Virus record (IMG/VR): IMGVR_UViG_3300008116_000076 | Reading direction: 5' to 3' (one strand) | From: a virus | DNA: 64,000 nucleotides | Shown here: piece after piece, positions 1 to 64,000 of the stretch | Numbering within the stretch: position 1 is the stretch's first letter | Layout of the letters: every line of letters starts with the position of its first letter | Notes under the pieces: model-generated | What the model saw: only the letters and a program-made list of their open reading frames with translations | Told to the model about the DNA's origin: nothing | Databases searched by the model: none | Program-made: the position numbers and the translations under genes

Positions 1-29
1 AATTAATAAAAAGAGATTAGAGAGTAAGA

Positions 30-2153
30 ATGGCTAATACTTACAAAAATATTGTTATAACACCAAACAGAAGTTCAAATACTGCTGATCCAAAGGTAGT
101 ATATTCTGGTGGTAACACTACGGCCAATACAGATATAACTCTTTATGTATATCCTGATTCCAATGGTTCGCTTTCTTGGGAAGGTTCTGCTGGTCAGTTA
201 TTCTCTATTACGAATGATCTTTCAAACAATCTTTTTGGTGTTAATGACGTTTCTGGTATTCCATCATTAGAAGTATATGCAAACGGTCTTGTATCTATTG
301 CTCCTTTTGGTGGTAATGTTGTAATCGGTAATACCGCAGAACTTATATTGTCGCCCGGTACTGGACTACATGCTAACGGTAGTTTTGGTACAGCAGGTCA
401 TGTATTGCATACAAACGGTTCAGCAGTTTATTGGGCTGCTGATGATAATTCAGGCGGTACAGTAACCTCTGTAGCCACTGGTAATGGTATGACTGGTGGA
501 CCAGTAACGACTACTGGCACTGTTTCTGTATTAGCGAATACCGGTATTGTTGCAAACACAACCGGAGTGTTTGTTAATGCTACCTATATTGGTACTTTGT
601 CTGCTAATAATACAACGTATGTGAATGGTAAGACAGAAGGTAATCTTAACGTCAATAGTGCTGTTTATGCCAACGCTTCTATAACTAACACATTCACTGT
701 TGGGACAGGAACATACTTTGTTTCTAATGGTAACGTAGGTATTGGTATTACTAATCCCGCATATCGTCTACAAGTCGTTCCTTCATTTACAGGTGATGGT
801 ATTTTTTCAACGGCATCTGATGGTTCTTTGACTCGTATAGGATTATATAATTCTAATAGAGCCTGGTCTATTTCAAATTATGGTACTGCTTATTCACCTA
901 ATGGTCGTTTTGCTATTGCGGATGAATCTGCGGGGGCAGTAAGATTTGCCATTGACACATCAGGAAGTGTTACTGCTTTTGTAGATTATCGTGCACCAAT
1001 CTTCTATGATTCTGATAATACTGCTTATTATGCTGATCCAAATTCATTATCTAGAATGAATAGTATTTTTTGCGATCAATATAGAATCCTTAATGGTGGT
1101 CTTTTCATTTGGCAAAACAGTGCCGGTGCAACAAATCAAAAGAATTGGGATACATATGCCGGTAATGACGTTAACGGCACTTTAACTTTTAGAGCAGTTA
1201 ATGATGCTTATTCTGCTGCCAATAGTTGGTTAACCGTAACTAGATCAGGTTTCGATCCTCAGGTTATTACTCTTGGAGGAATTTATACAACAGCAGCAGG
1301 AAGTTTAAGAGCGCCGTTATTCTATGATTCTGACAACACCGGATATTATGTTGATCCTGCGGGTACATCTATTCTGAACACTCAAAAAAGTTTTTGGACT
1401 TCATATACCGATAACTGGAATGTGTCAAACGATGGTAAAAATAGATTTTATTTTGGTGCTAATGCTAGAACATATTTTGGTTCTCAAAATGGTTATGAAT
1501 TTAGAAGTTCAACTGATGGAAATATAGGCAATCTTGATAATGATGGAACTTTTTATAACTATGCGTCAGTGAGATCACCTTTGTTCTATGATCAGAATAA
1601 TACTGCTTATTATGTTGATCCTGCATCAACGTCTAATATAAATGGTCTTACAGTTGCAGGCACAATCACAGGATCTATTTCAGGTTCAGCAGGAACATTT
1701 ACTAGCACGACACAAAATTCACAATTTAACTCTATTGGTGTTAATACAGCGGCATCAGGAACCGCTGGTGAAATTAGAGCAACTAATAATATTACTGCTT
1801 ATTATTCAGACAAAAGACTGAAAAATATTCTGGGACTTATTTCTTCTCCTTTAGAAAAAATAAAAAAGTTATCAGGTATCGTATATAAAAATAATGATGT
1901 TGCCAAATCTTTCGGATATGAAGACGAATATGAGCAAGTGGGTGTTATAGCTCAAGAAGTTGAAAAGATTTTACCTCAAATTGTCAAACTGGCTCCTTTT
2001 GATACTAAGTATGATAACGGTAAAGAAGTATCAATTTCAGGCGAAAATTATAAAACGGTTCAGTATGAAAAATTGATTCCGTTATTGATTGAAGCAATCA
2101 AAGAACAACAAGAACAAATTGACGAACTAAAGTGTCGATTAGAAAACAACTAA
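30..2153 (+). CDS. Long tail fibre protein with C-terminal intramolecular chaperone (peptidase S74-like)
   Basis: G/N/T/S-rich body; GNVGIG motif; three RAP(I/L)FYDxxNTxYYxDP repeats; C-terminal YYSDKRLK...GVIAQEV...YEKLIPLLIEAIKE chaperone signature. Confidence 0.85.
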   Translation: MANTYKNIVITPNRSSNTADPKVVYSGGNTTANTDITLYVYPDSNGSLSWEGSAGQLFSITNDLSNNLFGVNDVSGIPSLEVYANGLVSIAPFGGNVVIGNTAELILSPGTGLHANGSFGTAGHVLHTNGSAVYWAADDNSGGTVTSVATGNGMTGGPVTTTGTVSVLANTGIVANTTGVFVNATYIGTLSANNTTYVNGKTEGNLNVNSAVYANASITNTFTVGTGTYFVSNGNVGIGITNPAYRLQVVPSFTGDGIFSTASDGSLTRIGLYNSNRAWSISNYGTAYSPNGRFAIADESAGAVRFAIDTSGSVTAFVDYRAPIFYDSDNTAYYADPNSLSRMNSIFCDQYRILNGGLFIWQNSAGATNQKNWDTYAGNDVNGTLTFRAVNDAYSAANSWLTVTRSGFDPQVITLGGIYTTAAGSLRAPLFYDSDNTGYYVDPAGTSILNTQKSFWTSYTDNWNVSNDGKNRFYFGANARTYFGSQNGYEFRSSTDGNIGNLDNDGTFYNYASVRSPLFYDQNNTAYYVDPASTSNINGLTVAGTITGSISGSAGTFTSTTQNSQFNSIGVNTAASGTAGEIRATNNITAYYSDKRLKNILGLISSPLEKIKKLSGIVYKNNDVAKSFGYEDEYEQVGVIAQEVEKILPQIVKLAPFDTKYDNGKEVSISGENYKTVQYEKLIPLLIEAIKEQQEQIDELKCRLENN
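1686..1988 (+). repeat. Fibre-gene repeat copy 1 (identical blocks 1686-1747 and 1893-1988)
   Basis: 62-bp and 96-bp blocks identical to 3418-3479 and 3625-3720. Confidence 0.9.
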
Positions 2154-2187
2154 ATAGTCGTATCTATAAGGTAAGGAGATAAAAATT

Positions 2188-2556
2188 ATGGCAATCACAT
2201 ATACCTGGAAAGTGACAGGTCTCAAAACAACCACTATAAACAATACATCAGATGTAGTTGTCCAGACATACTGGGAGAAGATTGGCAAAGACGGAGAGTT
2301 TGAAGGCGTCTTTAATGGTGCTACACCATTCTCTGCATCCTCAATGCCAGCAGGAACAACATTCATACCATTCTCTGAATTAACAGAGGAAGATGTTCTA
2401 ACATGGATTAAGGCTGTTGTTGTTGATAGTTATGAGGAACACGTAAATTCTATTATTCAGAAACAAATTGATGAGAAAAAGAATCCAGTAGTAGAGGCTT
2501 CGCTACCATGGGCTCCAGTTTCAAATACAACATCTAATACAGTTGCTAACACTTAA
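2188..2556 (+). CDS. Tail-fibre-associated small protein
   Basis: AAGGAG RBS; FIPFSELTEEDVLTWI motif typical of ORFs following phage fibres. Confidence 0.6.
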   Translation: MAITYTWKVTGLKTTTINNTSDVVVQTYWEKIGKDGEFEGVFNGATPFSASSMPAGTTFIPFSELTEEDVLTWIKAVVVDSYEEHVNSIIQKQIDEKKNPVVEASLPWAPVSNTTSNTVANT

Positions 2557-2570
2557 TAAGAGAAAATATT

Positions 2571-2750
2571 ATGGATAAGAATGTAAAAATTGAATTGTCT
2601 GTTGATCATATTAATGTTATTTTGTTTGCTTTGTCAAAGTTACCACTAGAAACTAGTATGGCTACTTTTATGGAGTTAAAAAAACAAGCAGATTTTCAGA
2701 TTGAATTAAAAAAACCAGAAGGCCCATTATCAGATAAAGTAATAAATTAA
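2571..2750 (+). CDS. Small hypothetical protein (59 aa, not in ORF track)
   Basis: Open frame MDKNVKIELSVDHINVILFALSKLP... fills the gap between fibre genes. Confidence 0.6.
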   Translation: MDKNVKIELSVDHINVILFALSKLPLETSMATFMELKKQADFQIELKKPEGPLSDKVIN

Positions 2751-2796
2751 AGATTGACTAAATAAACAAAACAAAGCCAAACAGGGAGAGTGAACT

Positions 2797-3882
2797 GTGG
2801 CAAATAAAGATTTTGTCGTCAAAAACGGCATAGTAGTTAATACTGCATTTTCAGCTAATTCATCAGGTATCTATTATAGTGGTGTGCAATTAGCCAACAC
2901 TACGGCTGCAAATAATGCCGGTAATCTTGGTGGACAAGCGCCATCCTATTATGCTGTAAATACAACAGTTTACTCTACATTTGCTCAGAATACTTCTGTG
3001 TATTCCACATTTGCAAGAACAGACGGAACAGGCGCAAGTGGAACTTGGGGAATTAGTATTTCAGGGACTGCAGCCAGAGCTACTAATGCCAATCAAGTAG
3101 ATCAAGTTACACCACTATTAGGATATTCTGCTTCTGGTCAAAATATTGATTATAATGGTCAAGGAGGACCTCAGTTCCAAGGAACAGGTTCTGGTGCTGC
3201 CATGGTATCTTTTCATCGTCCTGGTGCATATGCTATAAACTTTGGCCTCGGTACAGATAATCAATTGAGAACAGGTGGTTGGTCTCGTGGTGGTAACTAT
3301 GTAGTTTTAGATTCTGGTAACTATAACTCATATGCGCCGACGCTAGGAGGCACAGGCGCAAGTGGAACTTGGGGAATTAGTATCACCGGTAGTGCTGGTT
3401 CAGCCACTAGTGCAACATCAGCAGGAACATTTACTAGCACGACACAAAATTCACAATTTAACTCTATTGGTGTTAATACTGGAGCTTCCGGAACCGCTGG
3501 AGAAATTAGAGCAACAGACAATATTACTGCTTACTATTCAGATAAAAGACTAAAAAATATTTTACATAATATTCCTGATGCTGTCTATAAAATCAAACAA
3601 CTTTCTGGTGTTGTTTATGTTAACAATGATGTTGCCAAATCTTTCGGATATGAAGACGAATATGAGCAAGTGGGTGTTATAGCTCAAGAAGTTGAAAAGA
3701 TTTTACCTCAAATTGTCAAATTAGCACCTTTTGATACAGAATATATTGATGGTAAAGAAGTTTCTAAATCTGGTCAGAATTATAAAACAGTACAATATGA
3801 AAAGTTGATACCTTTGCTAATTGAAGCAATTAAAGAACTTTCAAATAAAGTTGAAACTTTAGAAAAAAGGTTAGGTGAATAA
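2797..3882 (+). CDS. Second tail fibre protein with S74-like chaperone domain
   Basis: GTG start after GGGAGAG; GTGASGTWGISI repeats; same chaperone C-terminus as 30..2153. Confidence 0.85.
   Translation: MANKDFVVKNGIVVNTAFSANSSGIYYSGVQLANTTAANNAGNLGGQAPSYYAVNTTVYSTFAQNTSVYSTFARTDGTGASGTWGISISGTAARATNANQVDQVTPLLGYSASGQNIDYNGQGGPQFQGTGSGAAMVSFHRPGAYAINFGLGTDNQLRTGGWSRGGNYVVLDSGNYNSYAPTLGGTGASGTWGISITGSAGSATSATSAGTFTSTTQNSQFNSIGVNTGASGTAGEIRATDNITAYYSDKRLKNILHNIPDAVYKIKQLSGVVYVNNDVAKSFGYEDEYEQVGVIAQEVEKILPQIVKLAPFDTEYIDGKEVSKSGQNYKTVQYEKLIPLLIEAIKELSNKVETLEKRLGE
3418..3720 (+). repeat. Fibre-gene repeat copy 2
   Basis: Blocks identical to 1686-1747 and 1893-1988. Confidence 0.9.
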
Positions 3883-4964
3883 TGCCATTACCATCCGCCC
3901 CATCGTCTATATCAATGAATCAGGTCAATGTTGAGCTTGCTAAAAGTGGAACTGCTCAAATTGCTTTAAATGACACTAATGTCAGAACACTGTTTCAAAA
4001 AGCAAGTGGGCAGATATCATTATCAGACGGTTATGGTAAAGCATCTTTTTGGAAATCCAATTTGACTAAAGGATTTTTTTCAGGAGGTTATGCTCCAGGT
4101 TCACCAACCACAGGGACTACAACATCTGATAAAATCACATATTCATCAGATTCAATAGCTACTTCACCTACAACTAATTTAACTGCAGCAAAATACAGTC
4201 ATGCATCAGTAGGTACTTCAGATAAAGGATTTTTTGTTGGAGGAGCACATTTATCTGTAGTAAACAACACAGCGGATAAAACCACATATTCATCAGATAC
4301 AACAGTCGCTGTTCCAGGAGCTAATATGCCTACAGCAAAAATATCTCATAAGGGTATAGGAACTACCGATAAAGGTTTTTTTACAGGAGGATCACCCACT
4401 ACTTCTGGTGGTTCCCCTCCAACCTCAACATCTGATAAAATCACATATTCATCAGATACAACAGCATTAGCTCCAGGAACTAATTTATCACAAGCAAGGA
4501 ATGGAACCGGATCAGTTGGCACTACAGATAAAGGGTTTATTTCCGGAGGAACAATTTCAGGAACTAGTGTTTCCACGGGTGATAAAATCACATATTCATC
4601 AGAAACAATAGCTGTTTCTCCTGGTTCTGGTTTAACTGTACAAAAAGCACAAACATCTGCTATAGGAAATAAAGATAAAGGATATTTTTGTGGAGGCGTT
4701 CAAGGCCTTTCACCACAGGCAAGTGTTGATAAAATAACCTTTTCAACAGAAACAACAGCATCAAACCCATCTAGTTTATCTGCAGCAAGGTATGCGTCAG
4801 GTGCAGCGGGAAATAGTGATAAAGGATATGTAGGTGGAGGTGCTGTTGTTTCTGCTCCTACTCAAGCAACTCGAACTGATTTAGTGACTTATTCTTCTGA
4901 TACTGTTTCGGCTATTCCAACAGCATTTTTACCTTCGGGTAAGCTGTTTTTAGCGGCTATTTAA
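3882..4964 (+). CDS. Putative fibre-tip adhesin: gp38-like N-terminus plus ~50-aa kelch-like repeats
   Basis: N-terminal SISMNQVNVEL..LNDTNVRTL..SGQISLSDGYGK; six KG(F/Y)xxGG...DKITYSSDT repeats. Confidence 0.6.
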   Translation: MPLPSAPSSISMNQVNVELAKSGTAQIALNDTNVRTLFQKASGQISLSDGYGKASFWKSNLTKGFFSGGYAPGSPTTGTTTSDKITYSSDSIATSPTTNLTAAKYSHASVGTSDKGFFVGGAHLSVVNNTADKTTYSSDTTVAVPGANMPTAKISHKGIGTTDKGFFTGGSPTTSGGSPPTSTSDKITYSSDTTALAPGTNLSQARNGTGSVGTTDKGFISGGTISGTSVSTGDKITYSSETIAVSPGSGLTVQKAQTSAIGNKDKGYFCGGVQGLSPQASVDKITFSTETTASNPSSLSAARYASGAAGNSDKGYVGGGAVVSAPTQATRTDLVTYSSDTVSAIPTAFLPSGKLFLAAI

Positions 4965-4999
4965 TGTGCATAATATTTTTTATAGGAAGATGAAAAAAC

Positions 5000-5599
5000 A
5001 TGACAGATATTATTATAAATTCTAACATATCAGAACTTAATCAAAAGCATAACGAATTACATGATGCATTTTTACAAGTTTTTAATGGAAGGTCCAATTA
5101 TCAAATAAGCAACTTTGTAATTGGACCTCATTGTACAATAGAAAGACAGTATGATCAATGTGTAACAGAATTACAACGTAAATATTTTACAATTCGTAGG
5201 GCTGATGTAAATCGTAGAAAATTAATTAAAGAAATTGAAGAATGTAAAGATCAATTTTTGAAAGAAGAAAAAATCATTGATTTAGAAGAGTTAGAAATTG
5301 GTATTATTAGTTCTCTCAAAGAATTTAATTATCTTTATGAAATTTTCAAAAGTATGCCAAAATTTTCAGCAGAAGAATTACAAAAAGCCGAATCCATGTA
5401 TTGGTTAAAGCGTTTAACAACTCAGGCTCAAATTGATGTCGAATGTAACGGATCTGTAGATACTGGTAATGCAGAAGCTCTTAGACAAATTAATTTAATA
5501 AATGATCATTCTAATAGATTTATGAATTATATAAAGGATCATCCTGGTGTTAATGAAATAGTAAAAAATATAGCTAAAGAAATTGAGGACAACAAATGA
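5000..5599 (+). CDS. Hypothetical protein (fibre module)
   Basis: 199-aa ORF with RBS, in operon. Confidence 0.6.
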   Translation: MTDIIINSNISELNQKHNELHDAFLQVFNGRSNYQISNFVIGPHCTIERQYDQCVTELQRKYFTIRRADVNRRKLIKEIEECKDQFLKEEKIIDLEELEIGIISSLKEFNYLYEIFKSMPKFSAEELQKAESMYWLKRLTTQAQIDVECNGSVDTGNAEALRQINLINDHSNRFMNYIKDHPGVNEIVKNIAKEIEDNK

Positions 5600-6096
5600 A
5601 ATATTTCACTTACAATCTTATACCAAATTCAAACGAAGAAGAGGGAGGGTTAATAGGTCCTTCATTGATTCTTAAAGATTATGATAATAATATTGGAATA
5701 TATGATGGTGAAAAATATTATGGTTCCGCTAATATAGATTCATTGTCTATTATTAGTGAATTTAACCCTGTTGAGATCTCAAAAGAATTATTTGATAGAT
5801 ATGCTAATCCACCTCCACAAATTACAACTAGACAATTTTATATGCAAGCTGAAAAAGAAGGAATATTAACAAAACAAGAAGTAAAAGACGCCCTTGTTAA
5901 TAAAGTAATACCATCTAATATTCAAAGTATTTTAAATAACATATCAGATCCAGATCAAAAATTTGATGCAGAAATGAAATTAGTGTCAGCAATTTATTTT
6001 GATAGAAACAATCCTTTATCTGAAATAATAGGAAATTCTTTTGGTAAAACTACTTTTCAGATTGATCAATTTTTTAGAGATGCATCTAATCTATAA
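5596..6096 (+). CDS. Hypothetical protein, possibly tail-fibre assembly
   Basis: ATGA overlap; C-terminal ITxRQF...FDRNNPL...QIDQFFRDA motif common next to fibre genes. Confidence 0.55.
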   Translation: MKYFTYNLIPNSNEEEGGLIGPSLILKDYDNNIGIYDGEKYYGSANIDSLSIISEFNPVEISKELFDRYANPPPQITTRQFYMQAEKEGILTKQEVKDALVNKVIPSNIQSILNNISDPDQKFDAEMKLVSAIYFDRNNPLSEIIGNSFGKTTFQIDQFFRDASNL

Positions 6097-6111
6097 ATAA
6101 TAATATAAATA
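6092..6111 (+). promoter_or_regulatory. T4-type late promoters (TATAAATA x2)
   Basis: TATAAATA at 6092 and 6104 upstream of the neck gene. Confidence 0.75.
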
Positions 6112-6134
6112 CCTGAAACGTTTAAGGCTAGCAA

Positions 6135-6875
6135 ATGGCAGTTCCAACATCAAGATCAGAATTTACTGAAAATTGTCTAAGACGTTTAGGCAAACCAGTC
6201 ATCGAAATTAACGTTGACGACGATCAGGTTTCTGATCGTATTGATGAAGCATTAAGATATTATTGGGATTATCATTTTGACGGTTCTGAGAAAACATATT
6301 ATAAACACATAATAACACAGCAAGACATAGATAACAAATATATCACCATTCCAGAAAATATTATTGGTGTTGTAAATATTTTTGATCTAGGTTCGGCACT
6401 TGGACTTAATAATCTGTTTAATATTAGATATCAGATCGCTCTTAATGATCTCTATACCCTTACATCTGTGTCAATGGTTCCATATTATATGGCTATGTCA
6501 CATATTCAATTTCTTGAACAGATGCTTATTGGTAAACAGCCAATAAGATACAATCGTCATATGAATAAACTCTACATAGACATGTCTTGGGATCAAATTG
6601 CTACTGATAATTATCTAGTCGTTGAAGCATATCAGGTTGTTGATCCTGATACATATACTAATGCTTGGGCTGATCGTTGGTTGTTAAGATATGCCACTTG
6701 TTTGATTAAACAACAGTGGGGTCAGAATATGAAGAAGTTCCAAGGAATGAAACTTCCTGGTGGGCTGGAGTTTAATGGTCAGAAGATTTATGATGAAGCA
6801 ACTCAAGAAAGAGATGTATTAGAGAAAGAAATGATCTACACTTACAGTTTGCCAGCCACAGATATGATAGGATAA
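6135..6875 (+). CDS. 13: Neck protein gp13
   Basis: LRRLGKPVIEINVDDDQ...KQQWGQNMKKFQGMKLPGG; T4 synteny. Confidence 0.92.
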   Translation: MAVPTSRSEFTENCLRRLGKPVIEINVDDDQVSDRIDEALRYYWDYHFDGSEKTYYKHIITQQDIDNKYITIPENIIGVVNIFDLGSALGLNNLFNIRYQIALNDLYTLTSVSMVPYYMAMSHIQFLEQMLIGKQPIRYNRHMNKLYIDMSWDQIATDNYLVVEAYQVVDPDTYTNAWADRWLLRYATCLIKQQWGQNMKKFQGMKLPGGLEFNGQKIYDEATQERDVLEKEMIYTYSLPATDMIG

Positions 6876-6882
6876 AAGTCCT

Positions 6883-7605
6883 ATGGCTACGAATTTTTTC
6901 TTTAATAACTTCCAAGCTTCACAGGAACAGTTACTACTCGAAAATCTAGTTATTGAGTCAATAAAAATTTATGGCCATGATGTATACTATATTCCACGCA
7001 AACTAAACAACTATGATTCAGTTTATGGTGCTGATGATGTTTCATCATATGAACAAGCTATTCCTATTGAAATGTATATTAAATCAATTGATGGATTCAC
7101 TGGAGATGGTGAATTCTTGTCAAAATTTGGTATTGAAATCAGAAATCAAGTTATCTTTTCAATAGCACGAAGAATATTCTCAGAAGAAATTGGAACAATA
7201 ACAACACAAGTCAGACCTAATGAAGGCGACTTGATTTATTTTCCATTAAACCAGAGATTGTTTGTTATTCGTTTTGTTGACAAGTATGAAATGTTCTATC
7301 AATTAGGCGCTCTACAAACATGGTCAGTAACAACAGAAGTATTTGAATATGCCGGTGAAAAGTTTAGTACTGGTATTGAAGAAATAGATTCTATTCAGAC
7401 CAAGTTTAGCACAGATATTCTTAATTGGAGTATAATGGATGAAGATGGTAATTATCTTCTTGATGAAGAAAGTGATTATCTAATTCTTGAAAATTCAACC
7501 ATTGATGATCTTATTGTTGCTTCTGATAATGATAAAATTCAAGAAGAGTCTGATCTGTTTGTTGATTGGACAGCACAAAATCCATTTACAGAGGAACATA
7601 TTTAA
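6883..7605 (+). CDS. 14: Neck protein gp14
   Basis: ESIKIYGHDVYYIPR, RPNEGDLIYFP motifs; synteny. Confidence 0.92.
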   Translation: MATNFFFNNFQASQEQLLLENLVIESIKIYGHDVYYIPRKLNNYDSVYGADDVSSYEQAIPIEMYIKSIDGFTGDGEFLSKFGIEIRNQVIFSIARRIFSEEIGTITTQVRPNEGDLIYFPLNQRLFVIRFVDKYEMFYQLGALQTWSVTTEVFEYAGEKFSTGIEEIDSIQTKFSTDILNWSIMDEDGNYLLDEESDYLILENSTIDDLIVASDNDKIQEESDLFVDWTAQNPFTEEHI

Positions 7606-8475
7606 TTGTTCGGAAAACCATTTTATTTCAGCCTTATTCGCAAATATGTTATTTTGATGGGCACATTGCTTAATAACATTCGCATAACAAGAACTGACGC
7701 CAACGGAAATACCATTGATCTGTTAAAAGTTCCTATCACATATGCACCTAAAGATAAAATGCTTGCTCGTATTATGCAAGACCCCGCTCTTGATAGACCT
7801 ACAGCAACAGCAACATTACCAATGATTTCATTTGAAATGGGTGAGATAAAATATGATGGAACAAGAAAACTCAATACAATAGGTAAAAGCACTGTAAAGA
7901 GTACAGGCGCTGACCAAAAAAGTATATTTAAATATCAATACAATCCTGTTCCATATAATATATCATTTAAAGCATACATATATGCTAAAAATGTTGAAGA
8001 TGGAACTAAGATCATTGAACAAATACTTCCATACTTTACACCAGATTGGACAACCACTTGTAGTCTTATTCCAGAAATGGAAATTTCAATGGACATTCCA
8101 ATCGTCTTAACAAATATTAATTATGATGATAAATATGATGGTCAGTTTAAAGATCGTAGAACTATTATATGGTCTTTAGATTTCTTATTGAAAGGATATT
8201 TTTATGGACCTGTTAAAAAATCTGCTATTATTAAATTCATCAATCTTAATTTTTACATACCTCCTGTTGCAGATGGAAAACTCAGTGATGCAGTCGGTAA
8301 TACGGCTATCGCAGAAAAAATAACAATACAACCTGGATTAGACGCAAACGGTCAGCCAATAACATATACTGGTAAACCAAATGCTGAGACTGGAACAATA
8401 CCATACGCTGAAATCGAAGTTGATGATGATTATGGATTTATCACTCAAATCTATACAAAAGATGAGTTAGAATAA
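7606..8475 (+). CDS. 15: Tail sheath stabiliser/terminator gp15
   Basis: VPITYAPKDK, IIEQILPYFTP motifs; TTG start. Confidence 0.9.
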   Translation: MFGKPFYFSLIRKYVILMGTLLNNIRITRTDANGNTIDLLKVPITYAPKDKMLARIMQDPALDRPTATATLPMISFEMGEIKYDGTRKLNTIGKSTVKSTGADQKSIFKYQYNPVPYNISFKAYIYAKNVEDGTKIIEQILPYFTPDWTTTCSLIPEMEISMDIPIVLTNINYDDKYDGQFKDRRTIIWSLDFLLKGYFYGPVKKSAIIKFINLNFYIPPVADGKLSDAVGNTAIAEKITIQPGLDANGQPITYTGKPNAETGTIPYAEIEVDDDYGFITQIYTKDELE

Positions 8476-8488
8476 AAAGTAAAATAAA

Positions 8489-8896
8489 ATGACAGATGAT
8501 AATGAAACTCCAAAAGAGTTACAACCATATATTGAAGATTCTAAATTCATTGATGATCTTTTAAAAAAAGGACACGATGATTCGGCGTCTGTAGATTTTG
8601 AAATGGCCCGTTCAAATATTCATGAAATGATTGAAGATGGAAAACAGTCAATGCAAAAATTAGCAGAGATAGCCGCTTCAAGCCAACATCCAAGAGCATT
8701 TGAAGTTTATGCCAAGATGATGGATTCTGTATTAAACGCCAATAAAGAACTATTGAATCTACAGACTAAAATTCGTGAAATTAATCATGCTGATTCGCCA
8801 GTGAACGAAAAAGCCAAAAATGTTACTAACAATCTCTTTGTTGGTTCAACAGCAGAATTACAAAAAATGATACAAGAAATGAAAAAAGATGACTGA
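8489..8896 (+). CDS. 16: Terminase small subunit gp16
   Basis: HPRAFEV...NNLFVGSTAELQK. Confidence 0.92.
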   Translation: MTDDNETPKELQPYIEDSKFIDDLLKKGHDDSASVDFEMARSNIHEMIEDGKQSMQKLAEIAASSQHPRAFEVYAKMMDSVLNANKELLNLQTKIREINHADSPVNEKAKNVTNNLFVGSTAELQKMIQEMKKDD

Positions 8897-10553
8897 TATT
8901 GTTGGAGGATATAAGGGTAATGTCCTCCTAAAAAAATCAAATCAATCTATAGATTGGACACCTGATCTTGTAGCCGAATATGTAAAATGTTCGGAAGATC
9001 CTGTTTACTTTATTGAAACATATATGAAGATCATCAATGTTGATGAAGGTCTTGTAAATTTCAAACTATATGATTATCAGAAAGAAATGATAAAGTCCTT
9101 CAAGGACAACCGTTATAGTATAGTAACAACTGCACGTCAGGCAGGTAAATCAACCACAACATGCGGTTTCATTCTTTGGTATATCATATTTCATTCTGAA
9201 AAAGTTGTCGCTCTACTAGCGAACAAAGGTGATACTGCCCGTGAAATTCTCAGTCGTGTTCAGTTAGCTTATCAACATCTACCAAAATGGCTTCAACAGG
9301 GTGTTGTTGAATGGAATAAAGGTTCATTTGTTCTTGAAAACAATTCAAGAGTTATTGCCGCCGCAACATCAGCATCAGCCGTTCGTGGTTATTCTATCAA
9401 TCTACTATTCATTGACGAAGCAGCATTCATTGATAATTGGGACGAATTCTTTACATCTGTGTTCCCAACAATTTCATCAGGCTCCGAATCCAAGATTGTT
9501 CTTGTTTCCACTCCTAATGGTTTGAATCATTTCCATAAAACATGGGCGGGTGCATTCAAGACAGGTGACGAACACAACGGTTATAATCCAATTCTAGTTA
9601 ATTGGCAAGCTGTTCCTGGTAGAGATGATAAATGGAAGCAAGAAACTCTTGCTGGTATGAACTTTGACATAGAAAAGTTCGATCAGGAATATAACTGTGA
9701 ATTCTTGGGTTCATCAGGAACTCTTATTGCCGGTTGGAAACTAAAAGAACTGGTTCATATGCCACCTGTCATGGAAAGAGATGGGTTAATTCAATACTTC
9801 CAACCAGAACAAAATAATGTCTATATGATGATATGTGACGTTTCAAGAGGTAAAGGTCTGGATTATTCTGCATTTCAGCTTATAAATGTCACAAAAATGC
9901 CTTACCAACAAACATGCGTTTTTAGAAGTAATGCGGTCACTCCCCATGATTATGCTGGTGTGATTCACCGAATAGCTAAAGCATATAACAATGCTTCTAT
10001 TCTTGTGGAAGTCAATGACATTGGTGAACAGGTTTCACATGCTTTACATTATGACTTTGGATATGAACACATTCTATTCACTGAAAATGCGGGTAGATCA
10101 GGAAAAAGAATTACCGCCGGGTTTGGTGGTGGTCAGGTTGATAAGGGAATACGTACAACAAAGGTAGTTAAATCAGTAGGTTGTTCAATTCTTAAATTAC
10201 TTGTTGAACAAAATCAATTAATTATAAATGACTTTCAGACAATAAATGAACTATCCACTTTCTCCAAAAGAAATAATTCCTATGAAGCCGAATCAGGTAA
10301 AAATGACGACTTGGTAATATGTCTGGTTCTTTTTGCTTGGTTATCAGAACAACAATATTTTAAAGATTATACAAACATTAACACGTTAGCGTCTTTAAGA
10401 GACAAGACGGAAGAAGAGATTGAACAGGATTTGGCCCCTTTTGGTTTCGTGGAAATGGGTAAAAACGAATATACAGTAGATGATTTAATGCAGGATGGAT
10501 ACAGTGCGGATGCGTGGATGTGGAGACCAATAGAAACTCTAGATAATTTTTAA
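8889..10553 (+). CDS. 17: Terminase large subunit gp17
   Basis: RQAGKSTT Walker A, LLFIDEAAF Walker B, C-terminal nuclease DDLV. Confidence 0.97.
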   Translation: MTDIVGGYKGNVLLKKSNQSIDWTPDLVAEYVKCSEDPVYFIETYMKIINVDEGLVNFKLYDYQKEMIKSFKDNRYSIVTTARQAGKSTTTCGFILWYIIFHSEKVVALLANKGDTAREILSRVQLAYQHLPKWLQQGVVEWNKGSFVLENNSRVIAAATSASAVRGYSINLLFIDEAAFIDNWDEFFTSVFPTISSGSESKIVLVSTPNGLNHFHKTWAGAFKTGDEHNGYNPILVNWQAVPGRDDKWKQETLAGMNFDIEKFDQEYNCEFLGSSGTLIAGWKLKELVHMPPVMERDGLIQYFQPEQNNVYMMICDVSRGKGLDYSAFQLINVTKMPYQQTCVFRSNAVTPHDYAGVIHRIAKAYNNASILVEVNDIGEQVSHALHYDFGYEHILFTENAGRSGKRITAGFGGGQVDKGIRTTKVVKSVGCSILKLLVEQNQLIINDFQTINELSTFSKRNNSYEAESGKNDDLVICLVLFAWLSEQQYFKDYTNINTLASLRDKTEEEIEQDLAPFGFVEMGKNEYTVDDLMQDGYSADAWMWRPIETLDNF

Positions 10554-10568
10554 TAAAATGTCTCTTTT

Positions 10569-10576
10569 TATAAATA
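10569..10576 (+). promoter_or_regulatory. Late promoter TATAAATA
   Basis: Exact gp55 consensus upstream of gp18. Confidence 0.8.
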
Positions 10577-10623
10577 AAACAAGAAAATCATAATAAACAT
10601 TCTCGCATAAAGGGAGAGAAAAT

Positions 10624-13245
10624 ATGGCATTTCAATTAAGTCCTGGTGTTAATATCACTGAAATTGACCTAACTACAGTAGTTCCAGCAGTTGCTACATC
10701 TGATGGTGCTTTTGCTGGTGTGTTTCGTTGGGGTCCAATTGGTGAAAGAGTTTTCATTGACTCCGAAACAGTTTTAGTACAAAGATTCGGAAAGCCAACA
10801 AATTTTAATGCAGAGACATTTTTCACTGCTGCAAACTTTCTAAGTTACGCCAATCGTCTTTACATTTCACGTGCTGCAAATACAACTGGTGCAACACCAG
10901 CTTACATAAATTTTAATGTTCAGGCAAACACTACAGTTTCAAACACAATTCTAACTGGTAATGGTAGTGCTAATGTTGCTAATCTTGGTCTTGCTGTTGG
11001 TATGTATATCAACCAGACAACAAATTCACAATCAATCCCAACAGGCAATTCTTATCAGATTGTATCTATCAACACAACTGCTATTGTCCTAAACAAGGGT
11101 GTTTATTCTAATCAGTCAGGTTCAACTGGTTCTTCAACATCTAACGCTTCAATCTACTTTGGTCGTTCAGAAGTAGCATATTCAGCGGTTGCAATCAACC
11201 CAGATTCAACTAGCGTATCAAATCTTAACATCAGCACAGGTGTTGGTTTCGTTGCCAATCTAGTTAATCAGATTGTTAAGAACGAAAACGATTACACTAG
11301 TAAAGATGGTAATTTCGATACTGATGTTCTTTATCTAGCAAAATATCCTGGTGAAATGGGTAACTCATTAAGAGTTAGTGTATGTGATACTTCTAATAGT
11401 TTCTCATCAAATATTGATCTAGCAAGTTCAATTGATACAAGAATTCACTTCGTAATTGGTTCAAACACAGCTACAATTAAATTCCGTGGATCAGCTAATG
11501 CTTCACCAGCAACATATGCTGCATATTTTGCAACTGGAGACCAAATTCTAGCTGGTAACAGTAGCATTGATTATCAGTATATGCTTGTAAAGAGCATAGT
11601 TACAGGTGCTAATAACACTACATCTGGATCATTTGACGGTAATAGTGGTATTAGTAATTCAACTAACTTTATCACCATTTCAGCAAATCCATTCTCTAAT
11701 GGTGACTCTGTAATATATGCTAATGCTGCTGGTAATAATGTTGTTTCCGGTCTAACATCAGGTACAACATATTATGTTGTAGAAGCTAATTCTAGCGGTG
11801 TTAAGCTTTCATCAACACCTTTTGGTGATTCAATCAATATTACTTCTGCTAGTGGTTCTGATGGTACTCTTACTGCTAATGTTTCATCAGTTTCTATTCA
11901 GTTTGAAGATCCATATAGACTACGTGTACCATATACTTCAAATGTTGTACAGCGTCAGTGGGAATTCTTCAATGTTGTTGACAGCGCCCCAGGTCAGTCA
12001 AATTGGCAGCTTTTCAACGGTAATACATCAGCCAATGATGAGCTACATGTTGTAGTTGTTGATGATAGAGGAGACTTTACAGGAACTCCAGGAACTATTC
12101 TTGAAGTTTACAAAGGTCTTTCAAGAGCAACAGACGCACAAAATCTTGATGGTTCCGACAATTATTACAAGAATGTAATTAATCAGGGATCACAGTATAT
12201 CTGGGTTACAAATGATAGACCAACTGCTCTTTCAAACACTGCAGTAAATCTAACTTCTTCAACAGCAACAAAATCAATGAATGTTATCATGACCCTTGGT
12301 GCTGATGGACTTTCAGAATCAAATGCATCTCTTGGTATTCTTGGACAAGCATATGATCTATTCAAGTCACCAGAAGACATTGATATCTCACTTGTTCTAC
12401 AAGGAAGACCTATCGGTGGTACAACTGTGGTTAATGGAAGAACTGTACAGAACTTCCAGCTAGCAAACTATATCATTGATAATATCTGTGAAACAAGAAG
12501 AGATTGCGTTGCTCTAATTTCACCTTCAAGAAATGTTGTTCTGAACAACGTAGGCAATGAAACTCTTGATCTTGTTGCATGGAGAGGCTCTCTTCGTAGT
12601 ACTTCTTATGCAGTTTTGGATTCCGGTTATAAATATATGTATGATCGTTATAACGATGTTTATCGTTGGGTTCCAATGAACGGTGATATTGCCGGTCTAT
12701 GTGTAAGAACTGATAGTACAAATGACGCTTGGTGGTCTCCTGCAGGATTTAATCGTGGTCAGATTAAGAACCTAGTTAAACTAGCCTTTAATCCAAACAA
12801 ACCACAAAGAGACATTCTATATCCTAATGGAATTAATCCTGTGGTTACATTCCCAGGTCAGGGAACTGTTCTCTATGGTGATAAAACATTACAGGCCAAG
12901 CCATCTGCGTTTGATCGTATCAACGTTCGCAGACTATTCATTGTTCTTGAAAAGGCAATTTCAACTGCCGCTAAGTATTCACTATTCGAATTCAATGATG
13001 CGTTTACAAGAGCACAGTTCAGAAACCTTGTCGTTCCTTATCTAAGAACTGTTAAGGGTCGCAGAGGTATTACTGACTTCCTAGTAGTATGTGACGAAAC
13101 TAACAATACTCCACAGATTATTGATACTAATCAGTTTGTTGGTGACATCTATATTAAACCTGCGAGAAGCATTAACTTCATTCAGCTTAACTTTATTGCT
13201 GTGCCAACAGGTGTACAATTCAGTGAAGTTGTTGGAAAGTTTTAA
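10624..13245 (+). CDS. 18: Tail sheath protein gp18 (enlarged by insertions)
   Basis: MAFQLSPGV start; WWSPAGFNRG, FDRINVRRLF. Confidence 0.97.
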   Translation: MAFQLSPGVNITEIDLTTVVPAVATSDGAFAGVFRWGPIGERVFIDSETVLVQRFGKPTNFNAETFFTAANFLSYANRLYISRAANTTGATPAYINFNVQANTTVSNTILTGNGSANVANLGLAVGMYINQTTNSQSIPTGNSYQIVSINTTAIVLNKGVYSNQSGSTGSSTSNASIYFGRSEVAYSAVAINPDSTSVSNLNISTGVGFVANLVNQIVKNENDYTSKDGNFDTDVLYLAKYPGEMGNSLRVSVCDTSNSFSSNIDLASSIDTRIHFVIGSNTATIKFRGSANASPATYAAYFATGDQILAGNSSIDYQYMLVKSIVTGANNTTSGSFDGNSGISNSTNFITISANPFSNGDSVIYANAAGNNVVSGLTSGTTYYVVEANSSGVKLSSTPFGDSINITSASGSDGTLTANVSSVSIQFEDPYRLRVPYTSNVVQRQWEFFNVVDSAPGQSNWQLFNGNTSANDELHVVVVDDRGDFTGTPGTILEVYKGLSRATDAQNLDGSDNYYKNVINQGSQYIWVTNDRPTALSNTAVNLTSSTATKSMNVIMTLGADGLSESNASLGILGQAYDLFKSPEDIDISLVLQGRPIGGTTVVNGRTVQNFQLANYIIDNICETRRDCVALISPSRNVVLNNVGNETLDLVAWRGSLRSTSYAVLDSGYKYMYDRYNDVYRWVPMNGDIAGLCVRTDSTNDAWWSPAGFNRGQIKNLVKLAFNPNKPQRDILYPNGINPVVTFPGQGTVLYGDKTLQAKPSAFDRINVRRLFIVLEKAISTAAKYSLFEFNDAFTRAQFRNLVVPYLRTVKGRRGITDFLVVCDETNNTPQIIDTNQFVGDIYIKPARSINFIQLNFIAVPTGVQFSEVVGKF

Positions 13246-13276
13246 TAAATAGATAAAACTCAAAGGAGTAAAATAG

Positions 13277-13891
13277 ATGGCTTTTAATATTAGCGCATTC
13301 AAATCAAGAGGTCTGGTATACGGTGGTGCCAGACCATCCCTCTTCGAAGTTATTTTAACACCACCAGCAGGATTGGGTCTAAATCCTGCTGCTCTACAGA
13401 AGTTCATCTTCACATGTAAGGCAGCAGAACTACCAGAATCAACAATTTCAAATATTGAAATTCCATATTTTGGTAGAAGAATTAAAGTTGCTGGAGAGCG
13501 TTCATTCGCTGATTGGTCAGTAACTATCATGAACGACGAAGATTTCGGTGTTCGTTCAATGTTTGAAGCATGGCAGAATGCTATAAATACCATTGTTTCA
13601 AATGTTAGACTACAATCTGCATCAACAGAGCAGTATAAGACTATAGTCGAAGTAACACAGTTCTCTAAGGATGGTGACATTCTTCGTACTTATCAGTTAG
13701 TTGGCGCATTTCCAACTGCAGTTGCTGGTATTGGTCTTGGTTGGGATACACAGAATGCTATTGAAGAGTTTACAGTAAACTTTTCATATGATTACTGGCT
13801 ACCAATCATTGAAAACGCTTCTAACAAGACTGCCGGTCAGGTTACAGAATTCCTTGGTCAGACCGAAGCTGGCCCTCAGTCAGTACTATAA
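13277..13891 (+). CDS. 19: Tail tube protein gp19
   Basis: GGARPSLFEV, YFGRRIKVAGERSFADW. Confidence 0.95.
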   Translation: MAFNISAFKSRGLVYGGARPSLFEVILTPPAGLGLNPAALQKFIFTCKAAELPESTISNIEIPYFGRRIKVAGERSFADWSVTIMNDEDFGVRSMFEAWQNAINTIVSNVRLQSASTEQYKTIVEVTQFSKDGDILRTYQLVGAFPTAVAGIGLGWDTQNAIEEFTVNFSYDYWLPIIENASNKTAGQVTEFLGQTEAGPQSVL

Positions 13892-13912
13892 TAAATACTT
13901 TTATATTATTAA

Positions 13913-13932
13913 GGAGGGATTAATTTCCCTCC
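13913..13932 (+). terminator. Hairpin between gp19 and gp20
   Basis: GGAGGGA-TTAATT-TCCCTCC inverted repeat; weak U-tract. Confidence 0.5.
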
Positions 13933-13951
13933 AATATTTGGGAGAAAAAAT

Positions 13952-15763
13952 TTGGCAGAACTTTTCGGCTTCGAATTAAGAAAAAGAAGACCAACTTCAG
14001 ATTTACCATCATTTGCACCTCCAAAGGATGCAGATGATGGTGCTGTTGTCGTCTCTGCTGGTGGTGCATATGGTACATATGTTGATCTTGATGGCACAGT
14101 AAGATCCGAAGCGGAGTTAGTTACAAAATATCGTGAAATGTCATTACAACCAGAAGTTGATTCGGCTATTGACGAAATTGTAAATGAGTCTATCGCTATT
14201 GATGAACCACATGTAGTCACAATCAATCTTGATGAATTACAATTAAAAGAAAATATTAAACAGGTCATCAGACAAGAATTTCAAACTTGTCTTAATTTAT
14301 TAGAATTCAATAAGTATTCATATGAAGTCTACCGTCGTTGGTATATTGATGGAAGACTTTATTATCACGTTATCATTGATGATAGAAATCCACTAGCTGG
14401 TATTCAGGAACTTCGTTACGTTGATCCACGAAAGATCAGAAAAGTAAGAGAAGTTCAAAAGAAAAAAATTCAAGCAAACAATCCCGGTGACTCAGTAGTA
14501 TCAAAAACTGTAAATGAATATTACATTTTCAATGATAAGGGATTTAACTTTGGTAACAAGTCAGTTGGAACATCAACAACTGGACTGAAAGTAGCCAAAG
14601 ACTCTATTCTTCACGTTGTTTCTGGTTTGACTGATAACCAAGGAACAATGGTTCTTTCATATCTCCATAAAGCAATTAAACCATTAAATCAGCTTAGAAC
14701 ACTTGAAGATTCTCTAGTGATTTATCGTCTTGCAAGAGCACCAGAACGTCGTATTTGGTATATTGATGTCGGTAATCTTCCAAAGATGAAAGCAGAGCAA
14801 TATGTTCGTGACATTATGGTTAAGCATAAAAACAGATTAATCTATGACGCCCAAACAGGCGACATTAGAGATGATCGCAAATTCATGACGATGCTTGAAG
14901 ACTATTGGCTTCCTCGTCGTGAAGGTGGTAGAGGTACGGAGGTTACTACCCTACCCGGCGGTCAAACCCTTGGACAAATGGATGACGTTCTTTATTTCCA
15001 AAAGAAACTATTGAACTCCCTTAATGTCCCAATTAGCCGTCTTAATTCAGATGCACTATTTTCTGTAGGTCGTGCAACTGAAATTACTCGTGATGAAATT
15101 AAATTCATGGGATTCATTACAAGATTAAGATCACGCTTTTCTCAAGTATTTTTAAAGCTTCTTGAAAAACAATTAGTACTTAAAAATATTGTTGCTCTTG
15201 AAGATTGGTTAACAATTCAAAACAGTATTAAATTTGATTTCGCTAAAGACAATTACTTTGCAGAACTTAAAGATGCTGAAATTGCAACAGAACGTCTACG
15301 TCTTGCAGGAGCATATCAAGAATTTGCTGAGAAGTATTTCTCACACTACTATATTCGTAAGAATGTTCTTAAACAGACTGATGATGATATCATGCAAATT
15401 GATCAACAGATTGCAATGGAAAATCAGTCACAAGATCCAAGATGGGTCAATCCTAATATACTTTCCAATGAACAAATGGTTATGCAAACAAATGCTATGA
15501 TGCAGCAACCCGGACAACCGGGTGCTGATTTATCACCCGGAACAGAAGGTTCTCCCGGTCCATCAGAAGAAGCAAAGAAGATGGAAGATGTTCGTAAGGC
15601 ACAGATTGTAGTTAAACAAATGAAAGATTTAGGCAAAGAAAACAGAACAGATAAAGACAACCAAAAATATAAAGCTGCTGTTCAGGTTCTTGCTAAAAAT
15701 AAAGATTTAGCAACTAAAGTGGCTGGCACTGCTGGCATCCAAGATGATAAAGGTGGACAATGA
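13952..15763 (+). CDS. 20: Portal vertex protein gp20
   Basis: YRLARAPERRIWYIDVGNLP, EDYWLPRREGGRGTE; TTG start; extended C-terminus. Confidence 0.97.
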   Translation: MAELFGFELRKRRPTSDLPSFAPPKDADDGAVVVSAGGAYGTYVDLDGTVRSEAELVTKYREMSLQPEVDSAIDEIVNESIAIDEPHVVTINLDELQLKENIKQVIRQEFQTCLNLLEFNKYSYEVYRRWYIDGRLYYHVIIDDRNPLAGIQELRYVDPRKIRKVREVQKKKIQANNPGDSVVSKTVNEYYIFNDKGFNFGNKSVGTSTTGLKVAKDSILHVVSGLTDNQGTMVLSYLHKAIKPLNQLRTLEDSLVIYRLARAPERRIWYIDVGNLPKMKAEQYVRDIMVKHKNRLIYDAQTGDIRDDRKFMTMLEDYWLPRREGGRGTEVTTLPGGQTLGQMDDVLYFQKKLLNSLNVPISRLNSDALFSVGRATEITRDEIKFMGFITRLRSRFSQVFLKLLEKQLVLKNIVALEDWLTIQNSIKFDFAKDNYFAELKDAEIATERLRLAGAYQEFAEKYFSHYYIRKNVLKQTDDDIMQIDQQIAMENQSQDPRWVNPNILSNEQMVMQTNAMMQQPGQPGADLSPGTEGSPGPSEEAKKMEDVRKAQIVVKQMKDLGKENRTDKDNQKYKAAVQVLAKNKDLATKVAGTAGIQDDKGGQ

Positions 15764-16005
15764 CAGAAGATAATAAATATGAATTAGATGATTTAGTTAC
15801 TGCTACTGTAGATAAAAAACCAGTAGAATTCGAACAGGCATTCAGCGATCTAATGATTGATAGAATTAGAACCGCTGTAGAAGATAAAAAAATGCAAATA
15901 GCTCAACAAATGTATGGTTACGAACCACCAGAAGAATTTGATACGGACGAAAATGATGATATTGGTGCTAGTGATGTAGAAATAGAAGAACCAGAGGAAG
16001 AATAA
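15760..16005 (+). CDS. Acidic prohead core protein (gp67-like)
   Basis: Small acidic ORF directly after portal, as in T4. Confidence 0.6.
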   Translation: MTEDNKYELDDLVTATVDKKPVEFEQAFSDLMIDRIRTAVEDKKMQIAQQMYGYEPPEEFDTDENDDIGASDVEIEEPEEE

Positions 16006-16006
16006 A

Positions 16007-16723
16007 ATGGCAAAACCATTACGTCACGTCACAGGTGTAAAATCCAGTAAAACAGTTTCAATGGACCTTAAAGATTACGATAAGTCTCCAGATGGCGCAA
16101 GATTGGCTGCAAAACAAAATATTGAAGTACATGCTGATCGTGCCGGTAATGGCGATGATGTTTATAAGGGAAAAACTAAAGAGGCTCCTTATAAAAAGCA
16201 AACAAAAGTAGCTGAAGAAGTTGAACTTGATGAAGGCAATAAAGAAAATAAAGAAAAGAAAAAGGCTGTAGTTGCTCGTGAACCAAAAGAAAAGAAAAAG
16301 AGCGACTTTGATCCAAGAGAATTTTTTAGTGCTGCAAGACGTGGCCGTACAAATGAAGCAGCTTGTAATCATACAAATGAAGGAGTCTACTGTGAAGTTC
16401 ATGGTGAATCCACTTGCCCTTCTGATGACAAAAAAGATTACAAGGATAAAAAAGGTCGTAAACTTCTAATTGACAAGAAGAAGATACAAGAAAATATCGT
16501 TAATGAGGTTGCACCACCAGACCCAAAGATTGAAAAGTGGGTCAAGGCAAACAAAGAACGCTTTGTAAAAGAATATGGTAAGAAAAAAGGCATGGAAGTT
16601 CTTTATGCAACTGCATGGAAAAGACATGGACAATCAGAATCAGGACCAGCAACCAATACTGATTATGCAGGACCAGGTGCTGCTGGTTGGACAACTGGTA
16701 GAATGGATGTAGGAACACTATGA
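16007..16723 (+). CDS. Head-module protein (prohead core/gp68 position)
   Basis: Charged protein with FVKEYGKKKG..VLYATAWK motif; synteny. Confidence 0.5.
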   Translation: MAKPLRHVTGVKSSKTVSMDLKDYDKSPDGARLAAKQNIEVHADRAGNGDDVYKGKTKEAPYKKQTKVAEEVELDEGNKENKEKKKAVVAREPKEKKKSDFDPREFFSAARRGRTNEAACNHTNEGVYCEVHGESTCPSDDKKDYKDKKGRKLLIDKKKIQENIVNEVAPPDPKIEKWVKANKERFVKEYGKKKGMEVLYATAWKRHGQSESGPATNTDYAGPGAAGWTTGRMDVGTL

Positions 16724-16962
16724 TTATCAGATTAATAGGACCAGAAATTTCGGTCGCAACCGCAAATGCAGTTTCAAATGCAACTCTTGTTAGAGTCATC
16801 AATACAGGTGCATCTGCAACAATGAATGTGGCTTATAGCAACGGAACTGTTTATGCTAATTTAACAGTAACAAATACTGAAAGTGTTATTTTACAAAAAT
16901 CAGCAACAGATACCATCATTGGAGCTAATATGAAAGCCGCTCCAATAGCATACAGATACTAA
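16720..16962 (+). CDS. Hypothetical virion protein
   Basis: 80-aa ORF with RBS between core and protease genes. Confidence 0.55.
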   Translation: MIIRLIGPEISVATANAVSNATLVRVINTGASATMNVAYSNGTVYANLTVTNTESVILQKSATDTIIGANMKAAPIAYRY

Positions 16963-16971
16963 GGTAGAACA

Positions 16972-17634
16972 ATGAAACTTATTACAGAACTATCAGAAGA
17001 AACACAATATATCACTGAAAAGAATGAAGACGGTAAGAACTACCGTTATATTACAGGTAGATTTATTGTTGGTGAAGAAAAGAACAAAAATGGTCGTATG
17101 TACCCTATGGATGTTCTTGAAAATGAAGTTTCAAGATATCTTAGAGAAGTGGTAAATATGAAGAGAGCCTATGGTGAGTTAAATCATCCATCAGGTCCAA
17201 CAATCAATCTTCAAAATGTTTCTCATATTATCACAGAGTTGAAAAAAGAAAAGAATTATTTCAACGGTAAGGCAAGACTAACAGAAACACCAATGGGTAA
17301 AGTTGCTATTGGACTTTTAGAGTCCGGTGGACAGCTAGGTGTTTCAACACGTGGTATGGGTTCTCTTAAAGAGAGCAATGGTGTTATGATAGTTCAAAAA
17401 GATTTTAAACTTTCTACAGTTGATATTGTCTCCGATCCAAGCGGTCCTGGTTGCTTTGTTAATGGTATTATGGAAGGTGTTGAATGGTATTATGATGCCG
17501 TGAGAGATACTTGGATGGAAGAAAAATTAGAAAATACAAAGAAAAAGATTCATAAAATGTCCAAGAAGCAAATTGAAGAACAGCAAATGGCTATTTTCGA
17601 AAACTTTATTGCTTCATTGGTAAAATTAAAATAA
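16972..17634 (+). CDS. 21: Prohead protease gp21
   Basis: GELNHP, GVSTRGMGSL, DIVSDPS. Confidence 0.95.
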   Translation: MKLITELSEETQYITEKNEDGKNYRYITGRFIVGEEKNKNGRMYPMDVLENEVSRYLREVVNMKRAYGELNHPSGPTINLQNVSHIITELKKEKNYFNGKARLTETPMGKVAIGLLESGGQLGVSTRGMGSLKESNGVMIVQKDFKLSTVDIVSDPSGPGCFVNGIMEGVEWYYDAVRDTWMEEKLENTKKKIHKMSKKQIEEQQMAIFENFIASLVKLK

Positions 17635-17635
17635 T

Positions 17636-17643
17636 TATAAATA
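17636..17643 (+). promoter_or_regulatory. Late promoter TATAAATA
   Basis: Exact consensus upstream of gp22. Confidence 0.8.
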
Positions 17644-17676
17644 GTTAAAGTAAATTCACAATAGGAGACTATTCTA

Positions 17677-18846
17677 ATGGCTAATTTAGAAAAAGAATAT
17701 GATGTAGAAGACGTTGCTGATCTTGATGAAGCAAAGTATGAATCAGGTGGAAAGCATCATGAAGAGGAAGAAGAAGAGGAAGAAGAAGAGTCTTCTAAGA
17801 AACGTCATGCTAAGAAGAAGATGAAAAAAGTAGAAGAAGAGTCTGAAGAAGTTTCAGAAGAAACTCTTGCTGCATCTTCACTTCATCCAGGTGCTGCACC
17901 AGGAGATAAAATGACCAAAGTTGGCATGATGACAACTGTTATGGGTAAGATGCATAACATGTCAAAGGGTGATCTAACTCACTGGTTCAATGCAACCATG
18001 GCTCAGTTTGGTCCTGGTAAGACATATGGTGTTGGAGATAATTCAGCACACAATCAGGGAACAATTGATTCCAAGCTTGGTGCTGGTCCAAAGACAAGAG
18101 ATCCTATGCCACGTCTAAGCGTAAAGGAAGACGTTGAAGAGATGTTCAACGGTCAAGACCTTTCAGAAGAATTCAAGGAAAACGCTGCTACACTATTTGA
18201 AGCTGCTGTTTCCGCCAGATTAATTGCTGAAACTGCTCGTCTAGAAGAAGAGTATGAAGCAAAGCTACATGAAGAACTCGCTACTTTCAGTGAAGAACTA
18301 ACATCTCAGCTTGACACATATCTAGATTATGTTGCTGAAAACTGGATGAAGGAAAACGAAGTAGCTATTGAATCAACCCTACGCAATGAACTCGCAGGAG
18401 AATTCATTGAAGGATTGAAGAACTTATTCGCTGAACACTATATCGATGTTCCAGAGAATAAGATTGATGTTCTTGAGGCAATGGCTGAAAAGGTCAATGC
18501 TCTTGAAGAATCACTAAATGAAGCAATTTCTGAAAACATTGAGCTAAAGAACTTTGTTGTTGAAGGACAAATGCAGGAAGTATTCAGTGAACTTGCATCT
18601 GACCTTGCACTGACACAGCAAGAAAAGTTTGCTGCTCTAGCAGAGGGAATTGAATTCGATGGCGATCTAGATGTTTATGCAAAGAAACTAATGATTGTCA
18701 AAGAAAATTATTTCAAAAATGAAGGTTCTTCTTATTCTTCAAACATTGAAGAAGAAACATTTGAAGGTGTTGTATCTGAGTCTGTTAGTGTTGATCCATT
18801 GGTCAACCGTTATGTTCAGGCAATCACCAAGACTGTTAAAAAGTAA
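17677..18846 (+). CDS. 22: Prohead core scaffold gp22
   Basis: LSEEFKENAATLFEAAV, YLDYVAENWMKEN. Confidence 0.92.
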   Translation: MANLEKEYDVEDVADLDEAKYESGGKHHEEEEEEEEEESSKKRHAKKKMKKVEEESEEVSEETLAASSLHPGAAPGDKMTKVGMMTTVMGKMHNMSKGDLTHWFNATMAQFGPGKTYGVGDNSAHNQGTIDSKLGAGPKTRDPMPRLSVKEDVEEMFNGQDLSEEFKENAATLFEAAVSARLIAETARLEEEYEAKLHEELATFSEELTSQLDTYLDYVAENWMKENEVAIESTLRNELAGEFIEGLKNLFAEHYIDVPENKIDVLEAMAEKVNALEESLNEAISENIELKNFVVEGQMQEVFSELASDLALTQQEKFAALAEGIEFDGDLDVYAKKLMIVKENYFKNEGSSYSSNIEEETFEGVVSESVSVDPLVNRYVQAITKTVKK

Positions 18847-18851
18847 GATTT

Positions 18852-18859
18852 TATAAATA
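18852..18859 (+). promoter_or_regulatory. Late promoter TATAAATA
   Basis: Exact consensus upstream of gp23. Confidence 0.8.
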
Positions 18860-18893
18860 AAATAAAGTATATTTCTTAAGAAAGGAAATTTAA

Positions 18894-20288
18894 ATGTATC
18901 TAGCCGAAGAAATTCAAAACAAGTGGGCACCAGTTCTTGATCACGACGCTCTAGGCGTTATCAAGGATCAGCACCGCCGTTCAGTAACAGCAGTAATGCT
19001 TGAAAATACTGAAAGAGCACTCCGTGAGTCAGCCGCTCATGGTTCCTATCAGACACTAACAGAAACTGATTCATTGGTTCCTGTTAACCAGATGGGCGCT
19101 TCTTCATCAACTGCAGGTGCTGGTGGTATCGATACTTTCGACCCAGTTCTTATTTCTCTAGTTCGTCGTGCAATGCCTAACCTCATTGCTTATGACATCT
19201 GCGGCGTACAGCCAATGACAGGTCCAACAGGACTTATCTTTGCTATGCGTTCAAAGTACAACAACCAGGGAAATGGTACTTCAAATACTTCATATGCTGG
19301 TGTTCAGGCAAACGAAACATTCTATGATGAAGTTAATACTTCATTCTCAACTCGTGTTGACAATAAGACTGGTTTCGGTAACGCTCATGTTGGTACAATT
19401 CCAGGTGCAACTAATACTTCACCTCTTGCTGCACTATCAACATATAACACTGGTTCTGGTATGTCAACTGCACAGGCAGAAGCTCTTGGAACTGATTCCA
19501 ATACAGCTTTCCCACAGATGGCCTTCTCAATTGAAAAGGTTACTGTAACTGCCAACACTCGTGCTCTAAAGGCAGAGTATACTATGGAACTTGCACAGGA
19601 TCTTAAGGCAATCCATGGTCTAGACGCCGAAACAGAACTAGCAAACATTCTTTCAGCAGAAATCATGGCTGAAATCAACCGTGAAGTTGTTCGTACAATC
19701 AACATCACTGCCGTTGCTGGTGCCCAGGATAACGTTACAACTGCTGGTGTCTTCGATCTTGACACTGACTCAAACGGTCGTTGGTCAGTTGAAAAGTTCA
19801 AGGGTCTAATGTTCCAGCTAGAGCGTGAAGCCAACCAGATCGCCAAGCAGACCCGTCGTGGTAAGGGTAACATCGTTATCTGTTCTTCAGACGTTGCTTC
19901 TGCTCTACAGATGGCCGGTGTTCTTGACTACGCTCCTGCTCTTAATTCAAACAACCTACAGGTTGACGATACTGGAAACACTTTCGCTGGTGTTCTAAAT
20001 GGTCGTCTACGTGTTTACATTGATCCATATGCTATCGGTGGTAACTATATCACAGTTGGCTATAAGGGATCAAGTGCATTCGACGCTGGTCTATTCTATT
20101 GCCCATACGTTCCACTACAGATGGTTCGTGCAGTTGATCAGTCAAGCTTCCAGCCAAAGATCGGCTTTAAGACTCGTTACGGAATGGTTGCAAATCCATT
20201 CGCTGAAGGTCTTAATAAGGGTCTTGGTGCTCTTGCACTCAGCACTAACAAGTATTATCGTAGAGTTATTGTTAATAACCTTATGTAA
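18894..20288 (+). CDS. 23: Major capsid protein gp23
   Basis: CGVQPMTGPTGLIFAMRS, ELAQDLKAIHGLDAE, FKTRYGMVANPF. Confidence 0.98.
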   Translation: MYLAEEIQNKWAPVLDHDALGVIKDQHRRSVTAVMLENTERALRESAAHGSYQTLTETDSLVPVNQMGASSSTAGAGGIDTFDPVLISLVRRAMPNLIAYDICGVQPMTGPTGLIFAMRSKYNNQGNGTSNTSYAGVQANETFYDEVNTSFSTRVDNKTGFGNAHVGTIPGATNTSPLAALSTYNTGSGMSTAQAEALGTDSNTAFPQMAFSIEKVTVTANTRALKAEYTMELAQDLKAIHGLDAETELANILSAEIMAEINREVVRTINITAVAGAQDNVTTAGVFDLDTDSNGRWSVEKFKGLMFQLEREANQIAKQTRRGKGNIVICSSDVASALQMAGVLDYAPALNSNNLQVDDTGNTFAGVLNGRLRVYIDPYAIGGNYITVGYKGSSAFDAGLFYCPYVPLQMVRAVDQSSFQPKIGFKTRYGMVANPFAEGLNKGLGALALSTNKYYRRVIVNNLM

Positions 20289-20323
20289 TTTGGCTGCGGA
20301 CAAAGATCCGTCGTCTATAAACT

Positions 20324-20349
20324 GGGGGGCAGAAATGCTCCCCTTTTTT
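20324..20349 (+). terminator. Rho-independent terminator after gp23
   Basis: GGGGGGCA-GAAA-TGCTCCCC followed by a T-run; late promoter TATAAATA follows at 20351. Confidence 0.8.
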
Positions 20350-20375
20350 ATATAAATAGGTGAAAGGAGTTTCAA

Positions 20376-20897
20376 ATGTCAGCTATAGATAATACACCAG
20401 AAAATAAAAATTTCCTTTCTCCTCTTAATTTTAAATTCTTTATTAAGAGATCACCTCATGTTAACTTTTTCATACAGAAAGTTAATATTCCAGAAATGGC
20501 ATTAAAGCCAACTAACTTTCCAAATCCTCTAGTAAATTTTCCAATACCTGGTGAACATATTGACTACGGTATATTGAACATTACATTTAAAGTTGATGAA
20601 GACCTACAAAACTATCTTGAAATTCACAACTGGATTAGAGCATTAGGTAAACCAACTGAATATGATGAACATAAAGTATTATCAGAAAAAGCAATAGTTA
20701 CAGGTGAAGGAATATACTCAGATATATCTTTGATGGTTTTATCAAGTACTAAAATGGCAAATTATGAAGTCATATTCGTTGATGCACATCCTATAAATCT
20801 TTCAGGATTAGTATTCAATACTATTGATTCAGATGTCAATTATATAGAAGCATCAGCATCATTTAAATACAATTATTACGATATCAATAACATATAA
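20376..20897 (+). CDS. 3: Tail tube terminator gp3
   Basis: NFLSPLNFKF, FKVDEDLQNYLEIHNWI. Confidence 0.88.
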   Translation: MSAIDNTPENKNFLSPLNFKFFIKRSPHVNFFIQKVNIPEMALKPTNFPNPLVNFPIPGEHIDYGILNITFKVDEDLQNYLEIHNWIRALGKPTEYDEHKVLSEKAIVTGEGIYSDISLMVLSSTKMANYEVIFVDAHPINLSGLVFNTIDSDVNYIEASASFKYNYYDINNI

Positions 20898-20900
20898 TTG

Positions 20901-20929
20901 TTGACAATTATTTAAATTCGTGATATAAT
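20901..20929 (+). promoter_or_regulatory. Sigma70-type promoter
   Basis: TTGACA-17-TATAAT perfect consensus upstream of uvsY. Confidence 0.8.
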
Positions 20930-20953
20930 TAATCGTTTAATATGGAGAGAAAT

Positions 20954-21385
20954 ATGGATATTGAAGAGATACTTTCTCAGTGGAAAATTGATGGTGTAAT
21001 TGATAAAACTGAATTAGGTGATGAATCTATAAAGAAAGCCAAACTTCATCACAAATATTACGAAATATTAATAAAAGAAAGACTTAAACTTAAAAAACTT
21101 GATTCTCAATTAAGAAGTCTAAAGTTTGAAAAGTATGAGTATTTCACTCAAGGTGCCTCCGAAGAACATATTCAAAAAGGATGGAAGCCTCTAAGAAAAA
21201 TTATAATAAAATCAGAAGTTTCAATGTATATGGATGCTGACGAAGATATTATCAATATGAACTTGTGTATCAGTGAACAGCAAGAAAAAGTTGATCTTTT
21301 GATGGATATTTTAAAAGTTATACATAATAGAGGGTTTGATGTGAGAAATGCTATTGAATGGCAGAAATTCACAATGGGGGGTTGA
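20954..21385 (+). CDS. uvsY: Recombination mediator UvsY
   Basis: LHHKYY, NRGFDVRNAIEWQKF; GGAG RBS before ATG 20954. Confidence 0.88.
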   Translation: MDIEEILSQWKIDGVIDKTELGDESIKKAKLHHKYYEILIKERLKLKKLDSQLRSLKFEKYEYFTQGASEEHIQKGWKPLRKIIIKSEVSMYMDADEDIINMNLCISEQQEKVDLLMDILKVIHNRGFDVRNAIEWQKFTMGG

Positions 21386-22836
21386 TGAAAGAAATAATTC
21401 AAGTTGAAAAATATAATGAGGTTTATAATAAAATAAGTTCTGAACCTAGTATAATGATGGAATTAAGTGAATATTTTACGTTTACTGTTCCAGGCGCTAA
21501 ATTCATGCCTGCATACAAGAACAAAGTATGGGATGGTAAAATAAGATTGCTTAATCCTATGACTGGTTTGCTCTATGCTGGTCTATTGAAATATATTGAA
21601 GAATTTTGCAAATCAAGAGATTATGAATTAGAATATCTTTCAGATTTTTCATTAGAAGAATTTTCATTAAAAGAAGCAAAAGAATTTATTCTAAATATAA
21701 AACCTACGATGCAACCAAGAGATTATCAGTTGGATGCATTCGCTCATGCTGTGAGGGAAAGACGGGCAATGCTCCTTTCTCCCACAGCCTCTGGTAAATC
21801 ATTTATTATCTATCTACTTGTGAGGTATTATGCGAAACGCACTCTTATTATCGTACCAACTACTTCTTTGGTTAGTCAGCTTGCCAGTGATTTTGCTGAT
21901 TACGGTTTTGAATCCGATCGCTTTGTTCATCGTGTGTTCGCTGGACAGGATAAGGGAACAGACAAACCAATCACCATTACCACTTGGCAAAGCATATACA
22001 AGTTACCTAAAGAATTCTTTGATTCATTTGATGTTGTCATCGGAGACGAAGCTCATCTCTTCAAAGCAAAATCTCTTACTTCTATACTTACTAAACTATC
22101 CGGATGCCGCTACCGTTTTGGATTTACCGGAACATTGGATGGTACTGAAACCCACAAGCTCGTTCTTGAAGGACTCTTCGGACCAGTAAGAAAAGTAACA
22201 ACAACAAAAGAACTTATAGATAAAAAACATCTATCTGGCTTTTATATTAAAGCGTTGGTATTATCTTATCCTGATCATATCAAAAAGATGATTGCTAAAT
22301 CTAATAATTATCAATCAGAATTGGATTATATTGTAACATTACCACAAAGAAATATATTTATTAAAAATCTGGCATTGTCTCTTGAGGGTAATACTTTAAT
22401 TCTCTATCAATTTGTAGAGAAACAAGGTATGTATCTAGCAAACATATTAGGAAACAATGATAGGTCTGTACATTTCGTATCTGGAGATATATCTGGTAAT
22501 AAAAGAGAAGAAATAAGAAAGGTAGTTGAGAATGAATCTAATGCTATTATTGTCGCTTCTTTTGGTACTTTTAGTACCGGAATCAATATTAAGAATCTCC
22601 ATAATATTATTTTTGCTAGCCCAAGCAAGTCTCGTGTACGGAACCTCCAATCAATTGGTCGTGGACTACGTAAGTCTGATACAAAAACTTCTGCTACCCT
22701 TTACGATATAGCTGATGACCTTTCTTGGAAAGGAAGAAAGAACTATACATTACAACACTTTATGGAGAGAGTTAAGATATACAATGAAGAGAAGTTTGAT
22801 TATAAAATATACAAAGTATCACTGAATATTAAATAG
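21385..22836 (+). CDS. uvsW: DNA helicase UvsW
   Basis: SPTASGKS, DEAH, QSIGRGLR; start placed at the TGATG overlap. Confidence 0.95.
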   Translation: MKEIIQVEKYNEVYNKISSEPSIMMELSEYFTFTVPGAKFMPAYKNKVWDGKIRLLNPMTGLLYAGLLKYIEEFCKSRDYELEYLSDFSLEEFSLKEAKEFILNIKPTMQPRDYQLDAFAHAVRERRAMLLSPTASGKSFIIYLLVRYYAKRTLIIVPTTSLVSQLASDFADYGFESDRFVHRVFAGQDKGTDKPITITTWQSIYKLPKEFFDSFDVVIGDEAHLFKAKSLTSILTKLSGCRYRFGFTGTLDGTETHKLVLEGLFGPVRKVTTTKELIDKKHLSGFYIKALVLSYPDHIKKMIAKSNNYQSELDYIVTLPQRNIFIKNLALSLEGNTLILYQFVEKQGMYLANILGNNDRSVHFVSGDISGNKREEIRKVVENESNAIIVASFGTFSTGINIKNLHNIIFASPSKSRVRNLQSIGRGLRKSDTKTSATLYDIADDLSWKGRKNYTLQHFMERVKIYNEEKFDYKIYKVSLNIK

Positions 22837-22857
22837 TATCTTCATTCCCACAACAGT

Positions 22858-22885
22858 ATTATACCACTATTAGAAATTCTGTCAA
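22858..22885 (-). promoter_or_regulatory. Antisense sigma70-type promoter
   Basis: Minus strand reads TTGACA-16-TATAAT with TG extended -10. Confidence 0.6.
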
Positions 22886-22899
22886 GTTAAAAATTCGTA

Positions 22900-23448
22900 A
22901 TGGAGAAGAATATGATTAAAAAAAGAAATTATGTGAACAATAAGACACTATATGGTGTTATTATTCATTATAGAACAGATCTACATGAATCCATCAAGAA
23001 AAAGGTTGACAAGCCAATAGTTCCGCAGTATATTGGTGAGGCTATTATTTTGATTTGTAATAACTTGGCCAAGAAGCCAAACTTCTCAGGATATACCTAT
23101 AAAGAAGATATGATCAATGACGGCATCATGGACTGTATAGCCGCCGTTGACAATTTTGATCCAGACAAGACGAACAATCCATTTGCCTATTTTACACAGA
23201 TAGCATGGAATGCCTTTGTCAGACGTATTCATAAAGAAAAGAAACAGACATACATAAAACATAAAAACTATGAAAATACTTTTCTTTTGGACAGGTATGA
23301 AGAAGTAACACATGCTACACAACTGAAATCAAATGAATATTCAGCGGAGATAGTAAAATCATTTGAAGAAAAGTTGACAAAACCAAAAAAGCCTGTTAAA
23401 ATCACAGCACTTGATAAATTTATAAAAGAGGAAAAAAATGAAGAATGA
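22900..23448 (+). CDS. 55: Late sigma factor gp55
   Basis: NYVNNK, PNFSGYTYKEDMI, NPFAYFTQIAWNAF. Confidence 0.95.
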   Translation: MEKNMIKKRNYVNNKTLYGVIIHYRTDLHESIKKKVDKPIVPQYIGEAIILICNNLAKKPNFSGYTYKEDMINDGIMDCIAAVDNFDPDKTNNPFAYFTQIAWNAFVRRIHKEKKQTYIKHKNYENTFLLDRYEEVTHATQLKSNEYSAEIVKSFEEKLTKPKKPVKITALDKFIKEEKNEE

Positions 23449-23626
23449 ACATTTAGTTCCTGTTAACATTCAGGATATTGTCGCACGACTGAAAGAAAAA
23501 AGTATTTCTACAAATGAGAAACTAGTATTGCTTCAGAGACTTGAAGCAGTCAGAGACTTTTGTGATGATGCTTATAAGAAGCATAATTACGCTGATTTTG
23601 GTCAGGTATATTCAGGAAGAAAATGA
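23438..23626 (+). CDS. Hypothetical protein
   Basis: 62-aa ORF with RBS, overlapping its neighbours. Confidence 0.6.
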   Translation: MKNEHLVPVNIQDIVARLKEKSISTNEKLVLLQRLEAVRDFCDDAYKKHNYADFGQVYSGRK

Positions 23627-24678
23627 AAGTAGTAATCCTTACAGATAGCCATGCGGGAGTCAAAAATGACTCCCTTGCTTTTCACGACTATATGAAGAGT
23701 TTTTATGATTTCTTTTTTCAATATATCGATGATAACAATATCACAACTGTCATTCATTGCGGGGATATTATTGATCGTCGTAAGTATATTAACATTTATA
23801 CTGCTTATCGGCTCCGCAAGGACTTAATTGAACCTGCTATGAGCCGGGGTATTAAATGGCATCAGATTCTTGGTAATCATGATGTTTCATTTAAAAATAC
23901 AAATGATGTCAGTTCTTTTAGAGAACTTTTTAATGCATATCCTCTAAATATATATGACAAGGCAACGGAAATCAAAATAGATGGTATTGACATTCTTCTG
24001 TTGCCTTGGATCAATCAGGAAAACAGGGATCATGCCCAAAAACTAATTAAGGAAACTAATGCTCAAATTTGTTTCGGACATCTTGAAATACAAGGTTTCG
24101 AAATGTATAAAGGATCGCCAATCTCTCATGGAGACGATCCTAGAATGTTTGAAAGATTTGATTTCGTTGCTAGTGGTCATTATCATCATAGGTCAAGCAG
24201 GGGCAATATTCATTACTTGGGTAGTGCTGCAGAGTATACTTGGTCTGATTATGATGATCCACGAGGGTTTAATGTTTTTGACACAGAAACGAGAAAGTTA
24301 ACCTTCGTTCAAAATCCTTTTAAAATGTTCTATAAATTTTGGTATGATGATGAAAAAGTAAACTTTTTGGAACAGGATATAGATTACACACAGTTTGCAA
24401 ATAAATGTGTGAAGGTGATTATTCAATCCAAAAACAATCCATACTTTTTTGAGACATTTATTGATAAGGTCCAGAAACAAAATCCAGTAGAATTACAGGT
24501 AGTTGAGGATCATTTAAATCTTGGGGTTGAAGACGACCAGGATATCATAAATGAAGCCGAATCTACTCTTGATATATTTAAAACCTATATCATGAACACA
24601 GATTCTAAAGGCATTGATAAAGAAAAGTTACAGAATAAAATACATGAACTATATCATGAGGCTTTGACATTGGAATGA
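23623..24678 (+). CDS. 47: Recombination endonuclease gp47 (Mre11-like)
   Basis: TDSHAG, GDIIDRRK, GNHD, SGHYH phosphoesterase motifs. Confidence 0.95.
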   Translation: MKVVILTDSHAGVKNDSLAFHDYMKSFYDFFFQYIDDNNITTVIHCGDIIDRRKYINIYTAYRLRKDLIEPAMSRGIKWHQILGNHDVSFKNTNDVSSFRELFNAYPLNIYDKATEIKIDGIDILLLPWINQENRDHAQKLIKETNAQICFGHLEIQGFEMYKGSPISHGDDPRMFERFDFVASGHYHHRSSRGNIHYLGSAAEYTWSDYDDPRGFNVFDTETRKLTFVQNPFKMFYKFWYDDEKVNFLEQDIDYTQFANKCVKVIIQSKNNPYFFETFIDKVQKQNPVELQVVEDHLNLGVEDDQDIINEAESTLDIFKTYIMNTDSKGIDKEKLQNKIHELYHEALTLE

Positions 24679-26381
24679 TTTATTTTAGGAAAATACGATG
24701 GAAAAATTTTCTTTCGACTGGGAACGTTTTTACAGAGATAGACCTAGCGAGCAAAGAGACCACACTTATTGTTGGACAGAACGGGGCTGGAAAATCCACG
24801 ATTCTAGATGCGTTGACTTTTGGTCTTTTTGGAAAGCCCTTTCGAAAGATAAACAAGCCACAACTTCTGAATTCCATCAATCAAAAAAATTTAGAAGTTG
24901 AGGTAGAATTTTCTATTGGTTCCAACGAATACAAAATTATTCGTGGGCTGAAACCTAGTGTGTTTGAAGTCTATAAAAATGATAGTCTTCTTAATCAATC
25001 AGCAGAATCAAAAGATTATCAGGAAATCCTTGAGACTCAGATTCTTAAGGTAAACTATAAGTCTTTTTGTCATGTTGTTATTTTGGGTTCGGCGACCTTC
25101 CAACCTTTCATGCAACTTCCGGCTGCACAGAGACGTGAGATTATCGAAGACCTTTTGGACCTTCAGATTTTCTCAACTATGAATACCCTATTAAAGGACA
25201 AAGTTTCTTCTAACAAGGAAGAACTAGAAGAAGTTGTTTCAGACAGAAAAGTTCTTGAGTCAAAGATTGAAATGACAAAAGAACACATTAAAGAAGTTCA
25301 AACAAACAATGAAAAAATAATTGAAGAAAAGAAATCATTTATTAAACAGTCAGAAGACTTGATTAAGGAATATACAGAAAAGTATAATTTCCTTAAAGAT
25401 ACGATTGATGCCATTCAGTCTGAAATTGGAGATGACAAGTCTATCAGAACCAAGATGGAAAAGATGTCTAAAATTAGACATCAATTAGAATTAAGAATTG
25501 ACCTTCTTAATAAAGAGGTTAAGTTTCTTAATGAACACACAAACTGTCCTACATGTAAACAGGATATTGATGAATACTTTAGAGTAAAAAGTATTGAAAA
25601 GAATAAAAAAGATATAATAGAAAAGAAGGATGGTCTTGAATTACTCAATAAAGAATACGAAGAACTTAATGATCGTCTGAAAGAGTTTATTAAAAAGAAT
25701 GATGAAATTCATAGACATGAAATGTCAAAGATTGAATTGAGAACCGCAATTTCTAATCATTCTAAGTCGATTGAACAACTACAGACTGAAATTGAAAATC
25801 TTGGAAAAGTTCATAAAGAGAATTCAGATAACAAACTTATAGACTATGAAAATGAGTTGAAAGAAATTGAGGTTAGATATAATATATTAACAGAGGATAA
25901 AAATGTTCTCTCGGCTGCTTCGGTGTTACTAAAAGATACTGGTATTAAATCAAAGATTGTAAAACAGTATATACCAGTCATCAACAAGTTTATCAACAAA
26001 TATCTTTCGGCTATGGACTTTTTCGTTTCGTTTGAATTGGATGAAAACTTTAATGAAACTTTAAAGTCAAGATATAGGGATGAATTTACCTATGCATCAT
26101 TTTCAGAAGGTGAAAAGCAAAAGATTGACCTTGCTCTATTGTTCACATGGAGAGCAGTAGCAAAACTTAGAAATTCTATTAACACAAATCTATTGATCAT
26201 GGATGAAATCTTTGATTCTTCTCTTGATCAAAATTCTACTGATTATCTAATGAACATTATTCGTGAGGTATCAAAAGATAGTAATATTATTGTTATATCT
26301 CATAAGGAACAAATGAATGAGAAGTTCAGTAATGTTCTAAAGTTTGTTAAGCATAAAAGTTTCTCAGAAATAGGAGCGTAA
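24675..26381 (+). CDS. 46: Recombination ATPase gp46 (Rad50-like)
   Basis: GQNGAGKST, CPTC hook, FSEGEK, MDEIFDSSLD. Confidence 0.96.
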   Translation: MIYFRKIRWKNFLSTGNVFTEIDLASKETTLIVGQNGAGKSTILDALTFGLFGKPFRKINKPQLLNSINQKNLEVEVEFSIGSNEYKIIRGLKPSVFEVYKNDSLLNQSAESKDYQEILETQILKVNYKSFCHVVILGSATFQPFMQLPAAQRREIIEDLLDLQIFSTMNTLLKDKVSSNKEELEEVVSDRKVLESKIEMTKEHIKEVQTNNEKIIEEKKSFIKQSEDLIKEYTEKYNFLKDTIDAIQSEIGDDKSIRTKMEKMSKIRHQLELRIDLLNKEVKFLNEHTNCPTCKQDIDEYFRVKSIEKNKKDIIEKKDGLELLNKEYEELNDRLKEFIKKNDEIHRHEMSKIELRTAISNHSKSIEQLQTEIENLGKVHKENSDNKLIDYENELKEIEVRYNILTEDKNVLSAASVLLKDTGIKSKIVKQYIPVINKFINKYLSAMDFFVSFELDENFNETLKSRYRDEFTYASFSEGEKQKIDLALLFTWRAVAKLRNSINTNLLIMDEIFDSSLDQNSTDYLMNIIREVSKDSNIIVISHKEQMNEKFSNVLKFVKHKSFSEIGA

Positions 26382-26384
26382 ACT

Positions 26385-26855
26385 GTGGATTTAGATAAAA
26401 GATATCTATTGGAAAAGTGTGAGCCTTTTGATTTTTCAAATCCTCCATTTGACCCTATAGAATATGCAAAGATTTTAATTCATTTCATGTATGAAAAAAA
26501 TGCATTGGGGTTAGCAGCTAATCAGGTAGGAAACCCATACCGTATTTTTGCCATGAGAGGATCGCCTGAAAATTTTGTTTGTTATAATCCCAGAATTATT
26601 GACGCCAGCGAAAAACAAATAGTTTTAGAAGAAGGATGTTTATCGTATCCTAATTTAATTGTGAAAATAAAAAGACCCGAATCAATTCGTGTAAGGTTTA
26701 ATATACCAAATGGTGATACTATAACCAAACAATTCACTGGTATGACAGCAAGAGTTTTTCAACATGAATTTGATCATCTTGAAGGCACAGTGTTTTATAA
26801 TAAAGCCAATAGAGTTCATCGTGAACAGGCTATGAGAAGATGGAGAAATTCTTGA
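26385..26855 (+). CDS. def: Peptide deformylase
   Basis: GLAANQVG, EGCLS, QHEFDHLEG. Confidence 0.95.
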   Translation: MDLDKRYLLEKCEPFDFSNPPFDPIEYAKILIHFMYEKNALGLAANQVGNPYRIFAMRGSPENFVCYNPRIIDASEKQIVLEEGCLSYPNLIVKIKRPESIRVRFNIPNGDTITKQFTGMTARVFQHEFDHLEGTVFYNKANRVHREQAMRRWRNS

Positions 26856-27086
26856 TGAATAAAATAACTGAATTTTTAACAAAATATGGTTATGAGAAGA
26901 AAGAAGAATATGGCATAGAAAAAACTGCTATTTTTATTCCGAAGGAGAGATAATGAAGTATTTTCCATTTGACAAACTGAACGATATGGTGTATTATCAG
27001 CACAAGTTTGAAGAAACTCTACTGTTTGCTGCAGTCTGTTTCTTCATATACTTCCTTATCAAGGTTTTCATCTTACTGGACAACTA

Positions 27087-27623
27087 ATGAACATCTTCTA
27101 TATAGATCATGATCCTGTCAAAGCAGCCCGTATGATGGTAGATAAGCATGTCGTCAAGATGATTCTTGAATCGGCACAATTACTTTCTACCGCCCATCGT
27201 TTACTTGATGGGTTTGAGTTTATAGGTAAGACAAAGACAGGGCGTAATGCGAAGAGGTGGGAACTTCATGATGCACGTGAACCAGTTGTGTATCAGGCCA
27301 CACACATCAATCATCCTAGTGCCGTATGGTGCCGTGCGAGCATTGAAAATTATAATTGGCTAGTTAATCATATGTTTGCTCTTATGCAGGAGTATACATA
27401 TCGTTATGATAAGAAACATAAATGTGATGGTGATCTTAGCTATATGCTATCATCACCTCCCCACAATCTTAATGACTATGATTGGACACCAATGCCGTCA
27501 TGTATGGATGACGAATATAAAGTTTCAGAAGACGATCCCATGATCAATTATAGAAACTATTATAGGCTAGGTAAAAAGAACTTACATAAGTGGACTAAAC
27601 GTGAGAAACCAGAATGGATATAA
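27087..27623 (+). CDS. Pyrimidine-dimer DNA glycosylase-related (DenV-superfamily) protein
   Basis: MNIFYID...DKHVVKMILESAQLLSTAH...HINHPSAVW. Confidence 0.7.
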   Translation: MNIFYIDHDPVKAARMMVDKHVVKMILESAQLLSTAHRLLDGFEFIGKTKTGRNAKRWELHDAREPVVYQATHINHPSAVWCRASIENYNWLVNHMFALMQEYTYRYDKKHKCDGDLSYMLSSPPHNLNDYDWTPMPSCMDDEYKVSEDDPMINYRNYYRLGKKNLHKWTKREKPEWI

Positions 27624-28192
27624 AACCTACTTTAGTGATAGATGATTTGATTCCTGAAAATCTACAGAACGAATATCATGATCTGATCATGTCCAGAAGA
27701 GAATGGTGTTTCGTAAAGGATATGTCATATAGTAACGGTGAGTTAAGATATCCATCCTATGGATTTAATATGTTGTTTAAGCACCCAGAACATGGCGTTA
27801 TTTCAGATTTATATGAAGCTGTTTCTGTACCAATTATAAATGCATTATTAGATAAAGAAAAACTGAATATATCAGAAATATTTTTCAATAGAGCATTTCT
27901 ACAACTACCTTTGTCGCCAGCTTTTTATAAAGAACAAAATGGTTTACATGTGGATTTACCAGATCCACATTACGCTTGTGTTTATTATTTGAATGACTCT
28001 GATGGTGATACCATCATTATGGAACAGACTATAGTTAATACACCCCCAGGTTCACAAGGTGTTGATGTTAAAATCCATCAAAGAGTTACACCAAAAAAAG
28101 GTAGAATGGTTGTGTTCGATGGTAGGAGATATCATTGTTCAAGTCAACCATCTGAATCGTATCGTGCAATAATAAATTTTGACTTAGTATAG
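27614..28192 (+). CDS. 2OG-Fe(II) oxygenase
   Basis: HVD...YYLNDSDGDT...H...R motif. Confidence 0.8.
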   Translation: MDIKPTLVIDDLIPENLQNEYHDLIMSRREWCFVKDMSYSNGELRYPSYGFNMLFKHPEHGVISDLYEAVSVPIINALLDKEKLNISEIFFNRAFLQLPLSPAFYKEQNGLHVDLPDPHYACVYYLNDSDGDTIIMEQTIVNTPPGSQGVDVKIHQRVTPKKGRMVVFDGRRYHCSSQPSESYRAIINFDLV

Positions 28193-28202
28193 AGGATATA
28201 AC

Positions 28203-28580
28203 ATGAGCAATATGTATCAAGATGTTAAGGATTTTCAATTGGCCGTTGGACAGAATGTAGGTGAAACACCAGCGTTTCCTGATGGACCAGAACGTGCATT
28301 ACGTATGCGTTTGCTAGAAGAAGAATTTAACGAATATCAAAAGGGTGAATATAATAATGATTTGGAGAATATTGCTAAGGAGCTTGCTGATATTATTTAC
28401 ATTGTTTGTGGTACTGCTGTATCCTATGGAATCCCTCTTGACAAAGTATTTAACGCCGTCCACGAAAGCAACATGGCAAAATTAGTAGATGGAAAGCCAA
28501 TTCGTAGAGAAGATGGGAAGATTTTGAAGCCAGAAGGCTGGACACCACCGGATATTAAAAAAGTTCTTTATGGAGTTTAA
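28203..28580 (+). CDS. MazG-like NTP pyrophosphohydrolase
   Basis: LLEEEFNE..KELADIIY..VHESNMAK..GKILKP. Confidence 0.85.
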   Translation: MSNMYQDVKDFQLAVGQNVGETPAFPDGPERALRMRLLEEEFNEYQKGEYNNDLENIAKELADIIYIVCGTAVSYGIPLDKVFNAVHESNMAKLVDGKPIRREDGKILKPEGWTPPDIKKVLYGV

Positions 28581-28945
28581 TGATGGTTACTATATACGAT
28601 GAATCAGGATTTCCTATTGGTGAAGCGGGTGATATTGTGGACACAAAAAATTTAACCATTGAATATACATATAATTATAAATATATGGAAGATCAGATTA
28701 TTTATGATTTTCATGAATATATTAATAAGACTTACCAAGAGCATTACAAGACAGAAGATAAAGGTATCGAGTGCTTCGATGCTTGGATTGCTCTTGGGAA
28801 CTCTTCTACGTCATTCAGGGATACAGCAATGAAGTATCTATGGAGATATGGAAAGAAGAAGGGACTAAATAAGGATGACCTATTCAAAGTAATTCATTAT
28901 GCTTTGATGATGTTATATGTTGATCATTATAAGAAAGGTGACTAA
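28580..28945 (+). CDS. DUF3310-like protein
   Basis: HY..IECFD..MKYLWRYGKK..DLFKVIHY. Confidence 0.7.
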   Translation: MMVTIYDESGFPIGEAGDIVDTKNLTIEYTYNYKYMEDQIIYDFHEYINKTYQEHYKTEDKGIECFDAWIALGNSSTSFRDTAMKYLWRYGKKKGLNKDDLFKVIHYALMMLYVDHYKKGD

Positions 28946-29803
28946 ATGGAAATAAAAATTCCTATTGAAAAGCTACGTGAAAGAAAGTTATTTGTTGCTG
29001 CACCAATGTATGGTGGACAATGTGCGGGTATGTTTGCTAAATCATGTGCAGACTTGTCGGCTCTTTGTACTCAATACGGTATTCCCCTTCAATATTACTA
29101 TCTTTTTAACGAATCGCTAATCACAAGAGCACGAAACTATTGTTGTGACGAATTCATGAGATCAGAGTCACAGCATTTAATGTTTATTGATTCTGATATT
29201 GGTTTTAATCCACAAGACGTTATTGCTCTTATGGCACTTCAAGCTAACGAAGAAGATAAGTACGACATCATTGGTGGTCCATACCCAAAGAAGTGTATTT
29301 CTTGGGAAAAGATTAAGATGGCAGTAGATAAAGGTATTGCTGACGAAAATCCAAATGTCCTTGAAAACTTTGTTGGTGATTATGTATTCAATCCAAAGGG
29401 TGGGCAGCAGTCTATTCCTCTGAACGAACCAGTTGAAGTTCTTGAAATTGGAACTGGATTTATGATGGTCTCCAAGAAGGCTATGCAGACCTTTTATGAC
29501 AAGTATAAGGATCAGTATTCATACAAGCCAGATCATGTTCGCACAGAGCATTTTGATGGAACCAGAGAAATTCTACAGTTCTTTCAGGCAGAGATTGATC
29601 CCAAGTCTAAGCGTTATCTATCAGAGGATTATTGGTTCTGTCAGAAGGCACAAGACATTGGTCTACGCACATGGTTCTGTCCATGGATGAAAATGCAGCA
29701 TGTTGGAACCTACATTTTCGGTGGTTCTCTGGCTGATTTGGCACAGATTGGCGCATCAGCAACAGCCGATCCCGGCGCTATTGGTGGTAAAAAGAAGAAG
29801 TGA
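28946..29803 (+). CDS. GT-A-fold glycosyltransferase-like protein
   Basis: ESLITRARN, FIDSDI (DxD), GTGFMM, LSEDYWFC. Confidence 0.65.
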   Translation: MEIKIPIEKLRERKLFVAAPMYGGQCAGMFAKSCADLSALCTQYGIPLQYYYLFNESLITRARNYCCDEFMRSESQHLMFIDSDIGFNPQDVIALMALQANEEDKYDIIGGPYPKKCISWEKIKMAVDKGIADENPNVLENFVGDYVFNPKGGQQSIPLNEPVEVLEIGTGFMMVSKKAMQTFYDKYKDQYSYKPDHVRTEHFDGTREILQFFQAEIDPKSKRYLSEDYWFCQKAQDIGLRTWFCPWMKMQHVGTYIFGGSLADLAQIGASATADPGAIGGKKKK

Positions 29804-29818
29804 TAGGAGATATATATT

Positions 29819-30481
29819 ATGAAGATTGACGTGGAAACTATCAATGTGTTAAAGAACTTTTCCAAGATTAATGCGGGAATTATCATTCCTGCAGGAAATG
29901 TTATTAAGACACTTTCAAGACTAGAAACTGTTAAGGGAATTGCAACTGTTCCTACACATTTTCCTAGAAAGTTTGCCATCTATAATCTGGATCGTTTCAT
30001 TGGAGTATTGAGTCTTTTTAACGATCCAGATTTAGAGTTTACAGATACTTCTGTAATCATTTCTGACAATAACAGAAATATCAATTACATGTATGCAGAT
30101 GAATCAACTCTGGAGTTTGATAAAGTTAACAAAGAAATTAAAATACCAGACAATTATTGTAAGTTTACCTTAACAAATGATATTTTTAAGGACTTAGATA
30201 AGGCTGCTGGTGTTCTTTCAGTTCCAGATATTGTCATCAAAGGCGATGGAAATAATCTTTATCTTCAAGCTGCTGATGTACAAAATCCATCAAGTGATAG
30301 GTATTCTATCAACATTGGAAATACAGATAAGGTATTTTCTGCAGTCTATAAGATTGAAAACTTCAAATTCTTACCAAAGACATATGATGTTCAAATTTCA
30401 TCAGCCGGAATTACTCATTATGTAGGTGAGAACATTGAATATTTCGCTGTAGTCGAAGAAAAGACTTCTTTCTTTAAATAA
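29819..30481 (+). CDS. 45: Sliding clamp gp45
   Basis: TINVLKNFSKIN, FAIYNLDRF; synteny with 44/62. Confidence 0.9.
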   Translation: MKIDVETINVLKNFSKINAGIIIPAGNVIKTLSRLETVKGIATVPTHFPRKFAIYNLDRFIGVLSLFNDPDLEFTDTSVIISDNNRNINYMYADESTLEFDKVNKEIKIPDNYCKFTLTNDIFKDLDKAAGVLSVPDIVIKGDGNNLYLQAADVQNPSSDRYSINIGNTDKVFSAVYKIENFKFLPKTYDVQISSAGITHYVGENIEYFAVVEEKTSFFK

Positions 30482-30505
30482 GGGGATTTATTCCCCTTTC
30501 TTTTT
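30480..30505 (+). terminator. Hairpin/terminator after gp45
   Basis: AAGGGGA-TTTAT-TCCCCTT plus T-run. Confidence 0.6.
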
Positions 30506-30521
30506 ACTATGAGGATATATT

Positions 30522-31460
30522 ATGAGAAATGAATTTCTGTGGGTTGAAAAGTATCGTCCAAAGACTATTGAGGATACTATTCTTCCTTGTGACTTAAAGA
30601 AGACTTTTCAACAGTTTGTTGATCAGAAAAATGTTCCCAATCTTATTCTATCAGGCACAGCAGGGGTTGGTAAGACAACTGTTGCTCGTGCTATGCTTGA
30701 ACAGTTGGGTTGTGATTATATCGTAATTAATGGATCTATGAATGGAAACATCGACACGCTACGAAACGAAATCCTTAACTTCGCCTCAACAGTTAGTTTG
30801 TCTGGTGGAAGGAAATACGTCATCCTCGATGAGGCAGACTATCTCAACGCCAACTCAACACAACCTGCGTTACGTAACTTCATGGAGGAGTTCTCTCGTA
30901 ATTGTGGATTTATCCTCACCTGTAATTTCAAGAACCGTATTATCGAACCGCTCCACTCTAGGTGCTCGGTAATTGATTTTAAGATTAACAAGAAGGCAAT
31001 GGCCAAACTTGCTACTCAGTTCTTCAAGCGTGTTACAAAAATTCTTGAAGAAGAAAAAGTAGAATATGAACAACAGGTTGTGGCACAAGTCATCAATAAA
31101 TATTTCCCTGATTGGCGTCGTGTTCTTAACGAACTACAGCGTTATTCCGCTGTAGGAAAGATTGATACAGGAATTCTGGTAAATCTACAAGAAACATCAA
31201 TCGTTGAACTGGTTGGATTTCTCAAAGAGAAAAACTATACAGAAGTTCGTAAATGGGCCAAGAATAACCTTGACACAGACGTTAATGAATTGTATACTAA
31301 GTTCTATGAGATTTCATCTGATATTTGCACAAAACAGACAGCACCACAACTGGTTCTTGATGTGGCCAGATATCAATATCAGAATGCCTTTGTTGCTAAT
31401 CCAGAGATTAACTTTCTGGCATTTCTAATTGAAGTCATGATGAATTGTGAGTTTGTTTGA
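30522..31460 (+). CDS. 44: Clamp loader large subunit gp44
   Basis: LWVEKYRP, GVGKTT, DEAD, SRC. Confidence 0.96.
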   Translation: MRNEFLWVEKYRPKTIEDTILPCDLKKTFQQFVDQKNVPNLILSGTAGVGKTTVARAMLEQLGCDYIVINGSMNGNIDTLRNEILNFASTVSLSGGRKYVILDEADYLNANSTQPALRNFMEEFSRNCGFILTCNFKNRIIEPLHSRCSVIDFKINKKAMAKLATQFFKRVTKILEEEKVEYEQQVVAQVINKYFPDWRRVLNELQRYSAVGKIDTGILVNLQETSIVELVGFLKEKNYTEVRKWAKNNLDTDVNELYTKFYEISSDICTKQTAPQLVLDVARYQYQNAFVANPEINFLAFLIEVMMNCEFV

Positions 31461-31849
31461 TGTCTGATAAGTATGATTGGAGATATGAGAATAGCATCAT
31501 CAATGGTAAAAAAATTGACCTAGACGGTGATTATAATAAATGGAGAATCAATAATGTCCTTGCTAACCACAAGGACATTATTCTCTATGTAAATGAGATT
31601 AATAAGTATGATCTAACTGATCAAATGCATTATGACTATCTTTTCAATTCTGTCAGAAAGTGTAAAAGATGGGCGAAGCCTCTGTCTAAAGAAGAAAAGA
31701 AGGTCAAAGAGGAAGAATTACAGTTAATTTCTTTAATTTCAGAATATTATAAATATAATACGCTGCGAGCAAAAGAAGCATTGAAGGTTCTTTCGGCAGA
31801 TGACATAGAAAATATAAGAAGAAAATTAGACAAAGGTGGAGTAAAATGA
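31457..31849 (+). CDS. 62: Clamp loader small subunit gp62
   Basis: HYDYLFNSVRK..EYYKYN..AKEALKVL; synteny. Confidence 0.85.
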   Translation: MMSDKYDWRYENSIINGKKIDLDGDYNKWRINNVLANHKDIILYVNEINKYDLTDQMHYDYLFNSVRKCKRWAKPLSKEEKKVKEEELQLISLISEYYKYNTLRAKEALKVLSADDIENIRRKLDKGGVK

Positions 31850-32247
31850 ATGAATATTTGGAATCTTTAATTGAAGTTAGAATAGCCGAAGAAGAAGATT
31901 TTCTTAAGATTAAAGAAACACTTACTAGAATTGGCGTCGCATCCCGTAAAGAGAAAAAGCTTTATCAATCTTGCCATATATTTCATAAGCAGGGCAAGTA
32001 TTATATTGTTCATTTTAAAGAAATGTTTATTATTGATGGAAAGCCATCTAATTTTTCTGATGAAGATAAGGGTAGAAGAAATAAGATAGCCAATCTTCTA
32101 CAGGAATGGGGTTTACTTAAAATAGTAAATTCTGAAATGACAGAAGAACCAATGGCCTCTATGAGTCAAATTAAGATCATCAATCATAAAGAAAAGAATG
32201 ATTGGGTTCTTGAATCAAAGTATAATATGGGTAGAAAAAAGAAGTAA
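31846..32247 (+). CDS. regA: Translational repressor RegA
   Basis: FLKIKETLTRIGVAS..LYQSCHIFHKQGKYYIVHFKE. Confidence 0.96.
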   Translation: MNEYLESLIEVRIAEEEDFLKIKETLTRIGVASRKEKKLYQSCHIFHKQGKYYIVHFKEMFIIDGKPSNFSDEDKGRRNKIANLLQEWGLLKIVNSEMTEEPMASMSQIKIINHKEKNDWVLESKYNMGRKKK

Positions 32248-32256
32248 GGATATATT

Positions 32257-32592
32257 ATGGCAAGAAAATCTGCATCTGATAAGAAACTTGATGATATTAA
32301 AAAGATTTTATTTCCTCCTACAAGGGTCCATGAGACAGTAGAAGGTGGTGAAAAAGTTAGATTTATGATTGATTATTCAATAGACAATAATCTATATGCG
32401 GCTCTATCAGACCTACAAGAAGGTCATAACGATCAGGCTTGCCAGAATACAATTAATAAATGTATTGATGCTCTTATTAAAGTTAGAGATATATTAGAAG
32501 CTTCTATGGAACTTGACAAAGAGTCAAAATATATTATGGTAGACATATTGGACGATCATAATGAAGAAGAAATTGCTACCAGAGAACTGTAA
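32257..32592 (+). CDS. Hypothetical protein
   Basis: ORF with AAGGA RBS. Confidence 0.6.
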   Translation: MARKSASDKKLDDIKKILFPPTRVHETVEGGEKVRFMIDYSIDNNLYAALSDLQEGHNDQACQNTINKCIDALIKVRDILEASMELDKESKYIMVDILDDHNEEEIATREL

Positions 32593-32785
32593 TTTTCAGG
32601 ATTTGCCTTCAGAGGCACTTGACATTCTGGAAAAAATGATAGATAATAGGTTCGAATATTTGGTAGAAAAGATGTATGAGAACCACTCTTATGCTCTAAA
32701 TATACACGAAAACAAATATTTGCCCGAAAAGAAAAAAATGTATCAGATTCTGAAAAATGAACTTGACACGGCGAGAATAAAATAG
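32561..32785 (+). CDS. Hypothetical protein
   Basis: 74-aa ORF in series. Confidence 0.45.
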   Translation: MKKKLLPENCNFQDLPSEALDILEKMIDNRFEYLVEKMYENHSYALNIHENKYLPEKKKMYQILKNELDTARIK

Positions 32786-32791
32786 TATAAT
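32763..32791 (+). promoter_or_regulatory. Sigma70-type early promoter
   Basis: TTGACA-17-TATAAT. Confidence 0.75.
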
Positions 32792-32822
32792 TCAAACATA
32801 GTCGGAATTGAGGAGATATACG

Positions 32823-32999
32823 ATGGACGGTATTCAGATTCAGATGCAAGATCCTTCCGGTAACTGGAGAACGTATTCTCTAACCACGAATTTTCCAACT
32901 CAGATTCGCATGGAGATGGAAAATCTAAAGCGGCAGTTCCCTGATGCCAGGGTTCGGGCTGCTGACATGAACGGTCGTTTAATCGACATTCTTATTTAA
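32823..32999 (+). CDS. Hypothetical protein
   Basis: GAGGAG RBS before ATG 32823. Confidence 0.65.
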   Translation: MDGIQIQMQDPSGNWRTYSLTTNFPTQIRMEMENLKRQFPDARVRAADMNGRLIDILI

Positions 33000-33017
33000 C
33001 ATGAAAGGAAATATATA

Positions 33018-33236
33018 ATGACGAAGTATCAGAAGGCTTATGACGCCCTAGTTAACAAGGGTCAGGAACTAACTACTAAGCAGATTTCTTCACGTTTTGG
33101 TATTGCAAATCCTTACGATGTGGTGTATACTCTTCGTGCAAATGGGTTTAATATTGTGAATGAAAAGACTACAAACCGTAATGGAACTTCTACAACTAAG
33201 TATCGTTACGTAGCCTCTAAGACAAAGAAGCGTTAA
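33018..33236 (+). CDS. Small winged-helix DNA-binding protein
   Basis: LTTKQISSRFGIANPYDVVYTLRANGF HTH-like; AAAGGA RBS. Confidence 0.65.
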   Translation: MTKYQKAYDALVNKGQELTTKQISSRFGIANPYDVVYTLRANGFNIVNEKTTNRNGTSTTKYRYVASKTKKR

Positions 33237-33311
33237 TAGTTAGACGCACCACTATAAATATGTGAGTTTTTTCGTTCTTGGGTTCTTACATATATATGTG
33301 GTGCGTCGTCC

Positions 33312-33450
33312 TAACATTTAAAAGGGTACAGGCTCGTGCGGGCGATGCGCAGTAAAACTGACGCCCAAACCTTGTGTGACCGGAAGCCATTGTGTCTTGC
33401 AAGCAAACAATGGTAGGAAGCATAGTAAACCTGTATCCTTCTAAGTGTTA
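33312..33450 (+). ncRNA. Structured RNA of unknown family
   Basis: Closing helix TAACATTTA..AAGGGTACAGG / CCTGTATCCTT..TAAGTGTTA; internal stems GGGCG/CGCCC and CCATTGT/ACAATGG. Confidence 0.6.
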
Positions 33451-33453
33451 TAT

Positions 33454-33527
33454 TGTCCCGTAGCACAACGGTAGTGCAAACGACTGATAATCGTTAGATA
33501 TAAGTTCGATTCTTGTCGGGACAACCA
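33454..33527 (+). tRNA. tRNA-Ile(GAU)
   Basis: Cloverleaf, loop CT-GAT-AA, CCA end. Confidence 0.9.
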
Positions 33528-33582
33528 TAAAAAAGAGTTTGACTTTGTCGCTCTTTCAGGTTATATTAAGTGTGTAAGTTAC

Positions 33583-33659
33583 GGAGCGGTCTTCTAATTG
33601 GTTAGGAACCCAGACTTTCAATCTGTGCAATGCGAGTTCGAATCTCGTCCGCTCTACCA
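33583..33659 (+). tRNA. tRNA-Glu(UUC)
   Basis: Loop CT-TTC-AA, TTCGAAT, CCA. Confidence 0.9.
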
Positions 33660-33664
33660 AACAT

Positions 33665-33740
33665 GGATCCGTAGCACAATAGGTGGTGCAAGGGACTTTT
33701 AATCCCAAGGCTGTCGGTTCGAGCCCGACCGGATCCTCCA
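33665..33740 (+). tRNA. tRNA-Lys(UUU)
   Basis: Loop CT-TTT-AA, CCA. Confidence 0.9.
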
Positions 33741-33744
33741 ATAT

Positions 33745-33821
33745 GGCTCGTGGGTCAGCATGGTGAAGACGCCTGCCTGTCACGCAGGAGATGAGGGGAT
33801 CGTTACCCCTACGAGTCGCCA
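33745..33821 (+). tRNA. tRNA-Asp(GUC)
   Basis: Loop CT-GTC-AC; variant T-loop ATCGTTA; CCA. Confidence 0.88.
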
Positions 33822-33840
33822 TTTACTGGAGATGTGAAAA

Positions 33841-34035
33841 GTGAAAACTAATGAAATTGCCACTGCCTTTCTAGGACTGACTTATCTAGTTGTTATACCT
33901 ACACTTGTGGTAGGTTGGATCTTCAATGTAATGTCTATCTGGCACACAATGGATGGCTCATTGACGGCGAAGCTAATCCTTCGTTGTATCGGTGTCTTTG
34001 TGTTCCCGGTTGGTGGTATTCTGGGATATCTGTAA
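33841..34035 (+). CDS. Small membrane protein
   Basis: Two hydrophobic helices, ILRCIGVFVFPVGGILGYL; GGAG RBS. Confidence 0.65.
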   Translation: MKTNEIATAFLGLTYLVVIPTLVVGWIFNVMSIWHTMDGSLTAKLILRCIGVFVFPVGGILGYL

Positions 34036-34043
34036 GAGTTTAT

Positions 34044-34135
34044 GGGGGTGGGTGTTGGTACACAGGGAGGCCTTATAAGCCTTTCAGCGCCGGATTAGCG
34101 TTCTCGACCTGATTCGATTTCAGGCACCCCTACCA
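34044..34135 (+). tRNA. Atypical tRNA with UAU anticodon (long V-arm, tetraloop D-arm)
   Basis: GGGGGTG/CACCCCT acceptor plus ACCA; loop CT-TAT-AA; T-arm CCTGA-TTCGATT-TCAGG. Confidence 0.7.
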
Positions 34136-34150
34136 ACTTTGGAGCATGTA

Positions 34151-34345
34151 ATGGAAGATGAATCGTTAATAACATCCTTAGCAAAGGATCAAACTAATTT
34201 AATTAATTATATTAAATACTTGGAATCTCTAAAATATAAAAATGAAGTCCATAAACAAGCAATTATAGATTTGACAAATCTTGCCAAGAATATATCTAAT
34301 GCTTGTTTAAGTTTACAATACCGAGGTGGTGGTATTATAGCCTAA
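34151..34345 (+). CDS. Hypothetical protein
   Basis: GGAG RBS; ORF between tRNAs. Confidence 0.45.
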   Translation: MEDESLITSLAKDQTNLINYIKYLESLKYKNEVHKQAIIDLTNLAKNISNACLSLQYRGGGIIA

Positions 34346-34358
34346 TTAATTTAGCTAT

Positions 34359-34448
34359 GGAGAGTTGGCTGAGTGGCCTAAAGCACTCGTTTGCTAAATG
34401 AGCGTAGGAGAAATTCTACCGTGGGTTCGAATCCCACACTCTCCACCA
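34359..34448 (+). tRNA. tRNA-Ser(GCU)
   Basis: Loop TT-GCT-AA, long V-arm, CCA. Confidence 0.9.
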
Positions 34449-34506
34449 AAAAAGTTGTTGATTTGTTTGTTAATATATGGTAATATTACTAAATAGAATA
34501 CGTTTT

Positions 34507-34582
34507 GGGCCAGTAGCTCAGTTGGGAGAGCATCTGATTTGCATTCAGAGGGTCGGGAGTTCGATTCTTCTCTGGTCCACCA
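34507..34582 (+). tRNA. tRNA-Ala(UGC)
   Basis: Loop TT-TGC-AT, G3:U70, ACCA. Confidence 0.92.
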
Positions 34583-34587
34583 AAATA

Positions 34588-34668
34588 GGAGGATGCCGTC
34601 CATGGTGGACAAACAGTCTTGAAAACTGCGGCACCGAAAGGTTGATGGTTCGATTCCTTCATCCTCCG
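34588..34668 (+). tRNA. tRNA-Ser(UGA), possibly 8/4 fold; no encoded CCA
   Basis: GGAGGATG/CATCCTCC; loop CT-TGA-AA; V-arm with GAAA loop. Confidence 0.75.
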
Positions 34669-34678
34669 CAGCTATTTC

Positions 34679-34753
34679 GCTGGTAGGTCGGCAAGATGTC
34701 GAGGCGTTCTCATAAGACGTTAAAGGTTGGTTTGATTCCAACTACCAGCTCCA
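34679..34753 (+). tRNA. tRNA with CAU anticodon (Met/Ile2), divergent
   Basis: GCTGGTA/TACCAGC; loop CT-CAT-AA; CCA. Confidence 0.75.
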
Positions 34754-34835
34754 TGTTTGATCTAGATACACAGCCTTTATGGAGTGTCGTAATGCTAGAC
34801 AACATTCGTCCCAAGGCGTGAGGGACAGCAAGTTT

Positions 34836-34910
34836 TGCGGTCAGGTGGTCCGGAGACCATTCTTGTCTCATAAGCAAGAGAGCCATGTTCGACTCATGGG
34901 TCCGCATCCA
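34836..34910 (+). tRNA. tRNA with CAU anticodon, divergent D-arm
   Basis: TGCGG/CCGCA; loop CT-CAT-AA; TTCGACT; CCA. Confidence 0.75.
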
Positions 34911-34922
34911 AATAACCGTGTT

Positions 34923-35018
34923 TGGCCCGTCACGGTATATAAATCTTCGGGGTGCAAGTAGATAGCGACATTTCGTTCCACCATTTGTTGATACTATCTT
35001 ACCGCTAACGGGCCACCA
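34923..35018 (+). ncRNA. CCA-terminated non-tRNA structured RNA
   Basis: GGCCCGT/ACGGGCC-ACCA stem; CGGTA/TACCG; AGATAG/CTATCT; no T-loop. Confidence 0.55.
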
Positions 35019-35079
35019 GTTATTCAATATTAGGTTTATGGTTATCCTAGTGCACATGGAGTCTCCAAAAAACCATAGG

Positions 35080-35151
35080 GTCTGTGTATAGCTCAGAGGT
35101 AGAGCAGTGGCGGCAGCTAAAGGTTGGGAGTTCGAGTCTCTCTATACAGAC
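35080..35151 (+). ncRNA. Anticodon-less tRNA-like RNA
   Basis: 9-bp acceptor, canonical D- and T-arms, anticodon arm reduced to TGGC-GGCA-GCTA. Confidence 0.65.
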
Positions 35152-35161
35152 TATTTTTTAT

Positions 35162-35239
35162 ATGGGTGTAGCTTAGCCTGGACTAAAGCAACGGTCTCCA
35201 AAACCGTGATCGTGGGTTCGAATCCTACCACCTATGCCA
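35162..35239 (+). tRNA. tRNA-Trp(CCA)
   Basis: Loop CT-CCA-AA, GCCA end. Confidence 0.9.
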
Positions 35240-35246
35240 GTTTTAT

Positions 35247-35322
35247 CTAGGTGTAGCTCAATTGGCAGAGCATCCCGTTTGGGGCGGGAAGGCTGTTGGT
35301 TCAAGTCCAGCCACCTAGACCA
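35247..35322 (+). tRNA. tRNA-Pro(UGG)
   Basis: Loop TT-TGG-GG, C1:G72, ACCA. Confidence 0.9.
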
Positions 35323-35327
35323 GTTAC

Positions 35328-35403
35328 GGTCGGTTAGCTCAGTTGGGAGAGCGTCTGCTTTACACGCAGAATGTCGGCGGTTCGAACCCGTCACCGACTA
35401 CCA
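35328..35403 (+). tRNA. tRNA-Val(UAC)
   Basis: Loop TT-TAC-AC, CCA. Confidence 0.92.
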
Positions 35404-35407
35404 GTTT

Positions 35408-35528
35408 TGTGAGGCAGTATAGTAGGCACGGATGGCTGATGCGTCGGCACATCGAGGTCGGGAGGCTAATGGAGTCGTAACCTTGGGAACCCGTATACTG
35501 AAAAGGGGATGCATACTCGTTCCTCGCA
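35408..35528 (+). ncRNA. GC-rich structured RNA of unknown family
   Basis: TGTGAGG/CCTCGCA closing stem; CAGTATA/TATACTG inner stem; lies between tRNAs. Confidence 0.5.
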
Positions 35529-35537
35529 AATCTATAT

Positions 35538-35614
35538 GCCCCAGTAGTCCAACTGGTAGAGGCGTCGGTCTTAGGAACCGAATGTTGGGAGTTCGAATCT
35601 CTCCTGGGGCACCA
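35538..35614 (+). tRNA. tRNA-Leu(UAG), short V-loop
   Basis: Loop CT-TAG-GA, ACCA. Confidence 0.88.
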
Positions 35615-35624
35615 ATATAAATAT

Positions 35625-35700
35625 GCTTCTCTGGTGTAGCTGATGCGCACGTCTGTCTGAAGAACAGAAGGACTTTGTTTGATTCAAAGGGGAAGCACCA
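35625..35700 (+). tRNA. tRNA-Phe(GAA)
   Basis: Loop CT-GAA-GA, ACCA; preceded by TATAAATA at 35616. Confidence 0.85.
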
Positions 35701-35857
35701 TGAAACTTGTAGCAGGGATTGTAGGTAACACAAAGAAAGTAGAAATATATTGCGAAAGGTCTATTAGACTAAAGGAAAACAGTCTTATAAACCTAGAACC
35801 AGGTGCTTATATAATTGATCTGTTTGTTCCTGTTTTGGTTGTTGTTCAAAATAAAAT

Positions 35858-35934
35858 GCCCTTGTAGCCCAATAGGCAGAGGCAGTTGACTCAAAATCAA
35901 CAAAGTGTCAGTTCGAATCTGACCAAGGGCACCA
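35858..35934 (+). tRNA. tRNA-Leu(CAA), short V-loop
   Basis: Loop CT-CAA-AA, ACCA. Confidence 0.88.
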
Positions 35935-35945
35935 ATATATAACAT

Positions 35946-36022
<77 letters not shown>

Positions 36023-36032
36023 GTTTTTTTAT

Positions 36033-36124
36033 GCGTGAGCGGCAACGGCGGTGGTGTTGCAGCGGACTGTAAATCCGTTCCCTTTGTGGTAACATTGTAG
36101 GTTCGAATCCTACCTCACGCACCA
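36033..36124 (+). tRNA. tRNA-Tyr(GUA)
   Basis: Loop CT-GTA-AA, long V-region, ACCA. Confidence 0.88.
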
Positions 36125-36129
36125 AATTT

Positions 36130-36258
36130 GGGCTGACAAAAACCTATATTTTCTACCCAGAGACAACATGGAATGGCAGTTCTAGTTGGGTTCCTCTGGA
36201 TGCGATATAGGTCCGGTGCATACTAGTTAGATGGGTTCGAATCCCATTCAGTCCACCA
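36130..36258 (+). ncRNA. Mini tmRNA-like / Ala-acceptor tRNA-like RNA
   Basis: GGGCTGA/TCAGTCC-ACCA with G3:U70; T-arm ATGGG-TTCGAAT-CCCAT; no D-arm; long internal helix. Confidence 0.7.
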
Positions 36259-36264
36259 TTTTAT

Positions 36265-36338
36265 TCGGGGATAGTTTAACGGTAAAACTACGGGTTTTGG
36301 CTCCGTCGTTCTTGGTTCGAATCCAGGTCCCCGATCCA
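36265..36338 (+). tRNA. tRNA-Gln(UUG)
   Basis: Loop TT-TTG-GC, U1:A72, CCA. Confidence 0.88.
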
Positions 36339-36339
36339 T

Positions 36340-36414
36340 TCAGGAATAGTTCAATCGGTAGAACAACGGATTCTGACTCCGTTAATCCTGGTTCGAGTCC
36401 AGGTTCCTGATCCA
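36340..36414 (+). tRNA. tRNA-Gln(CUG)
   Basis: Loop TT-CTG-AC, CCA. Confidence 0.88.
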
Positions 36415-36419
36415 GTTTT

Positions 36420-36493
36420 GCTGGCATAGTGTAAAGGTAGCACACGAGATTGTGGATCTTGTAGACTAGGATCGTTACCTAGTGCCAGTACCA
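36420..36493 (+). tRNA. tRNA-His(GUG), alphaproteobacterial type
   Basis: Loop TT-GTG-GA; T at -1, G1:U72, A73. Confidence 0.88.
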
Positions 36494-36502
36494 AAAAAGA
36501 AT

Positions 36503-36530
36503 TTGACTTTGTGACTAAATACGGTATAAT
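36503..36530 (+). promoter_or_regulatory. Sigma70-type promoter
   Basis: TTGACT-16-TATAAT before tRNA-Asn; a similar AAAAGA-TTTGACTTTGT motif occurs at ~33539. Confidence 0.6.
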
Positions 36531-36540
36531 AACACTATAT

Positions 36541-36615
36541 TCCCCGGTAGCTCAATGGTAGAGTAGGTGGCTGTTAACCACTTGGTTATAGGTTCGAGTC
36601 CTGTTCGGGGAGCCA
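36541..36615 (+). tRNA. tRNA-Asn(GUU)
   Basis: Loop CT-GTT-AA, GCCA. Confidence 0.92.
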
Positions 36616-36742
36616 GAATAGTCTGTCACGCTTCTTTTAGCGCACCAGACAGACGGGGGTTGGACGCCATAAATAGTCTCGTGAGGACCCACGGTTAGTC
36701 CTCAACTAATGAATATATTTTTGTTTAAAGGGTCAGAATTAT

Positions 36743-37309
36743 ATGAAAATGAATTTACAATCATATGTGAGAATATATAGTGGTATTGTTGAACCAAATG
36801 TATGCAAACAAACTATTGAAGACTTACGGAATGTCAATTGGCTTAAACATGAATATACTTCAGTTTCAGATTATTCTTCTAGATCTATAAATGGTGAAAA
36901 TGAATTAAGTGTTACTTTTGAACCTATATCCACAAAAAATTATATAGAATCTAAAGTTTGGGAAGCATATAAAAATTATATAATGAGTTTAAATTTTCAA
37001 TGGTTTAATGGATGGAAAAGTTTTACTGATGTAAGATTTAATAGATACGATGAAGGACAGATAATGACTTTACATTGTGATCATATTAATTCAATATTTG
37101 ATGGCGAACGTAAAGGTGTACCTATTATGACCGCACTTGGTTGTTTAAATGAAGATTATGAAGGTGGCGATCTTACAATTTTTGATGATTCATTTATAAA
37201 AATGAAAACAGGTGATATTGTTGTATTTCCATCAAATTTTTTGTTTCCCCATAAGGTTAATCCTGTATTAAAAGGAACAAGATATAGTTTTGTTTGTTGG
37301 GCATGGTAA
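36743..37309 (+). CDS. 2OG-Fe(II) oxygenase (prolyl-hydroxylase-like)
   Basis: HCD...LNEDYEGGDL...FPSNFLFPHKVNPVLKGTRYS. Confidence 0.88.
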   Translation: MKMNLQSYVRIYSGIVEPNVCKQTIEDLRNVNWLKHEYTSVSDYSSRSINGENELSVTFEPISTKNYIESKVWEAYKNYIMSLNFQWFNGWKSFTDVRFNRYDEGQIMTLHCDHINSIFDGERKGVPIMTALGCLNEDYEGGDLTIFDDSFIKMKTGDIVVFPSNFLFPHKVNPVLKGTRYSFVCWAW

Positions 37310-37310
37310 T

Positions 37311-37928
37311 ATGACAAAAATAGATTCTATATTTCCAATACCAATTTATCAGAATAATATAGGAAGACCTTTTTCTAAAAAAGAAAAAGAGTTTGTTTTA
37401 GAATGTGAAAAGTTTTTTAATTTAAATAGTGGTAATACTACTAGTGCTAATAATTATGTTTTAGATGAAGAACCTATGTCAGATATTAAGTCTTTTATAC
37501 AAAATTGTGTACAAGACTATATGAATTGTATTGTAAAACCCAGGTTTGATGTTAATATTCGTATAACACAATCTTGGTTTAATTATACAAAACCTAATCA
37601 ATTTCACCATAAACATTCACATCCTAATAGTTTTATTTCAGGTGTTTTATATATAAATGCTGATCCTGAAAAAGATAAAATAATTTTTCATAGTCCTTAT
37701 TGTAATTATATGTATAATTTACATTGTCCTTCTGTTGAATTGGGAGATTTTAATTCGAATTATGTATATTTCATTAATCAAAATGGGGGATTAATACTAT
37801 TTCCTTCAAAAACACAACATAGTGTTGATATTACACAATCTAAAGAAACACGTATAAGTTTGGCTTTTAATACATTTTTGAATGGTGAAATAGGTGATGA
37901 TAAATCATTAACAGGATTATGGAATTAA
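37311..37928 (+). CDS. Putative 2OG-Fe(II) oxygenase (TIGR02466-like)
   Basis: HSHPNSFISGVLY...FPS..QHSV...RISLAFN. Confidence 0.85.
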   Translation: MTKIDSIFPIPIYQNNIGRPFSKKEKEFVLECEKFFNLNSGNTTSANNYVLDEEPMSDIKSFIQNCVQDYMNCIVKPRFDVNIRITQSWFNYTKPNQFHHKHSHPNSFISGVLYINADPEKDKIIFHSPYCNYMYNLHCPSVELGDFNSNYVYFINQNGGLILFPSKTQHSVDITQSKETRISLAFNTFLNGEIGDDKSLTGLWN

Positions 37929-37929
37929 A

Positions 37930-38520
37930 ATGATGCCTACAATTGAAATTAATCACATTTTTACAAATTTTGTTGCTATAGATTTTATATCAAATAATAT
38001 TCCTGATATAGAAAAATTTTGTTATGATTTACATTCTAAGGATCAAGGAAGATCTCTTAGCAATGTGGGTGGGTGGCAAAGTAATGATATAAATTTAGCG
38101 CAGTGTCTTCCTAAATTATTTTATGATATAAAAGAAAAATTAGATAATTTATATTATTACTTTGAATTTAAAGACGAATTTTTAATTTCCATGGATAATG
38201 CTTGGATAAATATTAATAAAAAAAATCATTATAATTTACCACATCATCATTCTTATGGGTTGTTTTCTGGTGTTTATTATGTAAAAGCGGAAGGAAAAAA
38301 TATAGGCGACGTAGTTTTCTTAAATCCTTGTGTTACTCAGAGTGTTTGTATAAGTGAACATATTATTAAAACTAAAAACCCATTTAATAGTTCTTCATAC
38401 ACAGTAACTCCAAAAACAGGTATGATATTAATATTTCCAAGTTGGATGATGCATTATACAAATCCAAATGAAACAGATAAAGATAGAATAAGTATAGCTT
38501 TTAATTGTTATATTAAATAA
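37930..38520 (+). CDS. Putative 2OG-Fe(II) oxygenase (TIGR02466-like)
   Basis: SNVGGWQS, HHH..FSGVYY, FPSWMMH, RISIAFN. Confidence 0.85.
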   Translation: MMPTIEINHIFTNFVAIDFISNNIPDIEKFCYDLHSKDQGRSLSNVGGWQSNDINLAQCLPKLFYDIKEKLDNLYYYFEFKDEFLISMDNAWININKKNHYNLPHHHSYGLFSGVYYVKAEGKNIGDVVFLNPCVTQSVCISEHIIKTKNPFNSSSYTVTPKTGMILIFPSWMMHYTNPNETDKDRISIAFNCYIK

Positions 38521-38546
38521 TATACATTAATTCTAAGGAGAAAAAA

Positions 38547-38822
38547 ATGAAGAAGTTTTTAATTGTTCTTATGTTTCTAAGTTTAATTGTTATAACGCCA
38601 GCTAATGCTTGGTACCGTTATGGGTATGGCGGATACTATGGTGGTTGGGGTCCAGGTGCAGCAGTTGGTGCAATGGCTGGTGCTGCAATCCTTGGTGGTG
38701 TAATTGGTGGAGCTATTGCTTCACAGCCATATTATGGTGGTTATTACAATGGATATTATCCACGTAATTATTACTATGGTGCTCCTGTTTATAATTATCC
38801 TTACGGCTACTACGGGTGGTAA
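38547..38822 (+). CDS. Secreted Gly/Tyr-rich protein (BA14K-like architecture)
   Basis: Signal peptide (ANA cleavage), GAAVGAMAGAAILGGVIG helix, Y/G/P-rich tail. Confidence 0.7.
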   Translation: MKKFLIVLMFLSLIVITPANAWYRYGYGGYYGGWGPGAAVGAMAGAAILGGVIGGAIASQPYYGGYYNGYYPRNYYYGAPVYNYPYGYYGW

Positions 38823-38823
38823 A

Positions 38824-39084
38824 ATGAAAAAGATTGTATTGGCACTACTCTTTGTTATGATTTCTTCACAGTCTTTTGCACAGTATGTTATTTCTGGTTA
38901 TGGTCCAGTGACAGGCAATGTTTATATTGCTGAACCTTATGCCTATCCGGTCCCTGTAGTAGTTCCACAGCCAGTTCCTGTGCCAGTTCCGACTCGTCGT
39001 CCGGTATGTACATCCTATCCTGATCCTTGGGATACTTTAGGATATATTTTTGGCGATCCATTTATGATTACTACTTGCTACTAA
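38824..39084 (+). CDS. Secreted Pro/Val-rich small protein
   Basis: MKKIVLALLF..SFA signal peptide; PVPV repeats; two Cys. Confidence 0.65.
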   Translation: MKKIVLALLFVMISSQSFAQYVISGYGPVTGNVYIAEPYAYPVPVVVPQPVPVPVPTRRPVCTSYPDPWDTLGYIFGDPFMITTCY

Positions 39085-39085
39085 T

Positions 39086-39161
39086 GCTGGTATAGCTCAG
39101 ACGGTAGAGCAGTTGCCTTGTAAGCATCAGGTCGAGGGTTCGATTCCTTCTGCCAGCACCA
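39086..39161 (+). tRNA. tRNA-Thr(UGU)
   Basis: Loop CT-TGT-AA, ACCA. Confidence 0.9.
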
Positions 39162-39171
39162 GGAGATAAAT

Positions 39172-39276
39172 ATGGATAAAATGCATTTAAGAATTATGTG
39201 GATGAAAGTTATAGCATTCTTTCTTCTAGTCATTACAATGGGATTTATAGCGCAAGATCTATTTACGTTTGGTTAA
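39172..39276 (+). CDS. 34-aa membrane peptide
   Basis: AGGAGA RBS; hydrophobic ORF between tRNAs. Confidence 0.5.
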   Translation: MDKMHLRIMWMKVIAFFLLVITMGFIAQDLFTFG

Positions 39277-39277
39277 T

Positions 39278-39351
39278 GCGGGTGTAGCTCAATGGTAGAG
39301 CCATAGTCTTCCAAACTAAAGACGAGGGTTCGATTCCCTTCTCCCGCTCCA
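39278..39351 (+). tRNA. tRNA-Gly(UCC)
   Basis: Loop CT-TCC-AA, U73, CCA. Confidence 0.9.
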
Positions 39352-39394
39352 AAATTCTGCCACAACGAAATAGTGGGCTAAGTAAAAAAGTTTT

Positions 39395-39792
39395 GGGATC
39401 AGTTCAGCAACTAACTATGCATTGGAGCAAAAAAGTTGATCCCGTTAATTTTAGGATTGTTTCAGCAAACAATAAAGGTAACAAACTTTCAACTTTGTTA
39501 CGCCGACAAATACAATCCTGTTAGTTTTGGGAAGCATACAGCAAACAATTATACTCGGCCCCTGGGCCAAGGTACGCTCATGGTGAGCATTGTTTCCCGT
39601 TGGTTTTAGGATGACTGCCGCAATTAATCTAGGACTTGTAATCCCGTGGTCGTGGGTGCAAATCCCACCCTCTCCACCATCTATGGGGAGGTAGCTCAGT
39701 AGTAGAGCACGTAAAAGTTCATCCTGTTAGTTTTGGTTTGAGTTCCGCAACTATCAAAAATCATACTTGAAATATGACTCAAAGTTCAAACC
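39395..39792 (+). ncRNA. Array of five stem-closed Y-RNA-like units
   Basis: Units 39395-39443, 39453-39519, 39529-39598, 39608-39725, 39735-39792; covarying terminal stems, C(A/C)GCAA at nt 11-16, GTTRRTTTT linkers. Confidence 0.8.
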
Positions 39793-39810
39793 GTAGAAAG
39801 GAAATATAAT

Positions 39811-41235
39811 ATGTCTACTTTTGTTAATGCTGTAAAGAATCAGTCTGCTCGTACCGAAAATGGTATGAAGGCTCTAAAGTCAACTGCTAATCCGCTAGTT
39901 GATCTTTACTTCAACATTGGTGCTTCTCGTGGTAAGGATATCATCCCTGCTTTCGTAGCTGCTTATGTTACTAACAAGGATATTGCAACTCGTATTGCTC
40001 TTTGGGCACGTGATGCTCGTGGTGGTTCTGGCGAACGCAAGATCTTCCGTGATATTTTCCAGTATCTATGTGACAACGATCCTGCACTAGCTGCTCGTAT
40101 TGTGCATAAGGTTCCGGAACTTGGCCGTTGGGATGATCTCCTAACTGCAAAGGGCGATGTTCGTAAGTCTGCTTTCGAGTTTATCCGTGAAGGTTTGTCA
40201 AACCAGAACACTGCTGGACTTGTTGCTAAGTGGATGCCTCGTAAGGGCGAAGTGGCTGCAGAGCTACGTGCATTCCTTGGTATGACTCCAAAGCAGTATC
40301 GTAAGACTCTGGTTAACCTAACCAACGTTGTTGAAACTCCAATGTGTGCGAATAAGTGGGATGAGATTGACTTTAATAAGGTTCCTTCTCTTGCTGCTGC
40401 TCGTTACAAGAAGGCGTTCAACAAGCACTCTGTAAAGTTTGCCGAGTATGTTCAGAAGCTCGTAAAGGGCGAGGATGGCGTAAAGGTTAATGCTGGAGCA
40501 GTTTATCCTTACGATGTTCTGAAGGGTGCTGCTAATCATTATTATATGTCGAGCTACGACGCCACTGAACTTGGACATATCCAGGCGCAGTGGGATGCGC
40601 TTCCTAACTATGTTGGTGATGCTAACATTCTACCACTGGTTGATGTTTCTGGGTCAATGACCTGTCCTGCAGGTGGATATGGATCAAAGAGTGGTGTTAC
40701 TTGTCTAGACGTTGCAGTTTCTCTGGGACTGTATCTTGCTGATAAGAACAAGGGTAAGTTCAAGGATACGTTCTTGACTTTCTCTGAAAATCCAGAATTA
40801 CTGCATCTCAAGGGTAACATTATTCAGAAGATTAACCAGATGGTTAGATCTAAGTGGGCAATGGACACTAATCTACACAAGGCTCTGGACAAGATCCTTA
40901 CTGTAGCAAAGGAAGGTAATGTTCCTCAGGAAGAAATGCCTGACATGCTCCTGATTCTTTCTGATATGCAGTTCAATCAGTGCACTCGTCATGATGATTC
41001 TGCTCATGAGATGATCGCTCGTAAGTATCATGCTGCTGGTTATACTATGCCAAAGGTAGTGTTCTGGAACCTTAATGCTGCTTATGGCAATCAGCCAGTT
41101 AAGTATGATACTTCTGGAGTTGCTCTTGTTTCTGGATTCTCTCCTGCACTGGTTAAGGGTCTAGCAAATGTAGAGAACTTCTCTCCAGAAGCAATTATGC
41201 TTGACACTATAATGAATGAGCGTTATAATTACTGA
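39811..41235 (+). CDS. Ro60/TROVE-related DUF2828-type protein with C-terminal vWA domain
   Basis: RTENG, WARDARGGSGER, GRWDDL, AKWMPR, MIDAS DVSGSM, ILSDMQF, VFWNL, VSGFSP. Confidence 0.8.
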   Translation: MSTFVNAVKNQSARTENGMKALKSTANPLVDLYFNIGASRGKDIIPAFVAAYVTNKDIATRIALWARDARGGSGERKIFRDIFQYLCDNDPALAARIVHKVPELGRWDDLLTAKGDVRKSAFEFIREGLSNQNTAGLVAKWMPRKGEVAAELRAFLGMTPKQYRKTLVNLTNVVETPMCANKWDEIDFNKVPSLAAARYKKAFNKHSVKFAEYVQKLVKGEDGVKVNAGAVYPYDVLKGAANHYYMSSYDATELGHIQAQWDALPNYVGDANILPLVDVSGSMTCPAGGYGSKSGVTCLDVAVSLGLYLADKNKGKFKDTFLTFSENPELLHLKGNIIQKINQMVRSKWAMDTNLHKALDKILTVAKEGNVPQEEMPDMLLILSDMQFNQCTRHDDSAHEMIARKYHAAGYTMPKVVFWNLNAAYGNQPVKYDTSGVALVSGFSPALVKGLANVENFSPEAIMLDTIMNERYNY

Positions 41236-41240
41236 ATGAT

Positions 41241-41266
41241 AGGAGGGTACTTCCCCTCCTTTTTTA
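41241..41266 (+). terminator. Rho-independent terminator
   Basis: AGGAGGG...CCCTCCT followed by a T-run. Confidence 0.75.
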
Positions 41267-41276
41267 TGGTGATGAC

Positions 41277-41696
41277 ATGAATCGTGATGACAAATATATG
41301 GCGTTCGTTCGCCGCCTTGCCATAAACAATGACATGAAAATGAAACTGGCAGCTTGCCTCGTTCTAAACAACGAGGTTATTTCTGTTGGGTATAACTCAG
41401 ACAAGTCACATCCTATGCAGAAAAGATTTGCCAAGAACAGTGATGCAATCTTTAAACACGCAGAGGTTGATTGTATTATTAATGCACTTCGTCATATTGA
41501 TAAGGAAGATATGAAAAGGACCACCCTATACGTCTTTAGAGTGAAGAGAAAGAGAAAGGGTGATCATGCTTGGGTAGATGGTATGGCTGAACCTTGTCCC
41601 GGCTGCAAAAGAGCTATAGAACATTTTGGGATCAAGAGAGTGGTATATTCTACGGAAGAATCTGACCCCATAGGGGTCATTACTTGCCAGCCGTAA
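41277..41696 (+). CDS. Zn-dependent cytidine/dCMP deaminase-family protein
   Basis: HAE...PCPGC motif. Confidence 0.85.
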   Translation: MNRDDKYMAFVRRLAINNDMKMKLAACLVLNNEVISVGYNSDKSHPMQKRFAKNSDAIFKHAEVDCIINALRHIDKEDMKRTTLYVFRVKRKRKGDHAWVDGMAEPCPGCKRAIEHFGIKRVVYSTEESDPIGVITCQP

Positions 41697-42339
41697 ATAT
41701 ATCTATCACTTTCTGTACATAGTTTTTTCTGTTTTTCACAAATAGTTGTGGTAATTCGTCATCAACGGCGATCATTACAACTATTTGTGGAATTTCTATT
41801 TTATACATCCATTCAAACATCATAGAATAACATGTTGTCTGTAGGAAATAATCTGTAATCCAGTCTTCTCTTTTTAACTTGCGTGAAGTCTTGAAGTCTA
41901 TGATTGACGGAACACCATCAAATTCAGCGATCATATCACAACGTCCTGCGGTTCTTAGACCAACAGAATGTAATGGTAATTCTATTCCATAGATATTATC
42001 AACATGCTTATCAAGATATTGTTTTAATGAATTAAAGGAGTCAAGCCCAGAAGGCATGGCTCCTTTTGTATAATCTTCTTTATTTAATACATATTTCTCA
42101 GCAATACTATGAACTGCCGTTCCACGTCTTGACGCTTGTGTAATGATCTTCTTGGCTTCTTCCTCGCCAACTCTTTTCTTCCATTCAAGAAGATGTGTCA
42201 TATCTTTATTTTGAGATAGAACAGTAGTGACAGAACGAAATTTTTTACCATCAGGAAGAACATAATGACGTTTTCCATCAATATATTCTTCACCTAATGG
42301 TATTTCATCAACAAGATTATGATTAAATATTTTTCTCAT
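41680..42339 (-). CDS. PD-(D/E)XK (Cas4-like) exonuclease
   Basis: SVTTVL, RGTAVH, AGRCD, IIDFKTS, Q..CY. Confidence 0.88.
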   Translation of the reverse strand: MRKIFNHNLVDEIPLGEEYIDGKRHYVLPDGKKFRSVTTVLSQNKDMTHLLEWKKRVGEEEAKKIITQASRRGTAVHSIAEKYVLNKEDYTKGAMPSGLDSFNSLKQYLDKHVDNIYGIELPLHSVGLRTAGRCDMIAEFDGVPSIIDFKTSRKLKREDWITDYFLQTTCYSMMFEWMYKIEIPQIVVMIAVDDELPQLFVKNRKNYVQKVIDIFTAGK

Positions 42340-42344
42340 ATGAA

Positions 42345-42710
42345 TTACATGATATCCATTGTAAATATTGCTCTGACATATTTTTGTGGATCAAAATCTA
42401 CTCGATTCCTTGCAAAAACAACGAATCCAAAATCACCAGGGTTCATAGCTTCTCTCATAGACTTACCTGTGGTGTACACATCATCAACAACTAATCTATA
42501 TGGATTACTTGATGTTATATATTTCTCCAGAGCCTGTGCGAATTTAACACCACCACGGGGAATACCATAAACAGAACCAAAGTTACAACGATCAGCGACG
42601 ATCTGTGCCAGACAATCCCAATCATCGTCTGTCAAGGCGTCACATTCAATCTTCCACTTTAGTTCTTTACCTGCATGAGATACGAAATCTCCATATTGAA
42701 ATAAGTTCAT
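42345..42710 (-). CDS. Type I phosphoribosyltransferase-like protein
   Basis: GIPRGG, LVVDDVYTTGKS PRPP motif. Confidence 0.8.
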   Translation of the reverse strand: MNLFQYGDFVSHAGKELKWKIECDALTDDDWDCLAQIVADRCNFGSVYGIPRGGVKFAQALEKYITSSNPYRLVVDDVYTTGKSMREAMNPGDFGFVVFARNRVDFDPQKYVRAIFTMDIM

Positions 42711-43468
42711 ACTATTATCCTCATTTTGTCTTTTAGTATTATATATTCTTTGACAAGAGCGGACCTTACGATATCAGCAGCATTGAATTCTATAAGATCA
42801 AACGATCTCATGCTCTTAACAACTCTCATGAAGTCTGTCAGACCACTTTTCTCATGTTCTCTAGTGAAGTCTGATTGTCTAAAATCACCACAGAATATTA
42901 CTTTACAATTATGACCTATACGTGTGATAACAGAATCTAATTCGTGAAGAGTTGCATTCTGCATCTCATCAACTATAACTATACAGTTGTTAAGAGTGAT
43001 GCCACGTATGAAAGATGTAGAAATAAACTCCACAAGATTCTTATTTTTAAGGTAGTCGTATGCATCCCCTCTTCCAAATAGTTCTGAACAGATAGCATAA
43101 TAAGGAGCCTCATATACTTTAGTTTTTTCTTTAGAGTTACCAGGAAGGAATCCCATATCTCTGGTAGGAACTACCGTTCTCACAATAACAATCTTTTTAT
43201 AAGGACAATCTGGATCATTAAGAATTTGTCTTAAAGAAAGATACATTGCCATGAAAGATTTACCTGTTCCGGCAATACCATGCAGCATTAGATTCTTGTC
43301 TTGATCAAAAGATTGAAAAGTATGTCTTTGATTTTGAGTCAAAGGATCAAAATGTTTTAAATTAAAATTTAATTTTTCTTGATAATTTTCTTTACTTTTA
43401 CCTTGTTGGCGAAGAAGTCTTTTTTCTCTACGGGTTAATCTTTTTGTTTCTTGAATATCTTCTTCCAT
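42707..43468 (-). CDS. phoH: PhoH-family ATPase
   Basis: GIAGTGKS, GFLPG, FIRGITL, DEMQN, GDFRQSD. Confidence 0.93.
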   Translation of the reverse strand: MEEDIQETKRLTRREKRLLRQQGKSKENYQEKLNFNLKHFDPLTQNQRHTFQSFDQDKNLMLHGIAGTGKSFMAMYLSLRQILNDPDCPYKKIVIVRTVVPTRDMGFLPGNSKEKTKVYEAPYYAICSELFGRGDAYDYLKNKNLVEFISTSFIRGITLNNCIVIVDEMQNATLHELDSVITRIGHNCKVIFCGDFRQSDFTREHEKSGLTDFMRVVKSMRSFDLIEFNAADIVRSALVKEYIILKDKMRIIV

Positions 43469-43477
43469 TATTGTCCT

Positions 43478-43720
43478 TTAAAAAGTATTGATAGTACTCC
43501 TTGAAATACCTTTTTGATTTCCCTTCTTAATATGCTTTAATAGATCACGGAAACCTTGGTCTGGTTTACCAATGCCTCTACCAGAATGGATCATAGGAGC
43601 ACCATTTACGAGTTGAGTTATATGTGGATTTTCTTCAAGATAGGTTTCAAGAGCAGAAATGCTCATGAATTCTTCATACTCTTCGCCAGTGTCATTGTTT
43701 TGAAAACGATATGTGGGCAT
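43478..43720 (-). CDS. Conserved T4-like hypothetical (FmdB-like MPTY start)
   Basis: MPTYRFQNNDTGEEYEEFMSIS. Confidence 0.65.
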   Translation of the reverse strand: MPTYRFQNNDTGEEYEEFMSISALETYLEENPHITQLVNGAPMIHSGRGIGKPDQGFRDLLKHIKKGNQKGISRSTINTF

Positions 43721-43722
43721 CT

Positions 43723-43923
43723 TTATCTCCACATATCGTCTGAAACATCATCAATGAAATCTTGATCTTCATCTTCAATTAGAGCAGAGATGTCTTTTGT
43801 CCTCAAGGCACGTTCAACACGCTTTGCCTTGCGCTTATTCTCACGTTCACGGGGATCATCATGATATTCGTCATGATCGGAATAGTCGTTCTTCTTAAAC
43901 TTTTTTAGTGATGATTTACTCAT
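43723..43923 (-). CDS. Hypothetical protein
   Basis: Charged 66-aa ORF in operon. Confidence 0.55.
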   Translation of the reverse strand: MSKSSLKKFKKNDYSDHDEYHDDPRERENKRKAKRVERALRTKDISALIEDEDQDFIDDVSDDMWR

Positions 43924-44339
43924 GGAATTAGTCCTGGTAGTCCTTCCTTAATCTGTTCTAGTGTAATGCCTGGAAATGGCATCTTCTTGTCCTTAATTGA
44001 ACATAGAAGCTTGGCGTCGTTTGGAGCAACTCTCTCCAAAAGTTCCACAAACATCATTTCTCTCTTTGCCTGTGGAAGATTATCGTGAAATCCTTTAACG
44101 AAATATCGAATTTTGTCTGCTTCCTTTCGAAGCACATGTTCTTGATCGACTAGTTCGTTTGGTGTATATGGCGGAATGCCTTCTGGTAATAACCATTCTA
44201 CATTCGGATCAAATGCACCCTGTAGAATAATTCTCAAAGCAAGACAGTCATTCTGTCGAAGTGCTTCAATTTTATCATTTGTACGTCTCTTTTTACCAAT
44301 CTTTTCTAATAATTCATATAGTCCAATTACCATACCCAT
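43920..44339 (-). CDS. Conserved T4-like hypothetical protein
   Basis: FDPNVEWLLPEG, KREMMFVELLE; AGGAG RBS. Confidence 0.7.
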   Translation of the reverse strand: MGMVIGLYELLEKIGKKRRTNDKIEALRQNDCLALRIILQGAFDPNVEWLLPEGIPPYTPNELVDQEHVLRKEADKIRYFVKGFHDNLPQAKREMMFVELLERVAPNDAKLLCSIKDKKMPFPGITLEQIKEGLPGLIP

Positions 44340-44349
44340 TGTTTTCTCC

Positions 44350-45201
44350 TTAAAAATCACTCAGATTATCCATTAAGTTTCTAAGTTTCTTTTCCATAAA
44401 ATAACTCAGCATTTTATTACGATTGCGATTATTTTGTGAATTGTATTGTTCCATGACCTGTACTTTTATTTTGTTGGGAATAAAAGACAAATCAATAAGA
44501 TGTCTATTGCGATCATAGTTACGAGCAATAGAAGTTTCTATATTTTCAGAATTTGCTATTTCATTGATTTTCTTTGAAGTAAGTCTTTTCTGTCTGTCAC
44601 CTTTTTTCCTTGTGACATAATAATCATCTTGTGTTAGAATATTTGGAATCCCGTCACCTTCATCCCCATGCATTATATGCTCTTTGAGATACTGTTCTGG
44701 GTTTTCGTGTTTAATCCACTTTTTACGAGTAGGATCATATTGTTCAACATTTTTATATTTATGTAACTGAATAAAATCTTTGTCTCCTGAAAGGACAAGT
44801 GTTGTTTGATTGTTATCACTGAAATTTTCACACAGAGTTGCAATGATATCATCTGCTTCTGCTGATTCTACATCAATAACTCTATATGGCAAATATTCTT
44901 TAATCTCACCTCTAATTTTATTTAGATAATCAAAGATTTCTTTCCAATTGATTTCAGACTCTTCTATATTCTTTTTACGGTTCTCTTTATAATATGGGAA
45001 TAATTGCTTACGCCAATAGTTTTTATTGTCACAAGCAATGATCATTTCACCATAATCATTACCGAATTTAACTTTATATGAACGCAGAGAATTTAAGACC
45101 ATGTGACGAAACATATTTTCGTCTATTGGTGCATTAGTATGCTTGTCTAACTGCATAAGCATATTAGACAACATAACCTGATTTAAGTCAACAATAATCA
45201 C
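44350..45201 (-). CDS. rnh: T4 RNase H (5'-3' exonuclease)
   Basis: YWRK..FPYYK, EADDIIA, SGDKDFIQL, GDEGDGIPN. Confidence 0.93.
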   Translation of the reverse strand: MIIVDLNQVMLSNMLMQLDKHTNAPIDENMFRHMVLNSLRSYKVKFGNDYGEMIIACDNKNYWRKQLFPYYKENRKKNIEESEINWKEIFDYLNKIRGEIKEYLPYRVIDVESAEADDIIATLCENFSDNNQTTLVLSGDKDFIQLHKYKNVEQYDPTRKKWIKHENPEQYLKEHIMHGDEGDGIPNILTQDDYYVTRKKGDRQKRLTSKKINEIANSENIETSIARNYDRNRHLIDLSFIPNKIKVQVMEQYNSQNNRNRNKMLSYFMEKKLRNLMDNLSDF

Positions 45202-45209
45202 AAAATCAC

Positions 45210-45593
45210 CTATTCTTTGTTAGGATTTTTCAATTCTACGCTTAGTTCTTCTACTATTTTGAATGCACCTTCTTCATCATCTTTAGGAATAAAAACATTT
45301 TCCGCTATGATTTGAAAGGGATGATATTCGTCATAATACTTACACATGTATGATCGTAAAGATTCGATGATCATTGCACCGTCTTTTACGTCATCATCTT
45401 CTTCGTCTGACAATCCAAACCCTGCTATATCTAGTTGATTAAAGATAATAGGAGCAAGATTTAGTATTGTTTCCTGAATGTGATAATGTTTCATCATATC
45501 CATATTACGCTGAATATCTTCAGCATTAATATTCTTTTCAATTTGTGCATTAGCTTTTGGAAAAACTATTACATTATCTTTTTTATCTTTCAC
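45210..45593 (-). CDS. Hypothetical protein
   Basis: DNVIVFPK N-terminus; ORF in operon. Confidence 0.6.
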   Translation of the reverse strand: MKDKKDNVIVFPKANAQIEKNINAEDIQRNMDMMKHYHIQETILNLAPIIFNQLDIAGFGLSDEEDDDVKDGAMIIESLRSYMCKYYDEYHPFQIIAENVFIPKDDEEGAFKIVEELSVELKNPNKE

Positions 45594-45622
45594 ATTATAT
45601 CCTGTTTTTTTATGATTGTCAA
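45594..45622 (-). promoter_or_regulatory. Sigma70-type promoter
   Basis: Minus strand TTGACA-17-TATAAT. Confidence 0.65.
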
Positions 45623-45629
45623 TATTTAT

Positions 45630-46217
45630 TTATAATCTTAGAGTGGATTTTTCTTTCTCCGAAAAAATAATTCTAATCTGTTGTGCCAAAGAATGCATCA
45701 ATATCTGATGACAATCTTCAACCACACCATAATTATCAGCATTGACATGAACCACTTTACATGCTAATTTTTCTTCAAGGATTTTTCCACCATCAAACCC
45801 AACAAACGCAATAGTGCTATAATTCTTTTTACGGGCCATTTCAAGTCCCTTTAATATGTTAGGAGAATTACCAGAAGAAGATATAGCAATTACAGTGGCA
45901 TAAAGTGATGATTCATATTCAATTTGTTTTGAAAATACTTCATCATATGACATGTCATTAGCAATAGCTGTCATAAGTGACATGTTCGCCGCCAGATTGC
46001 GTACACAGGGGAACATATCGTGAACATCTGTTTTGACGCCTTTGGTATGATCACAACTCCAGTGTTCTGCAATTGCAGCAGAACCACCGTTTCCCATCAC
46101 TAAAACTGGCTTTTTATATAAGGCTGAATCTACTATAGTATTAAAAACATTTTTTAAAATTTCTTCATCAACAGTATCCAGCGCATCATTTATCATTTGT
46201 TTATATTTTTTGAACAT
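45630..46217 (-). CDS. gmhA: Sedoheptulose-7-phosphate isomerase (SIS domain)
   Basis: GNGGSAA, TAIAND, ISSSGNSPN, VEDCH. Confidence 0.88.
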   Translation of the reverse strand: MFKKYKQMINDALDTVDEEILKNVFNTIVDSALYKKPVLVMGNGGSAAIAEHWSCDHTKGVKTDVHDMFPCVRNLAANMSLMTAIANDMSYDEVFSKQIEYESSLYATVIAISSSGNSPNILKGLEMARKKNYSTIAFVGFDGGKILEEKLACKVVHVNADNYGVVEDCHQILMHSLAQQIRIIFSEKEKSTLRL

Positions 46218-47191
46218 TAAATGCTCTCCAGAGTTGAACCGTTTTTTGAAAATTTAAAATTAAATCTTTCATAATTTTTCATGGATTCAATAACTCTTTT
46301 TTTGTTCTTTTCAGGAACATATACTAAAAGATAACCACCGCCGCCAGCACCAAGAATTTTACCACCTAATGCACCGGACCTTATAGCACGATCATACATT
46401 TCGTCTATAATATCATTAGTTATGTTGTCTGTCAACTTCTTTTTAATTTGCCATGATTGATCCAATAGATTACCGAAGTCATCTACCTTTCTTTTCTGTA
46501 ACAATTTTATAGCATTCTTGGTTAATTCTACTATGGCTTTTGTGTGTTCAATAGTGGCTGTTGTTTGAAGGTTTTCTACCTGTTTTGTTAATACAGAAGA
46601 AGCCTGTCTATTGATACCCGTATTAAAACATAAAAGATTATTATTTAATTCATAGATTGTTCCTGGATCAACATCAAGAGATTTTACTCTTACGTTATTA
46701 CCATTAAAATACATGACATTAAATCCGCCATATGCAGCAGCATATTGGTCTTGCTTTCCTATAGGTTCATTACACTTATTGATTTCAATATAAGAGGCAA
46801 GTTCTGCCAATTCTGTTGTCTCTATATTTTTACCATGTGTCAGACGATACAAAGCATTAATCAGTCCAACAGTGAATGTAGACGACGAACCAAGACCTGT
46901 TCCTTTAACAGGAACGTCAGAAAACGAAGCTATTTCAATATGATTTGGAAACTCAAAATACTTTAATGCTTCTCTTACTCTATCATGTTTGACATCATCA
47001 ACATTTTCAACTTGTTCTAATTGAGAATAAATGACTCTGATGTGTGAAGCAACGCACCTATTGATAGCAAGATATATGTAACTATTAATAGATGTGGATA
47101 TAACCATCCCCTCATTATTTTCATAAAATGTAGGAATGTCAGAACCTCCTCCAAAGAAGGAGATTCTTAATGGTGTTTTAGTTACTATCAT
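46217..47191 (-). CDS. hddA: GHMP kinase, heptose-7-phosphate kinase HddA-like
   Basis: PLRISFFGGGSD, GTGLGSSS, GKQDQY, GAGGGG. Confidence 0.88.
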   Translation of the reverse strand: MIVTKTPLRISFFGGGSDIPTFYENNEGMVISTSINSYIYLAINRCVASHIRVIYSQLEQVENVDDVKHDRVREALKYFEFPNHIEIASFSDVPVKGTGLGSSSTFTVGLINALYRLTHGKNIETTELAELASYIEINKCNEPIGKQDQYAAAYGGFNVMYFNGNNVRVKSLDVDPGTIYELNNNLLCFNTGINRQASSVLTKQVENLQTTATIEHTKAIVELTKNAIKLLQKRKVDDFGNLLDQSWQIKKKLTDNITNDIIDEMYDRAIRSGALGGKILGAGGGGYLLVYVPEKNKKRVIESMKNYERFNFKFSKNGSTLESI

Positions 47192-48180
47192 ACTTTATAC
47201 ACAAACATTTCTGATTGAGGTTTTCTTGATTCGACAGTAGGATACATTTCCAATAGTTCTTTCAATAATGATTCCCATTGTGAACTGATTTTATTAATGT
47301 TAAATCTATTATCAGAATATGCTTTAACAAACTTCAAATAATTCTGAACTTCATCTGTATTGACTACAGTAATTGCATGTTCAAGATATTTATAGAAAAT
47401 TGCTGCATGTTTACTTGGGTCTTCGTTGAATTGATACATAGTGGTCATCATTCCAGAAGTATCACTAAGAGCCGCAAGATTAGGATGAACACACATTAAT
47501 CCGGCAGACATAGATTCAATCAGAACTCTACAAGCAGTTTCTTTCCATGTGTTAGGATAAGCCAAAATATGTGCGTTCTGAACATGCTTTCTTAATTCTT
47601 CCTGTGGTGCGAAACCATGATAAGTCATATGAGAATGATTTTTTATCTTATCATACAATGGCTCAAACTGCTTGTCAGCATCTTCCCAACCATAAATTTT
47701 AAAGGAAGAAAAGACATCAAGATGAATGTTATCATATTTTTTTGATAATGCATCAACAACAGGATAAAGAAGATTAAGTCCACGTTGTGGTGTAGAAAAG
47801 TAAATTAGATTTACTTTGTCTTTTGATTTTGGTGTAAGTTCTAAAGGTTCGAAAGGAGTTTCAATGATGTCAATCTTTTCATCTAAAGGAATACCAAGCT
47901 TAGTATGAAAATCATTTAATTGCCAATTACAATTAAATATCATCTTGTGAAATCTATTACGACTATTTTCCTCTTTTAAATGATTTAATTCTGGGTCTTC
48001 TGGTAAATCATGGCACCAATAGACACGAATCTTGTCTTCTTCAATATCTCTAAATCTTGAAGGAATAATTTGAAACTCTTTTAATAAGTCTTCTGAAACA
48101 TATTTTGCTAATGTTCTTTTGGTAATTTCTGTTCCGCCATTAGCATTCTTTGAAATTTCGTTTTCTTCAAACCCGCTCAT
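47188..48180 (-). CDS. GT-B (family 4-like) glycosyltransferase
   Basis: GGTE, STPQRGL, YPNTWKETAC..IESMSAG. Confidence 0.85.
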   Translation of the reverse strand: MSGFEENEISKNANGGTEITKRTLAKYVSEDLLKEFQIIPSRFRDIEEDKIRVYWCHDLPEDPELNHLKEENSRNRFHKMIFNCNWQLNDFHTKLGIPLDEKIDIIETPFEPLELTPKSKDKVNLIYFSTPQRGLNLLYPVVDALSKKYDNIHLDVFSSFKIYGWEDADKQFEPLYDKIKNHSHMTYHGFAPQEELRKHVQNAHILAYPNTWKETACRVLIESMSAGLMCVHPNLAALSDTSGMMTTMYQFNEDPSKHAAIFYKYLEHAITVVNTDEVQNYLKFVKAYSDNRFNINKISSQWESLLKELLEMYPTVESRKPQSEMFVYKV

Positions 48181-48706
48181 TATTTAACTCCATTATTAAT
48201 TTACATGCTTCCCATATATTCGTTTTGATATAATCAGGTTTAACTAAACCACAGTCTTCAACATGATTATTATCACTGATATATATAGTTTTTAAATTAG
48301 ATGTATTTCCAGCAATAATATCTTTACATCTATCCCCAATAAGAAAACTGGGTTCTCTATCTATTTCATATGTTCTTATTAATGCCTCTATCATTCCATT
48401 GTTTGGTTTGTAAAGAGGACTATCTTTCTTTAAAGCGTAAAGAACATGATCAATACCTACTTCATCTTCAAGGAAAGAACATATATCATCTAAATCAGTC
48501 ATCATCATTTCACCGTCCAATACACCTGGCTGGTTGGTGACAACGAAAACTTTATAACCCATTTTCTTAAATTGTTCAACAGATTCAAAAACATTAGGAA
48601 ATAAAATTAGTTCATCTAAATGCCATGGAGAGGTTAATCTTCCATCAGGTCTTTGAACCAGATGATTTATAACACCATCTTTATCTAGGAATATTGCTTT
48701 GAACAT
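48167..48706 (-). CDS. gmhB: Heptose bisphosphate phosphatase (HAD-IIIA)
   Basis: FLDKDGVIN, VTNQPG, KPNNGM, IGDR..DI.AG. Confidence 0.85.
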   Translation of the reverse strand: MFKAIFLDKDGVINHLVQRPDGRLTSPWHLDELILFPNVFESVEQFKKMGYKVFVVTNQPGVLDGEMMMTDLDDICSFLEDEVGIDHVLYALKKDSPLYKPNNGMIEALIRTYEIDREPSFLIGDRCKDIIAGNTSNLKTIYISDNNHVEDCGLVKPDYIKTNIWEACKLIMELNNERV

Positions 48707-49101
48707 CTTTTTCTCAATTCACTAGAAGAATAATTATGAACTCTATCAATAAAAATAATTTCAATACCACGTGCTATACAAACTTCTTCACCTGTGATAT
48801 TTTTATCTTTATAGTCTGATCCAATAAATCTCTTATTTACTCCAAGCGTTGCTAACATATTAACAATATCTTGTTCAGTTTCATACGGAACTATTTCATC
48901 AACAGCTTTCATAGCATTAAGCTGTTTCCATCTTTCATATACAGACTGAATTGGTTTATTCTTAGTGTCTGGGCGTTCGACTGTGGGATCAACATGTAAT
49001 CCCACAGCCAAATAATCACAGTTTCTCTTGGCTTCTTCTAGCATAGCAACATGTCCTGCATGAAGTAAATCAAAAGCGCCAAAAGTAATTCCAACTATCA
49101 T
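48685..49101 (-). CDS. Cytidylyltransferase-family nucleotidyltransferase (TagD/HldC-like)
   Basis: FDLLHAGH, GSDY, YSSSELR. Confidence 0.88.
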   Translation of the reverse strand: MIVGITFGAFDLLHAGHVAMLEEAKRNCDYLAVGLHVDPTVERPDTKNKPIQSVYERWKQLNAMKAVDEIVPYETEQDIVNMLATLGVNKRFIGSDYKDKNITGEEVCIARGIEIIFIDRVHNYSSSELRKRCSKQYS

Positions 49102-49460
49102 GCTTGCCTCTCAATATAATTATGGTTCATTCTATTCGGTAGGAAATAATCATCAATCATTGACAATACAATATTCATGTCATATGGCTTACAAGAAAAC
49201 ACATCTATATAGGCATCACCTGTGTCGTCGCAAAAATGAGCGCAAATATTACTGGTTTCAATAAGCTGAACTAACGTATATCCAGCCTTATTATCTTCTC
49301 CAAAATGAATGATTTGTGGCTCTCCGTAAGCTACCATATCAATACGCTCAACTAACTCTTTTGCGAACTTACGAATAGTTTCTGGATTTGTGACTGCTTC
49401 TCTGTTACAGTCGCCTGCATTAACTATGAGGTGATAACCCCAATAGGTGTTTTCGTTCAT
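49098..49460 (-). CDS. S-adenosylmethionine decarboxylase-like proenzyme
   Basis: WGYHLI, GYTLVQLIETSNICAHF, YIDVFSCK. Confidence 0.8.
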   Translation of the reverse strand: MNENTYWGYHLIVNAGDCNREAVTNPETIRKFAKELVERIDMVAYGEPQIIHFGEDNKAGYTLVQLIETSNICAHFCDDTGDAYIDVFSCKPYDMNIVLSMIDDYFLPNRMNHNYIERQA

Positions 49461-49479
49461 TTACTAATCCTTTACTAAA

Positions 49480-49755
49480 TTAATATTGAAGTGAATCAAG
49501 AATTTGAACATAATCAACGTGTGAAATATCAAAGTTAATCCACATATTTTTCATAATATTCCAAGCTGCAATCATGTTTGGATTGTCTTCATGATATTTT
49601 CTTTCTTCTGCCATTTCATTTAGATATGTTTTAGGCAGAAGACTTGGCATCAAAGTGCAACGGATTTCATGTTTATTTCCTGTAGTGTCCGTAAAATAAA
49701 TAGCCATTGCATTTTCACGAAGATCTTTCAGAACTGTATCACGTTCGTAAATCAT
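49480..49755 (-). CDS. Hypothetical (WYL/SH3-like) protein
   Basis: YFT..G....RCTL...W....W.NF pattern. Confidence 0.55.
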   Translation of the reverse strand: MIYERDTVLKDLRENAMAIYFTDTTGNKHEIRCTLMPSLLPKTYLNEMAEERKYHEDNPNMIAAWNIMKNMWINFDISHVDYVQILDSLQY

Positions 49756-49758
49756 ATT

Positions 49759-50037
49759 TTATGCTCCGTAATAACTATCAGTTTCTAAAAGAACTTTACG
49801 TGTATCGTTTGTCTGCTCGTTAATTTGTTGTTGAAGCTGATGAAATCCACCTATATGGAACCCATCAACAACTACTACTGGATAGCTTTTTGCTTCTGGA
49901 AATTTACTGAGAAGAATTTCTCTTGTGAAATCTTCGTCTAGTTTGTATTCAACAAAATCCTTTTTGTGAATACGAAGAAGTTGTTTTGCCTGTTCACAAA
50001 ATGAACAATTATTTTTTGAATAAATTTCAATTGCCAT
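49759..50037 (-). CDS. nrdC: Glutaredoxin
   Basis: CSFC, YPVV..DG..IGGF. Confidence 0.88.
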   Translation of the reverse strand: MAIEIYSKNNCSFCEQAKQLLRIHKKDFVEYKLDEDFTREILLSKFPEAKSYPVVVVDGFHIGGFHQLQQQINEQTNDTRKVLLETDSYYGA

Positions 50038-50161
50038 TTAAAAGTTCCTTCCAATATGCCTCAATATCTTCCTTAGAAGATGGGTCATAACCATTATCAT
50101 ACATATCAGCCATAACCAACAATTCAAGATCACTCATGGTTTTTCCTTTATTTCAGATTGA

Positions 50162-50863
50162 TTATTTAGTTTTCTTGTAACTGGCCTTGATATTCTTCTT
50201 TTCAAGAATTTCAAATCCATTCGTGAACAAATAATCCTTTTCAATCATATCATGGTCATACATCCAGATATCATCAAATACCCAAACAGCACCAACAGGT
50301 GATCTTAATGCGAAGAATGAAACTTCTTCAATCACCGCTTCATTTGTATGTGGACCATCAAAGAAAACAAATGCATATTGGTTAACATAAGTTTTCTTTT
50401 CATCATAAACAGGAACTCCATCAATGAAACGCTTGAAAAACTCATGATCTTCCAGACAGAAGAATGTGAAATTTAGTCCAGCATTGAATGCATAGTAATA
50501 AAGGGAAGGAATGATACGATTACGCATATCATTTGTATAATCAAACTTTGTGGCAAATTTAACATCCTTTGCCATGGGATCACCTTCAACTTCATATTTA
50601 CCAGGATAATGAATTGAAGCATTGATATTGGTAATGTCCAGATCAATATTACCGTAAGGATCAATACAGAACATTGGACGATTACTGTTACGGTTACTAA
50701 CAAGCGTATCAATGATCATCTTGGCAGAACCACCACGGCGTGTTCCAATCTCAACAATACCACCGGGTGTATTACCTACACTTGCAACAGCATTAACCAA
50801 AACTTCATATTCCTGTGAGTCTACTGCAAAGACTTCTTCATCACTAAATCTGATAATTGCCAT
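50162..50863 (-). CDS. Class I SAM-dependent methyltransferase
   Basis: VEIGTRRGGS, IDPY, FFDGPH, FDD. Confidence 0.8.
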   Translation of the reverse strand: MAIIRFSDEEVFAVDSQEYEVLVNAVASVGNTPGGIVEIGTRRGGSAKMIIDTLVSNRNSNRPMFCIDPYGNIDLDITNINASIHYPGKYEVEGDPMAKDVKFATKFDYTNDMRNRIIPSLYYYAFNAGLNFTFFCLEDHEFFKRFIDGVPVYDEKKTYVNQYAFVFFDGPHTNEAVIEEVSFFALRSPVGAVWVFDDIWMYDHDMIEKDYLFTNGFEILEKKNIKASYKKTK

Positions 50864-50877
50864 TTATTTCTCCATTA

Positions 50878-51111
50878 TTAAACGAAAATTTTAATCATGC
50901 CCGCTACATATATTATGAGAACAATTGTCTGAATTATGGTAAGGGATAATTTTCTCCAATGTAAGGCCATCAAAAACCATAGAAAATTACCCACCACACT
51001 CATATATATGTTAGCTGGATATATATTCCATGATGTTAGAGCAACGCCTAACATCAATGTTACTGTTGCTGACCACTCAATAAAAATCCACAACTTGGTC
51101 TGCGATACCAT
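50878..51111 (-). CDS. Small membrane protein
   Basis: Three hydrophobic helices, NIYPANI. Confidence 0.65.
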   Translation of the reverse strand: MVSQTKLWIFIEWSATVTLMLGVALTSWNIYPANIYMSVVGNFLWFLMALHWRKLSLTIIQTIVLIIYVAGMIKIFV

Positions 51112-51643
51112 ATTTTATTGCCTCCTTGGGCGTCAACCATACATCCTCTGCTGGTAATAGATATTTCTTGATTGTTGCTTCTGTCTGTCCGGTGCAACGT
51201 TTATAGTGTTCGATAATTCTTCTACTTGTATTGGTAAATTCTTTTACAGATGCCATCAATTCGTGTTCTTTACCAATAGTTCCCCAAGAAAACTGATGGG
51301 ATAGGATAGATGTATTTCTTGTAATATATCTATGACCTTTTACTCCAGCAATAAATGTCAACAATCCGCAAGAAGCAATTTCCCCCATACCATACGTATA
51401 TATAGGAACCTTAGAACCTTTCATAGTGTCAATAAGAGCAAACGCCGAAGAGACAATACCACCAGGAGAGTTAATAATCATTTTTATTTGTTTGGGTTTA
51501 TCTTTTCCAATCATAAGATTTCTGGCTATAATAAAGTTCATAGCGTCTGAACATGAAGTATTATTGAAATCTTGTGAGAAAATATAATAATGATGATCTT
51601 CTATTGCTGGAATTGTTACTGTTTTTTCTTCTTCTTTGATCAA
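51077..51643 (-). CDS. clpP: ClpP-like protease subunit
   Basis: INSPGG, IASCG, SHQ, DVWLTPKEAIKYGIAD. Confidence 0.88.
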   Translation of the reverse strand: MIKEEEKTVTIPAIEDHHYYIFSQDFNNTSCSDAMNFIIARNLMIGKDKPKQIKMIINSPGGIVSSAFALIDTMKGSKVPIYTYGMGEIASCGLLTFIAGVKGHRYITRNTSILSHQFSWGTIGKEHELMASVKEFTNTSRRIIEHYKRCTGQTEATIKKYLLPAEDVWLTPKEAIKYGIADQVVDFY

Positions 51644-51658
51644 TTAATCCTCCATGAT

Positions 51659-51688
51659 AAAAAAGGGTGGCACGGACCTGCCACCCCT
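51659..51688 (-). terminator. Rho-independent terminator
   Basis: GGGTGGCA/TGCCACCC hairpin with A-run (U-run on the minus strand). Confidence 0.7.
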
Positions 51689-51696
51689 ATACTTAG

Positions 51697-52218
51697 TTAT
51701 CTCTGAATGTGCATATGGTTGAAATGACCAGCAACACGCCAGAGAACTGTATAACCTGCTCGACGGGCAGAAGCCGCAATGCGGTCAAACTTACCTGCAT
51801 AAGCAGAACGTGCTTCAACTACGCCACGACCAACATTAATGTCAATCGCACGTCCAGCATAATGTGCCCAACCATGATGAACATGATGGACTCCTCCGAA
51901 AGCTGGATGTTCGGACACTCTTATTCCCATATTCTGTAACATATGCCCATAAGACACAATTGATCTTGAAATAGGTCCAGAATAGTTGTGAGTGTAAGTA
52001 TGATAACGGCTGTTATGATGAACAGCATGTTTTGGTAAACGTACTCGGAACTGTGGTGTCACAGACCAATTACTTCCGCCAAGTAAGTTACTGATAGGAT
52101 CAAAAGTAACTTCCTCTTGTTTTGAATACTGAGTATTCTGGCCACGAGCAGCTTCTGCTACATTGCTGAAAGCAAAAATAGCCGTTGCTGTCATCGCAGC
52201 AAAAATAATCCTCTTCAT
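51697..52218 (-). CDS. Secreted peptidase M15/Hedgehog-like Zn hydrolase
   Basis: Signal peptide MKRIIF..AEA; HYAGRAID and HMH motifs. Confidence 0.7.
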   Translation of the reverse strand: MKRIIFAAMTATAIFAFSNVAEAARGQNTQYSKQEEVTFDPISNLLGGSNWSVTPQFRVRLPKHAVHHNSRYHTYTHNYSGPISRSIVSYGHMLQNMGIRVSEHPAFGGVHHVHHGWAHYAGRAIDINVGRGVVEARSAYAGKFDRIAASARRAGYTVLWRVAGHFNHMHIQR

Positions 52219-52251
52219 GATTTTACCTTTCTTATTATGTGTAACCAACCC

Positions 52252-52605
52252 TTAACACGGATGATAATTTAGATGTGCGGTTCCTCGAAAACCAAGGGCA
52301 CGAGCCACGTTTTGATTAACGTCAATTGTTCTTCCTCTGACGAATGGCCCTCTATCGGTTACAACGGCTTCTACTGATCTACCGTTTGCAGGATTGCTGA
52401 TGCAAACTGTTGTTCCAAACGGTAGAGTTCTATGCGCCACCCCATAGTGATGGTGCATACCGGATGCTGTCCGTCCGCTCCGGTCATTATACCAAGAGGC
52501 GTTATGCCCGCCACCTTGGTGATAATTATTTATGTGCTTTGAATTATGGTTATTTACTGGTGCATTAAGTGCTAATGCACATAGAAATGGGATCAAACAA
52601 TCCAT
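52252..52605 (-). CDS. RlpA-like lytic transglycosylase (DPBB)
   Basis: ASWY, TASG, AHRTLPFGT, DRGPF..GRTIDV. Confidence 0.88.
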   Translation of the reverse strand: MDCLIPFLCALALNAPVNNHNSKHINNYHQGGGHNASWYNDRSGRTASGMHHHYGVAHRTLPFGTTVCISNPANGRSVEAVVTDRGPFVRGRTIDVNQNVARALGFRGTAHLNYHPC

Positions 52606-52624
52606 GATATATCCTTTCAGAAAA

Positions 52625-52700
52625 TGGTACTCCAGGAGGGATTTGAACCCCCGATAGATCCGTTATGAGCGGATGGCCTTAACCGCTTGGCGACTGGAGT
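52625..52700 (-). tRNA. tRNA-Met/Ile2(CAU)
   Basis: Reverse complement folds as ACTCCAG/CTGGAGT-ACCA, loop CT-CAT-AA, TTCAAAT. Confidence 0.88.
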
Positions 52701-52703
52701 GTA

Positions 52704-53162
52704 TTATGCTAGCAGTCTATCTGCAGCAATAGAAGCAGCAAATGCTTTTGGTTTTACAAAAGGAATTACATTACACATTCCCTTTATATATCCAACAGCT
52801 TCACTAATAACACAATGTGAGCCATGTTTTTCGTTTGGGTTAATGTCTAGATGAATTTCAACTTTTCTATCACCAATTGCTTCTTCTAAATCAAGAAACA
52901 TTTGTGCTGTTCTCATTACTTCATTCATGAGACGCATACGTGGTTTGTCTTTTTTCTGATCATAGTCTCTTTCAGTTTCTAATTCACCAAAAATCTTACA
53001 ACCATGTTTTCCATCATAATGAACAACTACAACAGTACAGTATTCGGCAAACCAGACATCACGTTTACGATGACGTGCTGAATCTGAACCGATGTAAATT
53101 TTAGTTGCTAATGATGTGTTGGCAATAAATTCTCTTACTTCTTCCAGATTCAGCTTTTTCAT
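52704..53162 (-). CDS. RNase H-like YkuK-family protein
   Basis: YIGSDS, RLMNEV, EIHLDIN, AASIAADR. Confidence 0.8.
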   Translation of the reverse strand: MKKLNLEEVREFIANTSLATKIYIGSDSARHRKRDVWFAEYCTVVVVHYDGKHGCKIFGELETERDYDQKKDKPRMRLMNEVMRTAQMFLDLEEAIGDRKVEIHLDINPNEKHGSHCVISEAVGYIKGMCNVIPFVKPKAFAASIAADRLLA

Positions 53163-53168
53163 TTTGTC

Positions 53169-53405
53169 CTACCTAATTTGATATACTGCTGTTCCACAGG
53201 ACTCTTTAATAACAGGTGAGTTTTCCCATGGGCGTAGCCATCCAAGATGCCATGTTCCCTTTACACAATACATCCCACGATGTACAGGAACTGACCAATC
53301 GCCCTGAAATGGTGGATCTTGAACTGGATTGTAATAAGTTCCATAAGGATCGGCTAAAGCCGTACCACTAAACAATACTGCAGCAATAATTAAAATCTTC
53401 TTCAT
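53169..53405 (-). CDS. Secreted hypothetical protein
   Basis: Signal peptide MKKILIIAAVLFSGTALA. Confidence 0.6.
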   Translation of the reverse strand: MKKILIIAAVLFSGTALADPYGTYYNPVQDPPFQGDWSVPVHRGMYCVKGTWHLGWLRPWENSPVIKESCGTAVYQIR

Positions 53406-53551
53406 ATCTGTTTCACCTTTCTATTAAAGACCGTTATATCCAATACCAGAGTGCTTTTCCTTGGAAGTCTGCTTAATTTCAAGAAGATTAATCATCTTTT
53501 TATTCAGAATAATAATATTCTCTAGTAATTCAATAATATGATATTGTTCCA

Positions 53552-53650
53552 TTACTTCCTCTTACGTCCCTTCAATCGACGTGCTTTACGCTTCTGACTT
53601 CCAACCTTACGACGACCCTTACGGGGTCTATTCTTATGGGGCCACGCCAT
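53552..53650 (-). CDS. 32-aa very basic peptide
   Basis: MAWPHKNRPRKGRRKVGSQKRKARRLKGRKRK; AAGGAG RBS. Confidence 0.6.
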   Translation of the reverse strand: MAWPHKNRPRKGRRKVGSQKRKARRLKGRKRK

Positions 53651-53757
53651 TCATATTCTCCTTCTTCATCTGACGCCAGAGGTTCTTGCCTTCAACTTTA
53701 CCAAGTTTGTTTTGAAGATTGATTAACAATTTTCTCAGTCTTTTACCACTTTTCATA

Positions 53758-54162
53758 TTATACTCCTTTTTTCAAAAAAGTCAAATGCTTTTTATGAATC
53801 TTACATGATATCCAACTATTATACCACCCATCAGATTCCAATACTTCATATTGAAACTGATACTTTGCTTCGAAATAGGACATTTCACCTTTAGAGGTGC
53901 AAAGTCTTAATATTTCTCTGTGAAATAGGTTTGGTTCCAACAGATTAACATGTTCTTTAAGTTCTTCGTTGGAACCATAATAATCTTTCCAGTCGGATTC
54001 GACTTTAGATCTTTTCTTTTTTCCTTTTACCTGTCTGGTTTTAGAAAAATAGAAATTCTTTTTACCAATATATCTTTTATTGGTTTTTAGATTGGTGATT
54101 AAATAAACAAATCCAATATAATCACCAATCTCTTTTAGTTCTTCACCTTTGTATATCCACAT
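53758..54162 (-). CDS. GIY-YIG nuclease-domain protein
   Basis: GFVYLITN..KRYIGKK, YYGS, REIL, WYN. Confidence 0.82.
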   Translation of the reverse strand: MWIYKGEELKEIGDYIGFVYLITNLKTNKRYIGKKNFYFSKTRQVKGKKKRSKVESDWKDYYGSNEELKEHVNLLEPNLFHREILRLCTSKGEMSYFEAKYQFQYEVLESDGWYNSWISCKIHKKHLTFLKKGV

Positions 54163-54373
54163 CCCGAATCTCCTTCGGGATATTTATTCTGCCAGCAGTA
54201 ATATTATTCTGCGCCCTTATATCCTTATTACTCCAAGTCCAACATTCACCAGTTTCATCTTGAAAACAAACCCAGTAAAGATCGTGTTCAAAACCATAAT
54301 CAATAAGAAAATGCGCTAGTGCTTTACCTTTTGGTGTAAGAACAGGTATGGGTGGATCTATACGAGTTACCAC
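54143..54373 (-). CDS. Hypothetical protein
   Basis: PPIPVLTPKGKALA..IDYG..W. Confidence 0.65.
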   Translation of the reverse strand: MVTRIDPPIPVLTPKGKALAHFLIDYGFEHDLYWVCFQDETGECWTWSNKDIRAQNNITAGRINIPKEIRDVDIQR

Positions 54374-54588
54374 CCATCACCGTCATCTTGAGGATACATT
54401 TCAGTCCAAACTTCATCAAACGCTTCATCAACAGATTCATAAATGTCAAAAAGTTCTGCGCCATTATCTTCAAAAATTGGAATCAATTCTCTATAAATGT
54501 CACAACGTGCTTCATAATCTGGAACATTTGCTCTAATTACTGTAGCAATCTCTTCGAATATTTGTGTACCTGCTGACCAACTTGCCAT
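54367..54588 (-). CDS. Hypothetical protein
   Basis: ORF in operon with RBS. Confidence 0.6.
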   Translation of the reverse strand: MASWSAGTQIFEEIATVIRANVPDYEARCDIYRELIPIFEDNGAELFDIYESVDEAFDEVWTEMYPQDDGDGW

Positions 54589-54957
54589 TTATTCTTCCTT
54601 CTTATTATTTTGTTGATATACCACTGAACCATAAATTTCCTCATAAGACATACCATCACTAGGACCAGGATCTTTTATTACTGATGCAGCCATAGTAGAA
54701 GACCATAAAGAGTTATATGGTTGTCCTGTATTACATGTAATCTTACCAGGACAATTGTTATGCGGACAAACATAACCCATAAGTTTTATTCTACCAAGAC
54801 CATCTGTAAAAGACATTCCACAGACTTTACATTTCTGTTCGCCATAATCGGTTGATCTTGGCCATTGTGGAGGGACCGAAAAGTCCCTCCTATTCTTTCC
54901 TATTTCAATACCATCACGGATACCTTGTTTGTATCCTTCTTTCCATTCTTCGCTCAT
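54589..54957 (-). CDS. Hypothetical protein with CxxC
   Basis: CKVCG...GYVCPHNNCP. Confidence 0.6.
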   Translation of the reverse strand: MSEEWKEGYKQGIRDGIEIGKNRRDFSVPPQWPRSTDYGEQKCKVCGMSFTDGLGRIKLMGYVCPHNNCPGKITCNTGQPYNSLWSSTMAASVIKDPGPSDGMSYEEIYGSVVYQQNNKKEE

Positions 54958-56840
54958 ATCTCACAATTTCCTGAACTGCACGCCAATGTCTGAACACCTT
55001 CTACGTTGTCATCCATTTCAATCAAATTATCCCAATCAACAGTAGTTGGAATATTTATGATTGTCTTTTCATACTCTTCTTTAGTGATAGTTTCGTAAGG
55101 TGCCTGACGATATGAACCACCATCATATGGCAAGAATGAAATACCTGAGACTTCATCAAAATGATCATAGACCCAAGCACCTACTCGTGGCCATTCTTCT
55201 TCATTCACATTAATAGTGACAGAAGGTTTATGCTCGCACCAATGACGCTGATACTTCAACCAAAGTTCTAGATGATCAATAGCTGACACATTTTCTCTTG
55301 TGATTGAAGTTTCTGGTAACTTCATTGGAAATGTAAATACCGTAGTAGAATGAGGCTTAGTAACGTCAGGCTCATGAGGAACACCTGCGTCAATAAGATG
55401 CTTCGTAAGTGGATCTTTGTTATCAGAGCGTACACGACGGTAATAATAACGGTCATGACCTGGATGAATACCGGAAGGACTAAGAACCAGTTGAGAAACT
55501 GTTCCGCTTGGTTTGACGCAGGTAATGGCCACTGACTGATTAATTCCAAGTTTTTCACTCCATTCTTTATTTGTATCAATAGAAACCTGGCGAAGTTTCT
55601 CTAATCTTGCTGGTAGTTCAGAATCATTATAATCATTCATTAATGGATTGTCATAGATACCAGTTAATGATACACCAAGCAATCTTTCTTCCTCAGTATT
55701 CTTCTGCCAAATCTTTCTTAGGTAAGGGAAATGTGTAAGAGTAGATTGAAAGGTTCCAAGAATTGTTGCAATTCTAACCTTTCTTGCAAGATCCTTTTCA
55801 GTATCAGTGCTTCGTATAACAACTTCCGTTAAATTACAAAATTGATACGGGCGAAGAATTATCTCCGAACATGGATTGGTTCCAAATTCATGAGTAGGAT
55901 CTCTTCTTCCGTTTTTCTTAGCCACTCGTTGAGATGCATCTCGACTAAAGATTCCTCGTTCTCCTGACTTGGATTCATAGAGCGAAAGCCATTCTGACAT
56001 GAACTGTCCAACATCTGGCTTTTCTGTATAGACTGCCGAATTGTTTGATAAAGCTCTTTGAACATTTGCTTCCCACCAAGCTCCTGATTTAGCATGACGC
56101 ATACGATCATCAGATAGATTGGATAGAGAAATCATTGCTGAACGACGAACGCCGCCAACTACAACTACTTCACCAATCTTACACATAATGTCATGACATT
56201 CTAGAGATGTAAGTTTGCGCCCATGTGCATTCTTGAAAATCTTAATAACAAACTTGAATAGATCGTTCAATGGTTCTGGACCAGAAGAACGCCCACCAAA
56301 TGTCTTTAGTGGAGCACCAGCAGGACGAAGCTGATTTAAATCCCACTTAGGAATTTCTCCTGCATAAAGTAGAGAGATAAGCATTCTTAATGCCTTAGAC
56401 CAACCTTCCTTACTGTCACGAACTGTAATTACAGTGTCACAATCAAAAAGTTGATCAGGAATTTCTGGTAGTTTGTTTACATACTGACGTTCAACAGAGA
56501 AACCAACACCTGTGCCATTCATAAGAATGCACATTGCTTCGTCAAATGCTTTAGGATCGTCAATGGGTAGATATGAACAGTTATAACCAGCAACATTATC
56601 ACGATCAAGAGCCTTACCAGCAGTCATCAATGCCCTCATAGAAGGCATAACTTCTAGATTATGAATAGCATTGAAGACTTCTTTCTTTAACTTTTCATCA
56701 TCAACTTTAACCTTATCAAAAATATAATCAACATAACGCTGAACAGTTTCGTGCCAATGTTCTCTTCTCTTGAGTTCTGGCACATAACGGGCATAGCGAC
56801 TTTTGTGTATGTAGGATTGGTAAACATTCATCTCAGTCAT
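54954..56840 (-). CDS. nrdJ: Class II (B12-dependent) ribonucleotide reductase
   Basis: MPSMRAL, YNCSY, GGVRRSA, TNPCSEI, CNLTEV, VKPSGTVS, C-terminal CSSGNCEI. Confidence 0.93.
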   Translation of the reverse strand: MTEMNVYQSYIHKSRYARYVPELKRREHWHETVQRYVDYIFDKVKVDDEKLKKEVFNAIHNLEVMPSMRALMTAGKALDRDNVAGYNCSYLPIDDPKAFDEAMCILMNGTGVGFSVERQYVNKLPEIPDQLFDCDTVITVRDSKEGWSKALRMLISLLYAGEIPKWDLNQLRPAGAPLKTFGGRSSGPEPLNDLFKFVIKIFKNAHGRKLTSLECHDIMCKIGEVVVVGGVRRSAMISLSNLSDDRMRHAKSGAWWEANVQRALSNNSAVYTEKPDVGQFMSEWLSLYESKSGERGIFSRDASQRVAKKNGRRDPTHEFGTNPCSEIILRPYQFCNLTEVVIRSTDTEKDLARKVRIATILGTFQSTLTHFPYLRKIWQKNTEEERLLGVSLTGIYDNPLMNDYNDSELPARLEKLRQVSIDTNKEWSEKLGINQSVAITCVKPSGTVSQLVLSPSGIHPGHDRYYYRRVRSDNKDPLTKHLIDAGVPHEPDVTKPHSTTVFTFPMKLPETSITRENVSAIDHLELWLKYQRHWCEHKPSVTINVNEEEWPRVGAWVYDHFDEVSGISFLPYDGGSYRQAPYETITKEEYEKTIINIPTTVDWDNLIEMDDNVEGVQTLACSSGNCEI

Positions 56841-57537
56841 TTATTCTCTTTCCTTTATTCCACGGCGTAAACAATCTTCCCTTAGTATATCCTTCGGGTA
56901 TTTCTTGATCTTTCTTTATTCTTTTATTCTTGATACCATCATTTATCCAGATAGTGTATTTACATATATCCGCAGTTTCTGAAGTAAATGGTTTAATATA
57001 AGAACTAACTTTTGCAGCAGTCTCTGGATCTAATTTCCAAGTTCTACCTAATGAACTTTGTCTTTTGTATTCTTTAAAATTTGGATCTTTATATCTTTCT
57101 TTTAAGGATTTGGATTTTTTAATATCCATATTTACATCACGGTTTTCTTTTAGAAAATGATGTTGTCCGGATTCAACTAACTCTTTTTGTTTTATAATTA
57201 CAGATTTGGTTCTTTGTTCAGATATATCGCCAGAAACAGATGATCCATCTTCTCTTTTTAACCAAGGATGTTTACCTTGTTCTACAAGAGACTTTTGTTG
57301 CTCACTGACAAGCAACGCTCTTTCTTCTGGAGAAACTGTTACATGACCAGTGGTCATTAATGCCCAACAGGCGCCAAAGTCTCCTTGAAAATAATGAATA
57401 TCATAATGCTCCTGTGCTGTCACACACTGCAAATTATCTATATGATTATTAGAATGGTTTCCATCTTTATGATGGATATGATGACCTTTTGGAATAGGTC
57501 CAAAATGTTGTTCGTAAATACGACGATAAATAGTCAT
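56833..57537 (-). CDS. Free-standing HNH homing endonuclease
   Basis: YRRIYEQHFGPIPK, HHKDGNHSNNHIDNL, EHYDIH; start placed at ATG 57537 behind a GGAG RBS. Confidence 0.85.
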   Translation of the reverse strand: MTIYRRIYEQHFGPIPKGHHIHHKDGNHSNNHIDNLQCVTAQEHYDIHYFQGDFGACWALMTTGHVTVSPEERALLVSEQQKSLVEQGKHPWLKREDGSSVSGDISEQRTKSVIIKQKELVESGQHHFLKENRDVNMDIKKSKSLKERYKDPNFKEYKRQSSLGRTWKLDPETAAKVSSYIKPFTSETADICKYTIWINDGIKNKRIKKDQEIPEGYTKGRLFTPWNKGKRIND

Positions 57538-57609
57538 AGGCTGGCGCTCCCAATTAGCGTTAGAGTCCGTGGGAATTGGCGTTCCGTGACGGACATTAAC
57601 AATATTTAG
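57538..57609 (-). promoter_or_regulatory. Late-promoter variant plus structured leader of HNH gene 1
   Basis: CTAAATA; GTCCGT/ACGGAC stem; RBS hairpin; homologous to 60021-60086. Confidence 0.65.
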
Positions 57610-57626
57610 TTTGAGAGCGTTTTTAC

Positions 57627-57830
57627 TCATTCTTCCTCTTCCTCTTTATATTTCCAGCCCGATAGGCTTTCTGTGTCGGGTTCTACTTCCAAATCATTTA
57701 CAAAAACTTTTCCTTTAGGAAATCCTTGTATTATACAACAAGACATTCCTTCTTTGGCATATGGAACAAAAGTCCACTCTTTGTCCTCGAAATGCTCCCA
57801 TCTTACGACCCATTTGATATTTTCAATCAT
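57627..57830 (-). CDS. Hypothetical protein
   Basis: ORF in operon. Confidence 0.5.
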   Translation of the reverse strand: MIENIKWVVRWEHFEDKEWTFVPYAKEGMSCCIIQGFPKGKVFVNDLEVEPDTESLSGWKYKEEEEE

Positions 57831-57833
57831 TTT

Positions 57834-58169
57834 CTATTCTACTACCTCTTTCCCTACATCTGGACCAAAGTCCACTGCTCTATGATTTTCTCTTTTATAT
57901 ATGAATTTCTTCTTTTGTTCTGGAGTCCATGATGCTGTGTAGTTATTCAACTCATCGAACATCCTTATATATTCTTCTTCTGATATGACCCTATGTGAGA
58001 AGATATCCTCACTAACATGTTCTTGTGCAAATTCTTCAAGTTTAGTTGAATCATTCAAACAATCAATAACATCATCAAGTGCATATTCATTCGGTTCATC
58101 ATCATTTAGTTCAACTGCATAAACGTGACGAAACATAGAAATTGTCTCAACTAATACGATCTTAGACAT
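57834..58169 (-). CDS. Hypothetical protein
   Basis: VLVETISMFRHVY; ORF in operon. Confidence 0.6.
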   Translation of the reverse strand: MSKIVLVETISMFRHVYAVELNDDEPNEYALDDVIDCLNDSTKLEEFAQEHVSEDIFSHRVISEEEYIRMFDELNNYTASWTPEQKKKFIYKRENHRAVDFGPDVGKEVVE

Positions 58170-58368
58170 TCTTCACCCATTTATTGCCAAAAAATATATA
58201 TTGCATTTTGCGATGAAACCAATTAGGTACATTACCCTTCGTGGGTACCCAAACAAGACCATTGAGATCGCTACCAAACAAATAACATTTCCACTGATCA
58301 TATTCAGGTAAAATAATTTTATAATCTTCATAACCATATGGATTTATTTTTTCATCATTTTTACTCAT
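58162..58368 (-). CDS. Hypothetical protein
   Basis: TAATG overlap start; PNWFHRKMQYIFFG. Confidence 0.55.
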   Translation of the reverse strand: MSKNDEKINPYGYEDYKIILPEYDQWKCYLFGSDLNGLVWVPTKGNVPNWFHRKMQYIFFGNKWVKNV

Positions 58369-58673
58369 TACCAAAATCTCCACCAAGGTTTCTTTTCAAT
58401 CTCAAAGTCATCCATTACATCTTTTTCTTTTGGATCTTCTTTTATGATCAATTCCAAAGGCATGGCAAACTTCAACCAGTTCATAAATGGCACTCCTGGT
58501 TTCTTTAGAGCGAGAACAATCCACGGTTGAAATGTTGTGTTATCCATAAATGTGCTTACAGTCAGAAAATCGTCTTCGGTCCAGTTACGAAACTTGTCTC
58601 TTTTCATAATATTATCAAGTTCTTCTTTAGTCTCGATAATTGTTGCTTTAAATGTATATTCTTTATGTTTCAT
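58368..58673 (-). CDS. Hypothetical protein ending in KKPWWRFW
   Basis: TGATG overlap start; flanked by a 25-bp direct repeat. Confidence 0.6.
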   Translation of the reverse strand: MKHKEYTFKATIIETKEELDNIMKRDKFRNWTEDDFLTVSTFMDNTTFQPWIVLALKKPGVPFMNWLKFAMPLELIIKEDPKEKDVMDDFEIEKKPWWRFW

Positions 58674-58699
58674 CACCAAAATCTCCACCAAGGTTTCTT
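58370..58699. repeat. 25-bp direct repeat ACCAAAATCTCCACCAAGGTTTCTT (58370-58394, 58675-58699)
   Basis: Exact match seen in the sequence. Confidence 0.9.
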
Positions 58700-59440
58700 C
58701 TCGTCCGTCTCATATAAATCATCTAGATTATCATAAAGAACTTTCTCAAATTCTTCACCTAAACGCTCCATTTTGATTGGTTCTGGAAACCAATAATCTT
58801 TCAATGAAGGGAAATGCTTTAGAATTTCTTCCTGTGCAGCAAGAGCAATCAAACGATGTTCTTTCTGTGTGCCTTCATCTGCACGAACGTCAATGTAATG
58901 AATCCAAGAACGAAGCGTCCCTGACATATATAGACGGGTTGTGGTTAGACCTTCTGGTAGAATAGCACGAGCCTGTTCCTTTGCTACACCATTCTCAATA
59001 GCCCATCGATAAGAACCACTAGCAATAGTTGTAACAGTTTCTTGATATAGTTCCCAATCTGCTAATAACTTTTCATCATCCGTCTCAATACTATTCTGAC
59101 GGTTCTTGTGATCCTGTAGTCGTGCCTCTCTTGTTACGAAACCCATATCCTCGGTAGGATTGGAGTATCTTTGTGAGAACTCCTGAAAACTAAAGGATCT
59201 ATGTCTGATGATTTGATGGGCGATGTCCCTGGTGGTTACTATATCCATTGTAATAGAAACTTGCTCGAAGATGGACCAATGTTTGTTATTGATACAATAA
59301 CGGAGAAGTTTGGATGAAGTTTCTTTATTCATTTGGTTGCTTGGATTGCTTACACGGGCAGTATAAGCCACAAACTCCTCGGCAGTATCAATGCCCTCTA
59401 CCAGAGGTTTGGTGACGGCGATGATTTTAGCAGTATTCAT
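58673..59440 (-). CDS. thyX: Flavin-dependent thymidylate synthase
   Basis: ARVSNP, HWSIFE, RHRSFSFQEFSQRY, ARAILP, LRSWIHY. Confidence 0.95.
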   Translation of the reverse strand: MNTAKIIAVTKPLVEGIDTAEEFVAYTARVSNPSNQMNKETSSKLLRYCINNKHWSIFEQVSITMDIVTTRDIAHQIIRHRSFSFQEFSQRYSNPTEDMGFVTREARLQDHKNRQNSIETDDEKLLADWELYQETVTTIASGSYRWAIENGVAKEQARAILPEGLTTTRLYMSGTLRSWIHYIDVRADEGTQKEHRLIALAAQEEILKHFPSLKDYWFPEPIKMERLGEEFEKVLYDNLDDLYETDEKKPWWRFW

Positions 59441-59441
59441 T

Positions 59442-60020
59442 TCACTTACCTTTCATTTTACAGTTATCAAAATGCCATCTATACATAGCACCCCTTTGAC
59501 CTATCTTACCACAATGAGGACATTCTATATCTGGTTGATTTAGAAAATTGTGTGTTCCTTCATCCAATCTCTTTTTGGTAATCATTTTTGATAGTTGGCG
59601 TTGTCTTTCATTATCACAAAAAGGATGGGTGCCATCTTTCATTCTCTTTACAGAAGGATTGCTTTCGCCAAGAAAGTGGTGTGTTCCATTCCTAACTTTT
59701 TCCTTTTCTCTTTCACTCGCCTTATCTCCATCAAGCCAGTTGTGCGTTCCTTCCTCAACTCTCTTTTTCTGGATTTTCTTAGCAAGTTCTGATTGTTCTT
59801 CTGCTGAACAATTCATTCTTTGGGATATACGAAAACAGGCACCCCAATCGTGTTGTTTGTGGTGAATGTCGTAGTGTTCTTGGATAGTCAATGCTACAAG
59901 ATTAGATGGGTCATTGTTCTTACGATTGCCATCTATGTGATGGATATCATAAGTTCTTCCTTCTGAATCTTTTGGGATTGGACCGAAATGTTGCTCGTAG
60001 AGACGGCGATAAATACTCAT
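59442..60020 (-). CDS. Free-standing HNH homing endonuclease
   Basis: YRRLYEQHFGPIPK, HHIDGNRKNNDPSNL, C-terminal CPHC..RWHFDNCK; start placed at ATG 60020. Confidence 0.85.
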   Translation of the reverse strand: MSIYRRLYEQHFGPIPKDSEGRTYDIHHIDGNRKNNDPSNLVALTIQEHYDIHHKQHDWGACFRISQRMNCSAEEQSELAKKIQKKRVEEGTHNWLDGDKASEREKEKVRNGTHHFLGESNPSVKRMKDGTHPFCDNERQRQLSKMITKKRLDEGTHNFLNQPDIECPHCGKIGQRGAMYRWHFDNCKMKGK

Positions 60021-60086
60021 GCTGGCACTCCTAAACAGTGTTAGAGTAGGCGGGACTGGTACTCCGTGGCCTACATCACTATTTAG
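60021..60086 (-). promoter_or_regulatory. Late-promoter variant plus structured leader of HNH gene 2
   Basis: CTAAATA; GTAGGC/GCCTAC stem; RBS hairpin. Confidence 0.65.
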
Positions 60087-60099
60087 TAAAACAGCACTT

Positions 60100-60297
60100 T
60101 CAGTCATCTTGTTTCCTTCCTTTCCAAAAAAGATATATCTCATCGGAAATTACGGTGTCCATACCCCAAACATCTACTTCTGCTTTTATAGATTTTGGTA
60201 GTTGAGAAGTGTAGATTTCCATAAGTTCTTCATCGGTTCTCAATTTACCATCACATTCATAAAGAATGTCATGTAACCGTTCTACATCAATGCTCAT
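60100..60297 (-). CDS. Hypothetical protein
   Basis: ORF with ATGA overlap. Confidence 0.5.
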   Translation of the reverse strand: MSIDVERLHDILYECDGKLRTDEELMEIYTSQLPKSIKAEVDVWGMDTVISDEIYLFWKGRKQDD

Positions 60298-60572
60298 TGA
60301 TCCATCCACCATGTTATCTTAGGATTAGTCGTTTCGTATTCTTCTACGATTTCATCAAGAGTCCATATACGGTATGGAGTCGTGAAATTATCCAACCAAG
60401 CACTAAATCTATTCCAATCATCACCTTTCATCATAGGAAGGCCAATTTCGGTATATTCAGGAACATCGCCTGAAACATCAATACGACCAGTAGACCAATC
60501 ATTACCATTTTCTTCTATCCATTTAGTATTGATTGGACCCATCCAGTTTGTTGAGTAATGTATAGTCATCAC
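60294..60572 (-). CDS. Hypothetical protein
   Basis: Trp-rich ORF in operon. Confidence 0.55.
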   Translation of the reverse strand: MMTIHYSTNWMGPINTKWIEENGNDWSTGRIDVSGDVPEYTEIGLPMMKGDDWNRFSAWLDNFTTPYRIWTLDEIVEEYETTNPKITWWMDQ

Positions 60573-60760
60573 TTTTCCATCTTTTCATACATCTTCTTAT
60601 AGATATCATATTCATCTACATGGACATACTCTTCCATACCATTATCTCTAACCTGTACCATTTTGTATTCTGTAAGGTCGACAGACGATTTCTTTGTCAT
60701 TTCGACATGAATTTTACCTCGATTATCTGTCATATGTCTTATTACAATAAAATCACTCAT
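60569..60760 (-). CDS. Hypothetical protein
   Basis: DLTEYK..EEYVH resembles 62407..62763. Confidence 0.5.
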   Translation of the reverse strand: MSDFIVIRHMTDNRGKIHVEMTKKSSVDLTEYKMVQVRDNGMEEYVHVDEYDIYKKMYEKMEK

Positions 60761-60963
60761 TATTCTTCCCTTCTATACACAATCTTTTTTGCTAGTATTT
60801 CATCACCGCATTTCACACAGATTTCACCGCTGCCAGGTCCACCCATACCATCAATCGTTTCACCACAAAGAGAACACGACCATATAGCAGCAGTTACAAA
60901 GGTGTTAGGATTGTATGGAATAGTTCGTTTCACTAGTTCATAATAAACGGTATCGTTAGACAT
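60760..60963 (-). CDS. Small Zn-ribbon protein
   Basis: CSLC...GMGGP...CVKC. Confidence 0.55.
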   Translation of the reverse strand: MSNDTVYYELVKRTIPYNPNTFVTAAIWSCSLCGETIDGMGGPGSGEICVKCGDEILAKKIVYRREE

Positions 60964-61103
60964 CACCTATTCCTTCTCTTATACAAGATTTCCGCCACAA
61001 CAAAGGAATCCATACCAGGAAAGTATCCTTTTTCCTGGAGATATTCAGCCTGTCTAATATACATCATCTGTTCTCGGAAGTCAAGTTCTTTCCAGGATTT
61101 CAT

Positions 61104-61313
61104 CTATGGCGACCAGTGCTTATGATCGATTAGATACTTTAGGAGTTTTGGTGCAGTGAGGGTGTTGTATTGATTACCGGGATTAGAAACACGGGCAGTA
61201 TAGGCAATGAACTCTTCGGCGTTCATTGGACGAGTGTTAACGTCACCATATTTTCCATCTGTCTCGATTTTCATAATTGACTGTGTTACTGCAATAATCT
61301 TAGCGTTGTTCAT
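61104..61313 (-). pseudogene. Truncated N-terminal thyX paralog
   Basis: AKIIAVT..AEEFIAYTARVSNP..KLLKYLI..KHWSP-stop matches the ThyX N-terminus only. Confidence 0.75.
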
Positions 61314-61555
61314 TTGTTACTCTTTCCATTATTAAACGATTCTTTTTCAACAATCCATAACTTCTTCTGCTCATAGTTATGATAATATTCTAGGACATGA
61401 TCTATAGCACATCAGTTTGGTCATGGTCTAGTTCAATATTGTATTTCATTATCTTTCTCACCAGTTCTCTGTCACAAACTGTTTGTCCCAACAATGAGCA
61501 TATCGATCATTGTGAAACACTAGAACTATCCCGTCATACATGAAGCAGTAGTTCA

Positions 61556-61833
61556 TCACTCACCTTTTGGTTCTGGGAACATTTCTTTCGCTTGTTCGTA
61601 AGCCTTATCTACCAGATGATTTTTTTCTATAACATAGTTACTTGCTACATACCAAAGTTGTTTTTCAACAATGATCTTACCGTTCTTTATTAGCTTCTCA
61701 GGAATAGCCGAAGAACTGCAACTATGTCTCCAAGCGCTTTCTGCTTGGATAAGAATATCATACCAGTTGTATGATGGTGGAACGTTCTCTGCTCTACCAT
61801 TCGAAAGAATAATCACATATACATCGTCAGTCA
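61556..61833 (-). CDS. Hypothetical protein (start approximate)
   Basis: ORF with GGAGGAG RBS. Confidence 0.5.
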
Positions 61834-61877
61834 TTTCTATCTCCTCCACGTTGACCTCCTCTATATTTGTCTGGCCA

Positions 61878-62156
61878 TCAGAAAATATCCTTTACGTCTT
61901 TGAGACCCTCAAGGTATTCATCAAATATCTTTACCATATCTTCCTTAACCAACTCTCGGCACTTCTTTATGATAAGAAGATATTCATTTTGAACCTTATC
62001 ATGCGAGAGTTCAACATAGTCCGTAGCAATGAAATTGACTAGTTGTTCATACTTACGAAGACGCTCGATTTCATCAGCGGCTTCTTCAGAAGTTTGCTGA
62101 TCGTATCCATTGAAAAAGCATGGTTCACGCAGTCGCTTCACAATATCTTCACTCAT
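61878..62156 (-). CDS. Hypothetical protein (DIVKRLR..EAADEIERLR type)
   Basis: Motif common in small phage early proteins. Confidence 0.55.
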   Translation of the reverse strand: MSEDIVKRLREPCFFNGYDQQTSEEAADEIERLRKYEQLVNFIATDYVELSHDKVQNEYLLIIKKCRELVKEDMVKIFDEYLEGLKDVKDIF

Positions 62157-62407
62157 TCCAAGAAACTCCCTATGTCTGGCGTTACCAAATCTAAACAAGG
62201 AACATAGAACTTCGCATACGTCTTATCTACATATCCTATAACTTTAGGTTCTATACCTCTTCTCCACCCGATCCACTCGTCTGCGGAAGTATTATAGTAT
62301 ATCGCTTTGTAAAAACAATCATTCATTTCGTTATTGAAATAGTATGTGTAATAGTATCCAGATCGGTTAGGTTTGGCATCAGGATACTTACTCCACGTAT
62401 AGGTCAT
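62153..62407 (-). CDS. Hypothetical protein
   Basis: KPNRSGYY motif; in operon. Confidence 0.55.
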   Translation of the reverse strand: MTYTWSKYPDAKPNRSGYYYTYYFNNEMNDCFYKAIYYNTSADEWIGWRRGIEPKVIGYVDKTYAKFYVPCLDLVTPDIGSFLE

Positions 62408-62763
62408 CAGTCTTTCGCCTTCATCCTCAAGAAAGTGGTGACAGCCTTTTCTTCACACGGTTCACTTATATATGATAGTATCGCACCATGCCTCATCATC
62501 AGACCATTGAATTTGCGATACTCTTCATAGAAATGCTCGTATTCATCTTTATGAACCCATTCCTCTGTGGTCTCTGAAAACATTCGGATACACCTATAAT
62601 CTGTCAGGTCAAGTTTTTCGTTATTCTTAGCGAATGTTAACTCTGCCATATCCGAATCTTCACACTTTCGCCTTATCATAACATACTCCGATTCTGCTTT
62701 ATTCTTGGTCATGTGTAGGCTCCTTTCCACTAAAAATATACACAATGCTTCGTCATTAGTCAA
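62407..62763 (-). CDS. Hypothetical protein
   Basis: ORF in operon. Confidence 0.55.
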   Translation of the reverse strand: MTNDEALCIFLVERSLHMTKNKAESEYVMIRRKCEDSDMAELTFAKNNEKLDLTDYRCIRMFSETTEEWVHKDEYEHFYEEYRKFNGLMMRHGAILSYISEPCEEKAVTTFLRMKAKD

Positions 62764-63400
62764 GAACCTCTAGAATACGCTGGCGCTTTTCTTCAAACTG
62801 TTGACAGGTCATCTGAAACAGTTTTTCAAGAGCATCTAGTTTAGATTGAGTTTCTGCTTGATTACGCAAGGCTTCGTCACGCTCTTTAGCCACATGCTTC
62901 AATGTAGCGTAATGGCCATTACGCTCTGAAATGGCGGCATCGAGGTCGGCTTCGGCTTTGTCAGCCCGCAAAGCATCGGGGCGACTACGCCACTCTACGA
63001 CTTCCTTTGTCAGCATCTCACATCGCTCATTGGCTACGGCAAGGTCGGTACGGAGGCGGGTGATTTCGTCGGCAACTTTCTCAGACACGTAATGCCCCGT
63101 CTTGTCTATGTCTACGACGACTAGTCCATGTGGACCAAGGCGTTCCCGTAATTTTTCGACTTCCTCATTAGCGGCATCGAGGTCGGCACGAAGTTTCTTT
63201 ACAAGTTTCTCTATTTGAACTACTGAGTCTGTAATCGATCCGTCATTAGGTGCTCCCATTAGTTCAGCATTGACTGAAATCAAATCAGTGTAATGCTTCT
63301 TAAACTCATTGGCTGCGGCGAGTTCGGCACGAAGCCGCAGATTTTCCTCATATACGCTTTCTCTTACTTGCTTCAATTGCTGCTGATGAATGTCATTCAT
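62756..63400 (-). CDS. Coiled-coil protein with LRA(E/D)LxAANE repeats
   Basis: Three to four imperfect repeats; 15-bp DNA repeat GGCATCGAGGTCGGC. Confidence 0.6.
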   Translation of the reverse strand: MNDIHQQQLKQVRESVYEENLRLRAELAAANEFKKHYTDLISVNAELMGAPNDGSITDSVVQIEKLVKKLRADLDAANEEVEKLRERLGPHGLVVVDIDKTGHYVSEKVADEITRLRTDLAVANERCEMLTKEVVEWRSRPDALRADKAEADLDAAISERNGHYATLKHVAKERDEALRNQAETQSKLDALEKLFQMTCQQFEEKRQRILEVLD

Positions 63401-63505
63401 CACTGTTCCCCCATAATCCAAACATATCCATCACTATTAAGATCAGAAATACACAGCCAAAAACAACATAACATTTGACAAACTGTTCTTCGCTCATTAA
63501 TTGTC

Positions 63506-63676
63506 TCACAATTTAACTTTTATTCCCAAAAGTTCTTTTGCATGTTCAATTGCTTCTTCAATTGCTTCTTCAATTGCTTCTGAGTATGCAAGCTTGCGTT
63601 CATCAGATTCTTTATTTTTAATAAGAGTTAAGACAAAAAGAATCTTCTTTAGCTTATTTGTTTCTTCATCGGTCAT
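63506..63676 (-). CDS. Hypothetical protein with EAIE tandem repeat
   Basis: GAGGAG RBS; 12-bp tandem TTCAATTGCTTC x3 at 63545-63580. Confidence 0.55.
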   Translation of the reverse strand: MTDEETNKLKKILFVLTLIKNKESDERKLAYSEAIEEAIEEAIEHAKELLGIKVKL

Positions 63677-64000
63677 GTTTTTCTCCTCATAATTTATGAA
63701 ACTCTTTTTTAAAAAGAGTAATGTCAGGACTAATCTCTATCATAAAATCTTCTTCAAAATACCATGGGCAATAATTTTCTTTTTGTTCGTTTGAAGAACA
63801 GTCAAAATATTCCTGAAATCTTTCTTTCCATACGTTTCTGTCGTTCATAATTCAATTACCTCATATGTCTGTTCAAAAATAGCAGGAGCCACAGGATAAA
63901 ACTCGCCATACACTCCTTTAATTATATAATCTCGTAGTCGTGCAGTCATAACACCTTCTAGTGTTATAATCTGAATAGAAGGTTCTGCATTATCTTCTCT

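Follow-up and report, generated by a model that had tools for sequence, protein, structure and literature searches.

By layout and by genomic setting, the closest known relative of the RNA gene described in this study is the gene for species 1 RNA of bacteriophage T4. That gene, rnaC, is 139 nt long (NC_000866, positions 70908-71046) and is situated where the tRNA cluster of T4 ends. To our knowledge, the species 1 and species 2 RNAs of T4 have been without a known function for fifty years. The function of the species 1 RNA is described as "yet unknown" (PMC9697503). In rnaC, an acceptor-like terminal stem is stacked on a perfect T arm (CCGGG-UUCGAAU-CCCGG), and a long interrupted hairpin with a linker or second hairpin stands instead of the D and anticodon arms. 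Annotation of phage tRNA clusters usually stops at the tRNAs, the T4 species 1 and 2 RNAs being the one classical exception.

Other natural tRNA mimics invite comparison. In tmRNA, the long single strand is the 5' one, and helix H2 is directly adjacent to the T stem. Mycobacterium phage DS6A has a TLD-only tmRNA of 83 nt, and a molecule of this kind is said, in passages that cite Mao et al. 2009, to inhibit tmRNA strongly, perhaps through titration of SmpB (PMC4131195, PMC11915505). SmpB binding reportedly depends on contacts between the T-loop and the D-loop (PMC3968760), and aquatic T4-like phages related to the present one often encode a tmRNA (PMC9004378). The YrlA Y RNAs are tRNA-mimicking non-coding RNAs of bacteria and phages, whose ends form a Ro-binding stem and whose tRNA-like module is internal. 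The stack of acceptor and T arm is a recognition target of RNase P, of the 3'-end and CCA enzymes, of alanyl-tRNA synthetase (AlaRS) and of EF-Tu. Within this stack, the G3:U70 pair is the major determinant for AlaRS and minihelices are charged, as Hou and Schimmel in 1988 and Francklyn and Schimmel in 1989 reportedly found.

The DNA analysed here, the window, is a stretch of 64,000 nucleotides (IMGVR_UViG_3300008116_000076) from an uncultured T4-like myovirus with about 35% G+C. Its open reading frames include T4-type portal, major capsid, sheath and terminase proteins, UvsW, gp45/44/62 and RegA. The capsid protein has its best match among cultured phages in Stenotrophomonas phage DLP_6 (69% identity) and is about 62% identical to those of Mosig and Melnitz, phages of Pelagibacter and OM43. 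A JGI metagenome contig (L139) holds an identical stretch, and the DNA runs in which the window sequence occurs carry mostly freshwater or aquatic labels. Downstream of regA, on the + strand, lies a tRNA island (33454-36615) with 21 tRNAs called by ARAGORN and one further tRNA called by Rfam, among them the phage's own tRNA-Ala(UGC) at 34507-34582. The surrounding genes other than tRNAs are regA, those of the clamp and clamp-loader, 2OG-Fe(II) oxygenases, dCMP deaminase and PhoH. The island also has several gaps that are not tRNA. One of them is filled by a 129-nt element that is called neither by ARAGORN nor by Rfam at gathering score.

An earlier note had described this element, at 36130-36258 (+ strand), as a mini tmRNA-like RNA with alanine identity. 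All the sequence features that it named are present. They are given below with the flanking tRNAs; the relatives mentioned are a homologue in the IMG/VR contig L003, a second type of element exemplified by contig L002, and a possible distant relative in L138.

36033-36124, + strand: tRNA-Tyr(GUA), the upstream neighbour, called by ARAGORN; its 3' end lies 5 nt before the element
36130-36136, + strand: 5' strand of the acceptor stem, GGGCUGA, with the G3 of G3:U70; identical in L003 and the L002 type
36137-36141, + strand: 5' linker CAAAA, standing where a tRNA has positions 8-9 and its entire D arm; all members keep CAA
36142-36148, + strand: 5' strand of the outer helix, ACCUAUA, pairing with 36206-36212; in L003, three of the seven pairs have both partners replaced
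36149-36156, + strand: internal loop 1, 5' side, UUUUCUAC; unchanged in L003, the L002 type keeping a UUCU core
36157-36162, + strand: 5' strand of the middle helix, CCAGAG, pairing with 36194-36199; one pair has both partners replaced
36164-36188, + strand: inner helix CAAC/GUUG, enclosing a variable apical hairpin; the apex differs in L003 and still pairs
36168-36185, + strand: five-codon frame ATG GAA TGG CAG TTC TAG, inside paired apical sequence; not conserved
36189-36193, + strand: internal loop 2, 3' side, GGUUC; unchanged in L003 and shared with the possible distant relative L138
36194-36199, + strand: 3' strand of the middle helix, CUCUGG, supported by covariation
36200-36205, + strand: internal loop 1, 3' side, AUGCGA; AUGC is kept in all members
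36206-36212, + strand: 3' strand of the outer helix, UAUAGGU, supported by covariation
36213-36230, + strand: single-stranded 3' linker of 18 nt, CCGGUGCAUACUAGUUAG; 17 of the 18 nt are identical in L003
36231-36247, + strand: T arm, with a 5-bp stem AUGGG/CCCAU and the canonical loop UUCGAAU; recognised from sequence and covariation
36248-36254, + strand: 3' strand of the acceptor stem, UCAGUCC, with U70; recognised from sequence
36255-36258, + strand: discriminator A73 and genome-encoded CCA; recognised from sequence
36265-36338, + strand: tRNA-Gln(UUG), the downstream neighbour, called by ARAGORN; it starts 6 nt past the CCA of the element

The upper part of the molecule is that of a tRNA. 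The acceptor stem GGGCTGA/TCAGTCC has seven base pairs, all of which were checked (G1:C72, G2:C71, G3:U70, C4:G69, U5:A68, G6:C67 and A7:U66), and is followed by A73 and an encoded CCA. The alanine identity proposed earlier is borne out by its whole set of marks: G3:U70, G1:C72, G2:C71 and A73. The T arm (ATGGG-TTCGAAT-CCCAT) is perfect, as had been claimed. Like a tRNA-Ala, then, the element has G3:U70, A73, CCA, a 7-bp acceptor, a 5-bp T stem and a loop of the UUCGAAU type; it differs from a tRNA-Ala in its length of 129 nt and in having no D arm, no anticodon arm and no anticodon. The missing D stem noted earlier is plain to see, the 5' linker consisting of CAAAA alone where positions 8-26 of a tRNA would be. 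The anticodon arm is replaced by the long interrupted helix that the earlier note had drawn (ACCTATA/TATAGGT, CCAGAG/CTCTGG and CAAC/GTTG), a hairpin of 71 nt made of these three helices and an apical helix of 5-6 bp; the helices covary. The folding energy of the element is unremarkable (MFE -39.4 kcal/mol, z = -1.88), and it is conservation with compensatory change, rather than folding energy, that sets the element apart from chance.

The homologue in L003 (positions 7164-7294) was found by an acceptor-anchored pattern search. The phage that carries it is related to that of the window: gp44/62/regA are syntenic upstream, the same Ro60-like gene lies downstream, and the proteins are 36-71% identical over the shared locus. 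Between the two elements, seven base pairs differ in both of their partners: three belong to the outer helix, two to the apical stem, and one to each of the middle and inner helices. Of the pair cells, 98.5% are paired; a control in which the partners were slid by 1-3 columns gave 0 compensatory pairs. These counts exclude the covariance-model alignment A3, which contains two ordinary tRNAs. RNAalifold independently gives the same helices. The loops and the 5' linker are identical in the two phages, and apart from the single change in the 3' linker the differences are located in the helices and the apex. The L003 element is flanked by tRNA-Arg and tRNA-Gly, again at a spacing of 5-7 nt; since these neighbours are not the Tyr and Gln tRNAs of the window, the element behaves as a separate module. 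On this comparative evidence, we take the element to be a real, conserved structured RNA gene under selection. The five-codon frame, which had been suspected of being coincidental, proves to be so: L003 has ATG AAT TTA TAA in its place and the L002 type has no ATG there.

The search for homologues in phage tRNA clusters that the earlier note had proposed thus yielded the L003 element, and it yielded a second subfamily as well (L002, L133, L142 and L144). This subfamily comes from an unrelated phage and is 121 nt long without its tail. It scores 36-38 bits with model R1, which was built from the window and L003, and the best ordinary tRNA in 0.8 Mb of phage loci falls below it at 33 bits. The L002 type matches the same five-helix plan, with the same acceptor, the CAA linker, the 7-bp outer helix and the T arm. 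Its core is a UUCU...CUAGA / UUUAG-AUGC loop-helix; the inner hairpin is different and the 3' linker has 13 nt. A comparison of the three distinct sequence types that are known shows compensatory change at 4 of the 7 positions of the outer helix. The 3' tail of the L002 type is ACGC, not ACCA, so that its CCA would need to be added post-transcriptionally. A possible more distant relative, judging from shared motifs, is L138, which has the acceptor and a "CUAG-A-[mini hairpin]-GGUUC-CUAG" core in common with the family. Public DNA runs (n=4) added variants from nearer home. A contig of run X7 has a near-identical element in which A13 is replaced by G and the pair is kept as G.U. In a contig of run X5 the 3' 45 nt are kept with one change and the 5' 90 nt are replaced by 95 unalignable letters, and another related contig has 70 unrelated letters where the whole element would be.

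The family is rare, which fits a dispensable accessory role. In a blastn search of 50,697 phage records, the element matched T-arm fragments only, with no cultured-phage match beyond the T arm, and an exact 17-mer from the 3' linker occurs in IMG/VR in L003 only. In GTDB genomes, the acceptor-anchored pattern retrieved nothing but tRNA-Ala genes with introns, from CPR bacteria and archaea. Model R1 found no further member in 80 loci around related regA genes; as only 15 of 82 loci (the 80 plus the window and L003) hold at least 5 tRNAs, this negative result says little for a true absence.

The most fitting description of the element is that of a new family among phage tRNA-like small RNAs of the T4-species-1 kind. 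Like rnaC, it is placed within a T4-type tRNA cluster or at its end, has the same orientation as the adjacent genes and is separated from them by a few nt; the layout given above is shared too. The alanine identity set is the difference: the acceptor of rnaC has two U.U mismatches and no G3:U70, its discriminator is U, and no CCA is encoded. Homology was not detected, R1 scoring 17.4 bits (E = 0.18) on rnaC, which is within the range of ordinary tRNAs. The present case illustrates that passenger RNAs of tRNA clusters can bear a complete and conserved alanine identity set on a non-decoding body, and this identity offers a concrete handle on what such passengers do, through AlaRS charging and EF-Tu or SmpB binding.

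How might such an RNA be made and used? No promoter-like or terminator-like site was seen between the element and either tRNA neighbour. Lying inside a tRNA operon with no such separator, the element is expected to be excised like a tRNA. It would be transcribed within a polycistronic precursor (Leu-Arg-Tyr-element-Gln-Gln-His) and released by host tRNA-processing enzymes, RNase P cutting at G1 and 3' trimming halting at the encoded CCA; these enzymes would recognise the intact coaxial stack of acceptor and T arm, the "top half". Through the same top half, with its full alanine identity set, the host alanyl-tRNA synthetase would charge the RNA, and alanylation is on this ground probable. With no D arm and no anticodon, the element cannot decode. 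One could envision it competing with tRNA-Ala or tmRNA for a factor that recognises their top half, or acting as a decoy for such a factor; candidate targets are AlaRS, EF-Tu, SmpB and host nucleases or transferases directed at tRNA. The conserved hairpin loops and linker point to a second, specific partner, whose likely contact sites would be the loops UUUUCUAC, GGUUC and AUGCGA and the 18-nt 3' linker; the latter may also supply a GG for contact with the T-loop. Candidate partner genes (SmpB, an AlaRS-like protein or a transferase) were not seen among the 30 window ORFs scanned against Pfam. Taken together, the view that this conserved phage gene specifies an RNA of about 129 nt that is processed, charged by AlaRS and employed as a non-decoding mimic of tRNA-Ala seems to us about evenly balanced between right and wrong. 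If the RNA is charged, it would represent a new phage route to tap or jam the host tRNA-Ala and tmRNA machinery, and the few known natural aminoacyl-RNAs that do not decode would be joined by another family.

Some of the same evidence can be read without any charging. Since rnaC has the same plan in the same setting and does without alanine identity, the tRNA-like end of the element could be a processing handle alone. The RNA would then be an uncharged, stable analogue of rnaC, in which the tRNA-like end serves processing and stability (RNase P, 3' trimming) and the hairpin is the working part, binding a protein or acting as a regulator. Invariant loops and a nearly invariant 3' linker amid covarying stems are the pattern expected of a recognition site and agree with this idea. 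However, processing alone has no need of a G.U at exactly 3:70 and an A73, which are found in all members seen (the invariance of the acceptor being partly ascertainment, as both groups of homologues were first found with a pattern requiring it), nor of an encoded CCA, which all but the L002 type possess. Furthermore, the diverged relative of run X5 conserves the top half better than the hairpin. A search of the window and L003 brought no conserved antisense target to light: the 3' linker has no complement within the window, and although 11 nt at the end of regA (32228-32238) are complementary to loop 1, L003 does not keep this site, and chance alone would give about as many such matches. We therefore regard the handle explanation as rather improbable, if still worth serious thought; should it be correct, the element would be one more small stable RNA of phages.

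The tmRNA connection, which was central to the earlier note, survives in part. What stood is the picture of an RNA that resembles a tRNA and bears alanine marks, lacks a D stem and has a long irregular helix; what did not stand is kinship with tmRNA, for which models, motifs and layout were considered in turn. The Rfam tmRNA models, whose use the note had recommended, lent it no support: RF00023, RF01849-51, RF02544 and RF04321 gave only T-arm fragments, with 7.5-11.6 bits at E <= 10, and RF00023 had no match on the element in a permissive search, in which the fragments over the T arm reached 7.5-8.4 bits. The TLD-only tmRNA of DS6A served as positive control for this search. We located this unannotated gene at positions 28478-28560 of JN698994; Rfam misses it at gathering score, and in a permissive search RF00023 aligns with it end to end (34.7 bits, E = 7e-13), the aligned region taking in UGG..CGAC, which is the D-loop analogue, as well as the junction that leads into the T stem. 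For the tmRNAs of two related phages, Melnitz and Mosig, the scores are 113 and 94 bits, respectively, and these RNAs carry the canonical GGUUCGAC and GGAC marks.

Motifs and layout tell the same story. The D-loop analogue GG..UCGAC, which takes about 12-14 nt in tmRNA, is absent from the element, where the 5-nt CAAAA stands in its place. The GGAC(G) junction before the T stem is present in DS6A, Melnitz and two IMG/VR tmRNAs (L011 and L064), and is likewise absent from the element, which has instead an 18-nt linker ending in GUUAG. The linkers of the element, with a length of 5 nt for the 5' one and 18 nt for the 3' one, are the reverse of the tmRNA layout. A tag reading frame with resume codon and stop was not found, the five-codon ATG frame not being conserved. 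The element does have the acceptor with G3:U70, A and CCA and the T arm of a tmRNA, the acceptor marks belonging to tRNA-Ala as well and so not discriminating between the two. With no model match, both motifs missing and the linkers reversed, membership in the tmRNA family is unsupported. As a recognisable tmRNA or mini-tmRNA, the element is rejected, for the models find DS6A and do not find the element, and the D-loop analogue and GGAC are lacking.

A functional variant of the idea asks for less. The element could be a tag-less, TLD-only mini-tmRNA: charged with alanine and bound by SmpB and EF-Tu, it would either enter stalled ribosomes or titrate SmpB, and host trans-translation would be modulated in the way proposed for the DS6A molecule. 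DS6A provides a precedent for it. Both RNAs are phage-encoded, with a G3:U70 acceptor, an A discriminator, CAA after the acceptor, a T arm, no D stem, a hairpin for the anticodon arm and no usable tag frame; the irregular helix of the element could replace tmRNA helix H2, and the frequency of tmRNA genes among aquatic T4-like relatives fits as well. In contrast to the element, the DS6A RNA has retained a D-loop analogue of 14 nt, CAAUGGUGGUCGAC, and has its H2 stem directly next to the T arm. Because the D-loop/T-loop contacts are reportedly needed for SmpB and the motif is missing here, tmRNA-like activity loses its main structural argument. The silence of models that recover DS6A, Melnitz and Mosig, the absent GGAC, the 18 nt that separate the hairpin from the T stem and the lack of smpB among the 30 scanned ORFs weigh in the same direction, and we consider the proposal unlikely.

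A different partner is suggested by the neighbourhood. A Ro60-like gene (DUF2828/DUF7788) with a Y-RNA-like array lies 3.5 kb downstream of the element; one unit of the array is a permuted tRNA with a G3:U70 acceptor and CCA, and the Ro60-like proteins of the window and L003 are 68% identical. The element might thus belong to the phage's own Ro60-like/Y-RNA system and be bound by the DUF2828/DUF7788 protein, as its company with the Ro60-like gene in both phages, the tRNA mimic in the array before that gene and a weak match to YrlA (RF02553) could suggest. That match scores 19.6 bits, far below the gathering score of 69, and is an artefact in which the T arm of the element is joined to the D arm of tRNA-Gln. 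The element and the Y-like array have no common motif and no common word of at least 8 nt. Moreover, the topology is opposite to that of the Y RNAs, the ends of the element forming a CCA-tailed acceptor, and the 77-kb contig of the L002 type, which is 57% complete, has no Ro60-like gene. A role in the Ro60-like system thus appears very improbable.

That the element is a decayed or insertion-disrupted tRNA-Ala, or a chance arrangement, is hardly credible: metagenomic tRNA-Ala genes, some plain and some with insertions (L127, L129, L135, L137, L141 and L143), do carry the identical acceptor GGGCUGA/UCAGUCC, but those with insertions retain the D and anticodon arms that the element is without, and the element is kept in a phage with proteins 36-71% identical, with compensation in every helix of the hairpin and no change in its loops. 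The homologues, which the earlier note had thought might expose a decayed tRNA-Ala, thus speak the other way, no remnant of a D arm or anticodon loop being found. RF00005 has no match on the element at gathering score or at E <= 10, and the covarying helices form one long hairpin. The own tRNA-Ala acceptors of the two phages, GGGCCAG in the window and GGGGGAT in L003, are unlike the GGGCTGA of the element, which is therefore not a copy of the phage's own tRNA-Ala. An intron-containing tRNA was also considered and rejected, as removal of no segment yields a D arm or an anticodon stem-loop.

Returning to the preferred reading, that of an alanylated, non-decoding mimic, it is tempting to ask whether it extends beyond this family. 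A looser G3:U70 pattern was run on IMG/VR; among the matches listed, most were adjacent tRNAs or 3' parts of true tmRNAs (L011, L044, L053, L061 and L064). Also among the matches listed in the pattern searches were other phage RNAs without a D arm, which have a G3:U70 acceptor, A73 and a T arm, and unrelated interiors. Their occurrence suggests that D-arm-less RNAs of the alanine type are a recurrent theme in phages. We advance more tentatively, as a conjecture with less than an even prospect, that the element, the L002 type and the RNAs of L132, L152, L154 and L196 form a broad, undescribed class of alanine-chargeable, anticodon-less tRNA mimics of phages, in which the alanyl-RNA is the working molecule and the hairpin proper to each family picks the partner. 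Were this so, the alanyl-RNA could block or redirect ribosome rescue, absorb a host defence enzyme that targets tRNA, or donate alanine to a non-ribosomal acceptor. L152, L154 and L196 have a single D-arm-less G3:U70 RNA each, L132 has two or three in tandem beside a tRNA-Ala(GGC), and another such RNA lies just upstream of the L002-type element.

RNAs similar in type to the element (the alanine-type, anticodon-less tRNA-like RNA of the window) occur in several other contigs. Three phage contigs encode further D-arm-less RNAs of 88-120 nt (L196 7789-7876, L152 2012-2122 and L154 3729-3848), each with a G3:U70 acceptor, A73, CCA and a canonical T arm; their interiors are unrelated. In a 2.5-kb lake metagenome contig (L132), several non-canonical tRNA-like RNAs stand in tandem at positions 1-570, followed by a normal tRNA-Ala(GGC). 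The tandem comprises:

3' end of one tRNA-like RNA, ending …GUCCACCA
112-nt RNA with acceptor GGGCUGA, as in the element
RNA closed by UUUGGGG/CCCCAAA
105-nt RNA with acceptor GGGGUCG/CGACUCC (G3:U70)

The element's acceptor, GGGCUGA/UCAGUCC, also occurs in tRNA-Ala genes from metagenome contigs and from CPR and archaeal MAGs (L129, L135, L137, L141, L143 and L159-L163), where insertions of 35-60 nt lie within the D arm or the anticodon loop.

In two contigs of the second subfamily, another tRNA-like RNA, about 75 nt long (L144 2255-2332; L002 3530-3605 (-)), lies just upstream of the L002-type element. It combines a G3.U70-type acceptor, GGGCAU/AUGUCC, with the T arm AGCCG-UUCGAUA-CGGCU. In L144 this RNA and the L002-type element both end in ...GUCCACGCA, and in L002 the upstream RNA ends in ...GUCCACUCUG. 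The shared GUCCAC end hints that the two RNAs use a common 3'-processing signal without encoded CCA.

The tRNA island of the window holds other unusual stretches. One is a tRNA-like gene that folds as a cloverleaf and is called by neither ARAGORN nor Rfam:

34679-34753 (+), tRNA-like gene
acceptor: GCUGGUA/UACCAGC (+)
D stem: odd, 6 bp with a 3-nt loop (+)
anticodon loop: CUCAUAA, anticodon CAU (+)
T arm: GUUGG-UUUGAUU-CCAAC (+)
3' end: UCCA (+)

Another is a rod-like hairpin of 95 nt (z = -2.4), which has no T arm:

34924-35018 (+), hairpin; closing stem of 7 bp, GGCCCGU/ACGGGCC, then ACCA

The hairpin recalls the species 2 RNA of T4 and is possibly a further small RNA that the tRNA-processing enzymes mature. 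Two island gaps, 35404-35537 and 33312-33450 (+), are G+C-rich, non-tRNA stretches whose ends pair; folding of the first is no better than that of shuffles (z = -0.3). The phage tRNA-Trp(CCA) at 35162-35239 (+) also has G3.U70 in its acceptor stem, but its discriminator is G73.

As to known phage tmRNAs, the published TLD-only tmRNA of Mycobacterium phage DS6A was located in the gp33-gp34 gap, at 28478-28560 of JN698994 (L157). It is not annotated in that GenBank record, and it was missed by ARAGORN and by Rfam at the gathering score. The gp76 product of the same phage is an RtcB-like RNA ligase. In phage Melnitz, Rfam recovers a glutamine riboswitch (L246 1886-1934) directly after the two-piece tmRNA, an arrangement already published (PMC9004378).

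Five Y-RNA-like units stand in tandem elsewhere in the window:

39391-41235 (+), Y-RNA-like array

The units have terminal stems, CAGCAA/CCGCAA boxes and linkers of the GTTAGTTTT type. Unit 4 contains a permuted tRNA with acceptor GGGGAGG/CCUCUCC (G3:U70), A73 and CCA. Directly downstream of the array lies a DUF2828/DUF7788 (Ro60/TROVE-like) gene, and the same gene, with 68% identity, is present in L003, the contig of a related phage.

What the first reader, a model, noticed from the sequence alone, without database searches (positions are those of the whole stretch)
39608..39725. Unit 4 contains a complete circularly permuted tRNA with a Thr anticodon loop and Ala acceptor determinants
Seen, in order: anticodon hairpin GGA-CTTGTAA-TCC (39632-39644), V-loop, T-arm GTGGG-TGCAAAT-CCCAC (39652-39668), 3' acceptor strand CCTCTCC-ACCA (39669-39679), 5-nt linker, 5' acceptor strand GGGGAGG (39685-39691), D-arm GCTC-AGTAGTA-GAGC. 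The 3' half therefore precedes the 5' half, and the acceptor has G3:U70 and A73. Established: YrlA Y RNAs have a T-arm / looped acceptor / D-arm order, and alphaproteobacterial two-piece tmRNA is matured from a permuted precursor. Inference: it is either an uncleaved tRNA-elbow mimic or is cut into an aminoacylatable two-piece RNA.
Basis: partly seen in the sequence, partly recalled or inferred. Interest (0 to 1): 0.8.

Follow-up and report, generated by a model that had tools for sequence, protein, structure and literature searches.

The report
Permuted tRNA inside a phage Y RNA
This 118-base stretch is one of five small RNA genes in front of a phage's Ro60-like gene. It holds a whole tRNA with its gene order rotated, which is the known YrlA-type Y RNA design, but here with a built-in CCA end that suggests the RNA is cut into two pieces.

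Summary
When the two halves are rejoined in normal order, ARAGORN calls a 75-nt tRNA-Thr(UGU). G3:U70, A73 and an encoded CCA are all present.

Unit 4 is the fourth of five tandem stem-bulge "handle" RNAs. They lie between a 23-tRNA island and a gene whose predicted fold matches Ro60/TROVE. Rfam's YrlA is the best family match, at 34 bits and below its threshold. A mycobacteriophage YrlA-like RNA scores about the same and has the same handle.

The permuted T-arm, acceptor, D-arm order is conserved with strong covariation in 16 homologues. All 7 acceptor pairs change on both sides.

A subtype found in 10 distinct sequences, this one included, keeps a 7-bp acceptor, then NCCA, then a linker of 4 to about 80 nt whose 3' end is similar in several members (mostly U at -1). 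Cronobacter phage S13 also carries the same design with free acceptor ends. I therefore favour cutting by RNase P into a two-piece, CCA-ended RNA, as shown for M. smegmatis YrlA. No RNA data could be obtained to test this.

Charging with alanine is unproven. The closest orthologue has A3-U70.

This is a new variant of a known kind. This scan has already noted the same RNA family in other phage genomes.

The parts
39395..39792 (+). Array of five tandem handle RNAs: U1 39395-39443, U2 39453-39519, U3 39529-39598, U4 39608-39725, U5 39735-39792. The spacers between them are 9 nt and U-rich.
   Evidence: Python scan for a 7-bp closing stem plus a C[ACU]GCA bulge. Folds. Such units occur at 2.06 per kb in the 1.2 kb upstream of the gene across loci, against 0.17-0.23 per kb elsewhere.
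39608..39614 (+). U4 closing stem, 5' strand. It pairs with 39719-39725.
   Evidence: 7 of 7 pairs. Stem positions 6-7 take many pair types among 94 units, though that set was selected for perfect pairing.
39615..39622 (+). 8-nt bulge carrying the conserved handle motif. Here it is the CCGCA variant of CAGCA.
   Evidence: C-A-G-C-A is fixed by the search pattern. The flanking U (87%) and the following A (74%) are independently conserved. The same motif occurs in phage LeBron and phage S13.
39623..39625 (+). Short second helix, 5' strand. It pairs with 39716-39718.
   Evidence: Read from the sequence. The same 3-bp pairing is possible in U1 and U5. This is inference.
39632..39644 (+). Anticodon-like hairpin: 3-bp stem and a 7-nt loop with U33, UGU, A37 and A38.
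   Evidence: The same loop sits on different, compensating 3-bp stems in L005, L176, L177 and L015.
39645..39647 (+). 3' strand of the top of the anticodon stem. It pairs with 39709-39711.
   Evidence: Helix 1: all 3 pairs change on both sides, 70.8% paired.
39648..39651 (+). Variable loop.
   Evidence: Position in the re-permuted tRNA.
39652..39668 (+). T-arm: 5 bp plus a 7-nt loop of the UGCAAAU variant.
   Evidence: 100% paired in 16 homologues. The loop variant is shared with 8 of 10 open modules.
39669..39675 (+). Acceptor 3' strand (positions 66-72).
   Evidence: All 7 pairs covary, 93.6% paired.
39676..39679 (+). Discriminator A73 plus an encoded CCA.
   Evidence: NCCA is at this exact place in 10 distinct open modules.
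39680..39684 (+). 5-nt linker. It is the proposed RNase P leader, with U at -1.
   Evidence: Linkers vary from 4 to about 80 nt among homologues. Cleavage itself is inferred.
39685..39691 (+). Acceptor 5' strand (positions 1-7), with G3 at 39687.
39692..39708 (+). U8 and A9, then the D-arm: 4 bp plus a 7-nt loop in which AG replaces the usual GG.
   Evidence: 93.8% paired. This D-loop variant goes with the T-loop variant.
39709..39711 (+). 5' strand of the top of the anticodon stem.
   Evidence: helix 1.
39712..39718 (+). A-rich strand opposite the bulge, then the second helix 3' strand (39716-39718).
   Evidence: An A-rich consensus lies before the 3' stem in 94 units.
39719..39725 (+). U4 closing stem, 3' strand.
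39811..41235 (+). Gene for a 474-aa Ro60-like protein (Pfam DUF2828 plus DUF7788).
   Evidence: Pfam. The AlphaFold model has pLDDT 86.7. The top Foldseek matches are all Ro60/TROVE, E about 1e-7, TM up to 0.63.
41241..41260 (+). Terminator-like hairpin with a T run, closing the unit.

Best explanation
Unit 4 is a Y RNA of the YrlA class, made by a T4-like freshwater phage. It has two modules.

The first is a handle: the 5' and 3' ends pair in a 7-bp stem next to a conserved bulge with the CAGCA-type motif. All five units of the array share this handle. By analogy with Y RNAs, it is the docking site for the Ro60-like ring protein encoded just downstream. This docking is inferred, not shown.

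The second is a complete tRNA body joined through a loop at its acceptor end and opened in the anticodon stem. The gene order is therefore anticodon hairpin, T-arm, acceptor, D-arm. The fold is shown by covariation.

The array has no consensus promoter of its own. It is probably transcribed with the tRNA island and the Ro60-like gene, then cut apart at the U-rich spacers (inferred).

This unit belongs to a subtype with a 7-bp acceptor, an encoded NCCA and a variable linker. I think it most likely that RNase P cuts before G39685 and that the 5-nt tail is trimmed back to CCA. The result would be a two-piece RNA held together by the acceptor stem and the handle, as found for M. smegmatis YrlA (inferred here).

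The tRNA body then gives the Ro60-like particle a tRNA-shaped face. That face could recruit, occupy or divert enzymes that act on tRNAs.
For: Anatomy and the re-permuted tRNA call.

Family and fold:
- YrlA is the best Rfam family, full-length, E 9.6e-6.
- The four helices covary in 16 homologues.
- The neighbouring gene has a Ro60 fold.

Handle and array:
- Handle units are about 10-fold enriched upstream of this gene across 40-odd phage loci.
- Mycobacteriophage LeBron has three such units after its Ro-like gene. The middle one matches YrlA at 39.8 bits.

Published precedent:
- YrlA RNAs lie next to Ro60 genes in 254 bacteria and 22 phages.
- M. smegmatis YrlA has a 7-bp acceptor, is cut by RNase P in vivo and in vitro, and gains CCA (PMC4201824).
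- A Thermus phage Ro60 binds two upstream Y-like RNAs (PMC12135203).

For cutting:
- NCCA lies directly after the 7-bp acceptor in 10 distinct modules. Their linkers range from 4 to about 80 nt and mostly end in U.
- Phage S13 has two RNAs with the same parts but with the chain open at the acceptor and the handle capped by a tetraloop. They stand next to a permuted one.
- Relatives of this phage encode permuted tmRNAs, which need the same kind of maturation.
Against: - No RNA data. No RNA run covered the unit.
- The Rfam score is half the family's threshold, and the published Ro-binding motif GNCGAA is replaced by a different one.
- Binding of the handle to the protein is untested.
- Most homologous modules have a sealed acceptor with a 3-7 nt loop and no CCA, so cutting is not general.
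- A73 can pair with U-1 and close a 9-nt loop. That could hinder RNase P or shift the cut by one base.
- The conserved CCA could instead be a contact for some partner within an uncut loop.
Confidence: 0.6

Rival explanations
1. It is the same Y RNA but stays in one piece. The acceptor is a closed hairpin and the RNA acts only as a tRNA-elbow mimic, like Salmonella YrlA. On this view the CCA is a relic of the tRNA ancestor or a contact site.
For: - Most homologous modules are sealed by 3-7 nt loops without CCA.
- Salmonella YrlA and D. radiodurans Yrn1 were not seen to be cut (PMC4201824).
- The minimum-free-energy fold closes an 8-bp acceptor around a 7-nt loop.
Against: - NCCA is kept at one exact position in 10 sequences whose acceptor stems all differ and whose linkers range from 4 to about 80 nt.
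- A linker of 70-80 nt is hard to see as a loop.
- S13 encodes versions with free acceptor ends.
Confidence: 0.3
2. It is a true permuted tRNA gene. The handle would be a processing signal, the ends in the anticodon stem would be ligated, and the acceptor loop opened, giving an ordinary continuous tRNA as in the red alga Cyanidioschyzon (that comparison is from my own knowledge).
For: All tRNA parts are present and ARAGORN accepts the rejoined sequence. The anticodon loops are canonical, with U33 and a purine at 37.
Against: - The same handle flanks inserts that are not tRNAs (U1, U2, U5).
- It also flanks sealed modules without CCA, and tRNA bodies that lack an acceptor stem altogether.
- The phage already has tRNA-Thr(UGU) at 39086-39161.
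- No ligation signal or ligase was looked for or found.
Confidence: 0.03
3. It is a small two-piece tmRNA-like RNA that is charged with alanine and enters ribosomes.
For: - Rfam's permuted tmRNA model matches 39652-39693 at 27.4 bits.
- G1-G3/U70-C72 plus A73 is the alanine set.
- Phage permuted tmRNAs share the same T-loop variant and a very similar acceptor end.
Against: - ARAGORN calls no tmRNA in the window.
- There is no tag reading frame or pseudoknot within the 118 nt.
- A canonical D-arm and an anticodon hairpin are present, which tmRNA lacks.
- The tmRNA match is far below its threshold of 47 bits.
- The orthologue in L350 has A3-U70.
Confidence: 0.03
4. It is a decayed remnant of recombination between tRNA genes and has no function.
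For: It lies at the edge of a 23-tRNA island. The neighbouring unit U3 has lost its T-arm by a 17-nt deletion relative to sister strains.
Against: - Strong covariation in all four helices.
- The unit is identical in a strain whose U2, U3 and U5 differ.
- The design recurs in phages down to 33% protein identity.
Confidence: 0.02

Closest known systems
YrlA (Rfam RF02553), the tRNA-like Y RNA bound by bacterial Ro60/Rsr; in particular M. smegmatis YrlA (Chen et al. 2014, PMC4201824)
   Same: - It is encoded beside a Ro60-type gene and on the same strand.
- The ends pair in a stem.
- The order is T-arm, looped acceptor, D-arm.
- It is one of several Y-like RNAs made from one precursor.
- The M. 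smegmatis RNA also has a 7-bp acceptor, is cut by RNase P and ends in CCA.
   Different: - The score is 34 bits against a threshold of 69.
- The handle carries a CAGCA-type bulge instead of GNCGAA.
- CCA is encoded rather than added.
- A separate anticodon hairpin with a canonical 7-nt loop is kept.
- There are five units in tandem.
- The protein is the DUF2828/DUF7788 branch, which Pfam's TROVE model does not detect.
Y-like RNAs of mycobacteriophage LeBron (beside gp53, 'Ro-like RNA binding protein')
   Same: - The protein family is the same, at 33% identity.
- It has three tandem units with the same stem plus CAGCAA bulge.
- The middle unit has a permuted tRNA-like module with a similar Rfam YrlA score, 39.8 bits.
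   Different: The LeBron units lie downstream of the gene. Its module has a sealed acceptor with a 3-nt loop, no CCA and no anticodon hairpin.
Handle-bearing tRNAs of Cronobacter phage S13 (annotated there as tRNA-Ser of 121 nt and tRNA-OTHER of 113 nt)
   Same: They have the same parts: acceptor with NCCA, D-arm, T-arm, and a 7-bp stem with the UAUUCAGCA bulge. They stand beside the same gene, and a permuted open unit like U4 follows them.
   Different: The chain is open at the acceptor and closed at the handle by a tetraloop. This is the other circular permutation of the design.
Thermus phage phiLo Ro60 with Yrl1 and Yrl2 (PMC12135203)
   Same: The phage Ro60 has Y-like RNAs encoded just upstream. 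Binding was shown there, and the solved protein is among the best fold matches.
   Different: Those RNAs are described as having a CGAA motif and no tRNA-like module.
Two-piece (permuted) tmRNA
   Same: The 3' acceptor strand with ACCA precedes the 5' strand. The acceptor is of the alanine type. The T-loop variant is the same one seen in phage permuted tmRNAs.
   Different: U4 has no coding part and no pseudoknots. It has a full D-arm and an anticodon hairpin.
Class I RNAs of Dictyostelia (PMC7919456)
   Same: A short stem joins the ends, a conserved motif lies next to the 5' strand, and the rest is variable. Four of that motif's five near-invariant positions (C6, C9, A10, A11) coincide with the handle consensus.
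   Different: Those RNAs are eukaryotic, 42-65 nt long, and have no tRNA module and no known link to Ro60. No Rfam match was seen here. This is a resemblance only.

Membership tests
YrlA-type Y RNA | Encoded within a few kb of a Ro60 orthologue, on the same strand | tested here: met
   The gene starts 86 nt after U4 on the + strand. Its model matches Ro60/TROVE structures best, E about 1e-7. By sequence it is DUF2828/DUF7788, not Pfam TROVE.
YrlA-type Y RNA | tRNA-like domain in the order T-arm, acceptor closed by a loop, D-arm | tested here: met
   91.7% of cells paired, and 17 of 19 pairs change on both sides.
YrlA-type Y RNA | 5' and 3' ends pair in a stem carrying the Ro-binding motif GNCGAA(N)G | tested here: not met
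   The stem is present, but the conserved motif is a C[ACU]GCAA bulge. This is a variant handle.
YrlA-type Y RNA | Reaches the Rfam RF02553 gathering score | tested here: not met
   34.1 bits against 69, E 9.6e-6. The LeBron phage RNA scores 39.8.
YrlA-type Y RNA | Bound by the Ro60 protein | not testable with these tools
   This needs a pull-down or a gel-shift assay.
Two-piece tmRNA | Permuted tRNA-like domain with G3:U70, A73 and CCA | tested here: met
Two-piece tmRNA | Tag reading frame with a resume codon, and pseudoknots | tested here: not met
   ARAGORN calls no tmRNA in the window. The 118 nt are fully taken up by the tRNA parts and the handle.
Two-piece tmRNA | Reaches the Rfam RF04321 gathering score | tested here: not met
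   27.4 bits against 47, and only model positions 36-95 of 213 match.
Permuted tRNA gene (matured to a continuous tRNA) | 3' half upstream of the 5' half, with all tRNA parts present | tested here: met
Permuted tRNA gene (matured to a continuous tRNA) | Flanks form a splicing-type signal used only for tRNAs, and a mature continuous tRNA exists | tested here: inconclusive
   The same flanks enclose non-tRNA inserts and sealed modules, which argues against this reading. The mature RNA could not be observed.
Canonical tRNA | Detected as a tRNA in the native order | tested here: not met
   There is no ARAGORN call and no Rfam tRNA match at 39608-39725.
Dictyostelid Class I RNA | 6-bp terminal stem plus an 11-nt motif with T3, C6, C9, A10 and A11 | tested here: inconclusive
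   C6, C9, A10 and A11 coincide and T3 does not. No model of that family was run.

The most novel reading that the evidence does not exclude
The open subtype, U4 included, is matured into a two-piece RNA with a free CCA end and is charged by a host aminoacyl-tRNA synthetase while docked on the Ro60-like ring. For U4 the amino acid would be alanine, through G1-G3/U70-C72 plus A73. The particle would then display a charged tRNA look-alike with a real anticodon loop. It could act as bait or decoy for host defences that cut or modify tRNAs.
Probability: 0.12. Interest if true: 0.85.

Novelty: new variant of a known kind. Interest (0 to 1): 0.55.

Why it matters
Ro60-like genes of this branch are very common in phages. 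One of them, Bas63 gp130, was reported to counter a bacterial defence, with its RNA partners only guessed at (PMC11482910).

This locus names concrete partner RNAs and shows that they are modular. A shared handle carries interchangeable inserts, many of them tRNA bodies in either circular permutation.

The subtype with an encoded CCA makes an old open question about YrlA directly testable: does the tRNA-like part ever act as a tRNA, with a free and perhaps charged end?

The anticodon-like loops seen in these modules include UGU, UUU and GUU. These are the three tRNA species that the PARIS nuclease AriB cuts (PMC12409363). Other anticodons occur too, so this is only a lead.

Tried and rejected
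- **Whole genome.** None is held for this window.
- **Expression.** Only DNA runs held the stretch. One metatranscriptome contig touched 39757-39830 and none covered U4, so nothing can be said about transcripts or ends.
- **PDB by sequence.** This gave nothing. The Ro60 link needed a fold comparison.
- **Covariance model R1.** It also scores junctions of neighbouring tRNA genes up to about 52 bits, so it cannot be used alone to count modules. It missed modules with long linkers.
- **Pattern scans of viral contigs.** Scans for the T-loop and D-arm variants returned mostly ordinary tRNAs and permuted tmRNAs, with few new modules.
- **Vibrio phage nt-1.** It has only 84 nt upstream of its homologue and no array there.
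- **T4 rnaC and rnaD.** They showed no handle-plus-module design.
- **A discriminator-anticodon rule.** I considered that the discriminator base tracks the anticodon as it would for real tRNA identities: G73 with GUC or GUU, A73 with UGU, GAA or UAG. L350 breaks it (UGA with A73), and several members share ancestry, so I do not rely on it.
- **Recent copy of a resident tRNA.** U4 is not one. Identity to each of the 24 tRNAs is at most 68%.

Full report
**What is there.** The window is part of a T4-like phage. It has RNase H, PhoH, 2OG-oxygenases and a dCMP deaminase, and 23 tRNA genes on the + strand between 33454 and 39351. In order these are:
- a 3-bp hairpin with a 7-nt loop that reads as a tRNA-Thr(UGU) anticodon loop;
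- a short variable loop;
- a T-arm;
- a 7-nt 3' acceptor strand followed by ACCA;
- five linker bases;
- the complementary 5' acceptor strand;
- U8 and A9;
- a D-arm.

The acceptor has G3:U70 and A73. ARAGORN sees no tRNA in the native order. When 39685-39709 is placed before 39630-39679, it calls a 75-nt tRNA-Thr(tgt). The unit is not a recent copy of any of the phage's 24 tRNAs, with identity at most 68%.

**Is it more than chance?** I collected 54 phage loci that encode relatives of the downstream protein, and later more. Sixteen modules with the same T-arm, acceptor, D-arm order were aligned with MAFFT, which knows nothing of structure.
- 91.7% of cells pair on the U4 structure, against 66.8% in shuffles.
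- 17 of 19 pairs change on both sides.
- All seven acceptor pairs covary.
- Sliding the 3' partners by one to three columns drops pairing to 47% or less.

A short helix between 39645-39647 and 39709-39711 also covaries. With the 3-bp hairpin stacked on it, the module has a complete anticodon stem that is split on its 5' strand. That split is where the chain leaves for the handle.

**Context.** U4 is the fourth of five tandem units at 39395-39792. Each unit has the following layout:
- a 7-bp stem made by its two ends;
- an 8-nt bulge on the 5' strand ending in CAGCA or CCGCA, followed by A;
- an A-rich strand opposite the bulge;
- a variable insert;
- a 9-nt U-rich spacer before the next unit.

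The closing stems take many different sequences (60 distinct stem pairs among the 94 units, a set selected for perfect pairing), while the bases flanking the searched bulge motif are conserved. Such units occur at 2.06 per kb in the 1.2 kb upstream of the gene across loci, against 0.17-0.23 per kb elsewhere or on the other strand.

The array has no consensus promoter of its own, and a terminator-like hairpin follows the gene at 41241-41260. Co-transcription with the tRNAs and the gene is therefore likely (inference).

The gene at 39811-41235 is DUF2828 plus DUF7788 by Pfam. A confident model (pLDDT 86.7) matches Ro60/TROVE structures above all others. These include Xenopus Ro60, Deinococcus Rsr and Thermus phage phiLo Ro60.

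**Family.** Rfam's YrlA is the best match to U4: full model, 34.1 bits, E 9.6e-6, but below the threshold of 69.

Mycobacteriophage LeBron encodes a 33%-identical 'Ro-like RNA binding protein'. It has three units with the same stem plus CAGCAA bulge after that gene, and the middle unit matches YrlA at 39.8 bits.

Three published results bear on this:
- Chen et al. reported YrlA next to Ro60 genes in 254 bacteria and 22 phages.
- They also showed that M. smegmatis YrlA has a 7-bp acceptor, is cut by RNase P in vivo and in vitro, and acquires CCA (PMC4201824).
- A Thermus phage Ro60 binds two upstream Y-like RNAs (PMC12135203).

So U4 works like a YrlA and is best filed as a divergent member. 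Two formal criteria are not met, the Rfam score and the GNCGAA motif.

**Closed or cut?** Among distinct permuted modules, most are sealed by 3-7 nt loops without CCA. A second subtype, to which U4 belongs, has a 7-bp acceptor, then NCCA at exactly the tRNA position, then a linker of 4, 5, 5, 5, 6, 7, 7, 8, about 70 or about 80 nt. The ten members are:
- W, with L179 carrying an identical copy;
- L350, L036, L181, L180, L015 and L259;
- L011 and L043;
- S13 unit C.

The base before G+1 is U in seven of the ten. Several linkers end in the same three or four bases. The acceptor stems all differ.

Cronobacter phage S13 adds a telling case. Downstream of its Ro-like gene lie two RNAs annotated as over-long tRNAs. 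They have a normal acceptor with NCCA, a D-arm and a T-arm, but the anticodon loop is replaced by a tetraloop-capped 7-bp stem with the same bulge motif. A U4-like permuted open unit follows them. The same two-dimensional object thus exists with the chain open at either end. This argues that both the handle and a free acceptor end matter.

Relatives of this phage also encode permuted tmRNAs. I therefore favour RNase P cleavage before G39685 and trimming to CCA. This remains inference, because no RNA run covered the unit.

**Identity elements.** G1-G3 with U70-C72 and A73, the alanine set, recurs in W, L015 and L011, while pair 4:69 covaries. That pattern is suggestive.

Against it, the closest orthologue of U4 (L350) has the same 3' strand, ACCA and linker end, but A3-U70 and a loop one base away (UGA). 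Other open modules have G73 or C1:G72. Charging is possible, not supported.

The UGU loop recurs on five different compensating stems. Other modules carry UUU, GUU, GUC, GAA, UAG, UAA, UCU or UGA loops, all with U33 and a purine at 37.

**T-loop and D-loop.** Eight of the ten open modules have a UGCAA-type T-loop together with a D-loop in which AG replaces GG. No sealed module has this variant. One of the eight, L259, was found through a D-arm pattern scan, so that case is selection-biased. The same pair of variants occurs in phage tRNA-Met genes and phage permuted tmRNAs. It therefore looks like a natural alternative elbow contact (inference).

**How it probably works.** The handle docks the Ro60-like ring and the tRNA body is the effector face. 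Published work links Ro60/YrlA operons to damaged tRNAs (PMC7790460, found) and links a Felix O1-type homologue of this protein to defence evasion (PMC11482910). [quoted passage not shown] A role as bait, decoy or repair platform for tRNA-directed attack is the most economical guess. It rests on analogy only.

**Novelty.** The class, its permuted layout, its presence in phages and RNase P cutting of one member are published. The following appear to be new relative to the papers I could read:
- the CAGCA-type handle shared by arrays of units;
- the encoded NCCA-plus-linker subtype;
- the retained anticodon hairpin;
- the coexistence of both circular permutations.

Earlier notes of this scan describe the same handle family beside Ro60-like genes in Felix O1-type and other phages.

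Noticed in passing
window 39529-39598 (U3): U3 holds an acceptor-like hairpin and a D-like hairpin but no T-arm. A 98%-identical strain (L179) and two metagenome runs carry a 17-nt insertion behind 39553 that restores a perfect T-arm. In this window, U3 is therefore a deletion derivative of a permuted module.
   Followed up: partly
L056 4315-4557 (Cronobacter phage S13, NC_028773 132703-132945): Two genes are annotated as tRNA-Ser (121 nt) and tRNA-OTHER (113 nt). They are tRNA bodies whose anticodon loop is replaced by a capped 7-bp stem plus the UAUUCAGCA bulge. They are likely Y-like RNAs, not decoding tRNAs.
   Followed up: partly
L005 2571-2667, L011 889-1001, L015 2037-2126, L036 2131-2223, L023 1453-1554: These handle units have inserts in the normal order (D-arm, anticodon arm, T-arm), with the handle taking the place of the acceptor stem. 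Rfam's tRNA model matches them only over about positions 7-64.
   Followed up: partly
L183 3440-3720 (mycobacteriophage LeBron, after gp53): Three tandem units with the same stem plus CAGCAA bulge lie in an unannotated 360-nt gap. Only the middle one has a tRNA-like module.
   Followed up: partly
L024 5464-5887 and L053 938-1339: ARAGORN calls permuted tmRNA genes with 10-residue tags in phage contigs that also carry the Ro60-like gene. Many further phage permuted tmRNAs turned up in the T-loop pattern scan.
   Followed up: no
L001 about 2755-2800 and L005 about 2680-2725: Consensus sigma-70 promoters (TTGACT, 17 nt, TATAAT) sit inside the arrays of close relatives. The window's array has none.
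   Followed up: no
window 36130-36258: This tRNA-like RNA has a G3:U70 acceptor, ACCA and a T-arm, with a long helix in place of the D and anticodon arms. It has no CAGCA handle.
   Followed up: partly
window 39646-39680: Short 31-41 nt metagenome contigs at very high depth (summed depth up to about 2,200) match the T-arm and acceptor strand at 88-94% identity. They probably come from tRNA or tmRNA ends of abundant bacteria in the same samples.
   Followed up: no
L010, L012, L016, L017, L019, L020, L037 (units upstream of the gene): Other insert types recur across loci within the same handle. One example is a hairpin with a UUUCGA-type loop followed by an AAAAAGUAG stretch. Another is a longer insert of about 170-230 nt that ends with a conserved GACCAGAA stretch. 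They suggest further conserved non-tRNA effector modules.
   Followed up: no

What the first reader, a model, noticed from the sequence alone, without database searches (positions are those of the whole stretch)
39478..39777. Array units display anticodon loops matching the phage's own tRNAs: possible decoys for anticodon nucleases
Seen: unit 5 has a perfect 5-bp/7-nt stem-loop TCATA-CTTGAAA-TATGA (39761-39777), with the same loop as tRNA-Ser(UGA) at 34588. Unit 2 has GTAACAAA-CTTTCAAC-TTTGTTAC, which contains the tRNA-Glu loop CTTTCAA. Unit 4 carries CTTGTAA, the tRNA-Thr loop. Units 1 and 3 have smaller, ambiguous hairpins (TGC-ATTGGA-GCA; GGCC-CCTG-GGCC plus a D-arm-like GCTCATGGTGAGC). Established: PrrC, RloC, VapC and PARIS AriB cleave anticodon loops. 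Inference: the interiors form an exchangeable decoy library against tRNA-targeting defences, or recruit tRNA-modifying enzymes.
Basis: partly seen in the sequence, partly recalled or inferred. Interest (0 to 1): 0.75.

Follow-up and report, generated by a model that had tools for sequence, protein, structure and literature searches.

The report
Anticodon-arm mimics on phage Y-like RNAs
Just upstream of a phage gene for a Ro60-like ring protein lie five small RNA genes that share one docking "handle"; three carry hairpins shaped like tRNA anticodon arms, a design that recurs in many phages, but the proposed decoy role against tRNA-cutting defences is untested.

Summary
Window 39395-39792 is five tandem units, each a 7-bp terminal stem plus a 5' bulge with C(A/C)GCAA, enclosing a variable cargo. 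They lie directly upstream of a 474-aa protein (39811-41235) whose predicted fold matches Ro60/TROVE plus vWA. Unit 5 carries a canonical anticodon stem-loop (5 bp, 7 nt, U33, A37). Unit 4 is a permuted, YrlA-like tRNA mimic with a 3-bp version. Unit 2 has an 8-nt-loop variant. Units 1 and 3 have no anticodon arm.

Across 139 related loci, 30 distinct hairpins with a CT-NNN-AA loop occur, against 0.5 expected from shuffles. Their stems covary, positions 32/33/37/38 are conserved, and position 34 is almost always U or G.

The match to the phage's own tRNAs is real in this window but uninformative. The phage has 23 different anticodons, and two of five other phages checked lack a tRNA with the mimic's anticodon.

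Best reading: Y-RNA-like partners of a phage Ro60-like protein that display tRNA parts. The decoy idea is plausible but untested.

This scan has already noted the same system on other DNA. I found no published description of anticodon-arm cargo on Y RNAs. I class it as a new variant of a known kind.

The parts
39395..39443 (+). Unit 1: Y-like RNA. It has the handle (7-bp terminal stem plus a 5' bulge with CAGCAA) and a small cargo hairpin (39418-39429) that is not anticodon-like. The 3' tail runs to about 39452.
   Evidence: Unit finder. Model R1 gives 40.4 bits, E 2e-7, and this unit was not in the training set. The cargo is conserved in L005 and L008.
39453..39519 (+). Unit 2: Y-like RNA. 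Its cargo is an 8-bp stem with an 8-nt loop (39478-39501) that contains the Glu-UUC loop heptamer. This is a non-canonical anticodon-arm look-alike.
   Evidence: R1 gives 46.8 bits, E 5e-9, not in training. The L005 ortholog has one loop substitution.
39530..39597 (+). Unit 3: Y-like RNA. Its cargo is a remnant of a permuted tRNA mimic: a closed acceptor-like hairpin (39556-39567) and a D-arm-like hairpin (39576-39588). It has no T arm and no anticodon arm.
   Evidence: The 14-nt acceptor hairpin is identical to that of the full YrlA-like unit of L005. R1 does not detect this unit.
39608..39725 (+). Unit 4: a permuted, YrlA-like tRNA mimic inside the handle. Its parts are:
- a 3-bp stem with the 7-nt Thr-UGU-type loop (39632-39644)
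- T arm (39652-39668)
- acceptor 3' strand plus encoded ACCA (39669-39679)
- closing loop (39680-39684)
- acceptor 5' strand (39685-39691)
- D arm (39694-39708)
   Evidence: Rfam YrlA RF02553 gives 34.1 bits, E 3.9e-5, below the gathering score of 69. Fold. R1 gives 25.5 bits. ARAGORN does not call it a tRNA.
39735..39792 (+). Unit 5: a minimal Y-like RNA whose only cargo is a canonical anticodon stem-loop (39761-39777; 5 bp, 7-nt loop of Ser-UGA type). Its 3' tail runs into the ribosome-binding site of the protein gene.
   Evidence: Alignment A2 and the covariation count. R1 gives 71.5 bits, but this unit was in the training set.
39811..41235 (+). Ro60-like ring protein, 474 aa: a helical-repeat TROVE-like part plus a vWA domain with a complete MIDAS motif. 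It is the presumed protein partner of the five RNAs.
   Evidence: Pfam DUF2828 plus DUF7788. PHROG 850 'RNA-binding protein'. AF2 pLDDT 87.9. Foldseek top hits are Ro60/TROVE structures: 9kop (E 2.5e-10, TM 0.57), 2i91 (TM 0.64), 1yvr (TM 0.63), 9l5y (TM 0.53). D278, S280 and S282 are invariant.
39086..39351 (+). tRNA-Thr(UGU) and tRNA-Gly(UCC) genes immediately upstream on the same strand. They are probably in the same transcript as the array.
   Evidence: No strong promoter lies between them and the array.
41241..41260 (+). Terminator-like hairpin followed by a T run, right after the protein gene. It is the likely end of the transcription unit.

Best explanation
The five units are genes for small Y-RNA-like RNAs. 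They are probably cut out of one transcript that also carries the upstream tRNAs and the protein gene.

Each RNA has a constant handle: its 5' and 3' ends pair over 7-8 bp, followed by an 8-11-nt bulge on the 5' strand holding C(A/C)GCAA, and a U-rich 3' tail. By analogy with Y RNAs, I infer that this handle docks on the phage's Ro60-like ring protein.

The variable middle is a cargo made of tRNA parts. In this window the cargos are a stand-alone anticodon arm (unit 5), a permuted tRNA body with an anticodon-like hairpin (unit 4), an anticodon-like hairpin with an enlarged loop (unit 2), and two cargos without an anticodon arm (units 1 and 3).

The particle would thus display tRNA look-alikes that cannot be charged or used in decoding, but that can be recognised by proteins that read the anticodon arm or the tRNA elbow. 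This would tether or trap such proteins on the Ro60-like protein.

Shown here: the anatomy, the Ro60 fold, the conservation, and the anticodon-arm statistics. Inferred: RNA processing, binding to the protein, and the identity of the captured partner. My leading candidate partner is tRNA-targeting host nucleases. Second candidates are tRNA repair, decay or modification enzymes.
For: 1. The protein has the Ro60 fold plus a vWA/MIDAS domain.

2. The handle defines a strand-specific, tandem family next to this protein. There are 300 chained units on the gene strand against 6 on the other strand in 139 loci. The same motif occurs beside the homologous gene in Synechococcus phage BUCT-ZZ01, Aeromonas phage LAh_6, a Felixounavirus and mycobacteriophage LeBron.

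3. A covariance model built from 28 short units finds only the array in the 64-kb window.

4. Unit 4 and its counterparts hit Rfam YrlA at 34-46 bits. Other units hit the tRNA model over positions 7-64 only, that is, tRNA bodies without an acceptor stem.

5. Anticodon-arm hairpins are about 60-fold enriched over shuffles. Their stems covary: 11 of 12 pairs show changes on both sides and 97.6% of cells are paired.

6. Loop positions follow tRNA rules: 32 is C in 24/28, 33 is U in 27/28, 37 is A in 27/28, 38 is A in 25/28, while positions 34-36 vary. Position 34 is U or G in 35 of 42 distinct hairpins against 47% expected, and the strict set holds no stop anticodon.

7. Published precedent:
- Bacterial Y RNAs bind Ro60 through the stem formed by their ends, carry tRNA-like modules, and tether Ro60 to PNPase (PMC4201824).
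- A Thermus phage Ro60 binds two upstream Y-like RNAs and host PNPase in vitro (PMC12135203).
- The Felixounavirus Bas63 Ro60-like gp130 counters the Ppl defence system (PMC11482910).
Against: - There is no expression, processing or binding data for this phage.
- Pfam TROVE does not match the protein by sequence, and the handle motif differs from the GNCGAA motif of canonical YrlA RNAs (PMC4201824).
- Rfam YrlA scores stay below the gathering threshold.
- Single-sequence folds of the units are not significantly more stable than shuffles (z -0.4 to -1.9).
- The covariation alignment was chosen from units already known to pair, so it leans towards the structure.
- About 59% of units (140 of 238) show neither an anticodon-like hairpin nor a T-arm-like hairpin by the simple scan. 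tRNA mimicry is therefore only part of the cargo repertoire.
Confidence: 0.65

Rival explanations
1. One reading: the anticodon-arm cargos are baits or decoys for host anticodon nucleases such as PrrC, RloC, PARIS AriB, retron PtuB, VapC or colicin-like enzymes. They would soak up or inhibit these enzymes, so that host and phage tRNAs survive.
For: - The mimics keep the features these nucleases read (U33, A37, real sense anticodons with U/G at position 34) but lack an acceptor end, so they are useless for translation.
- 'Anticodons' change by single substitutions between close relatives on unchanged stems, as expected in an arms race.
- The set includes Lys-UUU, Tyr-GUA, Asp-GUC and Arg-UCU. 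From my own knowledge, these are targets of known nucleases.
- One suggestive case is Aeromonas phage LAh_6. Its Lys mimic shares the loop and the four loop-proximal stem pairs with Aeromonas tRNA-Lys, while the phage's own tRNA-Lys has a different stem.
- A family member counters a defence system in E. coli (PMC11482910).
- An RNA ligase gene sits beside the Ro60-like gene in Salmonella phage SE_PL.
Against: - Nothing shows binding or cleavage.
- The commonest mimics (Thr-UGU, Ser-UGA) are not, to my knowledge, targets of a characterised phage-defence nuclease.
- The LAh_6 match is a single case on an AU-rich stem type that also carries a Thr loop in another phage (L060). It may be chance or shared ancestry.
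- The Synechococcus phage mimic gave no informative host match.
- A stoichiometric decoy would have to compete with thousands of cellular tRNAs.
- Ppl, the one system known to be countered, is proposed to act on DNA (PMC11482910).
Confidence: 0.25
2. The anticodon-like hairpins are evolutionary leftovers of the tRNA genes from which these Y-like RNAs arose. Only the handle, and perhaps the elbow, matters for function.
For: - The arrays lie within tRNA clusters, and a tRNA-Thr gene sits next to the array here and in L009.
- Decayed cargos exist, such as unit 3 here and the 6-nt loops in the Felixounavirus.
- 140 of 238 units show neither an anticodon-like nor a T-arm-like hairpin.
Against: - Minimal units retain nothing but the anticodon arm.
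- Stems covary while U33 and A37 stay fixed across proteins only 35-88% identical.
- Wobble-position rules are kept.
- The Thr-type hairpin appears either fused into the YrlA-like unit (this window, L005) or as its own unit (L001). This suggests it is retained for its own sake.
Confidence: 0.1
3. The array, or at least unit 5, is mainly a cis-acting leader of the protein's mRNA. The protein would bind the handle next to its own ribosome-binding site and repress its own translation.
For: - The 3' arm of unit 5 ends about 4 nt before the purine-rich ribosome-binding site, and its tail is replaced by that site.
- A last unit abutting the start codon is the rule in relatives.
Against: - This does not explain four further units, the arrays downstream of or away from the gene (Felixounavirus, LeBron), or the tRNA-like cargo.
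- It is compatible with the main explanation rather than exclusive of it.
Confidence: 0.1
4. The units are functional, possibly permuted or split, tRNA genes used in translation.
For: Unit 4 has a 7-bp acceptor stem, an encoded ACCA, and T and D arms. M. smegmatis YrlA is cut by RNase P and receives CCA (PMC4201824).
Against: - ARAGORN and the Rfam tRNA model call none of the five units.
- Units 1, 2, 3 and 5 have no acceptor or T arm.
- The anticodon hairpin of unit 4 has only 3 bp and lies outside the tRNA core.
- The phage already encodes tRNA-Thr(UGU) and tRNA-Ser(UGA).
Confidence: 0.02

Closest known systems
Bacterial and mycobacteriophage Y RNAs of the YrlA/YrlB type with Ro60 (Rsr) (Rfam RF02553; Chen et al. 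2014, PMC4201824)
   Same: - Small RNAs encoded next to a Ro60-fold protein, several per locus.
- The 5' and 3' ends pair into a stem with a conserved 5'-strand motif.
- One RNA per locus has a permuted tRNA-like domain (T arm, closed acceptor, D arm). Unit 4 aligns to the model end to end.
   Different: - The protein matches Pfam DUF2828/DUF7788, not TROVE.
- The handle motif is C(A/C)GCAA, not GNCGAA.
- Scores are below the Rfam threshold.
- Arrays hold up to 8 units.
- Many units carry a true anticodon arm. YrlA lacks one: its 'anticodon stem' is the Ro-binding stem.
Thermus phage phiLo Ro60 with Yrl1 and Yrl2 (PMC12135203; PDB 9KOP, 9L5Y)
   Same: - A phage Ro60-fold protein, the best structural match to the model here.
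- Two Y-like RNAs upstream of the gene.
- Binding shown in vitro, and a ternary complex with host PNPase.
   Different: - A CGAA-type motif.
- No tRNA or anticodon cargo reported.
- Only two RNAs.
Bas63 (Felixounavirus) gp130, a Ro60-like protein that counters the Ppl defence system (PMC11482910)
   Same: Same protein family (Felixounavirus homologs are about 40% identical to the window protein), encoded next to tRNA genes. I found handle-bearing units among those 'tRNAs' in a sister phage.
   Different: The partner RNAs were only guessed at in that paper. The Felixounavirus cargos have non-canonical loops (a 6-nt loop, or A at position 33). The mechanism against Ppl is unknown.
Phage-encoded tRNAs that rescue infection from tRNA-cleaving defences (T5 tRNA-Lys against PARIS, 10.1101/2024.01.02.573894; tRNA-Tyr against Retron-Eco7, PMC11555353)
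   Same: Phage RNAs with anticodon arms acting in the conflict over tRNAs. Anticodon stem-loop sequence decides recognition by the nuclease.
   Different: Those are complete, chargeable replacement tRNAs that evade cleavage. The units here are not tRNAs, and would have to act by binding, not by decoding.
Anticodon-arm mimicry in the E. coli thrS mRNA operator (recalled from my own knowledge, not checked here)
   Same: An isolated hairpin that copies a tRNA anticodon arm is enough to recruit a tRNA-binding protein. It also lies just upstream of a ribosome-binding site.
   Different: That is a cis-regulatory element for one synthetase with one fixed anticodon. It is not a family of trans-acting RNAs with many anticodons on a protein-docking handle.

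Membership tests
Y RNA (Ro60-associated small RNA) | Encoded next to a Ro60 ortholog | tested here: met
   The array ends 19 nt before a protein whose model matches Ro60/TROVE structures over its whole length. The same linkage holds in 139 loci and in named phages.
Y RNA (Ro60-associated small RNA) | 5' and 3' ends pair into a stem that carries a conserved Ro-binding motif on the 5' strand | tested here: inconclusive
   The terminal stem is present in all five units and covaries. A conserved 5'-strand bulge motif exists, but it is C(A/C)GCAA, not the published GNCGAA (PMC4201824).
Y RNA (Ro60-associated small RNA) | Bound and stabilised by Ro60 in vivo | not testable with these tools
   Needs immunoprecipitation or EMSA.
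YrlA (Rfam RF02553) | Score at or above the family's gathering threshold (69 bits) | tested here: not met
   Unit 4 scores 34.1 bits, E 3.9e-5, aligned to model positions 1-114. Relatives score 34-46 bits.
YrlA (Rfam RF02553) | Permuted tRNA-like domain: T arm, closed acceptor stem, D arm | tested here: met
   Unit 4: T arm 39652-39668, 7-bp acceptor closed by a loop, D arm 39694-39708.
tRNA (RF00005) | Complete cloverleaf recognised by tRNA finders | tested here: not met
   ARAGORN and cmscan call tRNA-Thr and tRNA-Gly upstream but none of the five units.
tRNA anticodon stem-loop architecture | 5-bp stem, 7-nt loop, pyrimidine 32, U33, purine 37 | tested here: met
   Unit 5 meets all of these. 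Unit 4 meets the loop rules but has a 3-bp stem. Unit 2 has an 8-nt loop. Family-wide enrichment and column conservation support the architecture.
Ro60 / TROVE protein family | Pfam TROVE (PF05731) sequence match | tested here: not met
   Only DUF2828, DUF7788 and a weak VWA_2 hit appear at E up to 10. phmmer against PDB sequences finds nothing.
Ro60 / TROVE protein family | Helical-repeat ring plus vWA domain with a MIDAS motif (fold level) | tested here: met
   Foldseek: 9kop E 2.5e-10; 2i91 and 1yvr TM 0.63-0.64. The DxSxS motif is invariant in 24 homologs.
Decoy or inhibitor of anticodon nucleases | Binds or is cut by a tRNA-targeting nuclease and protects infection | not testable with these tools
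   There is only circumstantial sequence evidence.

The most novel reading that the evidence does not exclude
The Ro60-like ring plus its array is an RNA-based counter-defence device. It would be a library of anticodon-arm baits held on a protein scaffold. The baits would either trap tRNA-cleaving defence nucleases or act as tripwires.

In the minimal units the anticodon loop is the only link between the two strands of the handle. A cut there would release the RNA and un-gate the ring, for example to recruit PNPase or repair enzymes. The 'anticodon' would be retuned by single mutations as host defences change.
Probability: 0.25. Interest if true: 0.85.

Novelty: new variant of a known kind. 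Interest (0 to 1): 0.66.

Why it matters
Ro60 with Y RNAs is a conserved RNP whose bacterial and phage functions are still largely open, and why Y RNAs mimic tRNA is an unanswered question. This phage family offers a sharper version of that puzzle.

It has a constant docking handle carrying interchangeable tRNA parts, including bare anticodon arms with many different, rule-abiding anticodons. That makes the question directly testable:
- pull down the protein
- identify what the anticodon baits capture
- challenge loop mutants on hosts with tRNA-cleaving defences

If the baits act on defence nucleases, this would be a new, RNA-based class of phage counter-defence. It would also explain part of the 'extra tRNA-like genes' seen in large phage genomes. 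Even if they do not, the handle motif allows systematic annotation of an apparently undescribed small-RNA family present in hundreds of phages.

Tried and rejected
- **Tandem Repeats Finder** sees no array, because the units are too divergent.
- **Close named relatives:** none found in INPHARED by megablast. Only tRNA-Thr matches.
- **Whole genome:** none is held for the window, so host tRNAs and host defence genes could not be examined.
- **Protein sequence searches:** phmmer against PDB sequences and Pfam TROVE gave nothing. Only the fold search links the protein to Ro60.
- **Literature:** searches for DUF2828, phage Ro60, and anticodon decoys found no description of anticodon-arm Y RNAs. 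Two reviews could not be opened, and the supplement of Chen et al. is not held.
- **'Own tRNA' idea:** tested and found uninformative.
- **Host-likeness test:**
  - It worked for one phage, LAh_6 with Aeromonas tRNA-Lys.
  - The 15-nt pattern for the Synechococcus phage returned only scattered matches in unrelated taxa that look like chance hits; I did not inspect them.
- **Other phages:** Salmonella phage SE_PL and Vibrio phage VS1 show no units within 3.5 kb of the gene.
- **Long cargos** (170-235 nt) hit no Rfam family.
- **Kissing complex:** the loops of units 2 and 5 are complementary over 6 nt. The L005 array, which holds the unit 2 ortholog, has no partner hairpin (its last unit lacks an anticodon-like loop), so I treat this as chance.
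- **Permuted tRNA gene:** considered for unit 4 and rejected; see the rival explanations.

Full report
**What is there**

Reading 38800-40600 shows five tandem units on the + strand between tRNA-Gly (39278-39351) and an ORF at 39811-41235. Each unit has the same frame:
- 7-8 nt at the 5' end that pair with 7-8 nt at the 3' end
- a bulge on the 5' strand holding C(A/C)GCAA, directly after the 5' arm
- a variable interior
- a U-rich tail after the 3' arm in units 1-4. In unit 5 the tail is replaced by the ribosome-binding site of the ORF.

A simple finder locates the five units at 39395-39443, 39454-39518, 39530-39597, 39608-39725 and 39735-39792. It finds no other chained units anywhere in the 64 kb. 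Tandem Repeats Finder does not see the array, because only the frame is conserved.

All are at the stated positions.
- Unit 5 has a perfect 5-bp stem and a 7-nt loop (39761-39777).
- Unit 4 carries its 7-nt loop on a 3-bp stem (39632-39644).
- Unit 2 has an 8-bp stem and an 8-nt loop (39478-39501).

The loops of the window's own tRNA-Ser(UGA), tRNA-Thr(UGU) and tRNA-Glu(UUC) are identical to these heptamers. The stems are unrelated, so these are not recent copies of the tRNA genes.

Unit 3's two hairpins are a decayed closed-acceptor stem plus a D-arm remnant. Its 14-nt acceptor hairpin is identical to that of the complete tRNA-like unit of a relative (L005). Unit 1 has a small conserved hairpin that is not anticodon-like.

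**The neighbouring protein**

- The 474-aa ORF matches Pfam DUF2828 and DUF7788 but not TROVE. It also matches PHROG 850 'RNA-binding protein'.
- An AlphaFold2 model built on 24 homologs (pLDDT 87.9) matches Ro60/TROVE structures over its whole length. The hits are Thermus phage phiLo (9kop, E 2.5e-10; 9l5y) and Xenopus Ro60 (2i91 and 1yvr, TM 0.63-0.64).
- The vWA MIDAS residues are invariant.
- Homologs occur in 710 INPHARED phages: Felixounavirus, mycobacteriophages annotated 'Ro-like', and Listeria, Staphylococcus, Campylobacter, Vibrio and other phages. There are at least 579 more in IMG/VR.

**What the units are**

Unit 4 aligns end to end with Rfam YrlA, the tRNA-like Y RNA of bacterial Ro60. 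It scores 34.1 bits with E 3.9e-5, which is below the curated threshold of 69. Its order of parts is that of a circularly permuted tRNA closed at the acceptor end:
- anticodon-like hairpin
- T arm
- acceptor 3' strand with encoded ACCA
- closing loop
- acceptor 5' strand
- D arm

Relatives contain the same kind of unit at 34-46 bits. They also contain units that match the tRNA model over positions 7-64 only, which are tRNA bodies whose acceptor stem is replaced by the handle.

Chen et al. (PMC4201824) showed that bacterial Y RNAs are encoded beside Ro60. They bind it through the stem formed by their ends, come several per locus, and include one tRNA-like member. A Thermus phage Ro60 binds two upstream Y-like RNAs (PMC12135203). 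The array is therefore best read as a set of Y-RNA-like partners of a phage Ro60-like protein, with a handle motif (C(A/C)GCAA) different from the published GNCGAA.

**Is the handle real?**

- In 139 loci, 300 chained units lie on the gene strand and 6 on the opposite strand.
- The handle is also present beside the homologous gene in Synechococcus phage BUCT-ZZ01, Aeromonas phage LAh_6, the Felixounavirus 'warpig' (there downstream, among the tRNA genes) and mycobacteriophage LeBron.
- A covariance model from 28 short units finds, in the whole window, only units 5, 2, 1 and 4: 71.5, 46.8, 40.4 and 25.5 bits. Units 2, 1 and 4 were not in the training set.

**Are the anticodon-like loops more than chance?**

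- Among 238 distinct units there are 30 distinct 5-bp/7-nt hairpins with a CT-NNN-AA loop. Dinucleotide shuffles give 0.48 +/- 0.73, with a maximum of 4 in 300.
- A test that does not depend on my unit finder used the 100 nt before the protein start in 110 distinct loci. It gives 22 such hairpins against 0.38 +/- 0.62.
- In an alignment of 28 short units, the hairpin and the terminal stem are 97.6% paired, and 11 of 12 pairs change on both sides. The units were chosen for pairing, so this leans towards the structure.
- Loop columns behave as in tRNA: C32 in 24/28, U33 in 27/28, A37 in 27/28 and A38 in 25/28, while positions 34-36 vary.
- Position 34 is U or G in 35 of 42 distinct hairpins against 47% expected. 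All 13 triplets in the strict set are ordinary sense anticodons. Thr-UGU, Ser-UGA and Lys-UUU are the most common. Cys, Ser-GGA, Tyr, Ile, Gln, Arg, Asp, Thr-CGU and Phe also occur.
- Close relatives carry different triplets on identical stems, so the 'anticodon' changes by point mutation.
- Unit 2's odd 8-nt loop has an ortholog in L005 with one loop substitution.

**Does the match to the phage's own tRNAs mean anything?**

Not demonstrably.
- The window phage has 23 different anticodons, so a match is expected.
- I reconstructed the tRNA sets of five other phages. The mimic's anticodon is present in the three with 20-27 tRNA types. It was not found in the L134 contig (Thr-UGU mimic, only a Thr-GGU tRNA; the contig is about 80% complete) or in LeBron (Thr-GGU mimic, only a Thr-CGU tRNA).
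- Within the fetched flanks, the same anticodon co-occurs in 4 of 50 cases, against 6.6 expected by permutation.

**Mechanism**

Shown here are the anatomy, the Ro60 fold and the comparative signal. Inferred, by analogy with Y RNAs, are that the handle docks on the ring protein and that the cargo is displayed to other proteins. The cargos lack an acceptor end, or in unit 4 have it closed. They therefore cannot serve translation, but they keep what anticodon-arm readers recognise.

It is compatible with:
- the variable but rule-abiding triplets
- a family member that counters a defence system (Bas63 gp130 against Ppl, PMC11482910)
- an RNA ligase gene beside the homolog in Salmonella phage SE_PL
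- one case (LAh_6) where the Lys mimic copies the loop and four stem pairs of Aeromonas tRNA-Lys, while the phage's own tRNA-Lys has a different stem

That single case sits on an AU-rich stem type that also carries a Thr-type loop in another phage (L060), so it may be chance. No binding or cleavage is shown anywhere, and the commonest mimics (Thr, Ser) are not known nuclease targets to my knowledge. I rate the general 'Ro60-like RNP displaying tRNA mimics' at 0.65 and the specific decoy model at 0.25.

Alternatives are that the hairpins are relics of tRNA ancestry, that unit 5 also serves as an autoregulatory operator next to the ribosome-binding site, or that they are functional tRNAs (rejected). 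See the rival explanations.

**Transcription context**

No strong promoter lies between the tRNAs and the array. A terminator-like hairpin follows the protein gene at 41241-41260. The tRNAs, the array and the gene are probably one transcript that is then processed. In some relatives a consensus promoter sits between units.

**Novelty**

Y RNAs next to phage Ro60 genes are known (PMC4201824, PMC12135203), and the authors of PMC11482910 guessed that some Felixounavirus 'tRNAs' are Y RNAs. I found no paper describing this handle, arrays of up to eight units, or anticodon-arm cargo. In Chen et al. the YrlA domain explicitly lacks an anticodon arm.

Earlier notes of this scan describe the same system on other DNA, and their follow-ups reached similar readings. 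I used them only as leads. I classify the finding as a new variant of a known kind.

Noticed in passing
L177:1977-3185 (Salmonella phage SE_PL): An annotated RNA ligase gene lies about 300 nt upstream of the Ro60-like gene. This is a possible link between the protein family and RNA repair. No handle-bearing units were found within 3.5 kb there.
   Followed up: partly
L055:3088-3320 (Synechococcus phage BUCT-ZZ01, downstream of the Ro60-like gene): Two adjacent tRNA-like genes each carry the same insert of about 30 nt in the anticodon region. The insert contains a handle-like CTGCAA motif. The covariance model places a unit spanning the 3' half of the first gene and the 5' half of the second (20.5 bits), which looks like a YrlA-type permuted mimic built across two split tRNAs.
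   Followed up: partly
L010:2550-2916, L016:454-786, L019:2605-2979, L028:2683-2916: Long cargos (120-235 nt) inside the same handle share conserved motifs: a T-arm-like hairpin with a TTCGA loop, and a block ending in CCAGAAAATAA. They match no Rfam family, and what they mimic is unknown.
   Followed up: partly
L001:2750-2805 and the equivalent spacer in L005: A near-consensus sigma-70 promoter (TTGACT, 17-nt spacer, TATAAT) sits between two units of the array. In some relatives, therefore, part of the array has its own promoter.
   Followed up: no
window 39486-39493 and 39766-39772: The loops of unit 2 and unit 5 are complementary over 6 nt, so a kissing interaction is possible. The L005 array, which holds the unit 2 ortholog, has no partner hairpin, so this is probably chance.
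   Followed up: partly
window 36743-38520: Three consecutive 2OG-Fe(II) oxygenase paralogs lie between the main tRNA cluster and the array. A dCMP deaminase, a PD-(D/E)XK nuclease and a PhoH-like protein lie downstream of the Ro60-like gene.
   Followed up: no
window 41201-41260: A perfect 12/12 sigma-70 promoter match overlaps the last codons of the Ro60-like gene. It is immediately followed by the terminator-like hairpin, ahead of the deaminase gene.
   Followed up: no
L056:3250-3545 (Escherichia phage warpig, Felixounavirus): Two handle-bearing units lie between annotated tRNA genes downstream of the 'vWFA protein' gene. One is a YrlA-like permuted tRNA mimic. These are probably the Y RNAs that the PhageMaP authors suspected in Bas63.
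   Followed up: partly
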